DNA from: Tubiluchus corallicola
Taxonomy: Eukaryota > Animalia > Priapulida
Length of the DNA: 64,000 nt
Direction of reading: 5' to 3'
Assembly: GCA_030141605.1 (NCBI GenBank)
Contig: JAQGDQ010000937.1
Coordinates: 1 to 64,000, forward strand
Each line of letters opens with the position of its first letter. Positions within the stretch are counted from its first letter, which is position 1. Position numbers and translations under genes: made by a program. The notes beneath the pieces are model-generated. The model was given only the letters and a program-made list of their open reading frames with translations. It was not told where the DNA came from and made no database searches. Shown one piece after another: positions 1-64,000 of this stretch.

Positions 1-550
1 ACTCCATGCGCAGAAAGACAGGCTAATAGCTGTAATTATGATTTCTGTAAGATCCTCCACCCAGACCACTTGAGAAACGCTCTGTGAGCTGCACACAAAG
101 CAGCATAGCTACTTCAATTATATAATTTTATGAAATCCAACAAACCAGACATGATAAACTACAAAGAATGTCTTTTACTGTAAGCTTTATGAAATCCTTT
201 ATCACAGACAATTTCAGGTGCCTCGCAACGCACAATAGCAGCTATAATTTTCAATAATTCACTTCAACAGCATAATAATGTCTGAAATCAACGATAATTA
301 TAATCCCTCATTTAAAGATGATGTGAGGAAATTTCCCAGGATTATATCCCTTAGTGAGTAATGGCCAGCCTTGAACAGCTTTTCGTATCAAACAAACAGC
401 GTTTCTGTAATTCAGAAAAGAAATGCGTATTAGATTACTACATACATGATATTGGGTTTTTTAATCTTTGGCAGGCACACTTATTCAGAATTGTTTTTAG
501 TGGTTGCCCAGGCTTGACCTGTCCCTCGTGACCATAAATTGGTGGTCAGT
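1..550 (+). repeat. Dispersed repeat copy, near-identical to 30143..30700
   Basis: ccatgc.cagaaagacaggctaatagctgtaattatgatttctgtaagatcctccacccagacc... through ...ggtcagttt is colinear with 30143-30699 with few substitutions; it carries modules of the modular repeat family. Confidence 0.9.
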
Positions 551-1321
551 TTAAAGAAACAGCATTTTTGTATACATTTTTAATTTTTTTTAAAAAAGCG
601 AAATTTCCAAAAAGTGGTATACAGATTAATTGGGAAGTGACTGATAGCTATTCCAGCAATTATTAGGTTTCACTATTTTTCCAAGATGGCGGCCAAAATC
701 GACACATTTATCATCAATTTATATGAACCGTGGGCATTTAAGGCAAAAATGTATTTCTGGTAGATATAAATATATACCTCGGGAATCAGAAAGCTCTAGT
801 TTCTGAAGATATTACATCATAATTTCAAGATGGCTGCCAACATTTAAAATCTTCGACAACTTGTTTATATTGTTTATAGCATTTTATAAATCACACATGT
901 ATTGTAAATAATTAGGAAACAGGTTTGTAAAAATTGATGTTCTTATTATTTCAAGATGGCTACTAAATGCAAAAATCTAGCGCCCACCTTGAAATAATGA
1001 CGTCATCAGTAACTAGCGGTCGTGTAAAACATTCAGCAGTATCTGTTTGTAAATAAACAAAGTTTAAAAAACTGGCGACTTGGTTAAATTCCATAAAACG
1101 TACCTCTTATACCATATGGACCATATAAGTGACTTTAAAAAACATTTCACTTGTTTGAAAAGTATTGACGTTAAAAATATAAAAAAGTTATAAAGTACCT
1201 GAAAAAACGGTGCATATATTATAGTAATATTATATTATTATATTTTATATTTTATTTTAGTGGTGTGACAAACAGACCAGTTTTGCATACAACAATTGTA
1301 GTAGAAAACTGTTTCGCTTAA
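551..1321. mobile_element. Putative TTAA-flanked non-autonomous DNA element (Kolobok-like) with three CAAGATGGC motifs
   Basis: Begins ttaa-agaaacagc exactly where homology with the 30.1 kb copy ends and ends aactgtttcgc-ttaa (imperfect TIR). caagatggc occurs at about 682, 827 and 952. Confidence 0.35.
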
Positions 1322-1323
1322 AG

Positions 1324-3400
1324 TACGATTGCAGTGCTTCTGGCATGTGTGTAAATTTATCTACGATTGCAGTGCTTCTGGGATCTGTGTAAACTTATCT
1401 ACGATTGCAGTGCTTCTGGCATGTGTGTAAATTTGTCTACGATTGCAGTGCTTCTGGCATGTGTGTAAACCTATCTATGATTGCAGTGCTTCTGGGATGT
1501 GTGTAAACCTATTTATGATTGCAGTGCTTCTGGGATGTGTGTAAACCTATCTATGATTGCAGTGCTTCTGGAATGTGTGTAAACCTATCTACGATTGCAG
1601 TGCTTCTGGCATGTGTGTAAACCTGTCTACGATTGTGGTGTTTCTGGCATGTGTGTAAACCTATCTACGATTGCAGTGCTTCTGGCATGTGTATAAACTT
1701 ATCTACGATTGCAGTGCTTCTGGCATGTGTGTAAACTTATCTACGATTGCAGTGCTTCTGGCATGTGTGTAAATTTGTCTACGATTGCAGTGCTTTTGGG
1801 ATGTGTGTAAACCTATTTATGATTGCAGTGCTTCTGGGATGTGTGTAAACCTATCTATGATTGCAGTGCTTCTGGAATGTGTGTAAATCTATCTACGATT
1901 GCAGTGCTTCTGGCATGTGTGTAAACCTGTCTACGATTGTGGTGCTTCTGGCATGTGTGTAAACCAATCTACGATTGCGGTGCTTCTGGGATGTGTGTAA
2001 ACCGATCTACGATTGCGGTGCTTCTGGGATGTGTGTAAACCTATCTACGATTGCAGTGCTTCTGGCATGTGTGTAAACCTATTCTAGGATTGCAGTGCTT
2101 CTGGGATGTGTATAAACTTATCTACGATTGCAGTGCTTCTGGCATGTGGGTAAACTTATCTACGATTGCAGTACTTCTGGGATGTGTGTAAATCGATCTA
2201 CGATTGCGGTGCTTCTGGGATGTGTGTAAACCGATCTACGATTGCGGTGCTTCTGGGATGTGTGTAAACCTATCTACGATTGCAGTGCTTCTGGCATGTG
2301 TATAAATCTATCTAGGATTGCAGTGCTTCTGGCATGTGTATAAACTTATCTACGATTGCAGTGCTTCTGGCATGTGTGTAAACTTATCTACGATTGCAGT
2401 GCTTCTGGGATGTGTGTAAATTTGTCTACGATTGCAGTGCTTCTGGGATGTGTGTAAACCTATCTATGATTGCAGAGCTTCTGGGATGTGTGTAAACCTA
2501 TCTACGATTGCAGTGCTTCTGGGATGTGTGTAAACCTATCTATGATTGCAGTGCTTCTGGCATCTGTGTAAACCTATCTACGATTGCAGTGCTTCTGGCC
2601 TGTGTGTAAATTTGTCTACGATTGCAGTGCTTCTGGCATGTGTGTAAATCTATCTACGATTGCAGTGCTTCTGGCATGTGTGTAAACCTATCTACGATTG
2701 CAGTGCTTCTGGCATGTGTGTAAACCTGTCTACGATTGTGGTGCTTCTGGCATGTGTGTAAACCGATCTACGATTGCGGTGCTTCTGGGATGTGTGTAAA
2801 CCAATCTACGATTGCGGTGCTTCTGGGATGTGTGTAAACCTATCTACGATTGCAGTGCTTCTGGCATGTGTGTAAACCTATCTAGGATTGCAGTGCTTCT
2901 GGGATGTGTATAAACTTATCTACGATTGCAGTGCTTCTGGGATGTGTATAAACTTATCTACGATTGCAGTGCTTCTGGGATGTGTGTAAACCTATCTAGG
3001 ATTCCAGTGCTTCTGGGATGTGTATAAACTTATCTACGATTGCAGTGCTTCTGGGATGTGTGTAAACTTATCTACGATTGCAGTGCTTCTGGCATGTGTG
3101 TAAATTTGTCTACGATTGCAGTGCTTCTGGCATGTGTGTAAACCTATCTATGTTTGCAGTGCTTCTGGGATGTGTGTAAACCTATCTATGATTGCAGTGC
3201 TTCTGGGATGTGTGTAAACCTATCTATGATTGCAGTGCTTCTGGAATGTGTGTAAATCTATCTACGATTGCAGTGCTTCTGGCATGTGTGTAAACCTGTT
3301 TACGATTGTGGTGCTTCTGGGATGTGTGTAAACGTATCTAGGATTGCATTGCTTCTGGCATGTGTGTAAACTTTTCTACGATTGCAGTGCTTCTGGGATG
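1324..3400. repeat. 38-bp minisatellite, about 54 copies (tacgattgcagtgcttctggcatgtgtgtaaacctatc)
   Basis: Period measured from tacgatt at 1324 and 1362; continuous tandem array with point variants. Confidence 0.97.
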
Positions 3401-3402
3401 AG

Positions 3403-3660
3403 CTGCTGTAAAATTCGACTGGTCGTTATAGATATAGTCCGGAATGCGAAGCATTGCATTACTCGATTTTCTGATTACCGTCTGCTTTGAGATACAGAGT
3501 ACCACGACATTGCTTTTGGTGCCAAATTTTAGTTTCCTAACTGCTGTAAAATTCGACTGATTGTTATAGATATAGTCCGGAATGTGAAGCATTGCATTAC
3601 TCGATTACTGAGTTGCGTCAGCTTTGAGATACAAAGCACTGCCATGACAGGTCATTTTAG
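3403..3660 (+). repeat. Tandem pair of ~138-bp units; another copy at ~17405-17550
   Basis: ctgctgtaaaattcgactg..ttatagatatagtccggaatg.gaagcattgcattactc at 3403 and 3541, with a similar sequence at ~17419. Confidence 0.8.
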
Positions 3661-3674
3661 TGACAGGACATGTT

Positions 3675-4290
3675 ACTTACATTCTGTGCAACTGCACTTA
3701 ATTACTTACATTCTGCACAGCCGCACTTAATTACTTATTTTCTGCACAACCTCACTTAATTAATTACTTATTTTCTACACAACCGCACTTTTTTGTTGAC
3801 AATCACAACAACTGCCGCACTTATTTACTTACATTCTGCACAACCGCACTTAATTACTTTATTTCTGTGCAACTATACTTTTTTGCTAATTATCACAACA
3901 ACCGCACTTAAGTACTTACCTTCTGCACAACAGCACTTGGTTACTTATTTTCTGTACAACTGCACTTATTTACTTACTTTTCTGCACAACTGCACTTAAT
4001 TACTTATTTTCTGCACAACCGCACTTTTTTGCTAATTATCACAACAACCGCACTTAAGTACTTACATTCTGCACAACAGCACTTGGTTACTTATTTTCTG
4101 TACACTGCACTTATTTACTTACTTTTCTGCACAACTGCACTTAATTACTTATTTTCTGCACAACCGCACTTTTTTGCTAAGTATCACAACAACTGTCGCA
4201 CTTATTTACTTATTTTCTGCACAATCACACTTTTTCACTAATTATCACAACAACCGCACTTTTTACTTAATTTCTACACAACCGCACTAA
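3675..4290. repeat. Degenerate minisatellite (ctgcacaaccgcacttaattacttatttt modules)
   Basis: Recurrent gcactt/ttactt/ctgcacaa modules; 3830-4030 is repeated at 4030-4200. Confidence 0.85.
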
Positions 4291-7159
4291 CCTACTAAGT
4301 TAGGCAAGTTGTATAATTAAACATCAATTATAGTAATTGAGACATTTGTTCCTTCAACTCACATATTTTCAAATTTATATTAAAAACACATTAACTGATT
4401 GAAATTGCTGATAATTATAATCGGGCTCTGAGGAATTTTCCCAGAATTATTTCAGTCAATTGTGATTGATTTGCAATAATCAATGTGACAAGTTTTTCAT
4501 AACGTTCAAAGAGCAACTCTGATCTGACTTACCAATAATTATAATCCAGGTCAGTAAATGCACTCCAGGAATTTTCCCAGAGTCCGGCGCTTTAACTTTT
4601 GCCTATCGAGTATCTTAGCCTGGTGTACACTTGTGTCATTGTACACACTATTTTATTGATGGCCTACTTGCTACAACCCATGACAAGTTAAGGTCCTTTC
4701 ATCTTTTAAAAATAAATTCTTCTCTTGGGTCAGAGGCTTGAGGTCAGAGCATATCAGAGTGTTGTGTCTGATTAGTTGAAATTTTCTGCATTAGCCGATT
4801 TCACAAAAGAAATACTGTACCTTGTTACATTGCAATGCATTACATTGCGTTTTTTTTTTGTCAAAGATCGATTTTTAATTTGTGTAAGGCAAGCAAATGT
4901 TTTTCATGTGTATCTTTGTTTGAAATTTTATTGCGTGAGAAGCAGAAGTTTACAGAAATACCAATGTAACACAATAGTTGCTTAGTGAGTGCAGACATCA
5001 TAAACGTGCGCTAAACTCTTACAGTCCTAATAGAGTTAAAATGTACTGTAACAAGGTGTTTGCTGTGAAACTTTTTATGTCATTCTCTCACATCATACAT
5101 CACTGAAGCAATGATTAAATCAATTATAGTAACAATAGGCGTATTCAAATATTTTGCAAATTGCACTTTTTTATTCCCAAATTATTGGAGCTCTTCATCT
5201 AAGTCAAGCCTTTAGTTTTCTGTCAAATCGTTTAGGAAATGTTTTTTTTTTCTGAAAAAAGAATTGACAGGGTAAACGTAACTGTTCAAAGTATTTGTGG
5301 CTGTTAGAGTCATGTAACAAGTATATCTTACGTGACCCTGTCCACACTGGAAATTGTAATCACAAGTGTTTACACATTAAAAAACTTAATCCAATCATTA
5401 CGCTCATTGCCCACAGCTTAATAAAACTGAACTAATCTTGTGTTTTGCTGGAGGATAATGTTTAGATGTGCAATTCTTATCCTACATGACAGTGTCTAGA
5501 CTAAATATTGATAGCCTAAGGTGTTTGAAGCTAATGGGTTTTTAAATTCTAAGTGAACTTAATGTTTAAATCTCTAAAATGTTTATTATATGTGACAGTG
5601 GCTAGACTGAAAATTTTAATCACATGTTTTTCTGGTAACAGAACTTAATCCGTTTCTTTCGCTCTTTGCCCACGTTTCTATAATCGTATCAACTGTGTTT
5701 TGCTGGAGGTTATAGTTGAGTTTTCAACATTTTTCTCGAATAAAGATTAATATCTGTGAGTAGGTTAAGTTCAAATGACAGTGGATTAAAGCTTGTAGGA
5801 GCTGCCAGTAAAACTAAATGTTGTGCATTGAAAAAGTATTTTCACTAAAATAAACCTAATTCTTGCCAAGAACTTTTTAATGTGTTGGATTTGGAGACAT
5901 TACTGTTCCTGTTTCTGTTTCTAAAATTGTAAAAATAATTACATTTTTGACAAAAATTGCAGGCTCAAAGATTTTTTGCTTTCAGAATGAGTTTTAAGTG
6001 CATAAAATTTTAAATTCAGACATAAAAATTCTTAATCAGAGTTAGAACCTTGATCAATAAAGTTGTCATTTTTTCAAAACACTATACTATATTACAATAT
6101 TATATTATACTATAAGAGGAACTAACTTTTCGACATAAATTAAAAAAAGAAAAATAATAAAGAAGATGATTTTCTTTAATCTTTCAAATGTAATAAACCA
6201 TTTTTGGAACCTAAATAGCTGAGTTCTCATTTGCCAAATCATCGTTACTCATAGACACAAAAGGTAAAAAAGGGAAGAAAGTTTCTAGGAAGAATGCAAT
6301 AAGACTTAAGCTTCGATTCGTAATAAAGTAAGAGAGCAAAGTAATAAAAGCTTCGATTCGTTTACTGTTCAGATATTTAATATTTTTTACTTCGAGGTCG
6401 TTTGCTGGCTTTTCCCTGTTGTAAAGAAAAGATCGTGAATTTTGCTGCAGCATCTTCAAGCACGTGGATGATGCGCAGAAGTTTTAGAGGATGTCAGATC
6501 ATTTAATAGATAATTTCACCAATTCCTCTTAAACAAACCAACTGAGACATTTCTTCTTAATACTCGCAAATAACAACTAAAGCTTTTAAAATTTCTATTA
6601 AAAACACAATACTGATGGAAATAGCTGATAACTATAATCCAGGTCTAAGGAATTCTCCCAGAATTATTTCAACAACGTGCAACTGCCTACAAATAATCAA
6701 TTTGACAGGCTTTTCATTACATTCAAAGAGTAGCCCTGATTTCAACTGTAGATAACTATAATCCAAATCAGTGAATGCGCTCCAGGAATTTTCCCAGGAA
6801 GATCAGACTGACTGGGAAAATAACAGCCTTGGAGATCTTTTCATAACATTCAAAGAGCAACTTTGATCTGTCTTGCTGATAATTATAATCCAATTCAGTA
6901 AATGCACTCCAGGAATGTTCCCAGGAAGATCGGACTGACTGGGAAAATAACAGCCTTGGAGAGCTTTGCCTAACATTCATGTTCTAATTTTAAGGAACTT
7001 TGCCTAAATTACATAATAATTTCAATCAATGATGATCATAATTTGACCTACTTAATAAACAGAAATAAAGAATATTCCAGGACGATCAAATTAAATTTGA
7101 TGCAGGAAAATCATTGAAGAGGTTTTTATGCCTTTGAACAATTTTATTTTATCAAGTTC

Positions 7160-8112
7160 TATGCTCTGCTCTAAGCCCAGCTTACAACTCAATTCTTTAT
7201 TTGAATCTTATTTTGCCATTTTTTGAACAGATCGTTTAAGACATGTTGAACACAATGTAGAAATTATTGTTGTTTTAATCAACATTTTGACAAATCCCCT
7301 GAAGTAAATTGCATGAGTCATCTTATGTGCAAAGCTGGGCAGACAAATTTAACAGAAGTTTTACCAAATCCTCTTAAGTAAACGACTTGAGCCAAGAATG
7401 TCAGATAAATTAAATGATCAAATTGATAAGACCCTCAGGTGGAAACTACCTAAGAGCACAAAGAGCAGCAATCATTTGAAATTTCGCTATAAAGACGCAT
7501 TACTGATTGAAACTATTGATAATTATAATCCAGTTTTTTAAACTGATTGGAGTCATTTTCTCAGGTAACACCTAATCAGGTATGAACAGGCAGGTAATGA
7601 CCAACCTTGTGTAGCTTTTCAAAACATTTTATAAAGCGATTTTGTTTTCAATAAACTGCGCACAGGTTATATAATGATTTCAATGAATAAATCAGTTTAG
7701 CCAGCTCAATTAACACTTACAAAGTACAAAGTACAGAATTTATATTTATAACAGTATAGTATATGTCTAGGCAATAGTCCAGTCAAACTAGCGCAACTAC
7801 CGGTTCACGTTCGCAGAGCGTTTAAAGGAAAAGATGTCACAATTTTGCTATAATCTAATACTGTAGGCTCGGCTAAACAGACTCACGGTTAAATAGACAA
7901 AATCGCTTAATTTACTCAAAAACGCCTGCTACTGGCCCTTTCTATATAAATGTACGTAAAAATTGTCGGTAAGTGAATTAAATGACTCAATATTTTTGCT
8001 TCTATCCTTTTTTTGTAAGCAGGAACATTGATCATACATTAATTATGCTAGCCTAATGTTTGCTTTCACCCGCCGGTTAACTGCAATTAACTTCATTACC
8101 TAAGAATTTCAG
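7160..8112 (+). repeat. Duplicated segment, paralogous to 21480..22190
   Basis: gctctaagcccagcttacaactcaa...tttgaacagatcgtttaagacat...ccggttaactgcaattaacttcatta is shared colinearly with indels; both copies are followed by the gaagtcctct repeat. Confidence 0.88.
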
Positions 8113-8174
8113 GAAGCTAAACATTAAATCACTTGCTTAACGATTTGCCGTATATTGCATATTGTAGGTATTTT

Positions 8175-8367
8175 GCCGTGCGTGAATGATTGAGTGAGTA
8201 GGTGAGTGAGTGAGTCACTCAATCAGTAAGTCAGCCATTAAGTCAGTCAGGCAGCTAGCAAGTGAGTCAGTAAATTATCAAGTCATTCATTCAGTCAAGC
8301 AGGTATTGAGTGAGTCAGTCAGTCAGTCAGTCAGCCAATCAATCAATAAGTCAGTCAGTCAGTCAGC
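8175..8367. repeat. Degenerate (AGTC)n/(AGTG)n microsatellite
   Basis: gtcagtcagtcagtcag tracts; explains the SVSQ-rich ORF 8210..8443. Confidence 0.85.
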
Positions 8368-8539
8368 TTCCCCGAAATCTAAAGCACACAAAACGATATT
8401 GTTTTTCAGCTGCGAATATGGCACAATTTACTTTTATAACTGATTATTATTAGTAAACCCACAAAACCTAGTTGTAAGGAAAAATATCTGGGTCATACTC
8501 AGTAGACAACAGGGATGATTTACTACTATTCTTAGAAGT

Positions 8540-11500
8540 AATCTGTCCACTTGGAAGTCTTCTAACCTCTACGTAGTCCTCTAGGAAGACCTTTGTTTCT
8601 AGAAAGTCCTCTGTCATCTAGGGATTTCTGTCCTATTGGAAGTCCTCTAGTAGATCCACTGGCCTCTAAGAAGTCCTCTGTCCTCCTGGAAGTCCTCTGT
8701 CGTATTGAAAGTCTTCTGTCCTCTATGTAGTCCTCCAGGAAGACTTTTGTCTTCTAACAAGTCCTCTGTCCTTCTGAAAGACCTTTGTCCTCTTGCAAGT
8801 CTTCTATCCTTTAGGAAGTCTTCTAGGAAATCATCTGTCATCTAGGAATTCCTCTGTCATCTAGGAAGTCCTCTGTCCTTTTGAAAGTCCTCTGTCTTCC
8901 TGGCAGTCTTCTGTCTTCTAGAAATCCACTAGGAGGACCTTTATCTTCTAGGAATCCTCAGTCATTTAGAAAGTCTTCTAGGAGGTCATCTGTCCTCAAG
9001 GAAGTCCTCTGTCATACTGGAACTCTTCAATCCTCTGTGAAGTCCTCTAGGAAATTATCTAGGAAATCTTCTGTCCTCTTGGAAGTCCTTTGTCCTTTTG
9101 GGTGTCTTCTATCATCTAGGAAGTCCTCTAGGAAGACCTTTGTCTTCTAGGAAGTTCTCTATCATCTAGGAAGTCCTCCAGGGCGGCTTCTGTCCTCTTG
9201 GAAGTATTCTGTCCTCTACGAAGTCCTTCGGCAAGACATTTGTCATCTAGGAAGTCCTTTGTACTGTTGGAGAACCTCTGTCATCTTGGAAGGCCTCTGT
9301 CTTTTTAGAAGTCCTGTGTCCTCCTGGCAGTCTTCTGTCTTCCAGGAAGTCCACTAGGAGGACTTTTATCTTCTAGGAATCTTCAGTCATTTAGGAAGTC
9401 TTCTTGGAGGTCATCTGTCCTCTCGGAAGTCCTCTGTCCTTTTGGATGTTTTCATTCCTCTAAGAAGTCCTCTAGGAAGACTTCTGTCCTCTTGGAAGTC
9501 CTCTGTCCAACAGGAATGTCTTCTGACATCTGGGAAGTCCTCTAGGAGATCCATTGACCTCTAAGAAGTCATCTGTACTCTAGGAAGTCTTCTGTCTTTT
9601 AGGAAGTCCTCTAGAAAGACCTTTATCTTCTAGAAAGTCCTCTGTCATCTAAAAAGTTCCCAAAGATCTTCATAGAGGACAGAGTAATTGCAAGAGGACA
9701 AAGGATTTCCAATAGGACACAAGACTTCTCAGAGAACTTCATGGGTAACCGAGGACTTCAAGGAAAGCAAATGTCTTCCTAGATGACTTGTAAGAGGACA
9801 GAGGACTATGTAGTCCAAGAGAACAGAAGACCTCCTGGAGGACAGAGGTCTTCCTAATTGCCAAAAGGACGAATGACTTCCAAGAGGATAGATGACTTGC
9901 AAAAGGGCAGGGGACTTCCAAGAGGACAGAAGTCTTCCCAGAGGACTTTTTATTGGACTTCCTAGAGCATTGAAAACTTTCAGTAATACTGAAGACTTCC
10001 TTGAGGACATAGAACCTCCCAGAGGACTTCCTAAACAACAGAGGATTCCTAGAAGACAGAGGTCTTCATGGAGGACTTCTTAGAGGATTGAAGACTTCCA
10101 GTAGGTAAGAAGACTTCCAGGAGGGCAATGGTAAAAAGTTTCATCTGGGAAGTTCTTCATAGGTATTCTGTCCTAAAAGATGTCCTATGTCCTCCTGGAG
10201 GTCTTCCATCTTCTAATAAGTCCTCCTGGAAAACCTTTTTTCTTCTAGGAAGTCCTCTATCATCTAGGAAGTCGTCTATGAAGACCTTTGTCTTCTAGGA
10301 ATCCTCTGTCATTTATGAAGTCCTCTGGGAGGTTCTCTGTCCTCAAGGAAGTCCTTAGTATTATTGAAAGTTTTCAATCCTCTAGGAAGTCCCCTACCCT
10401 TTTGCAAGTCCTCTGTCCTCTTGGAAGTCTTCCATCCTTTTGGCATTTAGGAAGTCCTCTGTCCTCCAGGAGGTCTTCTGTCCTCTTGGAAGTCTTTTGT
10501 CTTTTAGGATGTTAGCTAGAGAGATCCACTGTCTTCTAAGAAGTCCCCTGTCCTCCTGGAAGTCTACTGTCATTTAGGAAGTCCTCTAGAAAGACCTTTT
10601 GCTCCTAGAAACTCCTCTTTCATCTTGAAAGTTCTCCAAGAAGTCTTCTGCCCTATTGACAGTAATCTGTCCTTTCGGAAGTTTTCACTAGTCTAAGAAG
10701 TCCTCTAGGAAAATTTCTGTCCTCTTGGAAGTCCTCTGTCCTATTGAAAGTCGTCATCTAGACCATTGTCTTCTAAAGAAGTCCTCTATCATATAGAAAG
10801 TCCTCCAGGAGGAATTCTGTCCTCTATGAAGTCCTTTGGAAAGACATTTGTCTTCTAGGAAGTCCTCTGTCCTCTTAGAAGTCATCTGTACTCTAGGAAG
10901 TCTTCTGTTGATTAGGAAGTCCTCTGTCATCTAGGAAGTTCCCAAAGGTCTTCACAGAGGACAGAATAATTGCAAGAGGACAAAGGACTTCCAATGGGAC
11001 AGAAGACTTCCTAGAGGACTTTTTAGTGGACATCCTCTATGAAGACCTTTGTGTTCTAGGATTCCTCTGTCATTTAAGAAGTGCTCTATGAGGTCCTCTG
11101 TCCTCAAGGAAGTCCTCAGTATTATTGAAAGTTTTCAATCCTCTAGGAAATCCTCCAAATGTCCTCTAGGAAAACTCCTGTCCTTTTGGAAGTCCCCTGC
11201 CCTTTTGCAAATCCTCTGTCCTCTTGGAAGTCTTCTGTCTTTTAGGACGTCATCTAGGAGATCCACTGTCTTCTAAGAAGTCCTCTGTCTTTTAGAAGTT
11301 CTCTGTCCTCCTGGAAGTTTTCTGTCTTCTAGGAAGTCCTCTGCCATATGGAAATGTCTTCTGACATCTGGGAAGTCTTCCTAGAGGGCTACCTAGAGGA
11401 TAGAAGACTTCCAGGAGGACAGAGATCTTCCAAAAGGACAGAGGACTTTCTAGATGACAGAGGAATTCCTAGAAGACTTCCTAGAGGACTTCGTAGAGGA

Positions 11501-11580
11501 TTGAAGATATCCAAGTAGAAAAATGTCTTCCTAGATGACTTTCTGGAGGACAAAAGACTACCAAAAGCGCAAAGGACTTA
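8540..11580. repeat. Complex degenerate satellite (ggaagtcctctgtc/tctagg modules) with internal inverted blocks
   Basis: Dense gaagtcctct/tctaggaag modules; orientation flips to agaggac/gacttcc at about 9670-10125, 10950-11030 and 11390-11580. Confidence 0.92.
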
Positions 11581-12479
11581 AAGGTTTACCTTAAAAATGG
11601 ATAATCGCATAAACGTTTTATTCATCGAAAAATCACATACAATAAAACCTTGCTCAGTTTGTAGAGTGACCCAAAACATCCTGTGATGCCTGCGTGCATG
11701 CATTAACAATGTTATCCATATAAACACACATTAACGAAAATTCCGCACATTAAGTTGTATTAAAATTTTACGTAATTTCAATCATTGTGTAATGGGGCAC
11801 AATTTCTTTATAATGGAAGCGTCATTGTGAGATATGAAAAACTCTTCAAGGTTGGTCATTACTCAGTGTTCATCCAGATGTACACGGGATAATCCTTGGA
11901 AAATTCCTCACGTCAATTCACTAAATTGTATTATCTGTATCTGAAATAATTACATAACAACAACCTGACTAAGGGAATGACAATCGCTTTTTGTGTCTCA
12001 TGGGTTTTAAAATTAATCAATTTAGACGTTCATAACAAAGATGGGAAAACGACTAGTGTCAGTTTGCAATTTTCAACAATTCATGTTATTATATCAGAGA
12101 GAATTGTTTTACTTTTGAAATAAGAAACATTCATTGTGTGTGTTGATAGATCTAAGCTTGGTCACCCACCCAATTACATACGCAATCTGGATAATCCTAG
12201 AATCGTAGACGATAAATTTTCTTACATTTTTGCTAAACCAGACTGTCTTTACGTTATTTTGTTCAGAGTTTTATTTTGCAGTTATTATTAAACATTATAA
12301 TTTCTGTTTATGTAAAGGAAGCTGTTAGTGGTTTTGCATAAAACAAGTTAAGATAAGATAAGATAAAATGACCTAACAGTACTGAACACAGTAGTAAATT
12401 GTATGAGCTCAGCACTTGTAATGAATCGCTATTAATAAATCATCCATTAAATGAATAGCTTTCCTTTTTTAGAAAATGT

Positions 12480-13560
12480 AGTTATGAGCCATTTCAATGG
12501 TTATGCAATGGGGTGCAATTTGTTGATAATAAAAACTCTCTTTGTGTGCTATAAAAAACTCTTCAAGGTTGGCCATTGCCCAGTGTTTTCCAATACATAA
12601 AGCATACATAATACATGGGAAATATCCTGGAAAAATTCCCTAGATTAATTTAAAATGAAGGATTGTAATTATCACCAGAGACCAGAGAGCGCATTGGGGA
12701 AAGGTTTCATAAAGTTTCATCAGATGATAGTTGCACAAATATTCGCCCTGCTTGTGTTGAAAATTACTACATTGCTGTCTCACTCGCTTATGTGTGTATA
12801 GAGTATATAGTATATTTAATAATGCATTTGCGTAATACCTTAATACTATATTAACTTTATATATATATTGATGTAATTATTTGCAATGCTGCCTCACTAG
12901 GTGGCAGAATGTCTGACAAAATGCGACGTTTCAGATTAAAATTTTACAGATTAAGAACAATTTTTAGATAACCATTTGAAATCCAAAATCGCAAAGTACA
13001 ACTAATGGAAGTAATTATGATATTATGAAATCCTGCTCTGCTGCACTTGAGATGCTGTCTACTCCCTAGCAGAAAGACCGGCTAATAGATATAATTATAA
13101 TTTTATAAAATCCTGCCAGAAAAACCACTTTGTCCTGCTCTGCTCTGTTCTGATACGCTCTGCTCGCTGCACACAAAGCAAGATAGTTATTTCAATTACA
13201 TCATTTTATGAAATCCTTTAAACCACTTGAGACACGATAAATACCGTTAACAAAGAGATTAAGTCTTTTATTATCAGCCTCATCAAATCCATTAGCGAAC
13301 TTCAGACAACCTTTATATGTATCTCACAAAGAGCAGCTATAATTTTCAGTAATTCACTTGGACAACATAATAATGTTTGAATTCAATGATAATTGTAATC
13401 CCTCATTTTAAATTAGTGTGAGGAATTTTCCCAGGATTATATCCCTGGTGGGTAATGACCAGCCTTGAAGAGCTTTTCATATTGCGCAAAGAGCGATTCT
13501 GTAATTCAGAAATGTAACACAGAGTAAATTGCATAGCAATTTTAATGACTGATGTTTAAG
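12480..13560. mobile_element. Foldback-like element: inverted arms of the modular AT-rich repeat family
   Basis: Left arm (aaactcttcaaggttggccatt...cctggaaaaattccc...ggattgtaattatca) is the reverse complement of the right arm (tgataattgtaatccc...ggaattttcccagg...aatgaccagccttgaagagc). Confidence 0.55.
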
Positions 13561-13959
13561 ACATGGGAGAAATTTATTCACGATTGTTCGCAAGGGGGAG
13601 GGTGGCAAACGCCGTGATTCATGTGTCTGTTTAATAGGATTTTGTGAAATTTTCGTAAAATTATCTGACATTCTTTGTAGATAATGCACATGTTGTTTCA
13701 AGGATTTGCTGCCCAGGTTTGTATAGAGGAAAATTATCCCTGACAATAGTATCAGGAACACATTTTTGACTAAACTGTTGTTCTGCCCCGTCGCAAGAGA
13801 AACACTAGTCGTGCCCCAATCATACCAACTAGTGGTATCCTTGTACAGTCATGCAGTTACCTTAAACTGTTAAAATTTGAACTGAAAGCATTTTCTGGGT
13901 AGATTTTTGAATGGCGCGAATTTTGGGATGCGTTAAAAATAATCATCCAGATTTAGAAA

Positions 13960-14535
13960 ACAGTTGACACTGGGTGAAAGTGTTGACAGTGTGAATGTGT
14001 TGACAGTGGGTGAATGTGTTGACAGTGCGTGAATGTGTTGACAGTGGGTGAATGTGTTGCAGTGTGAATGTGTTGACAGTGGGTGAATGTGTTGACAGTG
14101 GGTGAATGTGTTGACAGAGTGTGAATGTGTTGATAGTGGGTGAATGTGTTGACAGTGGGTAAATGTGTTGACAGAGTGTGAATGTGTTGATAGTGGGTGA
14201 ATGTGTTGACAGTGGGTAAATGTGTTGACAGTGCGTGAAGGTGTTGGCAGTGGGTGAATGTGTTGACAGTGGGTAAATGTGTTGACAGTGGGTGAATGTG
14301 TTGACAGTGGGTGAATGTGTTGAGAGCGCATGAATGTGTTGACAGTGGGTGAATGCATTGGTAGGGGTGAATGTGTTGACAGTGGGTGAATGTGTTGTCA
14401 GTGTGAATGTGTTGACAGTGGGTGAATGTGTAGTCAGTGTGAATGTGTTGACAGTGGGTGAAAGTGTTTACAGTGGGTGAATGTGTTGACAGTGGGTGAA
14501 TGTGTTGGTAGTGGGTGAAAGTGCTGACAGTGGGA
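13960..14535. repeat. 19-bp minisatellite (gtgttgacagtgggtgaat), about 30 copies
   Basis: Direct tandem units; explains the HCQHIH ORFs. Confidence 0.95.
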
Positions 14536-16974
14536 AGAATTTGGTAAAACATGAGCAACTATTGATACATTTATTGCTCAATCAACTGCAAATCATGTTC
14601 AGGTATGTAGCACATTAGACAGTTATGAATCAAAACTCCAAAGTGCAACAATAAGATTTTAGCGGTTTTGGCAAATGAAGAAATATCGGCATTAACAGAT
14701 ATCTTAGCATGTCCAGTAAGTACATCATGTTTGGCGCTTGGACAGACATAACAGCTGATCAAAATCATGCACAACAAAATGAGATAACCACTAACGATGT
14801 AATGATATAAACATGTTGATTGAAAGTCAGGTGTGTTGTCAGTTGCAACACCTACATTTTAGTGTTACTTCGACTATTAGTTATAACGTGATTTGCAAAA
14901 GATCTGTAAGCAGACAGTGGAAATACGACAAGCAACAAAAAAGCTCCATAAACATGGATCAAAGTTAAAATCGTGTTTTCCAAATTAAACGTTAATTATT
15001 CCAAGTCAAATGTCGTGATCTCACTATCACTTAGAGATAAATACGTCACAATTTTTTTATCTATAACTACAACGACTTCCGCCTGTTACAAAACTTTTCC
15101 TGTAAAAATGATGCCTGTAATTCAAATGTAAAGTGACAATGGAAATTCTTTTAACATTGTAGCGTCAGAATTTTTTGCAATTTGCATTTTTACAATTTTG
15201 CAACGAGCCAAAGAAATGGTAAAATAAGGACAGTAGAAACATCACCTCTTAACAAACATAGCTAAAAGTTACAAAAGTAAAATTTGAAGATACTATAGAG
15301 TTTCCTCTTTTTACAATTATACGAATCGCTCAGTGAAATTTAAGGTTCATTCCTTCTACAAAGCATTTTCCTCATGAAGCTGTGGCAATACCTACACGAT
15401 GCTCTTGGCGGTACTTACTCCATTTGCTTCAGTACTAACCGCCTCTGGTAATCAGAGTTATACAAAATAAATGGAGCTAAAATACAACGTCTGAGCAGGA
15501 TCTAAAGACTTTATTAATGAAAGTGTTGGTGGCATTGAGTCACTCCCGCTAGAAGAGTAATCTTCTTCAGATACCTCTTCATCAGATGGTGTTTCATCTT
15601 CTCATTTGTCTTCTGGCAGATTCTGTAGCAAATTTGCTAGTTCGTCTGGTCTTAATTTCTTTCTCTGATTCAGGTCATTCACTAGCCAATGGCTGCTCAC
15701 TCACTAAATGTTAAGGTCATATGGACTCAATTTCTTTTTCTGGGTCATATCATTCCCTAGCTAATGGCTGCTCAATCACTGAATGTCAGTTCTCATTCCA
15801 AACATTTGTATTGTAATGGAAATTCTTTGCAAAGGTTTCTACTGTTTCTACAACAATTGTCTGAGAGTGACAATGCCTATAGCAATGAAAGTAACAATGA
15901 CATAATAATCTTAGTGAAACAATCAATATTTAAGCTTTCAACTTGACAACGCTGGCATTTCTAGGTATAACATTATAAATTTTGACCTGGTAAATACCAA
16001 GAGGGTCCAAACTGTAAATAAATGAACAATTGCTAAAAATAATCAAAAGTCTCTAAATAACAACCTGACAATTCAGATTTGTCTTTATTACGAAGAGTTA
16101 ATTACTGCAAAATGTCAAATTAACAAGAAGTAATAAAGCCAGTTAATCAAAAAAAGAAAAATACTGGTGACAAATTATGTCAAGTAATAGTTCTTGTTTT
16201 TAAAGAGCAGCGTGGTCTCGTTTTAATCTGAGTTTAAAGCAATAGAAAGATTTAGCATGAGGACATGTCACGTTTTGTTTGCTTATCGACCTTGAATAAT
16301 TAAGATCGAATATATTTAAGTTCTTTAGATAAGAGCAGAAGTCAAGAAACTTTTTTTATGAGTTTAGTGATTATTTACAGGAAAAAGCAAATTACCCCTG
16401 ACATGTTTTTAATACGTGACTTAACATACACCATTAAAAAACTTTAATTAGTCTTTTATATGCGACTAACTTAAGACAATTAGTCAGTTAGTGGTTTTTT
16501 TCACAGTTAATGAACTCTATTATTCACTACTATCTATATTATTTTTAAATTGTGTTTATATTTTAATCTGTTAATCTGTTTTTCATCGTATGTGTCCGCC
16601 AGTATATATATATATATATATATAAATGTATATATATAGATATAAAAATATATATGGAACTAAGGCGTCGTATATGTATGTATATTTATCTTATATATAA
16701 TTCATTCTTGCTCAAATACATGCCAAGATTTTGTAAAAAATTCAATTGATCATTTATCATATCTGTAATACTCACAATAATAATTATCGTATTACTTATT
16801 TTCGTACAATTTTTTATCTGTCATTGCGTAGATTTGATTTTAAAGCATTTTTAGAGTTACGAACTGCGTTTCAAAGTTTTAACCCATGGGTCAAAGGTCA
16901 ACGAAACAACCAATAAATCCACCAAGCAACTTACATCTTTCAATTTATCTCATCTCAATGAAGCATTTGACAAA

Positions 16975-17085
16975 TGAGGAGAGAGTGAGAAAGAGAGAGA
17001 GAGCAAGAGAGAGAGAGAAGACAGAGACAGGGTGAGAGAACTAAGGAGAGAGAGAACAAGTGAGAGATGAAGGGTAAGAAGGAGG
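16975..17085. repeat. GA-rich low-complexity tract
   Basis: gagagagaga interrupted runs. Confidence 0.8.
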
Positions 17086-20000
17086 TTACAAAATAGAACT
17101 AAACAGAGGAAGAAAAATCGATGGCTTTGCAGAAAAAATAATAAAAAATTAAAAACGTAACATTTTTTGCTAAATATATTTCTAGGAACTGCATTTTCTG
17201 TGAAGCAATTTCGAACGAAAAAACATTTCCTAAAAGAAATTTTCCGGGAAAAAAATTCAACAAATTTCTTTCTGGAAAGTCTTTTTCTGGCAAATACAGG
17301 GAGACACTTTCCTGAGAAATGGACTTTTTGTTTCGTTTTGTTTCTGAAATCTGTTTTGAAATCTTATGATGTAATTGAAATTTGAAATTTAAAAACCAGA
17401 AAATTTTAGTTTCCTAACTGCCGTAAATGTCGACTAATTGCTATAGATATAGCCTGGAATGCGAAGCATTGCATTACTCAATCACTGTTTAGCGTCAGCT
17501 TTGAGATACAAAGTACTACCATGAAAGGGCATTTTTGTCTCAAATTTTAGTTTAAATGTCGACTGATTGTTATTGAATTTGAAATTTCGCTATAAAGACA
17601 CATTACATTTTGTTGACTGATGTCATCTGACTTAATGAAGTCATCTGTTGGAAGGTGTATAACAAAATACGATAATTTTTGACTTCCAGTTTACGGAGCA
17701 TTTAAAGGAAACCATGTCACGATTTTGCAATAGTCTAATATACTTCATATATTACCGAAAACGGCATGTTTGAGTCCATGTAAAATGACATGGACAAGTG
17801 GGGATTAATCTAGGAGTAAAAACTAGGAGCAAAGATACGCTTCTCAGAGTTTATGCAAAACACAGCAAAAAGAGTGCGGCATTTTTTATCTTTTACAGCT
17901 AGATGCAAAAAACTAAAACTTTTTGACTAAAACGAATTTGTCATTATTATGTATTTTTCATGACCAATTTTTTGAAGCATGTTATGTCGATTTCCTTTTT
18001 ACGTGCACAGAGGGCGTTTAAAGGAAACCATGTCACGATGTTGCTGTTGTCTAACATATTGCATATTTTTTTCACAACTTGGCATATTTGACGCCATGTA
18101 AAACGGCAACGGTTAATTGTTTGACAAAACGAACCCGGCTACTGATAGCCAGGGCATCATTAATTTTTTTTGTTGGAGCAATGGCCCTCAAAGTCGTCCC
18201 TTTTCCTATGCTTTAAGTATAGTGTATTGACTTCTCTATACTTTAATTATGGAAGGAAAGGGTTTGGAAAAACGACTGTAGCATCTTAGCACTGTACCGG
18301 TAGCAGCTACGTGGCATTTGGTTAGATAAGGAATTGACGGGTCTATCACCAGGTGGTACAGCGCTACGAGGTGGCGCTTCAGCAACAGAAGAGTAAACTT
18401 TTTGAAATGTTTTTATTAATTTTACAAAATTTGGGCCATCGTAGGCCTAACGGCAAGTAGGACTAGTAGCCCAAGGCAATGTCTATGTTGAGTATTAGTC
18501 TCTTCATTCTAAAAAGCTTCCTTCAAGAGTTCTGGTTTCCCAAGTTTCAGATTTCCACAAATTCATTCCACGTATTAAAGGAAAATACATATTTTTTTGC
18601 AATTTGCCAAATATCTGTAGTTTCTGATTAGACAAAAAAGAGGAAAAATCTTTAAAAACTGCATCTTTTGATGTGTGTTACGTATTTTTTTCGATTTCCT
18701 GTTTGCGTGCCCAGAGCATTTAAAGGAAAAATGTCACGATTTTGTTATAATTTAATATTTTGTATGTTTTACTGAAATCGGCATGTTTGATGCTTGTGGC
18801 GAATATTATGATGTAAAAGTTGTTTTACCTGCAGTTGCAATAGGATGAGATGCTTTTTGTCACCGAGTGAATCAAAGACTTCATTCAACTCCAATTGCAA
18901 TATGCAATTTTAATAATCATCGTGATTGTCTATGCAGGTGTGAATTAGTTTTGTGGATTTTAAACATTTTAACAAAACAGCATTGCAATTTGCCAGCCTG
19001 GTGGTGGCGGTTTGCCAAATTCTGGGGTTTGACAGACAAGTAGTGATGGACTTTTAAACTGGAACAATGCACACTGTTCAGTTAACGTATTGTATTTGCT
19101 AGATTTGTTGTATTTTAACCAATTAATAATAATGGAATAATAATAACTTCTTAATAAGCATGTAAACATGATAACTCAAATGATCAGTTTTTCAAATGGA
19201 CATTTACCCCAAATTTTTACTTTTCTCAAATTCGTTTGACTTCTCGTGATGATAGTGAGTTCTACGCTTTTCAAAGAATTATAATTTTTGAAATTCTATG
19301 GCGCTAGTTCCTTAGCATGCTTTGCACCAAAATAAAAAAAAACAGGAATTATCCTTAATATCATAAGTTTAACAAATGCCGTAAGCAAAATCTGAAAGAC
19401 GTCTAACACTCAATGCAGAACTCATTTTTAGTAGGAAACATTCCAAATCTTCTTAAGCAGACCACTTTAGACACGATGAATACGAAGGATGTCAGATAAT
19501 TTTAGTGATAATTTCACTAAATCCTCTTAATCAAACCACTTGAGACGTGATATGTACTTTATAATCAAAGAACGTCTGATCATTTTAAAGATAAATCTGA
19601 AATCCCACTTGAGACGCCCATATTAAAACTTACAAAGATCAGCTTTTCAACATTTGTATAAAAACTCCCCGCTGATCGCAATTGCTGATAATTATAATCC
19701 GGATCCGAGGAATTATCCTAAAATTATTTCAGTCACGTGTAAATGGGTTGCAATAACAAACTTTAAAGATCTTTTCATAACATTCAAAGAGCAACTATAA
19801 TTTTCAAGAGCTTGTGATAATTATAATATAATCCAGGGAAGCAATGCCGGGAATTTTCCCAGGAACAGTAAGAGTGGCACATAAATGTGTGGGCAATGAA
19901 CAACCTTGATCAGGTTTTCATAATATACAAATCCATTCTAATTTTTAATAAATTCCACCAGGCTGCATAATGATTTCACTCTAAATGATCGTAATTAAAC

Positions 20001-20146
20001 CTGCCTGATAAACACAGGGAGACCAAATTAATTATGATATGTGAAGAGGTTTAAATCCTTTCAGTTTTATCAAATTTTGTGCCATAAACCTCAGCTCCTT
20101 ATTTCAATCATAACTTTAACATTCATTTGAAAAACTTTGCAAACAA

Positions 20147-20350
20147 TTCAGAAGCTATCTGTTATATTTTATACAACATTTTACAAATCAGAAGCTATCT
20201 GTTATATTTTATTCAACATTTTACAAATCAGAAGCTATCTGTTATATTTTATTCAACATTTTACAAATCAGAAGCTATCTGTTATATTTTATTCAATATT
20301 TTACAAATCAGAAGCTATCTGTTATATTTTATTCAACATTTTACAAATCT
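20147..20350. repeat. 40-bp minisatellite, 5 copies (tcagaagctatctgttatattttattcaacattttacaaa)
   Basis: Near-perfect direct tandem copies. Confidence 0.95.
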
Positions 20351-21260
20351 TTTGAAGAAAACCACTAGAGACACATTACCAACAACGGAGGTCAGAAAAA
20401 GTTGATGGTAATTTTAGTAAATTTATCAAAACCTCTGATGGCAGTCTATTTGTCTGCATTATTTACAAAGAATGTCTGATCGTTTTGCTGATAACTCCAT
20501 CATATCCTCTCTGCAGGCCACTTGAGGCAGAGTGGATGCTTAAAGAATGTCAGATAAATTTAATGATAATATCCTACGATGCAAACCACTTGAGACGTTC
20601 CTTACAAAACACAAAGAGCAGCTGTAATTTTCACATCAAAAGCTTAAAACTGATTGAAATTGCTGATAAGTATAAACCAATTTTCTAAATAGACTGGAGG
20701 AATTTTCTCAGGTGAATTACTCTGCAATGTATTGATAATAGAAGCGTCTTTGTGTGTTATGAAAAACTGTTCAAGGTTGGTCATTGCTCAGCGTTCATCC
20801 AGACAAACTACCCGGCATAATCCTGGGAAAGTTTCTCGCATCAGTTTACAAAGCCAGATCAAAATTAAACGTAATTTCAATCATTTTATAATCGGTGCAC
20901 TTTATTGATAATAGAATAATGATATTTGTGCAGTTTTTGCGCAATCTTTGCGCAGCTTTTGCCTGATCTTTGCACAGTTTTTGCGCAATCTTTGCGCAGT
21001 TTTCGTATGTTTTTGTTTCAGAAAACCTTTGTATGTAACTCACAAAGAGCAGCTATAATTTTCAGTAATTCACTTGGACAACATAATAATGATTGAATTC
21101 AATGATAATTGTAATCCCTCATTTTATTTTCATATTGCGCAAAGAGCAATTCAGAAATGTAACACAGGGTAAATTGCATCGCTATTTTAAAGGCTGATGT
21201 TTAAGATATGAGAGAAATTTATCCACGATTGTTCACAGGGGGAGAGCGGGGGTGGCACAC

Positions 21261-21275
21261 GTGTGTGTGTGTGTG

Positions 21276-21313
<38 letters not shown>

Positions 21314-21332
21314 TGTGCGTGTGTGTGTGCAT
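21261..21332. repeat. (GT)n microsatellite
   Basis: gtgtgtgt run. Confidence 0.95.
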
Positions 21333-21479
21333 GCGCGCTCGCATGTCCTCCCAACTCATCCACAAATCTCACTAACCTGTCGCATCATCTTTTATTCACA
21401 ACAAAAGGATTGTGCAACATACATGGGCGGGTTGTTGTTGCTTGAAAAAGCAGCGGGACTAAGGCTTGATGTTACATTT

Positions 21480-23535
21480 TATGCTCTACTTGACAAAGCT
21501 CTAAGCCCAGCTTACAACTCAATCCTTTATTTGATTCTTATTTTGCCATTTTTTGAACAGATCGTTTAAGACATTTTGACAAATCCCCTGAAGTAAACTG
21601 CATGAGGCATCTTATGTGCAAAGCTGGGCAGACAAACTTAACAGAAGTTTTACCAAATCCTCTTAATTAAACGACTTGAGCCAAGAATGTCAGATAAATT
21701 GAAAGATCAATTTGATGAGACCCTCAGGTGGAAACTACTTTATAACACAAATAGCAGCAAGCATTTGAAATTTTGCTATAAAGACCAGCTCAATTAACAC
21801 TTGCAAAGTACGATATCCAGAGTTTGATATTTATAACAGTATAGTGTATGCCTGGGCAATAGTTCAGCTAAACTACCGGTTCACGTTCGCAGAGCGTTTA
21901 AAGGAAAAGACGTCACAATTTTGCTATAATCTAATACCGTAGGCGCGGCTAAACAGACTCACGGATAATAGACTCAGTTGCTTAATTTACTCAAAAACGC
22001 CTTTTACTGGCCGTCTCTATTTAAATAAACACAAAAATTGTCGGAAAGTGAATAAAATGACTCAATATTTTTGCTTCTATCCTTTTGTTTGTAAGCAGGA
22101 ACATTTATCATAGATTAATTATGCTAGCCTAATGTTTGCTTTGACACGCCGGTTAACTGCAATTAACTTCATTATCTAAAAATTTCTAGGAAGTGATCTG
22201 TCATCTTTGAAGTCCTCTGTCCTTTTGGAGAACCTCTGTCATCTTGGATGGCCTCTGTCCTCCTGGAAGTCATCCGTCCTTTTGGATGTCTTCTGTCATC
22301 TGGGAAGTCTTCTAGGAGATCCACTGACCTCTAAGAAGTCCAGTGTCCTCTTGGAAGTCCTCTGTTCTATAGAAAGTCTTCTGTCCTCTATGTAGTCCTT
22401 TAGGCAGACCTTTGTCATCTAGGAAGTCCTCTGCCCTTTTGGAAGACCTCTGTCCTCTTTGAAGTATGTTCTGTCTTTTAGGTAGCAATCGAGGAAGACC
22501 TTTGTCTTCTAAGAAGTCCCCCGGGAGGATTTTGTCCTCTTGGAAGACCTCTAGGAGATCCACTGACCTCTAAGAAGTCCTTTGTCCTCATAGAAGTCTT
22601 CTGTCTTTTAGGAAGTCTTCTAGAAAGACCTTTTGCTTCCAGAAAGTACTCTGTCATCTAGAAAGTTTTCCAGGAAGTCTGCTGTGCTATTGGCAGGAAT
22701 CTGTCCTCTCTGAAGTCCTCTGATATTTTGGATGTTTTTATTCATCTTAGAAGACTTCTGTCCTCTTGGAGGTCATCTGTCCTATAGGAATGTCTTCTCA
22801 CATCTGGGAAGTCCTCTAGGAGATCCTCCACTGACCTCTAAGAAGTCCTCTGTCCTCTTGGAAGTCCTTTGTCCTATTGAAAGTCGTCATCTAGACTTTT
22901 GTCTTCTAGGAAGTCCTCCATCATCTAGGAAGTCCTCTTGGAGGACGTCTGTCTTCTTGGTCATATTCTGTCCTCTATGAAGTCCTTTGGATAGACCTTT
23001 GTCATTTAGGAAGTCCTGTGTCTTCTTAGAAGTCATCTGTAGACTTCTGTTAATTAGAAAGTCCTCTGTCATCTAGCAAGTTCCCAAAGGTCTTCATAGA
23101 GGAGAGAATAATTGCAAGAGGACAAAGGACTTCCAATAGGACAGAAGACTTTTTGGAGAACTTCCTAGGTAACTGAGGACTTCAAGGAAAACAAGTGTCT
23201 TCCTAGATGTCTTGCAAGAGGACTGAGGACAGAGGACTATGTAGTCCAAGAGGACAGAAGACCTCCTGGAGGACAGAGGTCTTCCTAGATGCCAAAAGGA
23301 CGGAGGACTTCCAAGAGGACAGAGGACTTGCAAAAGGGCAGGGGACTTCCAAGAGGACAGAAGTATTTCTAGTGGACTTTTTAATGGTCTTCTTAGAGGA
23401 TTGAAGACTTCCAAGAGGACAATGGTAAAAGTTTCAACTAGGAAGTTCTTCAGGAGATCTTCTGCCCTAAAAGATGTCCTATGTCCTCCTGGAGGTCTTC
23501 AGTCTTCTAGGAAGTCCTCCAGGAAGACCTTTTTC
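21480..23535. repeat. Second copy of the 7.1-11.6 kb composite (shared flank + gaagtcctct satellite with inverted block ~23095-23420)
   Basis: Shares the flank and both inversion junctions (gttcccaaag.tcttcatagagg; caatggtaaaa.gtttca) with the first copy. Confidence 0.88.
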
Positions 23536-25423
23536 TTGATACAGAGTGGAGTGTTTTTAATTTTTACAACTAATTACTGTCACATTTTCACATTTTATGT
23601 CGTAGTTTAGACGTCATAGATGCGTTTTACCAGAATGCAAATTTGGGTGACAAACGTGTTTGTTCAGGAAAATCAGCTGTAGCTCTATCATCAACATGCC
23701 ACAAAATGGTCTGCGTCTACATTTTTAAAATCAAAAATACAATTCTGATCAAAATTGCTGATTATTATAATCCGCAATTTTCTTGGAATTATTTTGGTCG
23801 CTTTATGACTGGGTTGTAATGTGCAACAGTGAAGAGCTTTTCGTAGTATAAAAAAGGAACTCAGATTTGAATCATTGACAATTATAATCCAATTCAAGGC
23901 CATTTATTTTCATAAGAACATACCAGAGTCAAATAAATGTGAGTGTAATGAACAAACCTAAACAACTTTTCACAACATACAAGTCCATTCTAGTTTTTGT
24001 AGTGCCTGCTGGTTGTATTACAATGTCAATTGAAATTATGTGCAATTAATAAACACATACGAAGTATTTTACAGTTTGAATAATAAATGGGATGTGTGAG
24101 CAAGTTTAAAGAAGTTTTACATCTTTCAAATTTTTCCAAATTCTATGGCATAGGACACAAGTTCAGTTGACATGCTCTAAGCTAAGCACACAATGCAGGT
24201 CTTTTATTTTGACCATAACTGTAACAAAGATTAAGCAGGTCTTATTATCCTGCAATAACAATTTATTAAAGTTTATTTAGCTTCTTCAAAGGAAGAAAAT
24301 ATTTGGCAGTAAAATGGTCGACTTATTAAAAGATTGCGCTTAAAAAGTGAAGGAACTTTGTGTCTATTAAAAATGTTCAAACAAACATTATTGGCGCTAT
24401 ATTTCTAGTGCTGAAGAATTTGAGGCGGAGTTAAAAAGCTGTCATGGTGATCAACTCCAACACGTCAGTTTATAGGCGTAACTTTCAGATGCGTGAAGAC
24501 GAGACAACTCAAGCAAATCATTTGCTTTTCAGTCTTGCTATGAGCATGAGCAGCGCTCCAGGAAAAAACAGAACAGTTTTTAGTGAAGTGCAATATTGAT
24601 TTTAAGTGCAAAATGTGTGATTTTGTTAAAAAAAAGTGAAAATTTTGTTGTCTGTACAAAACAATTTATTCTTTGCACTTAACCACAGAAGTAATCACGC
24701 TTTAGTCTTCTATTTTGTCTAATAAGTGGATTGTGGCTGCAAGGTGATTTAAGAATGGAAGGGTGGCATTTCATAAAACAAGTTTTAAATTAACGTTCGG
24801 CTCAGTGAAAGCGATAAATCGCCTGGCTTTTCATTGAATTTAAAGCTTCCTTAGGTTGAAAGCAGCAACTTAACTTTCAAATTTCTCACAGAAAACTGAT
24901 CACGTTTCGCCATCTTGATTTAGAAATACGCGCCACTTCGTGACGTCATCGACGTGATTCGCCTGGAATATTGCATGGAGTATGAATTTACTTTATAAAT
25001 TGATGTCAGGCATCAGCAAGCTAATTCTATCTTTTTAACTGTCCTGCCTATGTTTTATGGTGAGTGTTAATCTAATGTGCAATCATTTTAAATCAGTTAC
25101 TTAATTTTATATAAATGGGTCTTGTAGTGCTGGTATCTGCCATGCAATGATAATGTTGTTTGGATGCCTGTACGGCCTGATTACAGTTTAGGTGGTTTTT
25201 AAAGCACTCTCATTTCACCCAAATTAGAAATGTCCCTAAAAGTAGGACAGCAATAGACAGTTGCATCCTTTATCTGCACACTGATGTAAAGAAAGTTGAA
25301 ACGTACCTCCTATTTATAAATTTATGATCAAACCTTTGCATTGTGCAGAAACTGTAGTATGAAGATTATTTCTACTCTTGTGGTTCCAACTGGTCTTGAT
25401 GCCTTGTAAATTGTGCCGATGTG

Positions 25424-26375
25424 GACAGGTTTGTTGGTACAGCAGGTATGACAGGTTTGTTGGTATTGTTGGCACAGCAGGTATGAAATGTCTGTTGGTA
25501 CATCAGGTATGACAGGTTTGTTGGTACAGTAGGTATGACAGGTTTGTTGGTACAGCAGGTATGACAGGTTTGATGGTACAGCAGCTATGACAGTTATTTT
25601 GGTACAGCAGGTTTGACAAGTTTCATGGTACAGCAGGTATGATAGGTTTGTTGGTATTGTTGGTACAGCAGGTATGACAGGTTTTTTGGTACAGCAGGTA
25701 TGACAGGTTTGATGGTACAGCAGGTATGACAGGTTTGTTAGTACAGCAGGTATGACAGGTTTGTTGGTACAGCAGGTATGACAGGTTTGTTGGTATTGTT
25801 GGTACAGCAGGTATGACAGGTTTGATGGTACAGCAGGTATGACAGGTTTGTTGGTACAGCAGGTATTTCAGGTTTGATGGTACAGCATGTATGACAGGTT
25901 TGTTAGTACAGCCGGTATGACAGGTTTGTTGGTACAGCAGGTATGACTGGTTTGTTGGTATTGCTGGTACAGCAGGTATGACAGGTTTGAGGGTACAGAG
26001 GTATGACAGGTTTATTGGTACAGCAGGTATGACAGGTTTGTTGGTACAGCAGGTATGACAGGTTTGATGGTACAGCAGGTATGACAGGTTTGTTGGTATT
26101 GTTGGTACAGGAGGTATGACACGTTTGATGGTACAGCAAGCAGGTATAAGACGTTTGTTGGTACAGCAGGTATGACAGCTTTGTTGGTGTTTTTGGTGCA
26201 GCAGGTATGACAGGTTTGTTGGTACAGCAGGTATGACAGGTTTGATGGTACAGCAAGTATGACAGGTTTGTTGGTACAGCAGGTATGACAGGTTTGATGG
26301 TACAGCAGGTATGACAGGTTCGATGGTACAGCAGGTATGACAGGTTTGATGGTACAGAAGGTATGACAGGTATAA
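25424..26375. repeat. 26-bp minisatellite (gacaggtttgttggtacagcaggtat) with occasional 9-bp insertions
   Basis: Tandem units; explains the 267-aa QTCHTCC ORF. Confidence 0.95.
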
Positions 26376-29300
26376 CAGGTTTGACAGTAGGGTGGGTATG
26401 CAGCTAGTATTTATTTTTTGTGTCAAGTTATTAATTTAGGTTGGAGGTCACTTCTTTGGTTAATTAGATAGCTAATTAGTTAAATACAATTCTAGTTGAG
26501 TAGTTAGTTGGTCATTCAGTCAATCAACCAGTTGATCCATTAGTGAAACAGTAATTATTTTTACTAATTAAGTCAGTTGCTCTATCAATATCAAGCACTT
26601 ATTCATTATTAGTTTATATTAAACTGTGATTTAGCGTTTAAATCTCCTCTTAGACTAAATTGGTGTGCAATTTTATACTGTAAGTAGCTGGATTTTTGTT
26701 GTATGTAAGTTTGTTCCATTAACTCATTATCATGATGTAACCATTTTTCACTGTAATTGTCTCATTTCTTCATCGTTATTATTGTTTTGTAGTTTTCTTC
26801 ATTTTTTCACAATTTTATTGTAAATGGTGTATTTTGTAAAATAAACTGGGGTTTGCAATAAAATTATCCAATCATATCATATCACTCTATCAGACAGTTA
26901 ATAAGTTCAGTTGTCAGTAAGCATTTGTTTACTTATACACGTTATTTGCTCTCTCATTGTTTTGTCTCCTTTTTATTTATTTACCTTGGTTAACTGCTAA
27001 GCAATGATAACGTCATTACCAACTCTTCACTTCATACACCAAAACTTTACATAGATTCTCTTCTACCATTAATGTTAGAGTTTTAAAGGACAAGAAAAGG
27101 ACCTGACCTGAAGTAGGTCTTAGAAAATCAATTTAAAAATTATACTGGTTTACAGCAATTTTGTTCTTATATCGTACTGAAAGGATTTTTTGATTGTCTT
27201 CATTTTAAATCTCCCGCAATGCTGTTCAGACAGTGCCATAACATGACGTCACAACGTAAACGTAGCCAGTGGAAGAAAAGGCAATGTTAAATTACATGCG
27301 TGCAAATCTATGTTAGGTGCCTGCTGGAAAGACGTATGTTTCTAGAAATAATATTTTAAAATGTTCGTGCCAATTGGTAAAATGTCTCTGGCTCATTCTC
27401 CAGGGCACTTTGCCAAAAGTCTTTTTAATCTTACTGATAAGATACAGTAATTCAAAATTTTACTTAGCTAGTAACAGGGGTGCTATAAATGCTCTGATTA
27501 TTTTTTTAAACTTTACACCATTTTACCTAAACTTGTTTCAAACGACCTACCATCAAACAAACTGGGCCTTACAGTCATCGCAAGAGTCTAAATTTACAAG
27601 TTTTGTACAGCGTTACTGCTGATGCAGGACCTGCACGCAAAAAGGTACTATGTATGTGGTATGAAATTTCAGGACGACTTTTTTTTTAAGTTTTATGTAA
27701 GTGGACAATTTTCTTGTGCTTTAGCTGACAGGGAAAATAATCAGTTGACTTAGTTGCCCTTCTTACACTTGTTGCATCATCTTACACATGCACAGACATT
27801 ATAATAATAGTAATTGAAATGTTTTGAATGTTGAAAAAGATTTTATTCTTTAAATTGCCAATTTGTTTATTTACAGGTGATTATCAGTGGAGTTCAAAAA
27901 GTTCATGTGGCTAAAAGTCACTTTAAAACACGAAACATTTCACATATTCTGCCTACTGTGTCTCACTGCAACATTGAAAACGCCTAGTAAATCACAATTA
28001 TGACAAAATTCGTCTTTTTTCTTCAACAGCTCTATGAATCTTGTGCAATGTTGTAAAAAATCAGCTGACTGTCAAATATCACAGACTTGGTGAGATTGAT
28101 GACTATGTTGAGCACGTATACAGCACATTGAAGTCAATTAAAGAGGTGCGTCAACTGATATGTTTTGCAGTTTGCCATAAAGAAAGCTGGAATTGTCAGC
28201 AAAACATTTCATGTAGAAGCAGCTTTAAGAAAATTGTTAGAAGCTATAGCTGACAGTTCCGTTCCTTTGAACTTAATACACGATGAAAGAAATTATGCCA
28301 TAATTATGTTGATATGCCAAGAAAATGAGAAAAAGTCCAAAACTGTTTGAAACGGACTAAAATCAACATTCGTTCATCTTGAGAAAAAATAATCATTGTG
28401 GAGTGTCACTAATCTAAAAAAAGAAAACTGATGATTATGATTATGATTAATTGATGTTAAGAAGCCTGCAAGAAACACTGAGTTACACTGTTGCTTCAGT
28501 GATTAGTTTAAGTCACATTGCGAGATTGAGTGAAACATCTGTAAGTATGTGTAAATGTGAAAGCTTGTAATGACAATCTTTTTTGATTTTGTATGGAACT
28601 TTGTACTTTGCATAATAACACAATATAAATTTGATGTTCAGATTTATTCATAAAGTATGTATTGCATATCTTCAAACTGTCGCCACTTAACTGGCTTGAT
28701 AAACTCGTAATTGTTTGATGAACATAATAAATTGTTTTGTACTATTACTCATTGTTTCTGTTTTGTGGATCCTAGCAATAGAAAGTTACCTTGACTCTTC
28801 CACTTTTGGAACTCTACAAGCAGCAATCCCCTAGTCAAAAAAGACCTTCTTTCAAAATGCAGATGGATGTAGCAGACCTTTAGCTAACTTAGGCTCATGT
28901 GGACGAGCATACATCCTTGATCAATAGACTTTTCCATTGTGTTACTTTAAAAACATATTATAATAAACATATAATGATCATCATGGATCTTTTGTAAAAG
29001 TAAGTAAGTTACTGTCACTATTGCGTAATGCATACAATGAAATTTATGTGGTTTTACGTGCTGCTATATCTGGGATAGAAAGAAAATAAAGATCTTGTGG
29101 TTTTAGCGCTAATTGAGCGAAATCTACGACCAGGTGAGCATTTCATCCAGGGGAGTATTTATTACCTGGATGAAATGCATCTTTCATGATAACTTGCACC
29201 CCTATTCATACAAATATTTCATAGATTGCTGTTCAATTCCAACTTTGAGGCGGACTTAGTAACTTGATCAAGAGCATTGCGATCTCCCTGCATGGTAGCG

Positions 29301-29739
29301 CCATACTAAACAGTGATGGATGTTGTTAAGATGCTCTCAGTTACTGCACGATAAAAACTCTCCACCACAGTAGGGGAAATGTAAATTTTTTTTAAAAGCA
29401 TCGGTTAGATAATTTTCCATGTGAATTTTTACAATTCAGTTACATAAACAAGACTTTTTGTGTTCCCACACTATAATCGTTCAACTTTTACTCACTAGGT
29501 ATAAATACTGTTATTATTTTCAATTACTGCGCAAATCCTTCCTTTTCCTGCATTTAATCGATCCTGCACAAAGCCGGTGATTTTATATCACAATGAATCT
29601 GATCTTTCACAAAACCTCAATTAGATCATTAGCTCTAAGTGGCTTTTAAGATTTTCGGTTTAAAAGGAGTTTTAGCTTTAATCCTATATAAGCTTAAGAA
29701 GTTTAGGCATCTGAAGAAGTCGAATTTTAAATTGGTATA

Positions 29740-30700
29740 ATTCTGGATAATTGAAGGGTCTTTGTGTCTTTTTGAAAGCTCTTCAAGGTTGGTCATTGCT
29801 CAGTGCTCATCACCACATGGGCATAATCCAGGAAAAAATTCCTCACATCAATTTAAAGTAAAGAATTATAGTTTTCATTTTGCTGTTAATCACTATTATG
29901 TTGTCGATATGAATTATTGAAAATTATAGCTGCTCTTCGTGTGATGGGTTTAAGCGCATCTGAAGATATTTTACAGAATGAGATTAAAACCAAAATTGTT
30001 GCAGCAGAGACCTCCATTGATTGCTAGCAGTTTTTGTAGGGGGGGCTTTTGTAGGTATTTGTAAGTCTGCGAAATGTAACTTATAATATTAATCATGCTT
30101 TTATGAATTCCTGTGCTTCGGTCCACTTGAGACGCTTTGTACGCCATGCTCAGAAAGACAGGCTAATAGCTGTAATTATGATTTCTGTAAGATCCTCCAC
30201 CCAGACCACTTGTGACACGCTCTGTGAGCTGCACACAAAGCAGCATAGTTACTTCAATTATATAATTTTATGAAATCCATCAAACCAGACATGATAAACT
30301 ACAAAGAATGTCTTTTACTGTAAGCTTACTGAAATCCTTTATCACAGACAATTTCAGGTGCCTCGCAACGCACAATAGCAGCTATAATTTTCAATAATTC
30401 ACTTCAACAACATAATAATGTCTGAAATCAACGATAATTATAATCCCTCATTTAAAGATTATGGGAGGAATTTTCCCAGGCTTATATCCCTTAGTGAGTA
30501 ATGGCCAGCCTTGAAGAGTTTTTCGTATCAAACAAAGAGCGTTTCTGTAATTTAGAAAAGAAATGCGTATTAGATTACATCATGTTTTAATAATGATTTT
30601 GGGTTTTTTAATCTTTGGCAGGCACACTTATTCAGAATTGTTCTTAGTGGTTGCCCAGGCTTGACCTGTCCCTCTTGACCAAAGATTAGTGGTCAGTTTT
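29740..30700. mobile_element. Foldback-like arrangement of the modular repeat family (minus arm 29740-29940, plus arm 30380-30560)
   Basis: aagctcttcaaggttggtcatt...gaattattgaaaattatagctgct is the reverse complement of agcagctataattttcaataattc...aatggccagccttgaagag. Confidence 0.55.
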
Positions 30701-30784
30701 GGCGAAGCTCATGTGCCGATAATTTGTTTATATTGCTGGTGTCTTTTTAATTCATCTAACTGTGAATTTCATGTATAAAAGTCG

Positions 30785-32186
30785 TGTAACACTCTGAAAA
30801 TTGTATTAATATTACTTGTGTGTGTGTGTGTGTGCGTGCGTGTGTGCACGCGTGTGTGTGTGTATGTGCGTGTGTGGGTGCGTGCGTGCGTGCGTGCGTT
30901 AATAGTTTTGTTAGTCTTGCCATCCCGGAAACAACAATATTCAGCTAGCAACTCAAAACAGCAAATACACAAACGACGCAAACAATTATTTTACTTAATG
31001 AATGGCAGTGTGAACAAATTTCACGTAGCTAATTGCAGGTCATCAAGTTGATTATAAAAGTATCCAAAGCAGCGTCTTATCGGCCAAGGCACCGGCAAAG
31101 ATCAAATCAATAGGCCTTTTAGCTGAATGGGCCATTTAACAATTATATCAGCAACCTCGTGGAATAATCGGCACCTCTCAAGTCACCCTGGCGTGACCCA
31201 GTTAATTATCCAATCACAGCGGTATTACAGGTATGAAAGCAAAATTTGGCCCAAAAGTTGAACTGCGACATTTCTTTGTTGAACTCATAATAGGTGGAGC
31301 CACAAGTTTATAACGTTTACCTAATTCTTTTCGTTTCAACATCATTTGCGAAAATACGTTTAGTAACAATTTTATTCATGACAATATTATGTCCAAGTTT
31401 GAACAAATGTGAAAGCTTCGTCGCTGTACTATTGAGGTCACTTCACCCAGAACTCGTTTCTGATTGTTCGGTTAGCTTTCGAGGCCTGGATATTAGACGT
31501 ATTGGCCTACCTGGCAGAGTGTAGAGTGGCCGTGTTGAAAAATGGTCAGATATAACTATATCATGGTTTCTTTCATACCATGATTGAACGAGAAATGGAT
31601 GGTTTGTTCATTATTATGTTCTTCTTATTCATTGGTGAACGATGTTCTTCTTTTGCTGGTGGAACCTCGTCAGTTACACAATTGCTGAGAGACATTTGTT
31701 AAATTAGGCATTCATTACATAGCCTAATTACCTTTACGTTGAATGAAGATACTGTCACCTTTGACTTCACGTTCGATGGTCTAAATCGCTGCGTGGGAAC
31801 TCGGAGGAGATGATCTTTCCATTATCCGATCTCAAGAGACCCCATTCTGTGTCCTGCCAGTGTGATGGAAAGCTGTGGAGATTTCCTGGAAAAGGCTACC
31901 CGCTGCCCACGAAGGAGACTGAGAGAGACGCTAACTTAGCTAACTTCCACTGGAGACCGAATTCTGCTGCATTGCTAACGTGCGTGAGGAAGGACCGGTC
32001 CTACCCAAGTACTGGAGAAGACCTCGCCTTGGTAAACTACTATTTTGTTAATGTTGTTTGCTGAAGGACTGTTTTTTATAATGTCCTGTACAATGTTCGC
32101 TCTGTAAATTGAAATACTAATCCTGACACTTATCTATAAAAGCAAAAATAATTTGTAAACGTGTTTTATTGTTACAGGATGTTACA
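30785..32186 (+). mobile_element. Candidate solo LTR (~1.4 kb)
   Basis: Starts TGTAACActctg and ends caggaTGTTACA (TG..CA ends with a short imperfect inverted repeat). Non-repetitive, non-coding and relatively GC-richer interior. No target-site duplication seen. Confidence 0.35.
30817..30898. repeat. (GT)n/(GCGT)n microsatellite
   Basis: Direct reading. Confidence 0.95.
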
Positions 32187-32640
32187 ATCTTATTTATGTT
32201 AAAATGTACATAATTTAAATGCCAAAAAATTAGAAATATTTATTACTAGTAATAATTAAATGAAAATGTCAATTACAGAACAGTGAATAATTTACAAACC
32301 ACAAATTACATGTACATCAAGCGAGCTAGAAAAAAGTGTTAATTTAATGTAAATGCTAAAAACACATAATACAGATGCCAAAGAATATTTACTTATAATG
32401 CAGTAAAATGAAAATCTCAATCACGAAGCAACGAGGAACTTACAAAGCACAAATCACGTGCACGTCTAGAAAACGTAACTTCTTTACGAAAAAAGAGCTA
32501 AGTCACCAAGGGAAATTTTACAAAGCACATGCAATGTGATGCTTATCATCCCAAACATTTCAAGTAAATCATTTAATAACAGAAAACATTTCCTTGTTTT
32601 ACTGAGGGCTTACTATTGATTTATGTAAAGTTCGTGAACA

Positions 32641-33142
32641 AACATTGTCTGGAAAGCAGAAACATTGTCTGGAAAACAGAAACATTGTCTGGAAAGCAGA
32701 AACATTGTCTGGAAAGCAGAAACATTGTCTGGAAAACAGAAACATTGTCTGGAAAGCAGAAACATTGTCTGGAAAGCAGAAACATTGTCTGGAAAGCAGA
32801 AACATTGTCTGGAAAGCAGAAACATTGTCTGGAAAACAGAAACATTGTCTGGAAAGCAGAAACATTGTCTGGAAAACAGAAACATTGTCTGGAAAGCAGA
32901 AACATTGTCTGGAAAGCAGAAACATTGTCTGGAAAGCAGAAACATTGTCTGGAAAACAGAAACATTGTCTGGAAAGCAGAAACATTGTCTGGAAAGCAGA
33001 AACATTGTCTGGAAAGCAGAAACATTGTCTGGAAAGCAGAAACATTGTCTGGAAAGCAGAAACATTGTCTGGAAAGCAGAAACATTGTCTGGAAAGCAGA
33101 AACATTGTCTGGAAAGCAGAAACATTGTCTGGAAAACAGAAA
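32641..33142. repeat. 20-bp minisatellite, 25 copies (aacattgtctggaaa[g/a]caga)
   Basis: Perfect phasing with a single variable site; explains five overlapping ORFs. Confidence 0.98.
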
Positions 33143-33499
33143 TAAATTCGACGATGCAGAGACGTGACAATTTGAAATTACTTTACCTGAAATTATGCCC
33201 GAATTACCAAATTATATATATATACATAAAATCTTGATTGCACAAGTTATACACATTTACAATGTGTATGATAAAATACATGAAAATATTACATGTATAA
33301 ACAGTCGAAGACTGTTGTAGGCAATAAACAAAAAAAGACAAAACAAACAAAAGTTAATTTTTTTTAAAAAGTGAATAAAAGAGATAAAATTTACATAGAT
33401 GTAAAATTGAATTACAAAATATGACTTCACAAATTCAACGCAAAAATTAATTTCGATTATTTTATGGAATTTACATTATACTGCTTGTAATATATAGAC

Positions 33500-34090
33500 A
33501 CAATCAGTGTTTGTAGCTATTTTATCATTTTTGTAAGGGGGGCCTCTCATCTTTTTTGAGTAGTGTACTCTTTAGTTTTTCTTTGAGATCTTTTAAACTC
33601 GTTGAAGATTTTATTTCTTTAGATGCTGATTTTCTGATATTAATTGTGTTTTTAGATTTTGAGTTATGACCTTGTTTAGTGTTTGTTCCGATTCCGACTT
33701 TTTTACGATGTGATTAACTTGATTGTCCCATTTTGATTTATTATTAATTTCCATACCTAAGAAATTGGTTTCTTTGGATTGACAAATTGTTTAATTAAGA
33801 ACGTCAAGTGTTAAACTATCAGTTTTTACGTGGCTTCATTTGAACTTTTTTTCAGAGTTCATTTGTAAGTGATGAAAGTCCAGAATAGATTTGATTTCTT
33901 CTATGTTTTGTTTTAACGTTTATACAGGTATATTTGGGTCTGTGTTATTTGCAGACAGATTGCTATCATCTGCGTATTGCGTCACGTTGCAGTTCTTCTA
34001 GAATGTTTGGAATATTGTTTACATAAACAGTGGACCAAGAACTGTGCCTTGCAGTACCCTATTTTTGATCGTACCCCATTCTGAATATAT
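33500..34090 (-). pseudogene. Degenerate non-LTR (CR1/L2-like) reverse transcriptase fragment
   Basis: Minus strand reads RVLQGTVLGPL / YVNNIPNIL / NCNVTQYADDS / KETNFLGMEINNKSKWDNQVNHIVKK with frameshifts; these match the GVPQG, YADD and FLG..W motifs of LINE RT. Confidence 0.85.
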
Positions 34091-34385
34091 GTTGCATACG
34101 TCTTTTATAAGATTAATAAAGGCTACTAACATCATTTCACTTCATTTCATGTATATCTCATACATACCGCAATTACTACTTAAAGCATTAATAAATTCTA
34201 CTCTCTTTTCTGCATCAGCTAGTTGACATTCAAATAACAAGTGCAGAAGCGTCTGAAATGCATCACTACATGAGTAACTTGGACCAACTTGATTAAAAAA
34301 ATTATTAAATTACCAATTAGAAAAGTACTAGATACTATGCAAAAATAGTTAAATTACCAAAGAACAAATGCTTCATCAAACTAAA

Positions 34386-35612
34386 CATATTGGATGCACA
34401 TATGAATGTTTTTCTCTCTTACACAGGTGGACCATATTGGATGTACATATGAATGTTTTTCTCTCTTACACAGGTGGACCATATTGGATGTACGTATGTA
34501 TGTCTTTCTCTCTCACACTGGTGGACCATATTGGATGTACGTATGTATGTCTTTCTCTCTCACACAGGTGGACCATAATGGATGTACGTATGAATGTTTT
34601 TCTCTCTTACACAGGTGGACCATATTGGATGTACGTATGAATGTTTTTCTCTCTTACACAGGTGGACCATATTGGATGCACGTATGAATGTCTTTCTCTC
34701 TTACACAATTGTACCATATTGGATGTACATATGAATGTCTTTCTCTCTTACACAGGTGGACCATATTGGATGTACGTATGAATGTCTTTCACTCTTACAC
34801 AGGTGAACCATATTGAATGCACGTATGAATGTCTTTCTCTCTTACACAGGTTTACCATAATGGATGTAAGTATGAATGTTTTTCTCTCTTATACAGGTGA
34901 ACCATATTGGATGCACCTATGAATCTCTTTCTCTCTTACACAGGTGGACCATAATGGATGCACGTATGAATGTCTTTCTCTTTTACACAGGTGGATCATA
35001 TTGAATGCACCTATGAATGTCTTTCTCTCTTATGCAGGTGGACCATAATGGATGCACGTATGAATGTTTTTCTCTCTTACACAGGTGGACCATATTGGAT
35101 GCACGTATGAATGACTTTCTCTCTTACACAGGTGGACCATAATGGATGTACGTATGAATGTTTTTCTCTTACACAGGTGGACCATAATGGATGTACGTAT
35201 GAATGTTTTTCTCTTACACAGGTGGACCATAATGGATGCACGTATGTATGTCTTTCTCTCTCACACTGGTGGACCATATTGGATGTACGTATGTATGTCT
35301 TTCTCTCTTACACAGGTGGACCATATTGGTTGCACGTATGAATGTTTTTTCTCTTACACAGGTGGACCATATTGGTTGCACGTATGAATGTTTTTTCTCT
35401 TACACAGGTGGACCATATTGGTTGCACATATGAATGTTTTTTCTCTTACACAGGTGTGCCATATTGGATGTACGTATGAATGTTTTCTCTCTTACACAGG
35501 TGTGCCATATTGGATGTACCTATGAATGTCTTTCTCTCTTACACAGGTGGACCATATTGGATGCAACTATGATTGTTTTTTCTCTTACACAGGTGGACCG
35601 TATTGGATGTAC
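34386..35612. repeat. 47-bp minisatellite, about 26 copies (tctctcttacacaggtggaccatattggatgtacgtatgaatgttt..)
   Basis: Period from acacagg at 34421 and 34468; the terminal unit overlaps the stop codon of the PAN-galectin gene. Confidence 0.95.
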
Positions 35613-35720
35613 TTCTGAAGTACCATATCACCGTGCATTGTTATCGAATTTATGTCAGAAATAGGAGTGTAACGGTACTGGTAATCTACAAAGTGGTTTC
35701 CATTAACACTGACTGAAAAC
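35585..35720 (-). CDS. Exon 5 (terminal): (K)FSVSVNGNHFVDYQYRYTPISDINSITMHGDMVLQKYIQYGPPV*
   Basis: Acceptor ctgtttcag|G. Galectin C-terminal pattern FxVxVNGxH..Y.xR..P...I..L.I.GD. Confidence 0.9.
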
Positions 35721-38700
35721 CTGAAACAGACAAAACAATTATCATTAAATCTACACATTCCTTAATATTTGTAATACATGTAATGCTGCTGCTGTTGACA
35801 AAATTGACGTAAGTACTTTGGCTCACAACCTGTGGGGACTGGCGTACTGCAACTGTGACTTACACCCACTGTAACACCTCATTAGAAACGTACTTCAGCA
35901 TAAGTAGAAAACTTTATGCAGCTGATTTTTTTGCTTACTAGTTGCCGTCTAGCACTCTAAGACATTTGTTCTTAAATGACACATCAGTAAGTTTTCGACG
36001 TCTAATGACTAAATCAGGGTATATTTAAAAAACATCGTTCCAAATTGATTATAAGCTTTAGATCCGTTATGCGTTAAAAACAATCTAAATAACCCATTTA
36101 AGCAGCTGTAAACATTTCCTAAGATAAAGAACAAAACTTCTAATTATTAACTCATGTGTTACGTACTTGTCCTCCAGCATGTCGATTTCCATTGAAAATT
36201 CTTGTCCTGCTTCAAGTGTAAGGGGTGCTATCTCATCAATACCCCAGCGACCGGTCACTCTGCTGTTCAATAATGTGTGGTTCAACTCGAAGTCAGGATT
36301 GATTTTTAATACAATTTTGGGAGCAGCTTTGGCAATTCTAAGACGAATGTAGATTCTAAAAGAATAAAAGCCATTATGTAAAATCTGGTTCAAACAATAT
36401 GCCGTAGCGAGCAAAATTGGATTCTGTGTGCTTAGAAACCACTTATGAAACGCTGAACCTAGTGAGTAGATGGGTTGGTAACCACTGAGCTCAGTAATCG
36501 TATGTCACTTGCCACACTGCTTCTAGCTAAATTTCGAATAGATGGAAGATGTTAATGCGTTGAGAAGGCACTGCACCTACAATGTCTCACTTTAGGGGCT
36601 TATCCTTGATAATTATCTGATTCCAGTCCCGCCACAGTTAATTACGGCAAATTAGCACAGCCGTTAGTGCTATTAAAACAGACAGTCGATATACTGACTA
36701 CATGCTTACTCAGGTTGAATGTAGCTTTGCAAGCAATGCTTATAGACTTACTAAACTCAAGTGTTCTTTGCATACGTCTTCACATGCAGGGAATTTTTCG
36801 GTTTTCGGTATTTATGTGGAATGGCGTAGTATTAAAAGAAAGGTCAAATTACTTACCATGTTTTATTTTAATTTTATTTTTCTGTTATCACTTACAAAAT
36901 ATAACAAAGAAATTTACATAAAGAAACTGTCTATAAATTTAATAAGTAAATTTATTAACGCCACTGCGTAGAATTTTTCAGTTGCGGTGGTTGCTGCCAT
37001 TCACTTAAAAATTGTGACATAACAAGTGAACTTTGTGACTTTTCGTAAGCGCATCGTGGCTTTTGTAAGAGCATCGTGACTTTTCGTAAGCGCACCGTGG
37101 CTTTCCATAAGAGCATCGTAGCTTTCGTGAGAGCATCGTGGCTTTCCGTAAGAGCATCGTGACTTTTTGTAAGTGCATCGTGACTTTTCGTAAGTGCATC
37201 GTAGCTTTCGTAAGTGCATCGTGACTTTTTGTAAGTGCATCGTAGCTTTCCGTAAGAGCATCGTGACGTTTTGTAAGTGCATCGTGACTTTTCGTAAGTG
37301 CATCGTAGCTTTCCGTAAGAGCATCGTAGCTTTCCGTAAGAGCATCGTGACTTTTTGTAAGTGCATCGTGACTTTTCGTATGTGCACCGTAGCTTTCCGT
37401 AAGAGCATCGTGGCTTTCCGTAAGAGCATCGTGGCTTTTGTAAGAGCATCGTGACTTTTCGTAAGAGCATCGTGACTTTTTGTAAGTGCATCGTGACTTT
37501 TCGTAAGTGCATCGTAGCTTTCCGTAAGAGCATCGTGGCTTTCCATAAGTGCACCGTGGCTTTCGTAAGAGCATCGTGGCTTTCCGTAAGCGCACCGTGG
37601 CTTTCCGTAAGAGCATCGTGGCTTTCCGTAAGCACATCGTGACTTTTCGTAAGTGCATCATAGCTTTTGTAAGAGCATACTTCCAATACTAAAGTGTCTC
37701 GGTACTGAACGAAAGGCATTTCTTTGTTTATTTTTCAGAGAAAGATTTCACACTACCAAATAATGTGTGCCAATTAACAAAGCATAACCTGCCCGCAAGT
37801 AATACCAAAAATGTGTCGCATCATTGTGCTTCTTTCCTACAAGTTTTATTAAAAGAAACGACACACCAGTTAACATGTTGTGTTTATATTGCTGTTATTA
37901 CTTAAACTTAGAAAAATATAACAAAGAAACTTGAACGAAAACTGCTATAAAGCATAAAGTTCATTTGTACGACTAACGCTGAACAGAAATTCATTCAAAT
38001 GAATGACAGCTGTCTGCTGTGATAGCCGCCATTCACATGAAAATTATGATGTAACAGGTGAACTTCGTGACTTTCCATAAGCGCATCGTGGCTTTCCGTA
38101 AGCGCATCGTGACTTTCCGTAAGCGCATCGTGACTTTCCATAAGCGCATCGTGACTTTCTGTAAGCGCATCGTGACTTTCTGTAAGTGCGTCGTGGTTTT
38201 CTGTAAGCGCATCGTGACTTTCTGTAAGCGCTTCGTGGTTTTCTGTAAGGCATCGTGACTTTCCGTAAGTCCATCGTGATTTTCTGTAAGCACATCGTGA
38301 CTTTCTGTAAGCGCGTCGTGGTTTTCTGTAAGCGCATCGTGACTTTCTGTAAGCGCATCATGACTTTCCGTAAGCGCATCTTGACTTTCTGTAAGCACAT
38401 GCTAGCTAAACTAATTCAGACTTCTGCAGCTTACCTAATGTTCGTGCAGAAACGTCACAAATTTAGCTATCTAATTTCTTGTAAAAACTTATTTTACTTT
38501 TTACGGAAATTTACATTCCCCTGCTCTTCTTCAGTCCACGGGTGACGTCATTAGTGAATGACGTCATTAGCGAAAAAATAGTCATTCAAAATCCAAGCGC
38601 CTAAGCGTAAAATGTCACAATTTTAAAGTGTTTTTTACTAATCACACGGGATTCTTCTCACACTGTTATTCCTAAATCATTCTAACATTTTCCCCGAACA

Positions 38701-40062
38701 TTGTAATAAGCCTATACCGGAAGGCTATGCCTTTCCCTTTTCCACTCAAAAGAAATACTGTTCATATGTCCAAAGCCCTGTTTCTTGTAGCTGAATATCT
38801 ACCAATTTTCATTAGGCAAAGGATTTCGAACCTAGCTAGATTAACTTATAGATTAGTAGAAACAACAGTTATTAAAACATGTGTAGTTCACGTGTATAAG
38901 TTATATTTTACAACAATATAGTGTGGAAATATAATCATGTGATATTATGTAGACCTCAAACTAAAACACAAATAATTAACAATCATTATAACTGGTCAGT
39001 CGTTGAGGTGATTTTGTGGTAAATACAGATGCCTACCCGCCTTGTGGATTGTCAAGCACTCTGCCTTCTATGTAAAACGTTGCGTTCACTTTAGCGCCAC
39101 CATAGATTGTTTGCTTGTACGGCATACTAGTCGAACCCAGAAGTGGAATTAGATACATAGGCCTCTACAAGTATAACAAATATTATTAAACTGTTTTCCT
39201 TATGGTCAATCGTAGGATTATCGACTTGACTAGAAAGAAGTTAGTCTCAGTAAAATTTATTACTCTTGGCGTGGGAACAATATGTTTGTCTTGAAAATAG
39301 GTGAATACGTTGTTAATAAGTTTTAAATAGAAAAAGCAAAATTTGAATATTTTAACATGATTTAAAAAAAGAGCTCAAATTTCTGAAGAAACAAAAAATG
39401 CACTTTGTCTTTTAAGTTTTGTTGTTTCTTACATTAGAAAAATGTGTTCAATATATTTTGCTGATAATTTAATTACTTTTTCATTCAGAACTTGAATTGA
39501 TAAACAGCTTTATTGACAACACAACCACATCAATACAATAAAAGCGTACAATCATTATAATATAATTATAACTTTTGCATTTTTTGGGCATGACGAATAT
39601 CAAGCATGAAATGGATTTGGACGGTGACTGCTAAGATGTGTTTAATTTATGGATACATTTAAGCTAGTGTTACTTGTATTTAAGGCTCTTCATGACGAGG
39701 CACACGATTACATTTGTGACTTGATTCGTCTAACAAATTTAAACTGATATCGTATCAGATCAACTGATGACTTTTTGCTTACGGTTCCTAGAGTGCGCCA
39801 TTGCAGGAGCAGCCTATGGAACAGTTTATCTATCCACACCGGACACTTTCGGTCATTAACGCTCTTAAAATACAGGTCAATGCATACGTATTTAAAATAG
39901 CATACAATTTTTGAAGTGATCAAATTATTTGCCGATGCTTGTACATTATGAATCTGTTTGTTTTTATGTATTTACTTATTGTAATTTATTGTAATTTCAT
40001 GAAATTTAGTTGGCTTACTGTTTAATCTAGTAAACCTTTTTTTAATTAATAGTAACAACAAC

Positions 40063-40112
<50 letters not shown>

Positions 40113-40202
40113 CAACAACAACAACAATAATAATAATAATAATAATAATAATATTGTTGTTGTTGTTGTTGTTGTTGCTGTTGCTGTTGCTGTTGCTGTT
40201 GT

Positions 40203-40237
<35 letters not shown>

Positions 40238-40256
40238 TTGTTGTTGTTCTTATTAT

Positions 40257-40303
<47 letters not shown>

Positions 40304-42166
40304 TTGTTGTTGTTGTTGTTGTCATTACAGCAATATTACACACAAACACTGGTGTAAGGTTCAAGTACTTACGTTAGCTTTCAGCTTCTCGTCATACACA
40401 TACACCATACTGTCGGTTAGATCAAAAGGTTTTGCTACAAAATACAAAAACGAGCAAATTGAGCTTCAGCATTAATTTATTGCATTATTGTTACTTCTTC
40501 ACTCCGTAATAATTTAATGTTCAGATCTGTGCTTGCATTTTAGTTACATTATCAACTAAACTTCTTTATCAACCACCTGGGTCATCAAACTCAAAGCAAA
40601 AATTGATGTTTGAGACAATAATAGTAACTTTTAAAAGTAAAGGAAACTCGGGCCCAGTCTTAAACTATGGCTCGAAACAGTCTACTATTACTAAATATTG
40701 AAAGGGGAACATACTATCTTTACACTATCTTTACAAGAATGACTTACGACAGATGCATAATTTTGCATCCGCCCGGCTAGTCTTTCGCCATTTGCTAGTT
40801 AGAGGGCTCTAGCGTCTAACTCTCGAAAACGCGTTGTGTCTCTGAGTTTAGAATTGTAGAATGTTCAGTTGTGACGTTCAGTAGTGCACACGTTCGACTG
40901 CTCATGCAGTACAGCAGTAAATAAGAAATGGAAATTTCAAACTTACAATGTTCTGAAGTTTTGTATATCACACTGAATGTTGTGCTGTAGGACTGTACTT
41001 CAATTTTGACTTTCACAAATACATGCAACAGGCTCATAGAATGTTTGTGCTGTTGAAAATTACATTCATTTGTGACGTCATAGCTAGTTGGGCTCGCTCG
41101 CCATTAATTAAGGTTCTTACCCATTATTTAATTATCACAAACGCTTTGGCATCATCATAGGTGTTACCTGCGTGCTTTTTACTGCTCTTCAAAATGGGGT
41201 AGGACATGAAAAATCGTTGGCTTTCCCTTTAAAGCACCTTTATCAATGCGATAAATAAGTTCTAATCAGAAGACACCTTTTGCCATGCTCTACCTTTAAC
41301 ACCACTAACAGTCATAGTGCCACCACACAGATTGTTAATCAGCTTTCAATGCTGTTCAAACTGTCTGATGCGGTCTTCTCAAATACCGATCCAAGCTGCT
41401 ACCAATCGACGAACAGACTAACTAAATGACCAACTAGACCAGCATTTCAACCATACAATCACTCAATATTACATTACATTACGTTACGTTACATTACATT
41501 ACGCTACATTGCATTACATTACGTTATATTACGTTACGTTACATTACATTACATTACATTACATTACGTTACATTGCATTACGTTACATTACATTACATT
41601 ACGTTACATTGCATTACGTTACATTACGTTACATTACATTACATTACATTACATTACATTACATTACATTACGTTACATTGCATTACGTTACATTACGTT
41701 ACATTACATTACATTACATTACATTACATTACATTACGTTACATTGCATTACGTAACATTACGTTACATTACATTACATACATTACATTATATTCTAGTG
41801 TAATGCTCCGTTGCAGAGTAATGATGAACAAAAATGGATGAACCCACCTGTTAAATCTGCAATGAAAAAATCAAAATCAGGCATTAAAGTTTTAGCTGAA
41901 CCAGTTGCCTTAGGACCGCATAAGTCACATAAGAAACTGTCATCACTTGGGCCTACACTGAGACCAATACATTCTGGCCGTGTTACACACGAGCGTATAC
42001 AACCCATCATCGATCTAACATTCATCGTCTCAAGTATAAACCCTGTCACATTTTTATCTATTAGCACTTTTTTTAAACTAGTTATGTCAACAACGGCAAC
42101 GGCTAAACTTAACAAGACACACCCTACAGTGAGAAAAAACCTGCTTTCAAATCTTGACCAAGCCAT
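35585..42166 (-). CDS. 5-exon gene: secreted PAN/apple-domain + galectin-like domain protein, 277 aa (join 42166-41848, 40434-40373, 39164-39037, 36355-36167, 35720-35585)
   Basis: All four introns are GT..AG with pyrimidine tracts. Exon lengths 319+62+128+189+136=834 nt give one open frame from ATG to TAA with phases 1,0,2,2. Galectin fold motifs are recognisable across exons 3-5. Confidence 0.88.
36167..36355 (-). CDS. Exon 4: (G)IYIRLRIAKAAPKIVLKINPDFELNHTLLNSRVTGRWGIDEIAPLTLEAGQEFSMEIDMLED(K)
   Basis: Acceptor attcttttag|A, donor AA|gtacgt. Galectin core NP.F..NS...G.WG.E and G..F pattern. Confidence 0.9.
36403..36680 (+). mobile_element. Possible SINE relic with 5S-like internal box (intron 3)
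   Basis: acttatgaaacgctgaacctagtgagtagatgggttggtaaccac loosely resembles the 5S rRNA-derived internal promoter region; weak. Confidence 0.25.
37035..37675. repeat. 21-bp minisatellite (gcatcgtgactttccgtaaga), intron 3, array A
   Basis: Tandem units; 7-aa periodic ORFs (ESHDALT). Confidence 0.95.
38063..38400. repeat. 21-bp minisatellite (gcatcgtgactttctgtaagc), intron 3, array B
   Basis: Same family as array A with a homologous upstream flank. Confidence 0.95.
39037..39164 (-). CDS. Exon 3: RPMYLIPLLGSTSMPYKQTIYGGAKVNATFYIEGRVLDNPQG(G)
   Basis: Acceptor atacttgtag|A, donor GG|gtaggc. Galectin N-terminal pattern PY...I.GG.....F.I.G.V. Confidence 0.9.
40053..40322. repeat. Compound microsatellite (AAT)n/(AAC)n then (GTT)n/(GTTGCT)n
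   Basis: Direct reading; poly-L/poly-T ORFs are artefacts. Confidence 0.95.
40373..40434 (-). CDS. Exon 2 (linker): (A)KPFDLTDSMVYVYDEKLKAN
   Basis: Acceptor tttgtattttgtag|C, donor AAC|gtaagt. Phase 1 in and phase 0 out, exactly bridging exons 1 and 3. Confidence 0.85.
40636..41232. mobile_element. Kolobok-like MITE (intron 1); related copies at ~56320-56620 and ~59705-60120
   Basis: Ends taaaggaaac...ttccctttaa; shares aaatattgaaagg..catactat..aatgacttacg..cgccatt.gctagttaga with the other copies. Confidence 0.55.
41469..41792. repeat. Pentanucleotide satellite (cATTA/cGTTA)n
   Basis: acattacattacgtt runs; HYITL ORFs are artefacts. Confidence 0.95.
41848..42166 (-). CDS. Exon 1: signal peptide + PAN/apple-like domain (MAWSRFESRFFLTVGCVLLSLAVA-VVDITSL...GCIRSCVTRPECIGLSV...CDLC...DFFIADLT)
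   Basis: ATG at 42166, hydrophobic h-region ending AVA, Cx3Cx5C...C spacing typical of PAN modules, donor ACAG|gtgggt. Confidence 0.85.
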
Positions 42167-42780
42167 TGCTTGTATTGTTGTGACACTATGATATTGCAAA
42201 TGTCTGATGCTGTAATTCGATCTTCTGATAAATATTTAACACTTGCTTATCAACGTATATATGTACATTACATGAAACTATACATATTGTACATAATTTA
42301 ATTAAATAATTCATGTGGAGTACGAGGTAATATGCTGAAGTTGCCATGTTTAAAAACCGTACTTGACAACGTGTAATTAAGTATAAAACCTAGGTGAGAT
42401 GCATAGATGATGTCATTAACAATTGCCATGACAACATTACAGGATCAGTGTGGTGTTTGTTCTTTGTGGATGTGGTAAAAGGTCCACCAAAAACGTACGT
42501 CTTCCACTTTGTCAAACGAATCTCGGTAATCATCACAAACTTTGCCTTCAAAACTTTTAATGTTTCATTTTAATTCCATTGATGATGGTGATAATGATGA
42601 ATTTAAATTTCACGTGAGGTTTTTAAACACTGGATCTATTATCGGCGACGGTAATTAACATTTATGATGACGACATTTATGAAAATAACAGTGACAGTGA
42701 CCCTGACAGGCATTTCTAATCGTGATAGTAAACATGATGACGACGACCATGATGAACATGATGATGATGACAGTTTCATT

Positions 42781-43518
42781 TTACCATTGTGACGCCGTGT
42801 TTATAGGTAACGTACTCTGATTCTCAAACTCACGAAAGTCAGACACGACCAACCCATAAACGTTACCATTGTGACGCCGTGTTTATAGGTAACGTGCTCT
42901 GATTCTCAAAGTCACGAAAGTCAGACACGACCAACCTATAAACGTTACCATTGTGACGCCGTGTTTATAGGTAACGTGCTCTGATTCTCAAAGTCACGAA
43001 AGTCAGACACGACCAACCCATAAACGTTACCATTGAGACGCCGTGTTTATAGGTAACGTACTCTGATTCTCAAACTCACGAAAGTCAGACACGACCAACC
43101 CATAAACGTTACCATTGTGACGCCGTGTTTATAGGTAACGTACTCTGATTCTCAAAGTCACGAAAGTCAGACACGACCAACCCATAAACGTTACCATTGT
43201 GACGCCGTGTTTATAGGTAACGTACTCTGATTCTCAAAGTCACGAAAGTCAGACACGACCAACCTATAAACGTTACCATTCAGACGCCGTGTTTATAGGT
43301 AACGTACTCTGATTCTCAAAGTCACGAAAGTCAGACACGACCAACCCATAAACGTTACCATTGTGACGCCGTGTTTATAGGTAACGTACTCTGATTCTCA
43401 AAGTCACGAAAGTCAGACACGACCAACCTATAAACGTTACCATTGAGGCGCCGTGTTTATAGGTAACGTGCTCTGATTCTCAAAGTCACGAAAGTCAGAC
43501 ACGACCAACCTATAAACG
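42781..43518. repeat. 82-bp tandem repeat, 9 copies
   Basis: ttaccatt starts at 42781, 42863, ... 43437; units are near identical. Confidence 0.97.
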
Positions 43519-43570
43519 AGGTGTAACACGTGGTTCTGGGGTTCCATAGTGTCAGATTATTTACTACTAC

Positions 43571-43611
<41 letters not shown>

Positions 43612-44219
43612 TTTATTTTTTAAAAACTATGTACAAAATACCTTCAATAGAGATATGTTTAAAATTTCTAAAAGCATTTATAACGTATTAAACCTATTCA
43701 CATATATATAATTTAGAATCCAACGCATGAGACACAATGAACGACAACGATCATATACAATAGACATAGTTACAAATTATAATCCATCACTACATACATA
43801 CATAATAAACGATAACGAACATATTTTACTACTTAGTAACAAAAACTTACACACATTGTACACAATGAAAAACAACGAGTGCAATTATAATTAACACAAT
43901 TACCAATTCTAATGTAAATTCACATAATCATAAATAAAAACAAAACAACGTATAGAAAACACGACGAGAGTTGTAAAATTTCATCACCAACAGACTGCTT
44001 ATTTATTTAAATTTGATGCTGCGATAGTTTACCGTTATGTGAAGAACTTAATTCTGTGTAAACTTTGTGAATTAAGCATTATCAATGAATGTGTGATTTA
44101 GTTTACAAGTTTGCCAAATTAATTGCCAGTAATTTGAAATGTATGTCATGCTGTAGCCTATACAGGTACACAATCTGAGCTTGATCTACTATGCTGTTAA
44201 CACTGAATCTGTGACGACA

Positions 44220-45185
44220 GTGCTGCCATCTCTCAACTGAAATAAAAACAGTTTACACTGCCCTGTAACAAAGCTTTATAATATTTGTGGAATACTGGTC
44301 TTAAATGCATCCACTGTTATGCGCACAGTAAACCCATCAGACACTGCACGGTGCTGCCATCTCTCAACGAAAATAATATAAAAATAGTTTACACTGCCCT
44401 GTAAGAAAGCTTTATAATTTTTGTGGAATACTGGTCTTAAATGCATCCACTGTTATGCGCAAAGAAAATCCATCAGACACTGCATAGTGCTGCCATCTCT
44501 CAACTAAAATAATATAAATACAGTTTACACTGCCCTGTAACAAAGCTTTATAATATTTGTGGAATACTGGTCTTAAATGCATTCACTGTTATGCGCACAG
44601 TAAACCCATCAGACACTGCACGGTGCTGCCATCTCTCAACGAAAATAATATAAAAATAGTTTACACTGCCCTGTAAGAAAGCTTTATAATTTTTGTGGAA
44701 TACTGGTCTTAAATGCATCCACTGTTATGCGCAAAGAAAATCCATCAGACACTGCATAGTGCTGCCATCTCTCAACTAAAATAATATAAATACAGTTTAC
44801 ACTGCCCTGTAACAAAGCTTTATAATTTTTGTGGAATACTGGTCTTAAATGCATCCACTGTTATGCGCACAGTAAACCCATCAGACACTGCACGGTGCTG
44901 CCATCTCTCAACGAAAATAATATATAAATAGTTTACACTGCCTAGTAACAAAGCTTTTATAATTTTTGTAGAATACTGGTCTTAAATGCATCCAACTAGT
45001 GTGCGTACAGTAAACGCATCAGACCCAGCACTGTGCTGCCAGCTGGTAACAAAAATAATATAAAAACAGCTTACACTGCATGTAACAAACCTTTATATTT
45101 TTGGTGGAGTGCATCTGACTATTGTGCGCACTAAGCCCATCACACATTGCATAGTGCTGCCATCTCTCAACTAAAATAATATATG
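44220..45185. repeat. 136-bp tandem repeat, about 7 copies with alternating variants
   Basis: gtgctgccatctctcaac at 44220, 44351, 44487, 44623, 44759, 44895, then degenerate copies. Confidence 0.95.
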
Positions 45186-45195
45186 AAAATGTATG

Positions 45196-45455
45196 TATGA
45201 AAATGAAAGCGTGGGACAGTTTTAATTGCTTTTTAAATGAAAGCGTGGGACAGTTTTAATTGCTTTTTTAAATGAAAGCGTGTGAAAATGTTATTTGTAT
45301 GAAAATGAAAGCGTGGGACCAGTCTTAATTGCTTTCTAAATGAATGCGTGTGAAAATGTTATTTGTATGAAAATGAAAGCGTGGGACCAGTCTTAATTGC
45401 TTTTTAAATGAATGCGTGTGAAAATGTTATTTGTATGAAAATGAAAGCGTGGGAA
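45196..45455. repeat. Short tandem repeat (atgaaagcgtggga modules, up to ~68 bp)
   Basis: aatgaaagcgtg occurs six times. Confidence 0.85.
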
Positions 45456-45687
45456 TGATTTAACTTTCATGTAACCTTCACGTTAGTTGCACGCCCACAC
45501 ACTTCTCACCACCAATTAGCTAATTTGGCGTGCTATTATTACATCACCTGATTGGTCAGTGCCTCAGTGCAAGTTTCCCACACCTGGTTTGGTGGTTTCT
45601 TAAACACGCTCAAATGCGCTCAGCTCGCATTAGAAAGCAAACTACCGTCGAGAGCAGTCACATCCGGTTTTTGTCAAAAAGTGAACT

Positions 45688-46524
45688 CAATTTGTGCTTG
45701 CGTTAATAAGCAAACTAGCGTTGTGCTTTGTCGAAAACGGAATCTATCTCGCAATTTTTGCTTGTGTTAATAAGGAAACTAGCATTGTGCTTTGTCGAAA
45801 ACGGAATCTATCTCGCAATTTTTGCTTGTGTTAATAAGGAAACTAGCATTGTGCTTTGTCGAAAACGGAATCTATCTCGCAATTTTTGCTTGTGTTAATA
45901 AGCAAACTAGCATTGTGCTTTGTCGAAAGCGGAATCTATCTCGCAATTTTTGCTTGTGTTAATAAGCAAACTAGCATTGTGCTTTGTCGAAAACGGAATC
46001 TATCTCGCAATTTTTGCTTGTGTTAATAAGCAAACTAGCATTGTGCTTTGTCGAAAGCGGAATCTATCTCGCAATTTTTGCTTGTGTTAATAAGCAAACT
46101 AGCATTGTGCTTTGTCGAAAACGGAATCTATCTCGCAATTTTTGCTTGTGTTAATAAGCAAACTAGCATTGTGCTTTGTCGAAAGCGGAATCTATCTCGC
46201 AATTTTTGCTTGTGTTAATAAGCAAACTAGCATTGTGCTTTGTCGAAAGCGGAATCTATCTCGCAATTTGTGCTTGTGTTAATAAGCAAACTAGCATTGC
46301 GTTTTGTCGAAAGCGGAATCTATCTCGCAATTTGTGCTTGTGTTAATAAGCAAACTAGCATTGTGCTTTGTCGAAAGCCGAATCTATCTCGCAATTTGTG
46401 CTTGTGTTAATAAGCAAACTAGAATTGTGCTTTATTGAAAGCGGTATCTATCTCGCAATGTGTGCTTGTGTTAAAAAGCAAACTAGCATTGTGCTTTGTC
46501 GAAAGCGGTATCTATCTTGCAATT
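45688..46524. repeat. 64-bp minisatellite, about 13 copies
   Basis: gcaatttttgcttgtgttaataagcaaactagcattgtgctttgtcgaaa.cggaatctatctc, period 45751->45815. Confidence 0.97.
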
Positions 46525-48754
46525 GCATATTTTTCATCACTCGAATAGGTAAGTACACTTTTGTTATCCTAAAGCAGGTTGTTCGTAAATTTGTTTCTCT
46601 TTTTCGAATTTGTTTACTCGAGTTTTGCGAGCAATGTTTCGATATATTATCTAAGGTTATTTATTACGACTCTTGACGCGTATTTGTGTTTATTCTAGAC
46701 GTGCGAAAGAAAAAGGATTTGAGCAAAAAGTTTCGTGTTGTCGGATACGCGCGACTCTGCGATGCAAGTGCCGCACTCGATTCGTTAAAACATTTGATTC
46801 GGCTACAATTGACAAATACGATTATTTATTTATTTATTTACGTGCACTAAATATTCATTTCATACACTTTTATAGAGCATATATTAAGTCTGCTTCTCTT
46901 TTTAAAGAGCGTTGTTGACGACACCAGCGTCAGTGCTGCCAACAACAACAACAACAACAACAAGGTTTTCTTTGACCTCTAATTTGGCAATTTTCTGGTT
47001 TTAACGAGAGAATTACAGGTGTGTCAACATGAGAGCGGATGCTCTCCTTCTCAATAACTTTTTGTGGAGGCGGCTTTTTGGCAGGAGCACTTCCGGTTTT
47101 TCTGTCGAGAGGCCGGCATAGAGTACATGGAGTAAATACTGCTCCGGAGAAGCATGTATTCTTTTTAAAGCTTTGCAGCTCTTGCTTTCTGGCCTGGTAT
47201 GAAGATAACACATGGCCTTGAGTTCATCCCTAGGATGGAAACAGATCATCGAAAAAGTTCAAAAATCTGTAGTTTTTTTGCGTTTATGTGCTGAAGAGAA
47301 AAGTTATGTCATCGTTGTGAAATAAAAGTAAAGAAACTATCGTAAAAGCCAAAGAACATGTCATACACTGTATGCAGTTGTGAAATTCTTAATGTAGCAA
47401 CTTTGCAAGGATGACATCAATTTGTTAAATAACTCACAATAACCAATTTACTAACCTGTTTTAATTTAAATTTAAATTTAATTATTATTTAAATTATTGT
47501 TGGATATTTAGCAAACTGGTACAACTTTAATGCAAAAAAATGAAATTTTGATATAAGAGTTAAACATATCGTACTACATGCTGTTACTTAATGAACAACA
47601 TTTTATTAGTACTTTATTGTAGTTACAGAAACACTGTCAACAGAGGTTAATACCACTGAATGCTTTATTCTAACATAATCAGTACATGAATGTCTCACAG
47701 ATCCCATAAAGTAGCTTAACCTGAGTGTTCAAAGAATAGGTGAGTGAAACAGACAGGTGACTAGCAGGTGAAAAACTGACCAAAACCAAAAGCTTTACAT
47801 TCCCGCCACAGATGGCGCCTCGTGCACGAATATGTAAGTAAGTTTAACAAAAAAAGCTAAGTCTGCTACATTTATACTTCAGCAGGCATAGTGCAGTTTT
47901 TGGATAATTTCATAGCATTTATAATTGAAATCATTGACTGAGATTATTTAAAATGACATTCTTATAAATGAACGTTTTTAAATCAAAGAGAAATACACTT
48001 CGTCTTGGATTTTTGACATTTAAATCTACAGCATTTTTTATAAAAAAGCTGGAATAGTAGAACTCTGTTAATAATAAATAACTGAAGCAACTAAAGTAAT
48101 GCACAGAATCCGTGCCGTTGCTACAGTGTAAAGCTGATACAAAGTTTGTTAAAACCAAAAGACGAAAAACGATTTTTTAAAAACTTAGTTTTAAGTGCGA
48201 ACTCACTACTCAAACGGGTATATGAAAAAAAATTATGACATAGCTTTTATCCATCATATTTAGCATAAATCATCCAAAAAAATTTTCTCAATTGCAAAAG
48301 ACAAATAAACCTCAAATGAATTGAACAAACTTGTTATTGGCTCCTGATTTCTCATTCTTGGAGGTCTTATTCTGTTCAGAGCTTGACGTTGACTCGCTTA
48401 GTGCTAAAGCTTTTCATAGTCATTTACGGTGCAGTAGGAGTGAATAAAAACACAACTAATAAAGTAAAAAATGATATTAGTTACAGCAAAATACACCTAT
48501 CTAAAAAAACTAAAGCACACTTTTACAAGTAGAATCTTATCAAAATAAACATAGCATAGAGGTAATATACACACGTAACTTAACATAGACACAAAACCAT
48601 CTCACAGTACAAAAAATTATTGCATCAAAAGATTGTTGAATAGCGAATCTATTATGTTGTAAAAAAAACTTTCTTGAAGGACAAAATGGCCGCTTAGAAA
48701 CATTACATTGATCAGCATTCAGATGGATAAGCTTGTGAGACATTTGCAAAATTT

Positions 48755-48823
48755 GTTGAGGGATCTTGTGGAGGGATCATGTTGAGGGATCTTGTTGAGG
48801 AGGGATCTTGTTGAGGGATCTTG
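48755..48823. repeat. 13-bp repeat (gagggatcttgtt), about 5 copies
   Basis: Direct reading. Confidence 0.85.
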
Positions 48824-49534
48824 ACTTCTTCAACTCACTGCTCAAACCTATCTAGGTCTACTCCCAAGATTACGAGTTGGCAAAACCCACGACATTTCCA
48901 CATTAAAATTTGACGGTATGACTAATTCACTAATACATCGGTAGTACTTTCATGTAACATGTCAATCCGTACCATTATTTGTTGTTTCACCCCACTCCCC
49001 GCCCCCCACCCCCTAGAGAAGACTATAAGCCACGCGATATAATTTGCAAACCAGAAGAACATTTCATAGACCGGGGAAAAAGCGATTGCGCCATCTAGCG
49101 GCGGCAACCTGAATTACTTCTACAACCCGAAACACGTTGTACAGACGAACGAAGGTAAACTATAGCTGCCGACTTTCAACATGCTGCGAGCAACAAAATT
49201 GTTTTGACCTAGAAATTTTACTCTTAGTTTCCCGTAGGCAGTGCTATTTCTGAAACAGCGTCTATGTAGCGAAACAGTGAAAGTGGTACTACGGATGTTT
49301 CTCTTGTAACAACTAGTTACACACTACTTAGTAATGGCACCTTTTTTGTTTTATGTAAGCTGTACTGTACGTTGGTACAAAAGGGTTGTGCCATTGGTAC
49401 AAATTTACTAACTTATGAGTCTCTTTTGTGCTTTTAAAAGGACAAATTTGTAAAGATATCATGTAATCATTGTAAGTTTGGACTACACCACCCTAGAATT
49501 TTGTCAACTAATCATTGAGTCGGGCTGACTTGTA

Positions 49535-49802
49535 GTTAGTCAGTCAGTCAGCTGGTGAGTCACTCAGAAGTAATTAGTCAGTCAGTCGGTCAGCCGGTCA
49601 ATCAGTCAATCAGTCAGTCAGTCATTCAGTCGGTATGTCAGTCTGTCATTCATGCATTCATCTGTTATTGAATATTCACCACACAGCTATTCAGGCAGTC
49701 AGTTAATTAGTCAGTATGTCAACAAATTCAATCACTTACTTGGTGAAACAATCAGTCAGTCAGTAAGTAAGTCAGTCAGTCAAATAGGCAGCCAGCCAGC
49801 CA
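49535..49802. repeat. Degenerate (AGTC)n microsatellite
   Basis: gtcagtcagtca tracts. Confidence 0.85.
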
Positions 49803-49861
49803 ATTAAAGTTAAAGCGCCTGAAAATTGCACTGCCAGTGAAGGTAAAAAACATTGTTACAG

Positions 49862-50003
49862 AATCCTGGGCCTAGATGGCATACGTGTAGTAGATGCATC
49901 AGTTGCCCCGGCAACCATATCCACAGGTACACATGCTGTAGTTGTCATGGTAGCAGAGAAGGCTGCCGGCGAGATAAAGAAGACAATGGTGGGCCAAGTG
50001 TGA
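49862..50003 (+). CDS. Terminal exon of a GMC (glucose-methanol-choline) oxidoreductase: (R)ILGLDGIRVVDASVAPATISTGTHAVVVMVAEKAAGEIKKTMVGQV*
   Basis: Matches the GMC C-terminal signature (V.G..GLRVVDAS..P....N....IMIAEKAA..IK). Acceptor ttacag|A (phase 2), TGA at 50001-50003, AATAAA at 50098. Not present in the ORF track. Confidence 0.88.
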
Positions 50004-50076
50004 TTGACAGAAAAGAATATAAACAATGGGAACAAAATATTTTTTAAAATTGTTTAGAACGTGAACAATATCCGTT

Positions 50077-50270
50077 TTCTTAAACAATCCGCTATATAAT
50101 AAATTTTTTATTTCGTTTTTATTAGGAAAACCCAACATTTCTACTGCAAACTAGCAGTCATCTTCAGGAAATAAATACACCTGATGACAACCGCTAGTTT
50201 GCAGTAGAAACGTTAGCTTTTCCTAATAAAAATTTAATTAAAATTCATTATATAATGGATTGTTTAAGAA
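50077..50270. ncRNA. Inverted pair of Penelope-like terminal fragments, each with a minimal hammerhead-ribozyme-like core
   Basis: ~92-bp arms around an 11-bp spacer. Plus arm: cCTGATGA-caaccgctagtttgcagta-GAAAcgtt. Minus arm: cCTGAAGA-tgactgctagtttgcagta-GAAAtgtt. Confidence 0.6.
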
Positions 50271-50673
50271 GTTGTTTAATACTTGATTCGTGTGAGATTG
50301 CATTGTTGGTCAGTCATAAATCATTTTTAGATGTTACAGCATCTAGAGAAGCTAGTAAAGTTCTTTCACTGTTATTGTTAGTGCCAGTGGTTTGATAGTT
50401 TGTGTAATGTTGACAGTGTAATTGTAATTTTTGTATAGAACTATGGCCGGCTCACATGTTGCCTAACTAACACGCGAAAATAAGATTTCTCATAGTGTAA
50501 CAGCTGGCACTATTTTCAGTGTTTTTATGTTTACCCATGTAATGTTAGTATGTGTGTCAACAATTTATAACTTAACTGTGTCTGGATAAGAACTTTTCGT
50601 ATTTTTTAAATGCTATGTGCTTATTTGTTTATCTATAGCTGGGTTCGTTTATGAAAAGGTACGTTTTGCTTAA

Positions 50674-50812
50674 CCCTTGTAGAGTTACGATTTTTTACAA
50701 GCGATTTTGGTAACCGGGGGGGGGGGGTAAAAATTACCCCCACTATAATTCGTAAATTACTTTTGATAAACCGCCGTGTTTCATTAGCAAACAGCAACAG
50801 CATAATTTGTGA
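50674..50812 (+). mobile_element. Left end of an older piggyBac-type MITE copy
   Basis: TTAA-cccttgtagagttacg...ggggtaaaaattacccc...cagcataatttgtg is homologous to 51912-52053. Confidence 0.7.
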
Positions 50813-51373
50813 TAAAAATATAAAAATCGTAAAACAATCACGCAGTTTTAATGAGTCGTGTGCAGTATGACTATGACAGAGACGCTAATGACATCATGCG
50901 TACGTTTTACAAAGTCACTTAGATCTAAACGGTAAAACGGCAAAAGTATAGTAGCGAATTTGGCCGCTAAGCGGCAGCACCTTACCACAACACTCATTTA
51001 CAAATCCTCTTGGAAATCACATAAGCAACATTATAAAACAGTTCAAACTGTAAGTTCTATAAACGTTCACTAGAAAGAAAACCAATGTAAGCTATCACTA
51101 CGATGGTTTTCAATGGTTTACTACTAAAGTGATGGTTTATCGCCAAAAACTACCGTAAAACTACTTCAAAACTACACTAAATGCTATCACAAAAGTTTGG
51201 AATTCATCAACCTCTACCCGGCAAAACCAAATCTTCCAGAACGATAACCCATGATCAAGATTAATCGTTTCCTAGCATGGAAGAACTGGTACAATAATTT
51301 AAATTGCTATTATATAAGTTAAATTGTTTGTTAAAATGAGTTACAATATTTTCAACAAAACTATTACAATTAA

Positions 51374-51907
51374 AGGAAAACCGGATGATTGTGTAAACAT
51401 GAGTTCAGAATAAAGAATGCTCTAAAATATTGAAAACTACAATAGCCTTTTTTAAATCAAAGCTTAGATTAAATAATAAGTACCTCAGATACTCAAATTT
51501 CGTTAAATTTTCAAAGCTACTCGCGGCTCAGTGAATCTACTAAGATTGGCAACGGCGCCTTTTGTCACATGCGTGTGGCCAACAAATAGAAGGCGGTACC
51601 GTGATAAACATGATGTGTTAGTTTCTGACGTCATATGACGTAGCCCCCATTATTCGTGACATCATGCGTTTAAGCAGCACTGTAATACCTACGCAAATGT
51701 GCTTGTCGTGCAAGGGAAGACACGTGTGATTGCACAAATTGTGATTAGTTTCTGACGTAAGCAATAATTGTGTTCGATTGCTGTTAATTAACTTTCTAAG
51801 CTAATTATTCAAATATAAGAAATTGCTAACTTTTATAGGAAAGAAAACGTACATTTTGGACAGTAAATTAAAATGAGATTGAGTCTAAACAATCGTCCGG
51901 TTTTTCT
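51374..51907. mobile_element. Kolobok-like MITE, TTAA target duplication
   Basis: ttaa|aggaaaaccggatgattg ... caatcgtccggtttttct|ttaa (18-bp TIR with 2 mismatches); another right end at ~56297-56318. Confidence 0.7.
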
Positions 51908-51911
51908 TTAA

Positions 51912-52461
51912 CCCTTATAGGGTCACGATTTTTACAACCGATTTTGGTAACCTGGTGGGGGGGGGGGGTAAAAAATTACACCCAACCATATTTCGTAAAT
52001 TAGTTTTGATAAACCGCCGTGTTTCATTAGTAAACAGCAACAGCATAATTTGTGGTTATGCTGACCACCATAGGATACATTATACCTCTGCTTAAACACA
52101 TGTGACTTACTAGTAATACGAAATTTAAATTCACTTAGTTACGTTCCCTTATCTATGCTGGAATAACTGTAGACAACCGACATTGCTAGCGCGTGTGCAA
52201 AAATCATTGTTATTTTGAATTTATTGTCTACTACTTTCTTCTGTTACAGATGCATCACCCGTATAATGTCTAGACAAGCAAAGTAAAGTTTCGACAATTT
52301 TAAAAAATCGGCATATTGCATTTTCACTTGTATTTCGTGGTGAGACAATGCGCCTAAAATAAATAACTGAAAGTATTTTGTGCACAAAACACATGGTAAA
52401 AGGGTAAAATGCAAAAAACCGGTCTGGGGGTAATTTTTACTCCCCGGTGACCCTATAAGGG
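51912..52461. mobile_element. piggyBac-type MITE (550 bp)
   Basis: TTAA|cccttatagggtcac ... gtgaccctataaggg|TTAA: perfect 15-bp TIR with CCC/GGG ends, TTAA TSD and subterminal inverted motifs (gggtaaaaaattac / gtaatttttac). Confidence 0.88.
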
Positions 52462-52867
52462 TTAATACACTGATATTTCGGTTTGCCGGGGGCATTTACG
52501 GATAACGGAAGAACCAGACAAAATCTGAACCATTTAAAAGTCCCATATACTACTGACACAATCCGTTGTTTCGCGAGCTAACCGCTAGATGGCAGGCTGT
52601 CACTTTGCTTAAACCTTGCTTATGCTTATAAACTAACTGTACTTAACTCACCACCTAATTCTATGACTTAACGTAATTGTTTCTACATATATTATAGAGT
52701 ACAGAAGCGAAGCAAGACGACATAAAGATGGTAAAAGCTCATTGGTCACGTACATGTACAGAAAAAATATAGACTCAATTATGCAAAGTTATTTGAGTCA
52801 TTTGTCAACAGTTTATATGTATTTTTGCATAGCAGCGGCTTGTACTAGACATTTTCGAGACATTTAG

Positions 52868-53250
<383 letters not shown>

Positions 53251-53499
53251 ATTTTATTACATTGTGATAACAATTCTGTTATTTAAGCAATATGATGAAT
53301 TGATATTAGACGTTTTGAAATTTGCAGTTTCTCAAAATAGAATCATATTTAACTTTTCCATCTCTTCTATACAAAACACTTGAACGTTGCAGTTTCTCGA
53401 AATAAAATCATATTGAATTAAACTTATAGCATCAGCAATTATTCTGTCTCTTTTATACAACAATTCTATTATATAAAAAATTAGGCAGCAGAAATACTT

Positions 53500-54010
53500 G
53501 GACATGTGAGATTTAACGATAAAAAGGTTAAAGATGATGAGATAGAAGCTTTGTCTGCGAATCAGAAAGTTTTGAAAGATAAAATTCATCAATGTAAAAA
53601 TTTAGCAGAAATTGATGTTCTTAAGAAGAAACGCGAAGAAATTCCAAAGCAAATTCATGAAAAGCTAAAACAAATAGAAGAAAAAAAGGTGACTGGCATT
53701 GCAGAAGAAATTGAGCAAACAAAAAATGATTCCTCTAGGCATTTTGAAGTAATACGTGCAGACCTTTCAAACAAAGAAAAAATTGATTGTAGAAGGAAAT
53801 GATGGTCTAATTACTGATGCTGAACAGCAAACTGAAGCCATAGCAGAATTTTTTCAACGAATTTTTAATGATGAAAATGCAGTTGGGGTTAATAGGACTC
53901 CAATGAAAGTTCCTTTTCCTTAAGAATAAGTAAAGCATGCGGCAAAATCATTGAAAAACAACAAAAGCCCGGATGCTGATGAATTAAATGCTGAGTCAGT
54001 CACGTATGAA
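53500..54010 (+). pseudogene. Degenerate LINE ORF2 fragment (RTE-like), region preceding the RT domain
   Basis: KKKREEIPKQIHEKLK...AEEIEQ...LITDAEQQTEAIAEFFQRIFN...AKSLKNNKSPDADELNAE resembles the K(S/A)PG.D...AE pre-RT motif; stops and frameshifts are present. Confidence 0.7.
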
Positions 54011-54019
54011 TCAGATTTA

Positions 54020-56200
54020 TTTATGAAGTTTATCAAGCGTCTATACATTAGCTTCTCAATGATCTTAGACAGTATTGGCAAAACTGAAAGTGGTCGGTAG
54101 TTAACAAATAGGTTACGTTCTTAGTTTTTATAAACTGGTGTTACTTTAGCTATGTTTAGTCCTTTAGGTACGACACCTGTCAAAAAAGATAATTAAAAAG
54201 GTTGGTAAGTGGTTCCGTGATTACATACGGATTTTATAACATCAGCAGTTACGCCGTCATAACCAGGACTAACATTAAATTTTAATGACATAATTAGCTT
54301 TACGACGTTATGGCTAGTAGCAGCAATGAATATAGATTCAATGATCATGCGAGGTTGTTAAATAATCACAGTACCTTTTTTGCAAATTGATATACGGAAT
54401 AGAGTTTGCAATATTGCGCCCAACATTTACAAAAAAAAACTATTGAATTTATTCACTAACTCATTTGGATCACTTATTTCAATGCCATTATGTAGGAAGT
54501 AAATTTGGCTATTGCCCGTAGGCTTATTTTTATTAATGATCTGTCTTAACACTTGCCATGATTTAGATTTGTTGCCCTTGTTTTCTTGAATTTTGGCTTG
54601 GTAAACTTTCGTTCGGATAACCTTATTTAGATTTGTAAATTTCTTTTTATATTGCTTGTATTCCTTCAATAAATTTTGAGAAGCACATTTTAGGTATTCT
54701 TTATACATAACATTTTTTCTTTTAACGCTACTTAACAAACCAGGAGTAATCCAGGGTTTTCCTAGATTACGAGTTTTACAAGGTTTTAGAGGAAAACACG
54801 TTTCATAACATTTTAACAAATTATCTTGAAATGACGTGTAATCAGTCTGGCCATTATTAGAGTCTAAAATATTGTTCCGCGCAATACTTTGTAACATTCT
54901 TTTTAATTTATCTTTATTTACTTTATTAAAAACGCGTCTGTAAAACGACAACATACACACTAATTCAGAATTCATATACCCACGGCCATATTAATTAAAT
55001 CATAGTTTTTGTTTTTTTTTATTTTTTTGTATATGGTTGTAAATATGTTTGATTTTATTCGTCATTACTGCACAGTAGTTTAGATTGCACTGACGCATTT
55101 GCCTTCAGCAGTGTAAGTTTTTATTAACTAACACTGATTGATTATCTCTATAAAGTTTTTATCAGTGATTATCAATGTTTTTAATGGCAAATAAAGATTA
55201 TTATATATATATATATATATATATATTCTTTTGTTTGTTTACTGCCAACATCTGCAATACAGAAAACAGGGAAATGATCAGAGATAGTCGTACATATGAT
55301 CCCATTATTACTTTGCTCTATACCAAGACAGCTAAAGTCATTCATATTATCAATGAGAGTTGCAGTGGAGTTAGTAGCTCGAGTTGGTTTGTTTATCAAA
55401 GGGAAGTACCCATAAGAATATAGAGTTTCCAATAATTCATGTGTTGGAGTATGTTCATTAAATGTTAATAAATCTAAGTTGAAGTCTCCTAGAATGAAAC
55501 ACTTTTTATTCTCGTGTATTATTACTTCTAAAATGCAGTTTAGCTTTTCATTAAAATTTTCTATATTTACACCATAACCAGGAGGCCTGTATATAATGCC
55601 CGCTAGCACATTTTTACGACTCATAATCGGACTTTTAACTTCGACACACATTATCTGACATATTGGCTCGTTGCAATTTCAAACATTTCTAATATCAAAA
55701 TCTAGGTGGTCCTTTACGTAAATAGATACCCCCCCCCCCCACCACGCTGCCCAGTATCTCTAGTTTGACTAACGTGATTATAGCCTGGAATTTCGTAAAG
55801 CATAGAATTTTCATTTGTTAACCAAGTCTCAGAAAAGCCAAATTCACGATTAATGCTTTTCATGTAACGTAACAGTTCGTTTATATTGGCTTGAGTACTT
55901 CTTATATCTAAATGCAACAGTGATAGGTGGCAGGGACTATTTACTTTGAGACCCAAAAGAGCATTGTCATTATAGTAAGGACAGTTTAATGACGCACTGT
56001 TGTAACAGTTACTGTCACCATCTACCTCTCTTATTTTATGTTTTAAAGATTCTTCCATTTCAAAAGGCGAGAATACTAATTCATTGATTTTTTCAATATT
56101 AATAAAGTACGAGTCTCTATTAATCGCGATTAAACAAACTTTATCATTATCTAAATGATTAAAAGCAAATAATTCGTCATTACACGCACATGACACGCCC
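54020..56200 (-). pseudogene. Degenerate CR1-like LINE ORF2: APE endonuclease plus linker, truncated before the RT core
   Basis: LLHLDIRS, FSETWL, GGG, GIIYRPP, ILGDFN, KPTR, TLIDN, SDHFPV (APE); KPWITPGL; SPGYD, AKVTPVYK and NYRPLSVLPILSKIIEK across frameshifts. Confidence 0.92.
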
Positions 56201-57640
56201 AGTTTTCATTTTTCACTGTATTATAATCTGAGATATAGATACGTGTGCAATTTTAATGGTGGTTATTGAAGCAGAGGGAGCAAATGAGCAAATAAACAAT
56301 CGTCCAGTTTTCCTTTAATTTAAAGCAAAATTGGTCCCAATCTTAAATTGTTGCTCAAAACAATCTATTCTTTAAAATATTGAAAGGAAACGTACTATTT
56401 TTTTCAAAAATGACTTACGTGAAAGAATTATTACCACACAAATACAATTTCACGTTCGCGCCACTAGTTCTTCGCTGTTACGTGCATTTCGCCATTCGCT
56501 AGTTAGACGGGCACTAGCAACTGCATTTCGGAAACGGATTGCACAAAAAACAGGTGCTATACCTAGTTAGACAGACAGTAAGGGCTCAGACTGTCTTGCA
56601 AAATTTCTCTTGGATGCATTGTAGATGCTTTCGAAAACATTAATAAAGATCCTTCTATTAAAGTTGGACTAATGATGGAGCTTCTGGTGAAGTTTTAAAC
56701 ACGAAAACTTCGTTTTGTAACGCATAGATGGCGCTCGTCTAATTATCGTCGCTTGTTTTTCGTAGATTTGATACTTATTCAAAATTACTACTTATAATTA
56801 TAAGATTAACTTATTACTAAAAGAAAGATAATCACAAATAATTTGTTGTCATTGGAAAATGCTTTTATATTCGTTCATTGTTGCAAGAAAATGAATTTAC
56901 AATTAAAAACAAGGAGGGTTTGATTAATTACATAAAAAATTTATACTGGAGGTGAATCTTTAGACTGAACTGATCACTGCCATTACCGTAGCCGTATTTG
57001 CAGCACGTGGAGATGGTTCTTTAGGAAAAACTGATAAATGTACAACCGTAAAGTAATCACGACTTTAAATTGATTTTACTAATTACACGAGATGCTTATC
57101 ACAACTTTATTGCTGAAACTTTCTAACATTTTAAGATAAGTTCAGCTTGCCGAGAGACATGGCTTTTACTTTAAATTTAGACCAACTGACAGGTAGTGTG
57201 TCGAAACAGAAACACGTATATATTACAGTATAAATTTTATATGAATTCTGAACTATGTTTTCCATTACTAAATACCGGTAATGCCTACGAGGTTGAAACC
57301 GTGTCAGTATTTTAGGATGTCAAATCAGACGTGATCCTGCAAGCTAAAATCTTAGTGCGTCTATAACATATAGGTTTATGGCCTTATTTTCGTTGAACAT
57401 TTTTACAACAGTAAATTACTGAATACCGCTGATGCCTACAGGGAATAGTGTCAGTATTTTATCAGGTCAAATTATACGTGTTCATACAAGTCAAAATTCA
57501 GTATGGTATAGAAAATGTTTACAACCTTTATGAGTTTCTTTTCGTTGGACCTACATAAAAACGTATCGCAAATTATGTATGATGCAAATTAAGCATAAAA
57601 CAATGTAAGTGCAATTAAATTTAACTACAAAAAATGCAGT

Positions 57641-58504
57641 GCACCCTCTCAAGGGAAGAATATATATATAGACACCATCTCAAGGGAAGAATTTACATAT
57701 ATATATAGGCACCCTCTCAAGGGAAGAAAATATATAGGCAACCTCTCAAGGGAAGAATATATATATAGGCACCATCTAAAGGGAAGAATATATATATATA
57801 TAGGCACCATCTAAAGGGAAGAATATATATATATATAAGGCACAATCTCAAGGGAAGAAAATATATATAGGCACCCTCTCAAGGGAAGAAAATATATAGG
57901 CAACCTCTCAAGGGAAGAATATATATATAGGCACCATCTAAAGGGAAGAATATATATATATATATAGGCACCATCTCAAGGGAAGAAAAAAAATATATAT
58001 AGGCACCATCTCAAGGGAAGAAAATATATATAGGCACCATCTAAAGGGAAGAATATATATATATAAGGCACCATCTCAAGGGAAGAAAATATATATAGGC
58101 ACCCTCTCAAGGGAAGAATATATATAGGCACCCTCTCAAGGGAAGAATATATATAGGCACCCTCTCAAGGGAAGAATATATATAGGCACCATCTCAAGGG
58201 AATAATATATATAGACACCATCTCAAGGGAAGAATATATATAGGCACCATCTCAAGGGAATAATATATATATAGGCACCATCTCAAGGGAAGAATATATA
58301 TAGGCACCTTCTCAAGGGAAGAATATATATAGGCACCATCTCAAGGGAAGAATATATATAGGCACCATCTCAAGGGAAGAATATATATAGGCACCATCTC
58401 AAGGGAAGAATATATATAGGCACCATCTCAAGGGAAGAATATATATAGGCACCATGTCAAGGGAAGAATATATATAGGCACCCTCTCAAGGGAAGAATAT
58501 ATAT
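57641..58504. repeat. ~29-35-bp minisatellite (ggcaccatctcaagggaagaa + variable (TA)n)
   Basis: Roughly 28 units with a constant core and a variable TA tract. Confidence 0.95.
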
Positions 58505-58887
58505 GTTATAAGTTACATGTTTATTTATTTCAACTCTGCATCTAACAATTATAATAAAAATACAGATAATTTCACGGAAGTAAATATAAATATAAATGCA
58601 ATATTATCCAGAAATTACAAAAGAGATTCTTATGCAGCATATACATGTGCAAATTACATTACAGAATAATTTTGATGCATACAGTTTGAGCCTAAAAGCA
58701 TAGCTTGACAGGCCAAACTGTACGTGGAAATCTTAAAAAAGTGATTAATAATTGAAATAATGATAAAATATACATAAAATTGGGGAGAGTAGTGAATGAA
58801 AGATGAAATGGAGCGAGAACTAAGAAAAACTGTGATCATGTATATATATATATACCTTCTCAAGGGAATTATGGCAATATGGCTAAA

Positions 58888-58935
<48 letters not shown>

Positions 58936-59325
58936 AATGATAATGACGACAACGATGACGATGACGATGATGACTATATATTTACTTATAGATAAAACAA
59001 CTCCGACAACAAGAACAACAACAACAACAATGATGATGATGAGGAGGAGGAGGACGTCAATGACGGCGATGATGATGATGATGATTATATATTTACTTAT
59101 AGATAAAACAACTCCGACAACAAGAACAAGAACAACAACAACGACGATGAGGAGGAGGAGGAGGAGGACGTCAATGACGACGACAACGATGATGATGCTG
59201 ATGATGATGACTATATATTTACTTATAGATAAAACAACTCCGACAATAAGAACAACAACAACAACAAGAACAAATACAAGAACAACAACGATGATGATGA
59301 TGAGGACGACGATGACAATAATATT
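58888..59325. repeat. Compound trinucleotide repeat (GAT/GAC/AAC/GAG) organised as three ~120-bp higher-order units
   Basis: tatatatttacttatagataaaacaactccgacaa occurs three times between triplet runs. Confidence 0.92.
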
Positions 59326-59626
59326 TTAAACTGGAGTTTAAGTTAACAGCGATCGTTTATATACATAAGCTTTATTTCTATACTGGGCATAATACATCAC
59401 CATTTACAGACACCAGACAGTCAGAATTCTAATATAAAACTAACCTACCCTTCAGGGAGGTAAACACTTCAGGTAGAGACTAGCTGCCACTAGAAATTAC
59501 TTTGCCAATGGCTTTTCAGCTTCATTTCTGTTTACACACGTGACTAAGCATCATTATTACCCGTGTATTAGTGTGTGTAACATGGGATGTAATGAAAACT
59601 GTTAAGATCGGGCTGTCTGTCATTTA

Positions 59627-60214
59627 AAGGAGAAGACAAGCGAATTTCAAAGTACAAAACGAAGAACTTGCCCTCCGTTGTTACAATACTTAACGTTAAC
59701 GCTTTTTAAAGGAAAACTAAGCCAAATTATAAACTGCAGGTCAAGACAATCTACTCTTTAAAATATTGAAAAGGAAACATACTATTTTTCCAAAAATGAC
59801 TTACGTGAAATAATTATTACCACAAAAACACAATTTCGTGTTCGTGTCACAAGTTCTTCACAATTACATGCGCATCGCCATTCGCTAGTTAGACGGACAC
59901 TAGCGCCTGCATTTTTGAAACTCATTGTACAAAGAACAGGTGCTGTACCTCTCAGTTCAGATGTGTTAGTTGTGACAGTAACACTGTACTTCAATTTTCG
60001 CTTATGCAAACACGCTCGTGGAATATTTTTCCTGTTGAAAATTGTTAGTTTGTGATGTCATCAGTAGTTGGACTCGCCCACCATTAACCATTAATTAACG
60101 TTTTGGTCCATTATTTTGTTACCAGAAACGCTTTTGAGTATTAATTGTGTTTAAAAGTATACTTTTTATTGGGATTAAAAATAGGGAAGTATATGAAAAT
60201 CATCGTGTCTTCCT
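59627..60214. mobile_element. Kolobok-like TTAA MITE(s), probably nested
   Basis: ttaa-aggagaagacaagcgaatttca ... tgaaaatcatcgtgtcttcct-ttaa, with an inner ttaa-aggaaaac at ~59706 homologous to 56320-56560 and 40640-41140. Confidence 0.5.
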
Positions 60215-60813
60215 TTAATTGTAAGATGACTAAAAATTAGCAAGGTGAAAGAGCAACAGTTGAAAAAGCTCGCCCCACAAACCGAGGTACGTTGCCCATG
60301 TAGGAGAAATAAAGATTTTAACTCTATTATTTTCATGATTCTTTTGCATCCCAAGCAGGTCTGATTTGTACGTAAATGGCACTGTAACAAATACATGACT
60401 ATCATATGGCCTTATATATCAACAATAAACAACAATAAGCTCTGAAAACTGAACAATAATAAATAAAAATATGAGAAAATAAATTAACATTAACAAATAC
60501 TTATTACTATTACTACTGTTGCTGCTGCTGCTGCTGCTACTGTTGGTGCTACTGGCTGTATTCATTCGCAATTACTGTTGGCAGTTAATGAAAAAGTGAA
60601 AACTGGTGAAAAGGTGGACTAGTTTGTGCGATAGACAGAATATCGATTTTATAAGTAGAACAGAAGTAGATTTGTAGTATATACACGTAAAACAGAATGG
60701 ACCCCAGAGCTTGCCCCGAGGGAACAATTCCTGTTTCGTTTTAAATTGTTTTATGTCCAGTTTGTTTATGGGCTCCATAGGACGATCATTTGGGTTACTA
60801 ACCCGAAATTGCC

Positions 60814-60821
60814 TATTTAAA
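60814..60821 (+). promoter_or_regulatory. Candidate TATA-like box (TATTTAAA) ~100 bp upstream of the ATG at 60918
   Basis: cctatttaaacgc; position is compatible with a short 5' UTR. Confidence 0.35.
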
Positions 60822-60917
60822 CGCTGCTATGAGACGAAAAGTTCACATACATCTGAGCCTCACAGCAATTAACAATAGTTGTTTTAATTATTGTTATTAT
60901 AGTGATTACAGAGCGCA

Positions 60918-60950
60918 ATGGCAAACGGTTTAGTAATTACAGCCATATTA
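60918..60950 (+). CDS. Exon 1 of a secreted protein: MANGLVITAIL
   Basis: gcaATGG Kozak context, 33 nt, then a perfect donor gtaagt (phase 0). Confidence 0.65.
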
Positions 60951-62289
60951 GTAAGTATAAATCTATTTTAAGTAAAAATACTACAATAAGTAAAAAAAAT
61001 TTATGAAAGAAACACTTGTTTTGCATCTTGCACAGTGAATTTGTGGTTTTTTACAATTTAATCGCTCTTGCAATCATGTATATCATTCATCGTGCACTTG
61101 TTCTTTTGTCTTTTGGTGACCTTTCTCTTCTCTTTTTAATTTTTTTGTTATTTTAAACTGTTCATTTCTATATTTAGACTATTATAATGTATGCTTAATT
61201 TATCAGTCATTTTAGAAAAAATTGAAAAATCAATTTATGTATGAATAATTCTCACAATAATATAATATATGCTAGGCAAATCTCGTCAGTGTGACTGTAT
61301 GATTCGTTGTTAATTTGCAAACTTTGCTCGTAATTTCACAGATTAGATGATGTCAAATATGAAGTTAATTTTGGACGTTGAATTTTCATTTTGCTTACGC
61401 ACAACTTGTCAGTTTGAATTTTGAAAAGTCAAGTGAAACCTCGTTTCTGGAAGATTAAACAAATTTATTTACATCATAATGCAAATCGATATTGTAAACA
61501 AATGCAAAATATGCAGAAAGTGTTGCCTGGCTTTTGCCAAAGTTCCTTTTTACTTCCACGTTGAAATAGTTTGTATTTCTTTTCTACTGTGATTCCAATA
61601 TTTTTAATTGTACATTAAAATGCAATAAACGCTGTTCGAGGGTTGGTTCTGCCATTGGTGTATATCACGGTATTTTCAATTATAATAGCAGAGTTTGTAT
61701 TCATACCAAACTCGACAATACCACAAATTCCATACCCCTAGGTGCAAAACCAATGTTATGAAACATTCTGTCACGTACAGTGGTGCTAAAATGTGGAATA
61801 ATTTACCCAGTGAAATAAAATAAGCGAGTAATATAAATAAATGAAACTGCTAAAAAACATTTACTAGAAACGTGTGATTTGAGAAATCATGTAACATGTA
61901 AATTTTTTACCGTAATTATAAATTTTATCGCACCCATTTGCATCCATTTTACGTGCACTTTTAATTATTTGCACATTCTGTGGGTTTTTATTGTACAAAC
62001 CATGTACTATGTATTCTGTACTTTTAGCTGTAATTTTACTTTCTATACATTGTCGATATATCTTACAATGTTTTTAATGGACATAATTTATAAGTCTCAT
62101 GACCTCTGTTCATAGATGTATTGCATACAAATAAATAAAATAAAATAAAATAGACATATTTACGCTTATTTGTTGAAGCAATCAAGTTCTCGTAACTACA
62201 TATTGTAAACTGTGTAGTTGTACTTGTAATATCATAATCATATCATAATTATTAATTTTGGCTTCCTGCTAAATCGTTAATCTTTTCAG

Positions 62290-62416
62290 GTTCTGACAGT
62301 TTTCCTGACGTTCCTGAACACAGGAACTAATGGCGAATACAAGGGTGTGAAACATGTTGCCAAGCTTCCTCATCTTGCTCCGAAGGTTAGGAAAGCTCAC
62401 AAGGCTTTAGAAAACG
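62290..62416 (+). CDS. Exon 2: VLTVFLTFLNTGTNGEYKGVKHVAKLPHLAPKVRKAHKALEN(x); gene continues beyond the window
   Basis: Acceptor tcttttcag|G, donor ACG|gtaaga. Open in phase 0 and completes a signal peptide with exon 1. Confidence 0.7.
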
Positions 62417-63002
62417 GTAAGAAAAATATGCCTTAATGAGAAAGACCCGATTACAATTACCTTTCTTTTTGCTTCTTCTAAAGAGTGATATAACAACTGA
62501 CGTCAAGCATTCTCGTTGACTACCCAATCAGCTTGCAAAATTTTTCACCTCCCTAAGAGCTTAATTAACGCCAGCGCTTTAGGGACATATAACTGCAGCT
62601 GCGTATTGTCGGGCATCTAATACTGTTATGAAAAATGCTCAATTTCTCATTAGTTAGCGGGAGAAATGTTGGCCTGGTTCTAGATTTTATTATTGTCAAT
62701 TGGAATTTGCAAGTGAATTGCTGAAAATATATGGTCCAGTTTCCTTTATTGTAGGAAGAAATGCACAATGCTTACTAGATTCGTTTATTATAGTTTGATA
62801 TGCAGTTTAGTTTAGTTTATGACTTTGCAAGTTAGACAAAAGCAACTATTTGACCTATTAACCTAAACTGGCTATATCATCGCTTTTTGAATTTGTAGTT
62901 TGCAGTTCAACGATGTGTAATTTTAACAGCAATAAAGAATTTTATTTCATTATTATTATATCCAGAAATATAGCATAAAATAAAGTAATATTACGTTATA
63001 AT

Positions 63003-63004
63003 TA

Positions 63005-63074
<70 letters not shown>
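63003..63074. repeat. (TA)n microsatellite
   Basis: Direct reading. Confidence 0.97.
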
Positions 63075-63077
<3 letters not shown>

Positions 63078-63205
63078 ATACAGTGATATATAATTATAAA
63101 TTTTGACCACATTTGATTTAATTTTATTGTGAAGATCTCATTGAGGTTTAAAAAAACTGGCCAGAAAGGAAAATTTCTGAAAACATTTGGCATATATATG
63201 AGATT

Positions 63206-63745
63206 TGTACGTGTGTGCTGGCTTACTTGTACGTGTGTGCTGGCTTACTTGTACGTGTGTGCTGGCTTACTTGTTCGTGTGTGCTGGCATACTTGTACGT
63301 GTGTGCTGGCTTACTTGTACGTGTGTGCTGGCTTACTTGTACGTGTGTGCTGGCTTACTTGTTCGTGTGTGCTGGCTTACTTGTACGTGTGTGCTGGCTT
63401 ACTTGTTCGTGTGTGCTGGCATACTTGTACGTGTGTGCTAGCTTACTTGTTCGTGTGTGCTGGCATACTTGTACGTGTGTGCTGGCTTACTTGTTCGTGT
63501 GTGCTGGCATACTTGTACGTGTGTGTTGGCATACTTGTACGTGTGTGCTGGCTTACTTGTACGTGTGTGCTGGCATACTTGTACGTGTGTGCTGGCATAC
63601 TTGTACGTGTGTGCTGGCTTACTTGTTCGTGTGTGCTGGCTTACTTGTACGTGTGTGCTGGCTTACTTGTACGTGTGTGCTGGCTTACTTGTACGTGTGT
63701 GCTGGCTTACTTGTACGTGTGTGTTGGCTTACTTGTACGTGTGTT
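63206..63745. repeat. 22-bp minisatellite (acttgtacgtgtgtgctggctt), about 24 copies
   Basis: Tandem units; explains the CVLAYLYV ORFs. Confidence 0.97.
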
Positions 63746-64000
63746 AGACCGATCTAATATATATACAATTATAACGTAATAACAGTAATATAATGATAAT
63801 AAAATAAAATTCTTTATTGCTGTTAAAATTACGCTCGTTGAACTGTACACTACACACATTCAAAAAGCGAAGGTATAACTAGTGTTTCCACTGCTGTGAG
63901 AAATAGTATTGTGCAATAAAATGGATTCACAATTAAAAACACAAGTAAGACTGTAATTAATTACATTAAGAATTAAGACACTTTAAGACTTTAAAACTTT

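What the first reader, a model, noticed from the sequence alone, without database searches (positions are those of the whole stretch)
35585..42166. Hidden 5-exon gene: signal peptide + PAN/apple domain fused to a galectin domain
Seen: five GT-AG exons scattered among satellites splice into one 277-aa ORF; the ORF track catches only parts of exons 1 and 4. Established: galectins typically lack signal peptides and are exported non-classically, and the usual classes are proto, chimera (galectin-3) and tandem-repeat; PAN/apple modules mediate protein or glycan binding. Inference: this is a classically secreted two-module lectin-like protein of an atypical chimera type, possibly a lineage-specific immune, adhesion or matrix protein built by exon shuffling (the PAN exon ends in phase 1). 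N-glycosylation sequons NVT, NAT and NHT fit ER passage.
Basis: partly seen in the sequence, partly recalled or inferred. Interest (0 to 1): 0.85.

Follow-up and report, generated by a model that had tools for sequence, protein, structure and literature searches.

The report
Secreted PAN-galectin-like fusion gene
Five exons hidden among repeats in an animal genome join into one unbroken reading frame that likely makes a secreted protein with a PAN/apple-like module in front of a galectin-type domain; that domain has lost most of the residues galectins use to grip galactose, so it likely works as a protein-binding adaptor, not an ordinary sugar lectin.

Summary
Five minus-strand exons (42166-35585, all GT-AG, phases 1/0/2/2) give a 277-aa open frame. 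Exons 3-5 form one galectin domain in order: PF00337 above cut-off for exons 4 and 5, exon 3 weakly matching galectin-4. Exon 1 looks like a signal peptide plus a four-cysteine PAN-like module. That rests on Atlas PAN_1 clusters and PAN-bearing relatives; there is no direct Pfam hit and the fold search was inconclusive. The fusion is supported by splice scores but not by RNA: no holder was listed. Rivals are a separate PAN gene plus a cytosolic galectin from an ATG in exon 2, or an extra upstream exon. I found no PAN+galectin single chain in four literature searches, in limited protein searches or in this scan's notes. Signal-bearing galectins (sponges) and PAN+lectin fusions are known. Verdict: new variant of a known kind, modest interest.

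The parts
41848..42166 (-). Exon 1: ATG, predicted signal peptide (about aa 1-24) and four-cysteine PAN-like module (about aa 38-104); ends in phase 1
   Evidence: Open frame and donor; donor ranks 1 of 447 GT; hydropathy peak; Atlas PAN_1 clusters at 0.95, 29 of 30 hits; 43% identity over 67 aa to P0001
40373..40434 (-). Exon 2: 62-nt linker exon, phase 1 to 0; holds an in-frame ATG at 40408
   Evidence: Best of 65 phase 1-to-0 cassettes; 3 of 200 shuffles reach its score; ATG context
39037..39164 (-). Exon 3: N-terminal strands of the galectin domain
   Evidence: Weak match to galectin-4 residues 14-41, E 0.27; no Pfam hit on its own
36167..36355 (-). Exon 4: middle galectin exon with the altered sugar-binding motifs (KxNxD and WxxDxI in place of HxNxR and WxxExR) and the sequon at aa 195
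   Evidence: PF00337 positions 39-92, E 1.7e-7; alignments to galectin-9 and others; residue positions
35585..35720 (-). Exon 5 (coding part): C-terminal galectin strands and TAA stop
   Evidence: PF00337 positions 95-128, E 4.2e-6; galectin-8 E 2.9e-5
34386..35619 (.). 47-bp minisatellite (26.4 copies) whose first unit overlaps the last codons and the stop of exon 5; it would lie in the 3' UTR
   Evidence: Tandem Repeats Finder; unit alignment and frame
42123..42139 (-). Strong acceptor-like site inside the signal-peptide codons (first exon base 42123, phase 1): possible alternative 5' end
   Evidence: Score 7.2, reached by 3 of 3755 minus-strand AG sites in the window

Best explanation
The five exons give one intact reading frame that likely encodes a classically secreted, roughly 28-kDa two-module protein: a predicted PAN/apple-like module, then a galectin-type domain that has lost most galactoside-binding residues and so likely binds proteins instead. 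Shown: the open frame, the canonical splice sites, the galectin profile match and the residue changes. Inferred: (1) the hydrophobic N-terminus is cleaved after about residue 24 and the chain enters the ER, where the PAN cysteines pair (56-80 and 60-66 by the recalled PAN pattern; Cys83 is left free, perhaps for a dimer) and up to three sequons are glycosylated; (2) the PAN module is the outward ligand-binding part; (3) the galectin sandwich serves for oligomerisation or protein docking, as in vertebrate LGALSL/GRP and the galectin-like domain of Toxoplasma MIC1; (4) the protein acts outside the cell as a bridging or recognition molecule in mucus, body fluid or matrix. It probably arose when a signal+PAN exon was placed upstream of a three-exon galectin gene and spliced into that gene's old first exon (now exon 2, which still carries a well-placed ATG).
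For: Intact 834-nt frame with 8 canonical splice sites. Exon-1 donor ranks first of 447 GT sites and lies at the PAN border; exon 2 supplies exactly the needed phase change. The three-exon galectin layout matches the bilaterian pattern (PMC10343441 passages). Of 215 open stretches scanned, only the two galectin exons pass a Pfam cut-off, so no rival partner exon was seen. The nearest relative P0001 ends its PAN part at the same place and runs on into a stretch weakly like a C-type lectin (E 0.59). Of the eight residues listed in PMC5297725, Asn46, Asn61 and Trp68 are kept, Val59 is Leu, Glu71 is Asp, His44 is Lys, Arg48 is Asp and Arg73 is Ile. [quoted passage not shown]
Against: No transcript evidence either way. 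Exon 1 has no Pfam hit in three trims, and P0001's PAN_1 score (16.3 bits) is under the 21.4 cut-off. The exon-1 models were poor (mean pLDDT 40.6 and 50.3). No signal-peptide predictor was available. An in-frame ATG in good context sits in exon 2, exon 1 reads through to a 123-aa stand-alone frame, and a strong acceptor lies inside exon 1. PMC5297725 notes that not all eight residues are essential. No second gene with the same architecture was found, so conservation of the fusion is not shown.
Confidence: 0.5

Rival explanations
1. The fusion is real and secreted, but the galectin groove is still a sugar site, re-tuned to another glycan, making a two-headed lectin (opsonin).
For: Trp and both Asn of the groove are kept and Glu to Asp is conservative. 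PMC5297725 says some of the eight residues only shift specificity. Mollusc galectins act as opsonins (PMC10343441).
Against: Both arginines and the histidine are lost, one with charge reversal. Chicken LGALSL2, which also keeps the Trp, gave only weak, mostly non-specific signals on a 672-glycan array (PMC13696195). A sequon lies between the two motif halves (aa 195).
Confidence: 0.15
2. There is no fusion: exon 1 is a small stand-alone secreted PAN gene (123 aa by read-through), and a signal-less single-domain galectin-like protein of 162 aa starts at the ATG in exon 2.
For: The exon-1 frame stays open to 41798. The nearest Atlas clusters are 115-125-aa PAN proteins, though the query length may favour these. 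The ATG at 40408 has A at -3 and G at +4. Bilaterian galectins normally lack a signal.
Against: The exon-1 donor is the best GT in the gene span and sits at the domain end. Exon 2 has a T-rich acceptor ranked 5 of 387, 26 nt before that ATG, and the joined frame is open and in phase.
Confidence: 0.15
3. The gene is longer at the 5' end: the PAN part is a symmetric 276-nt phase 1-1 internal exon (42123-41848) fed by an upstream exon, so the N-terminus differs from the first reader's.
For: The acceptor at 42123 scores among the top 3 of 3755 minus-strand AG sites and is in phase 1. Symmetric phase 1-1 exons are typical of shuffled extracellular modules (established knowledge).
Against: Signal-peptide codons are T-rich and mimic acceptors (inference). 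The ATG at 42166 has a good context and an upstream in-frame stop. Of 11 upstream ATG-to-donor phase-1 candidates (donor score >=1, up to 33 codons) none reads like a signal start; the nearest, 42429-42363, has a weak donor.
Confidence: 0.1
4. The locus is a young pseudogene or a silent copy, and the lost sugar residues are decay.
For: The most conserved galectin residues are changed, no close relative was found, and a minisatellite abuts the stop.
Against: No stop or frameshift in 834 nt and all 8 splice dinucleotides intact, although the introns hold several repeat arrays. The fold-level galectin match is retained. Degenerate galectin domains are common in invertebrates: only 74 of 366 nematode domains kept the residues.
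Confidence: 0.1

Closest known systems
Bilaterian galectins (Pfam PF00337; galectin-4, -8, -9)
   Same: Profile match, strand order, three-exon domain layout.
   Different: Predicted signal peptide, sequons, N-terminal PAN-like module; only 3 of 8 binding residues identical.
Galectin-related proteins LGALSL/HSPC159 (GRP) and LGALSL2
   Same: Galectin fold with binding residues replaced; beta-galactoside binding lost (PMC6902271, PMC13696195 passages).
   Different: They are described as single globular domains; no PAN module. No orthology was tested or is claimed.
Sponge galectins with signal peptides (Geodia CGL-1, Amphimedon, hRTL)
   Same: Galectin domain sent through the classical secretory route (PMC11979922, PMC10343441 passages).
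   Different: Single-domain, intronless in Amphimedon, sugar-binding residues conserved; no PAN.
PAN + C-type lectin proteins (C. elegans class IV CTLD+CW; Biomphalaria gene model 41; probably P0001)
   Same: PAN/apple module joined to a lectin-fold domain.
   Different: The partner is a C-type lectin domain, not a galectin fold.
Toxoplasma MIC1/MIC4/MIC6 complex
   Same: Secreted assembly with apple domains (MIC4) and a galectin-like domain that lacks sugar residues and binds protein (MIC1) (PMC8247436 passages).
   Different: Separate chains in a protist; an analogy of function only, no homology tested.
Cnidarian nematogalectins
   Same: Signal peptide plus an extra N-terminal module plus a 'gal-lectin' domain (PMC4195985 passages).
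   Different: Collagen-like module instead of PAN; I recall their lectin domain being the SUEL/rhamnose-lectin type rather than PF00337 (recalled, not tested).

Membership tests
Galectin | Galectin domain sequence (PF00337) | tested here: met
   Exons 4 and 5 above the gathering cut-off at consecutive positions; exon 3 weak match; Atlas 30 of 30 hits PF00337 for exon 4.
Galectin | Conserved binding residues His44, Asn46, Arg48, Val59, Asn61, Trp68, Glu71, Arg73 | tested here: not met
   3 of 8 identical, 2 conservative, 3 non-conservative (list).
Galectin | Binds beta-galactosides | not testable with these tools
   Needs a binding assay; predicted lost.
Galectin | No signal peptide, cytosolic synthesis (bilaterian rule) | tested here: inconclusive
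   Hydrophobic N-terminus by hydropathy, but no signal predictor was available and the exon 1-2 junction is not shown in RNA.
Galectin | Domain encoded by three exons in bilaterians | tested here: met
   Exons 3, 4 and 5 against the layout in PMC10343441; the long versus short middle-exon subtype was not settled.
PAN/apple domain | Pfam PAN-clan match above cut-off | tested here: not met
   0 families for three trims of exon 1 and for the whole open stretch.
PAN/apple domain | Remote similarity to PAN proteins and core Cys spacing | tested here: met
   Atlas 0.95, 29 of 30 hits PAN_1. Of the 3 phmmer hits, P0003 has 8 PAN_1 repeats and P0001 a sub-threshold PAN_1; P0002 was not scanned against Pfam. 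Profiles from P0003 and P0002 repeats score exon 1 above all 1000 shuffles (not independent, the proteins were found with exon 1). Cys at 56, 60, 66, 80.
PAN/apple domain | PAN fold | tested here: inconclusive
   Model pLDDT 50 with strand-helix-strand-strand order; no Foldseek match at E<=0.001 and best VIA Z 4.5.
Chimera-type galectin (galectin-3) | Pro/Gly-rich repeat N-terminal tail | tested here: not met
   The N-terminal part is a cysteine module, not Pro/Gly repeats (definition).

The most novel reading that the evidence does not exclude
This is the first seen member of an animal family of secreted PAN-galectin chimeras in which a cytosolic galectin gene was captured by a signal+PAN exon and gave up its galactose site on entering the secretory route. 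It would be a one-chain counterpart of the Toxoplasma MIC4/MIC1 division of labour and a natural test of why bilaterian galectins avoid the ER.
Probability: 0.25. Interest if true: 0.65.

Novelty: new variant of a known kind. Interest (0 to 1): 0.4.

Why it matters
Bilaterian galectins are defined partly by staying out of the ER. A gene that puts a galectin domain behind a signal peptide and a disulfide module, with the sugar site rewritten, would show how the fold is reused once it is secreted, and it adds a new partner to the PAN module's list. The weight is limited: it is one gene without RNA support or known ligand, degenerate galectin domains are common in invertebrates, and PAN+lectin fusions of other kinds are known. 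Unnoticed database models with this layout may well exist.

Tried and rejected
No genome is held, so paralogs outside the window could not be sought; inside the window tblastn found only the five exons and the satellite echo of the last codons. Word-index protein searches with exon 1, exon 4 and a two-sequence PAN alignment (lengths 'longer') found 0 of 1319, 0 of 21 and 0 of 1789 candidates; all were single-exon queries and are weak. The HMMER search of 1.84 billion representatives with exon 1 gave 3 hits, none with a galectin Pfam match among the 2 scanned. Metagenome contig scans found no relative. PDB sequence searches with exon 1 and alignment A2 gave no PAN entry. Both exon-1 models were low confidence and the fold searches listed no convincing match. 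The whole spliced protein could not be searched or folded, because the tools take only contiguous stretches. Alternative exon 4-5 junctions were considered: the donor at 36162 scores -3.4 against 2.8 for 36166, and by my reading of the frames it leads to stops. Literature searches for the pairing (15, 0, 4 and 26 papers) showed no single-chain PAN+galectin in the listings or in the passages read; subscription papers and supplements were not searched. Two papers were not held.
Full report
Observation. The finding lies on the minus strand. Five exons (42166-41848, 40434-40373, 39164-39037, 36355-36167, 35720-35585) with GT-AG introns of 1413, 1208, 2681 and 446 nt join at phases 1, 0, 2, 2 into 277 codons and a TAA; the three sequons are at residues 39, 154 and 195. 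The introns and flanks hold several tandem arrays. No whole genome is held. Other notes of this scan call the organism an unidentified invertebrate, probably not an arthropod (unchecked).

Galectin part. Exon 4 matches Pfam PF00337 at positions 39-92 (31.2 bits, cut-off 22.1) and exon 5 at 95-128 (26.7 bits). Exon 3 has no Pfam hit alone, but its only 2 PDB matches at E<=10 are the first strands of galectin-4 (E 0.27). For exon 4, 21 of 22 PDB matches at E<=1 are galectins; the best single hit was an unrelated protein, All3326. Exon 5's best hit is galectin-8 (E 2.9e-5). The pieces are in order and in phase, and a three-exon domain is the bilaterian layout (PMC10343441, passages). So one complete galectin-type domain is encoded.

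Sugar site. PMC5297725 (passages) lists His44, Asn46, Arg48, Val59, Asn61, Trp68, Glu71 and Arg73 of galectin-1. By the alignment to galectin-9 and the positions these are Lys187, Asn189, Asp191, Leu198, Asn200, Trp207, Asp210 and Ile212: 3 identical, 2 conservative, 3 not. PMC6902271 (passages) describes His, Asn, Arg and Trp as forming the galactose pocket and reports no apparent sugar binding for GRP, which lacks 4 of 6. Chicken LGALSL2, which keeps the Trp, gave mostly non-specific signals on 672 glycans (PMC13696195, passages). Against this reading, the nematode paper says not all eight residues are essential. It also found the set intact in only 74 of 366 nematode domains, so such degeneration is common. 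I infer that lactose-type binding is likely lost.

Exon 1. Residues 10-25 are hydrophobic and follow a short basic start; no signal predictor was available, so the signal peptide is inferred. Pfam gives no hit for three trims. The ESM Atlas places it with PAN_1 clusters at 0.95 (29 of 30 hits). HMMER over 1.84 billion representatives gave 3 hits: P0001 (43% over 67 aa; PAN_1 at 16.3 bits, under the cut-off), P0003 (8 PAN_1 repeats, E 1.5e-39) and P0002 (a many-repeat protein, not scanned against Pfam). Profiles from the repeats of P0003 and P0002 score exon 1 at 10.9 and 15.5 bits, above all 1000 shuffles and all other open stretches of the window, but these proteins were found with exon 1, so the test is not independent. 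Structure prediction was poor (pLDDT 40.6 and 50.3) and the fold searches were inconclusive. PAN-like is the best label, resting on remote similarity and the cysteine spacing 56, 60, 66, 80. P0001 leaves its PAN part at the same point as exon 1 and continues into a stretch weakly like a C-type lectin (E 0.59; its N-half weakly matches factor XI, E 0.65).

Is the fusion real? No RNA holder was listed, and the one listed run laid nothing on exons 1, 4 or 5; this says nothing about expression. Sequence evidence favours the join. With approximate generic matrices, not trained on this organism, the exon-1 donor ranks first of 447 GT sites in the span. Exon 1 cannot join exon 3 in frame directly. 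Exon 2 is the best of 65 open cassettes giving the needed phase change (7.8 against 3.5), beats the best cassettes of the four other phase pairs scanned (5 of 9 pairs tested; at most 3.8) and the opposite strand (5.0), and was reached by 3 of 200 shuffles. Of 215 non-repetitive open stretches of 50 aa or more (94 minus, 121 plus; repetitive ones were left out), only the two galectin exons pass a Pfam cut-off. Against: exon 1 reads on to a 123-aa stand-alone frame; exon 2 holds an in-frame ATG in good context at 40408 that would start a 162-aa signal-less galectin-like protein; and a phase-1 acceptor at 42123 inside exon 1 is among the top 3 of 3755 AG sites, although none of 11 upstream candidates reads like a first exon. 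I put the fusion at about 75-80%.

How it likely works. Inferred steps: ER entry and signal cleavage; two PAN disulfides (pairing recalled from the family), with Cys83 possibly free; N-glycans at up to three sites, one between the two halves of the old sugar motif; the PAN module binds an outside ligand; the galectin sandwich docks proteins or oligomerises. The nearest functional picture is Toxoplasma MIC1/MIC4, where a galectin-like domain without sugar residues binds protein and apple domains sit on another chain (PMC8247436, passages). That is an analogy, not homology. An immune, mucus or matrix role cannot be told apart here. The ATG in exon 2 suggests that it was the first exon of an ordinary galectin gene before the signal+PAN exon arrived; this is inference.

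Comparison and novelty. It works like a galectin-related protein, and it fails the galectin residue test, so I do not file it as a galectin. Signal-bearing galectins exist in sponges (PMC11979922, PMC10343441, passages), and PAN+C-type lectin proteins in nematodes and Biomphalaria (PMC5297725, PMC13712769, passages). I recall a snail IgSF+galectin protein (GREP); the paper was not held. Kutzner et al. 2020 on adding signal peptides to galectins was seen only as a reference title. Four searches for the pairing listed 15, 0, 4 and 26 papers; in the listings and in passages of PMC13712769, PMC5297725, PMC12355970, PMC3269628 and PMC8247436 I saw no single chain with both domains. Passages of PMC3349304, PMC11934519, PMC8497297 and PMC4195985 were also read; no supplements were read, and domain tables in supplements could hold this pairing. 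Protein searches found no second case, but each used one exon only and they are weak. This scan's notes hold no earlier PAN+galectin finding but several other PAN fusions, which suggests that PAN shuffling is frequent (unchecked notes).

Verdict. A real, well-formed gene model with an apparently undescribed pairing of two common modules and a rewritten sugar site; splicing, secretion and ligand are unproven. New variant of a known kind; interest 0.4.

Noticed in passing
window 34386-35619: The 47-bp minisatellite begins inside the gene's last codons. The far end of the array continues in the same frame into one more codon and a stop, so the array may have expanded within the gene's last codons without harming the C-terminus.
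   Followed up: partly
window 49788-50000 (+): Open stretch with a weak match to the C-terminal end of GMC oxidoreductase (PF05199, E 2.5e-4, 22.1 bits against a cut-off of 24.6); possibly a last exon or relic of a separate gene.
   Followed up: partly
window about 53300-56200 (-): Decayed LINE-like retroelement: endonuclease (PF14529, E 2.2e-5) and weak reverse transcriptase matches spread over several frames.
   Followed up: no
window 36983-37678 and 38015-38400: Intron 3 holds two related 21-bp arrays whose flanks also match (82% over about 380 nt), pointing to a local duplication.
   Followed up: no
window 33615-33795 (-): First polyadenylation-like hexamers after the stop lie about 1.8 kb downstream (33795, 33742, 33615), which would put the whole minisatellite in the 3' UTR.
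   Followed up: no
P0001 (Logan, 152 aa): Nearest relative of exon 1; appears to join a PAN module to a partial C-type-lectin-like stretch (weak matches only).
   Followed up: partly
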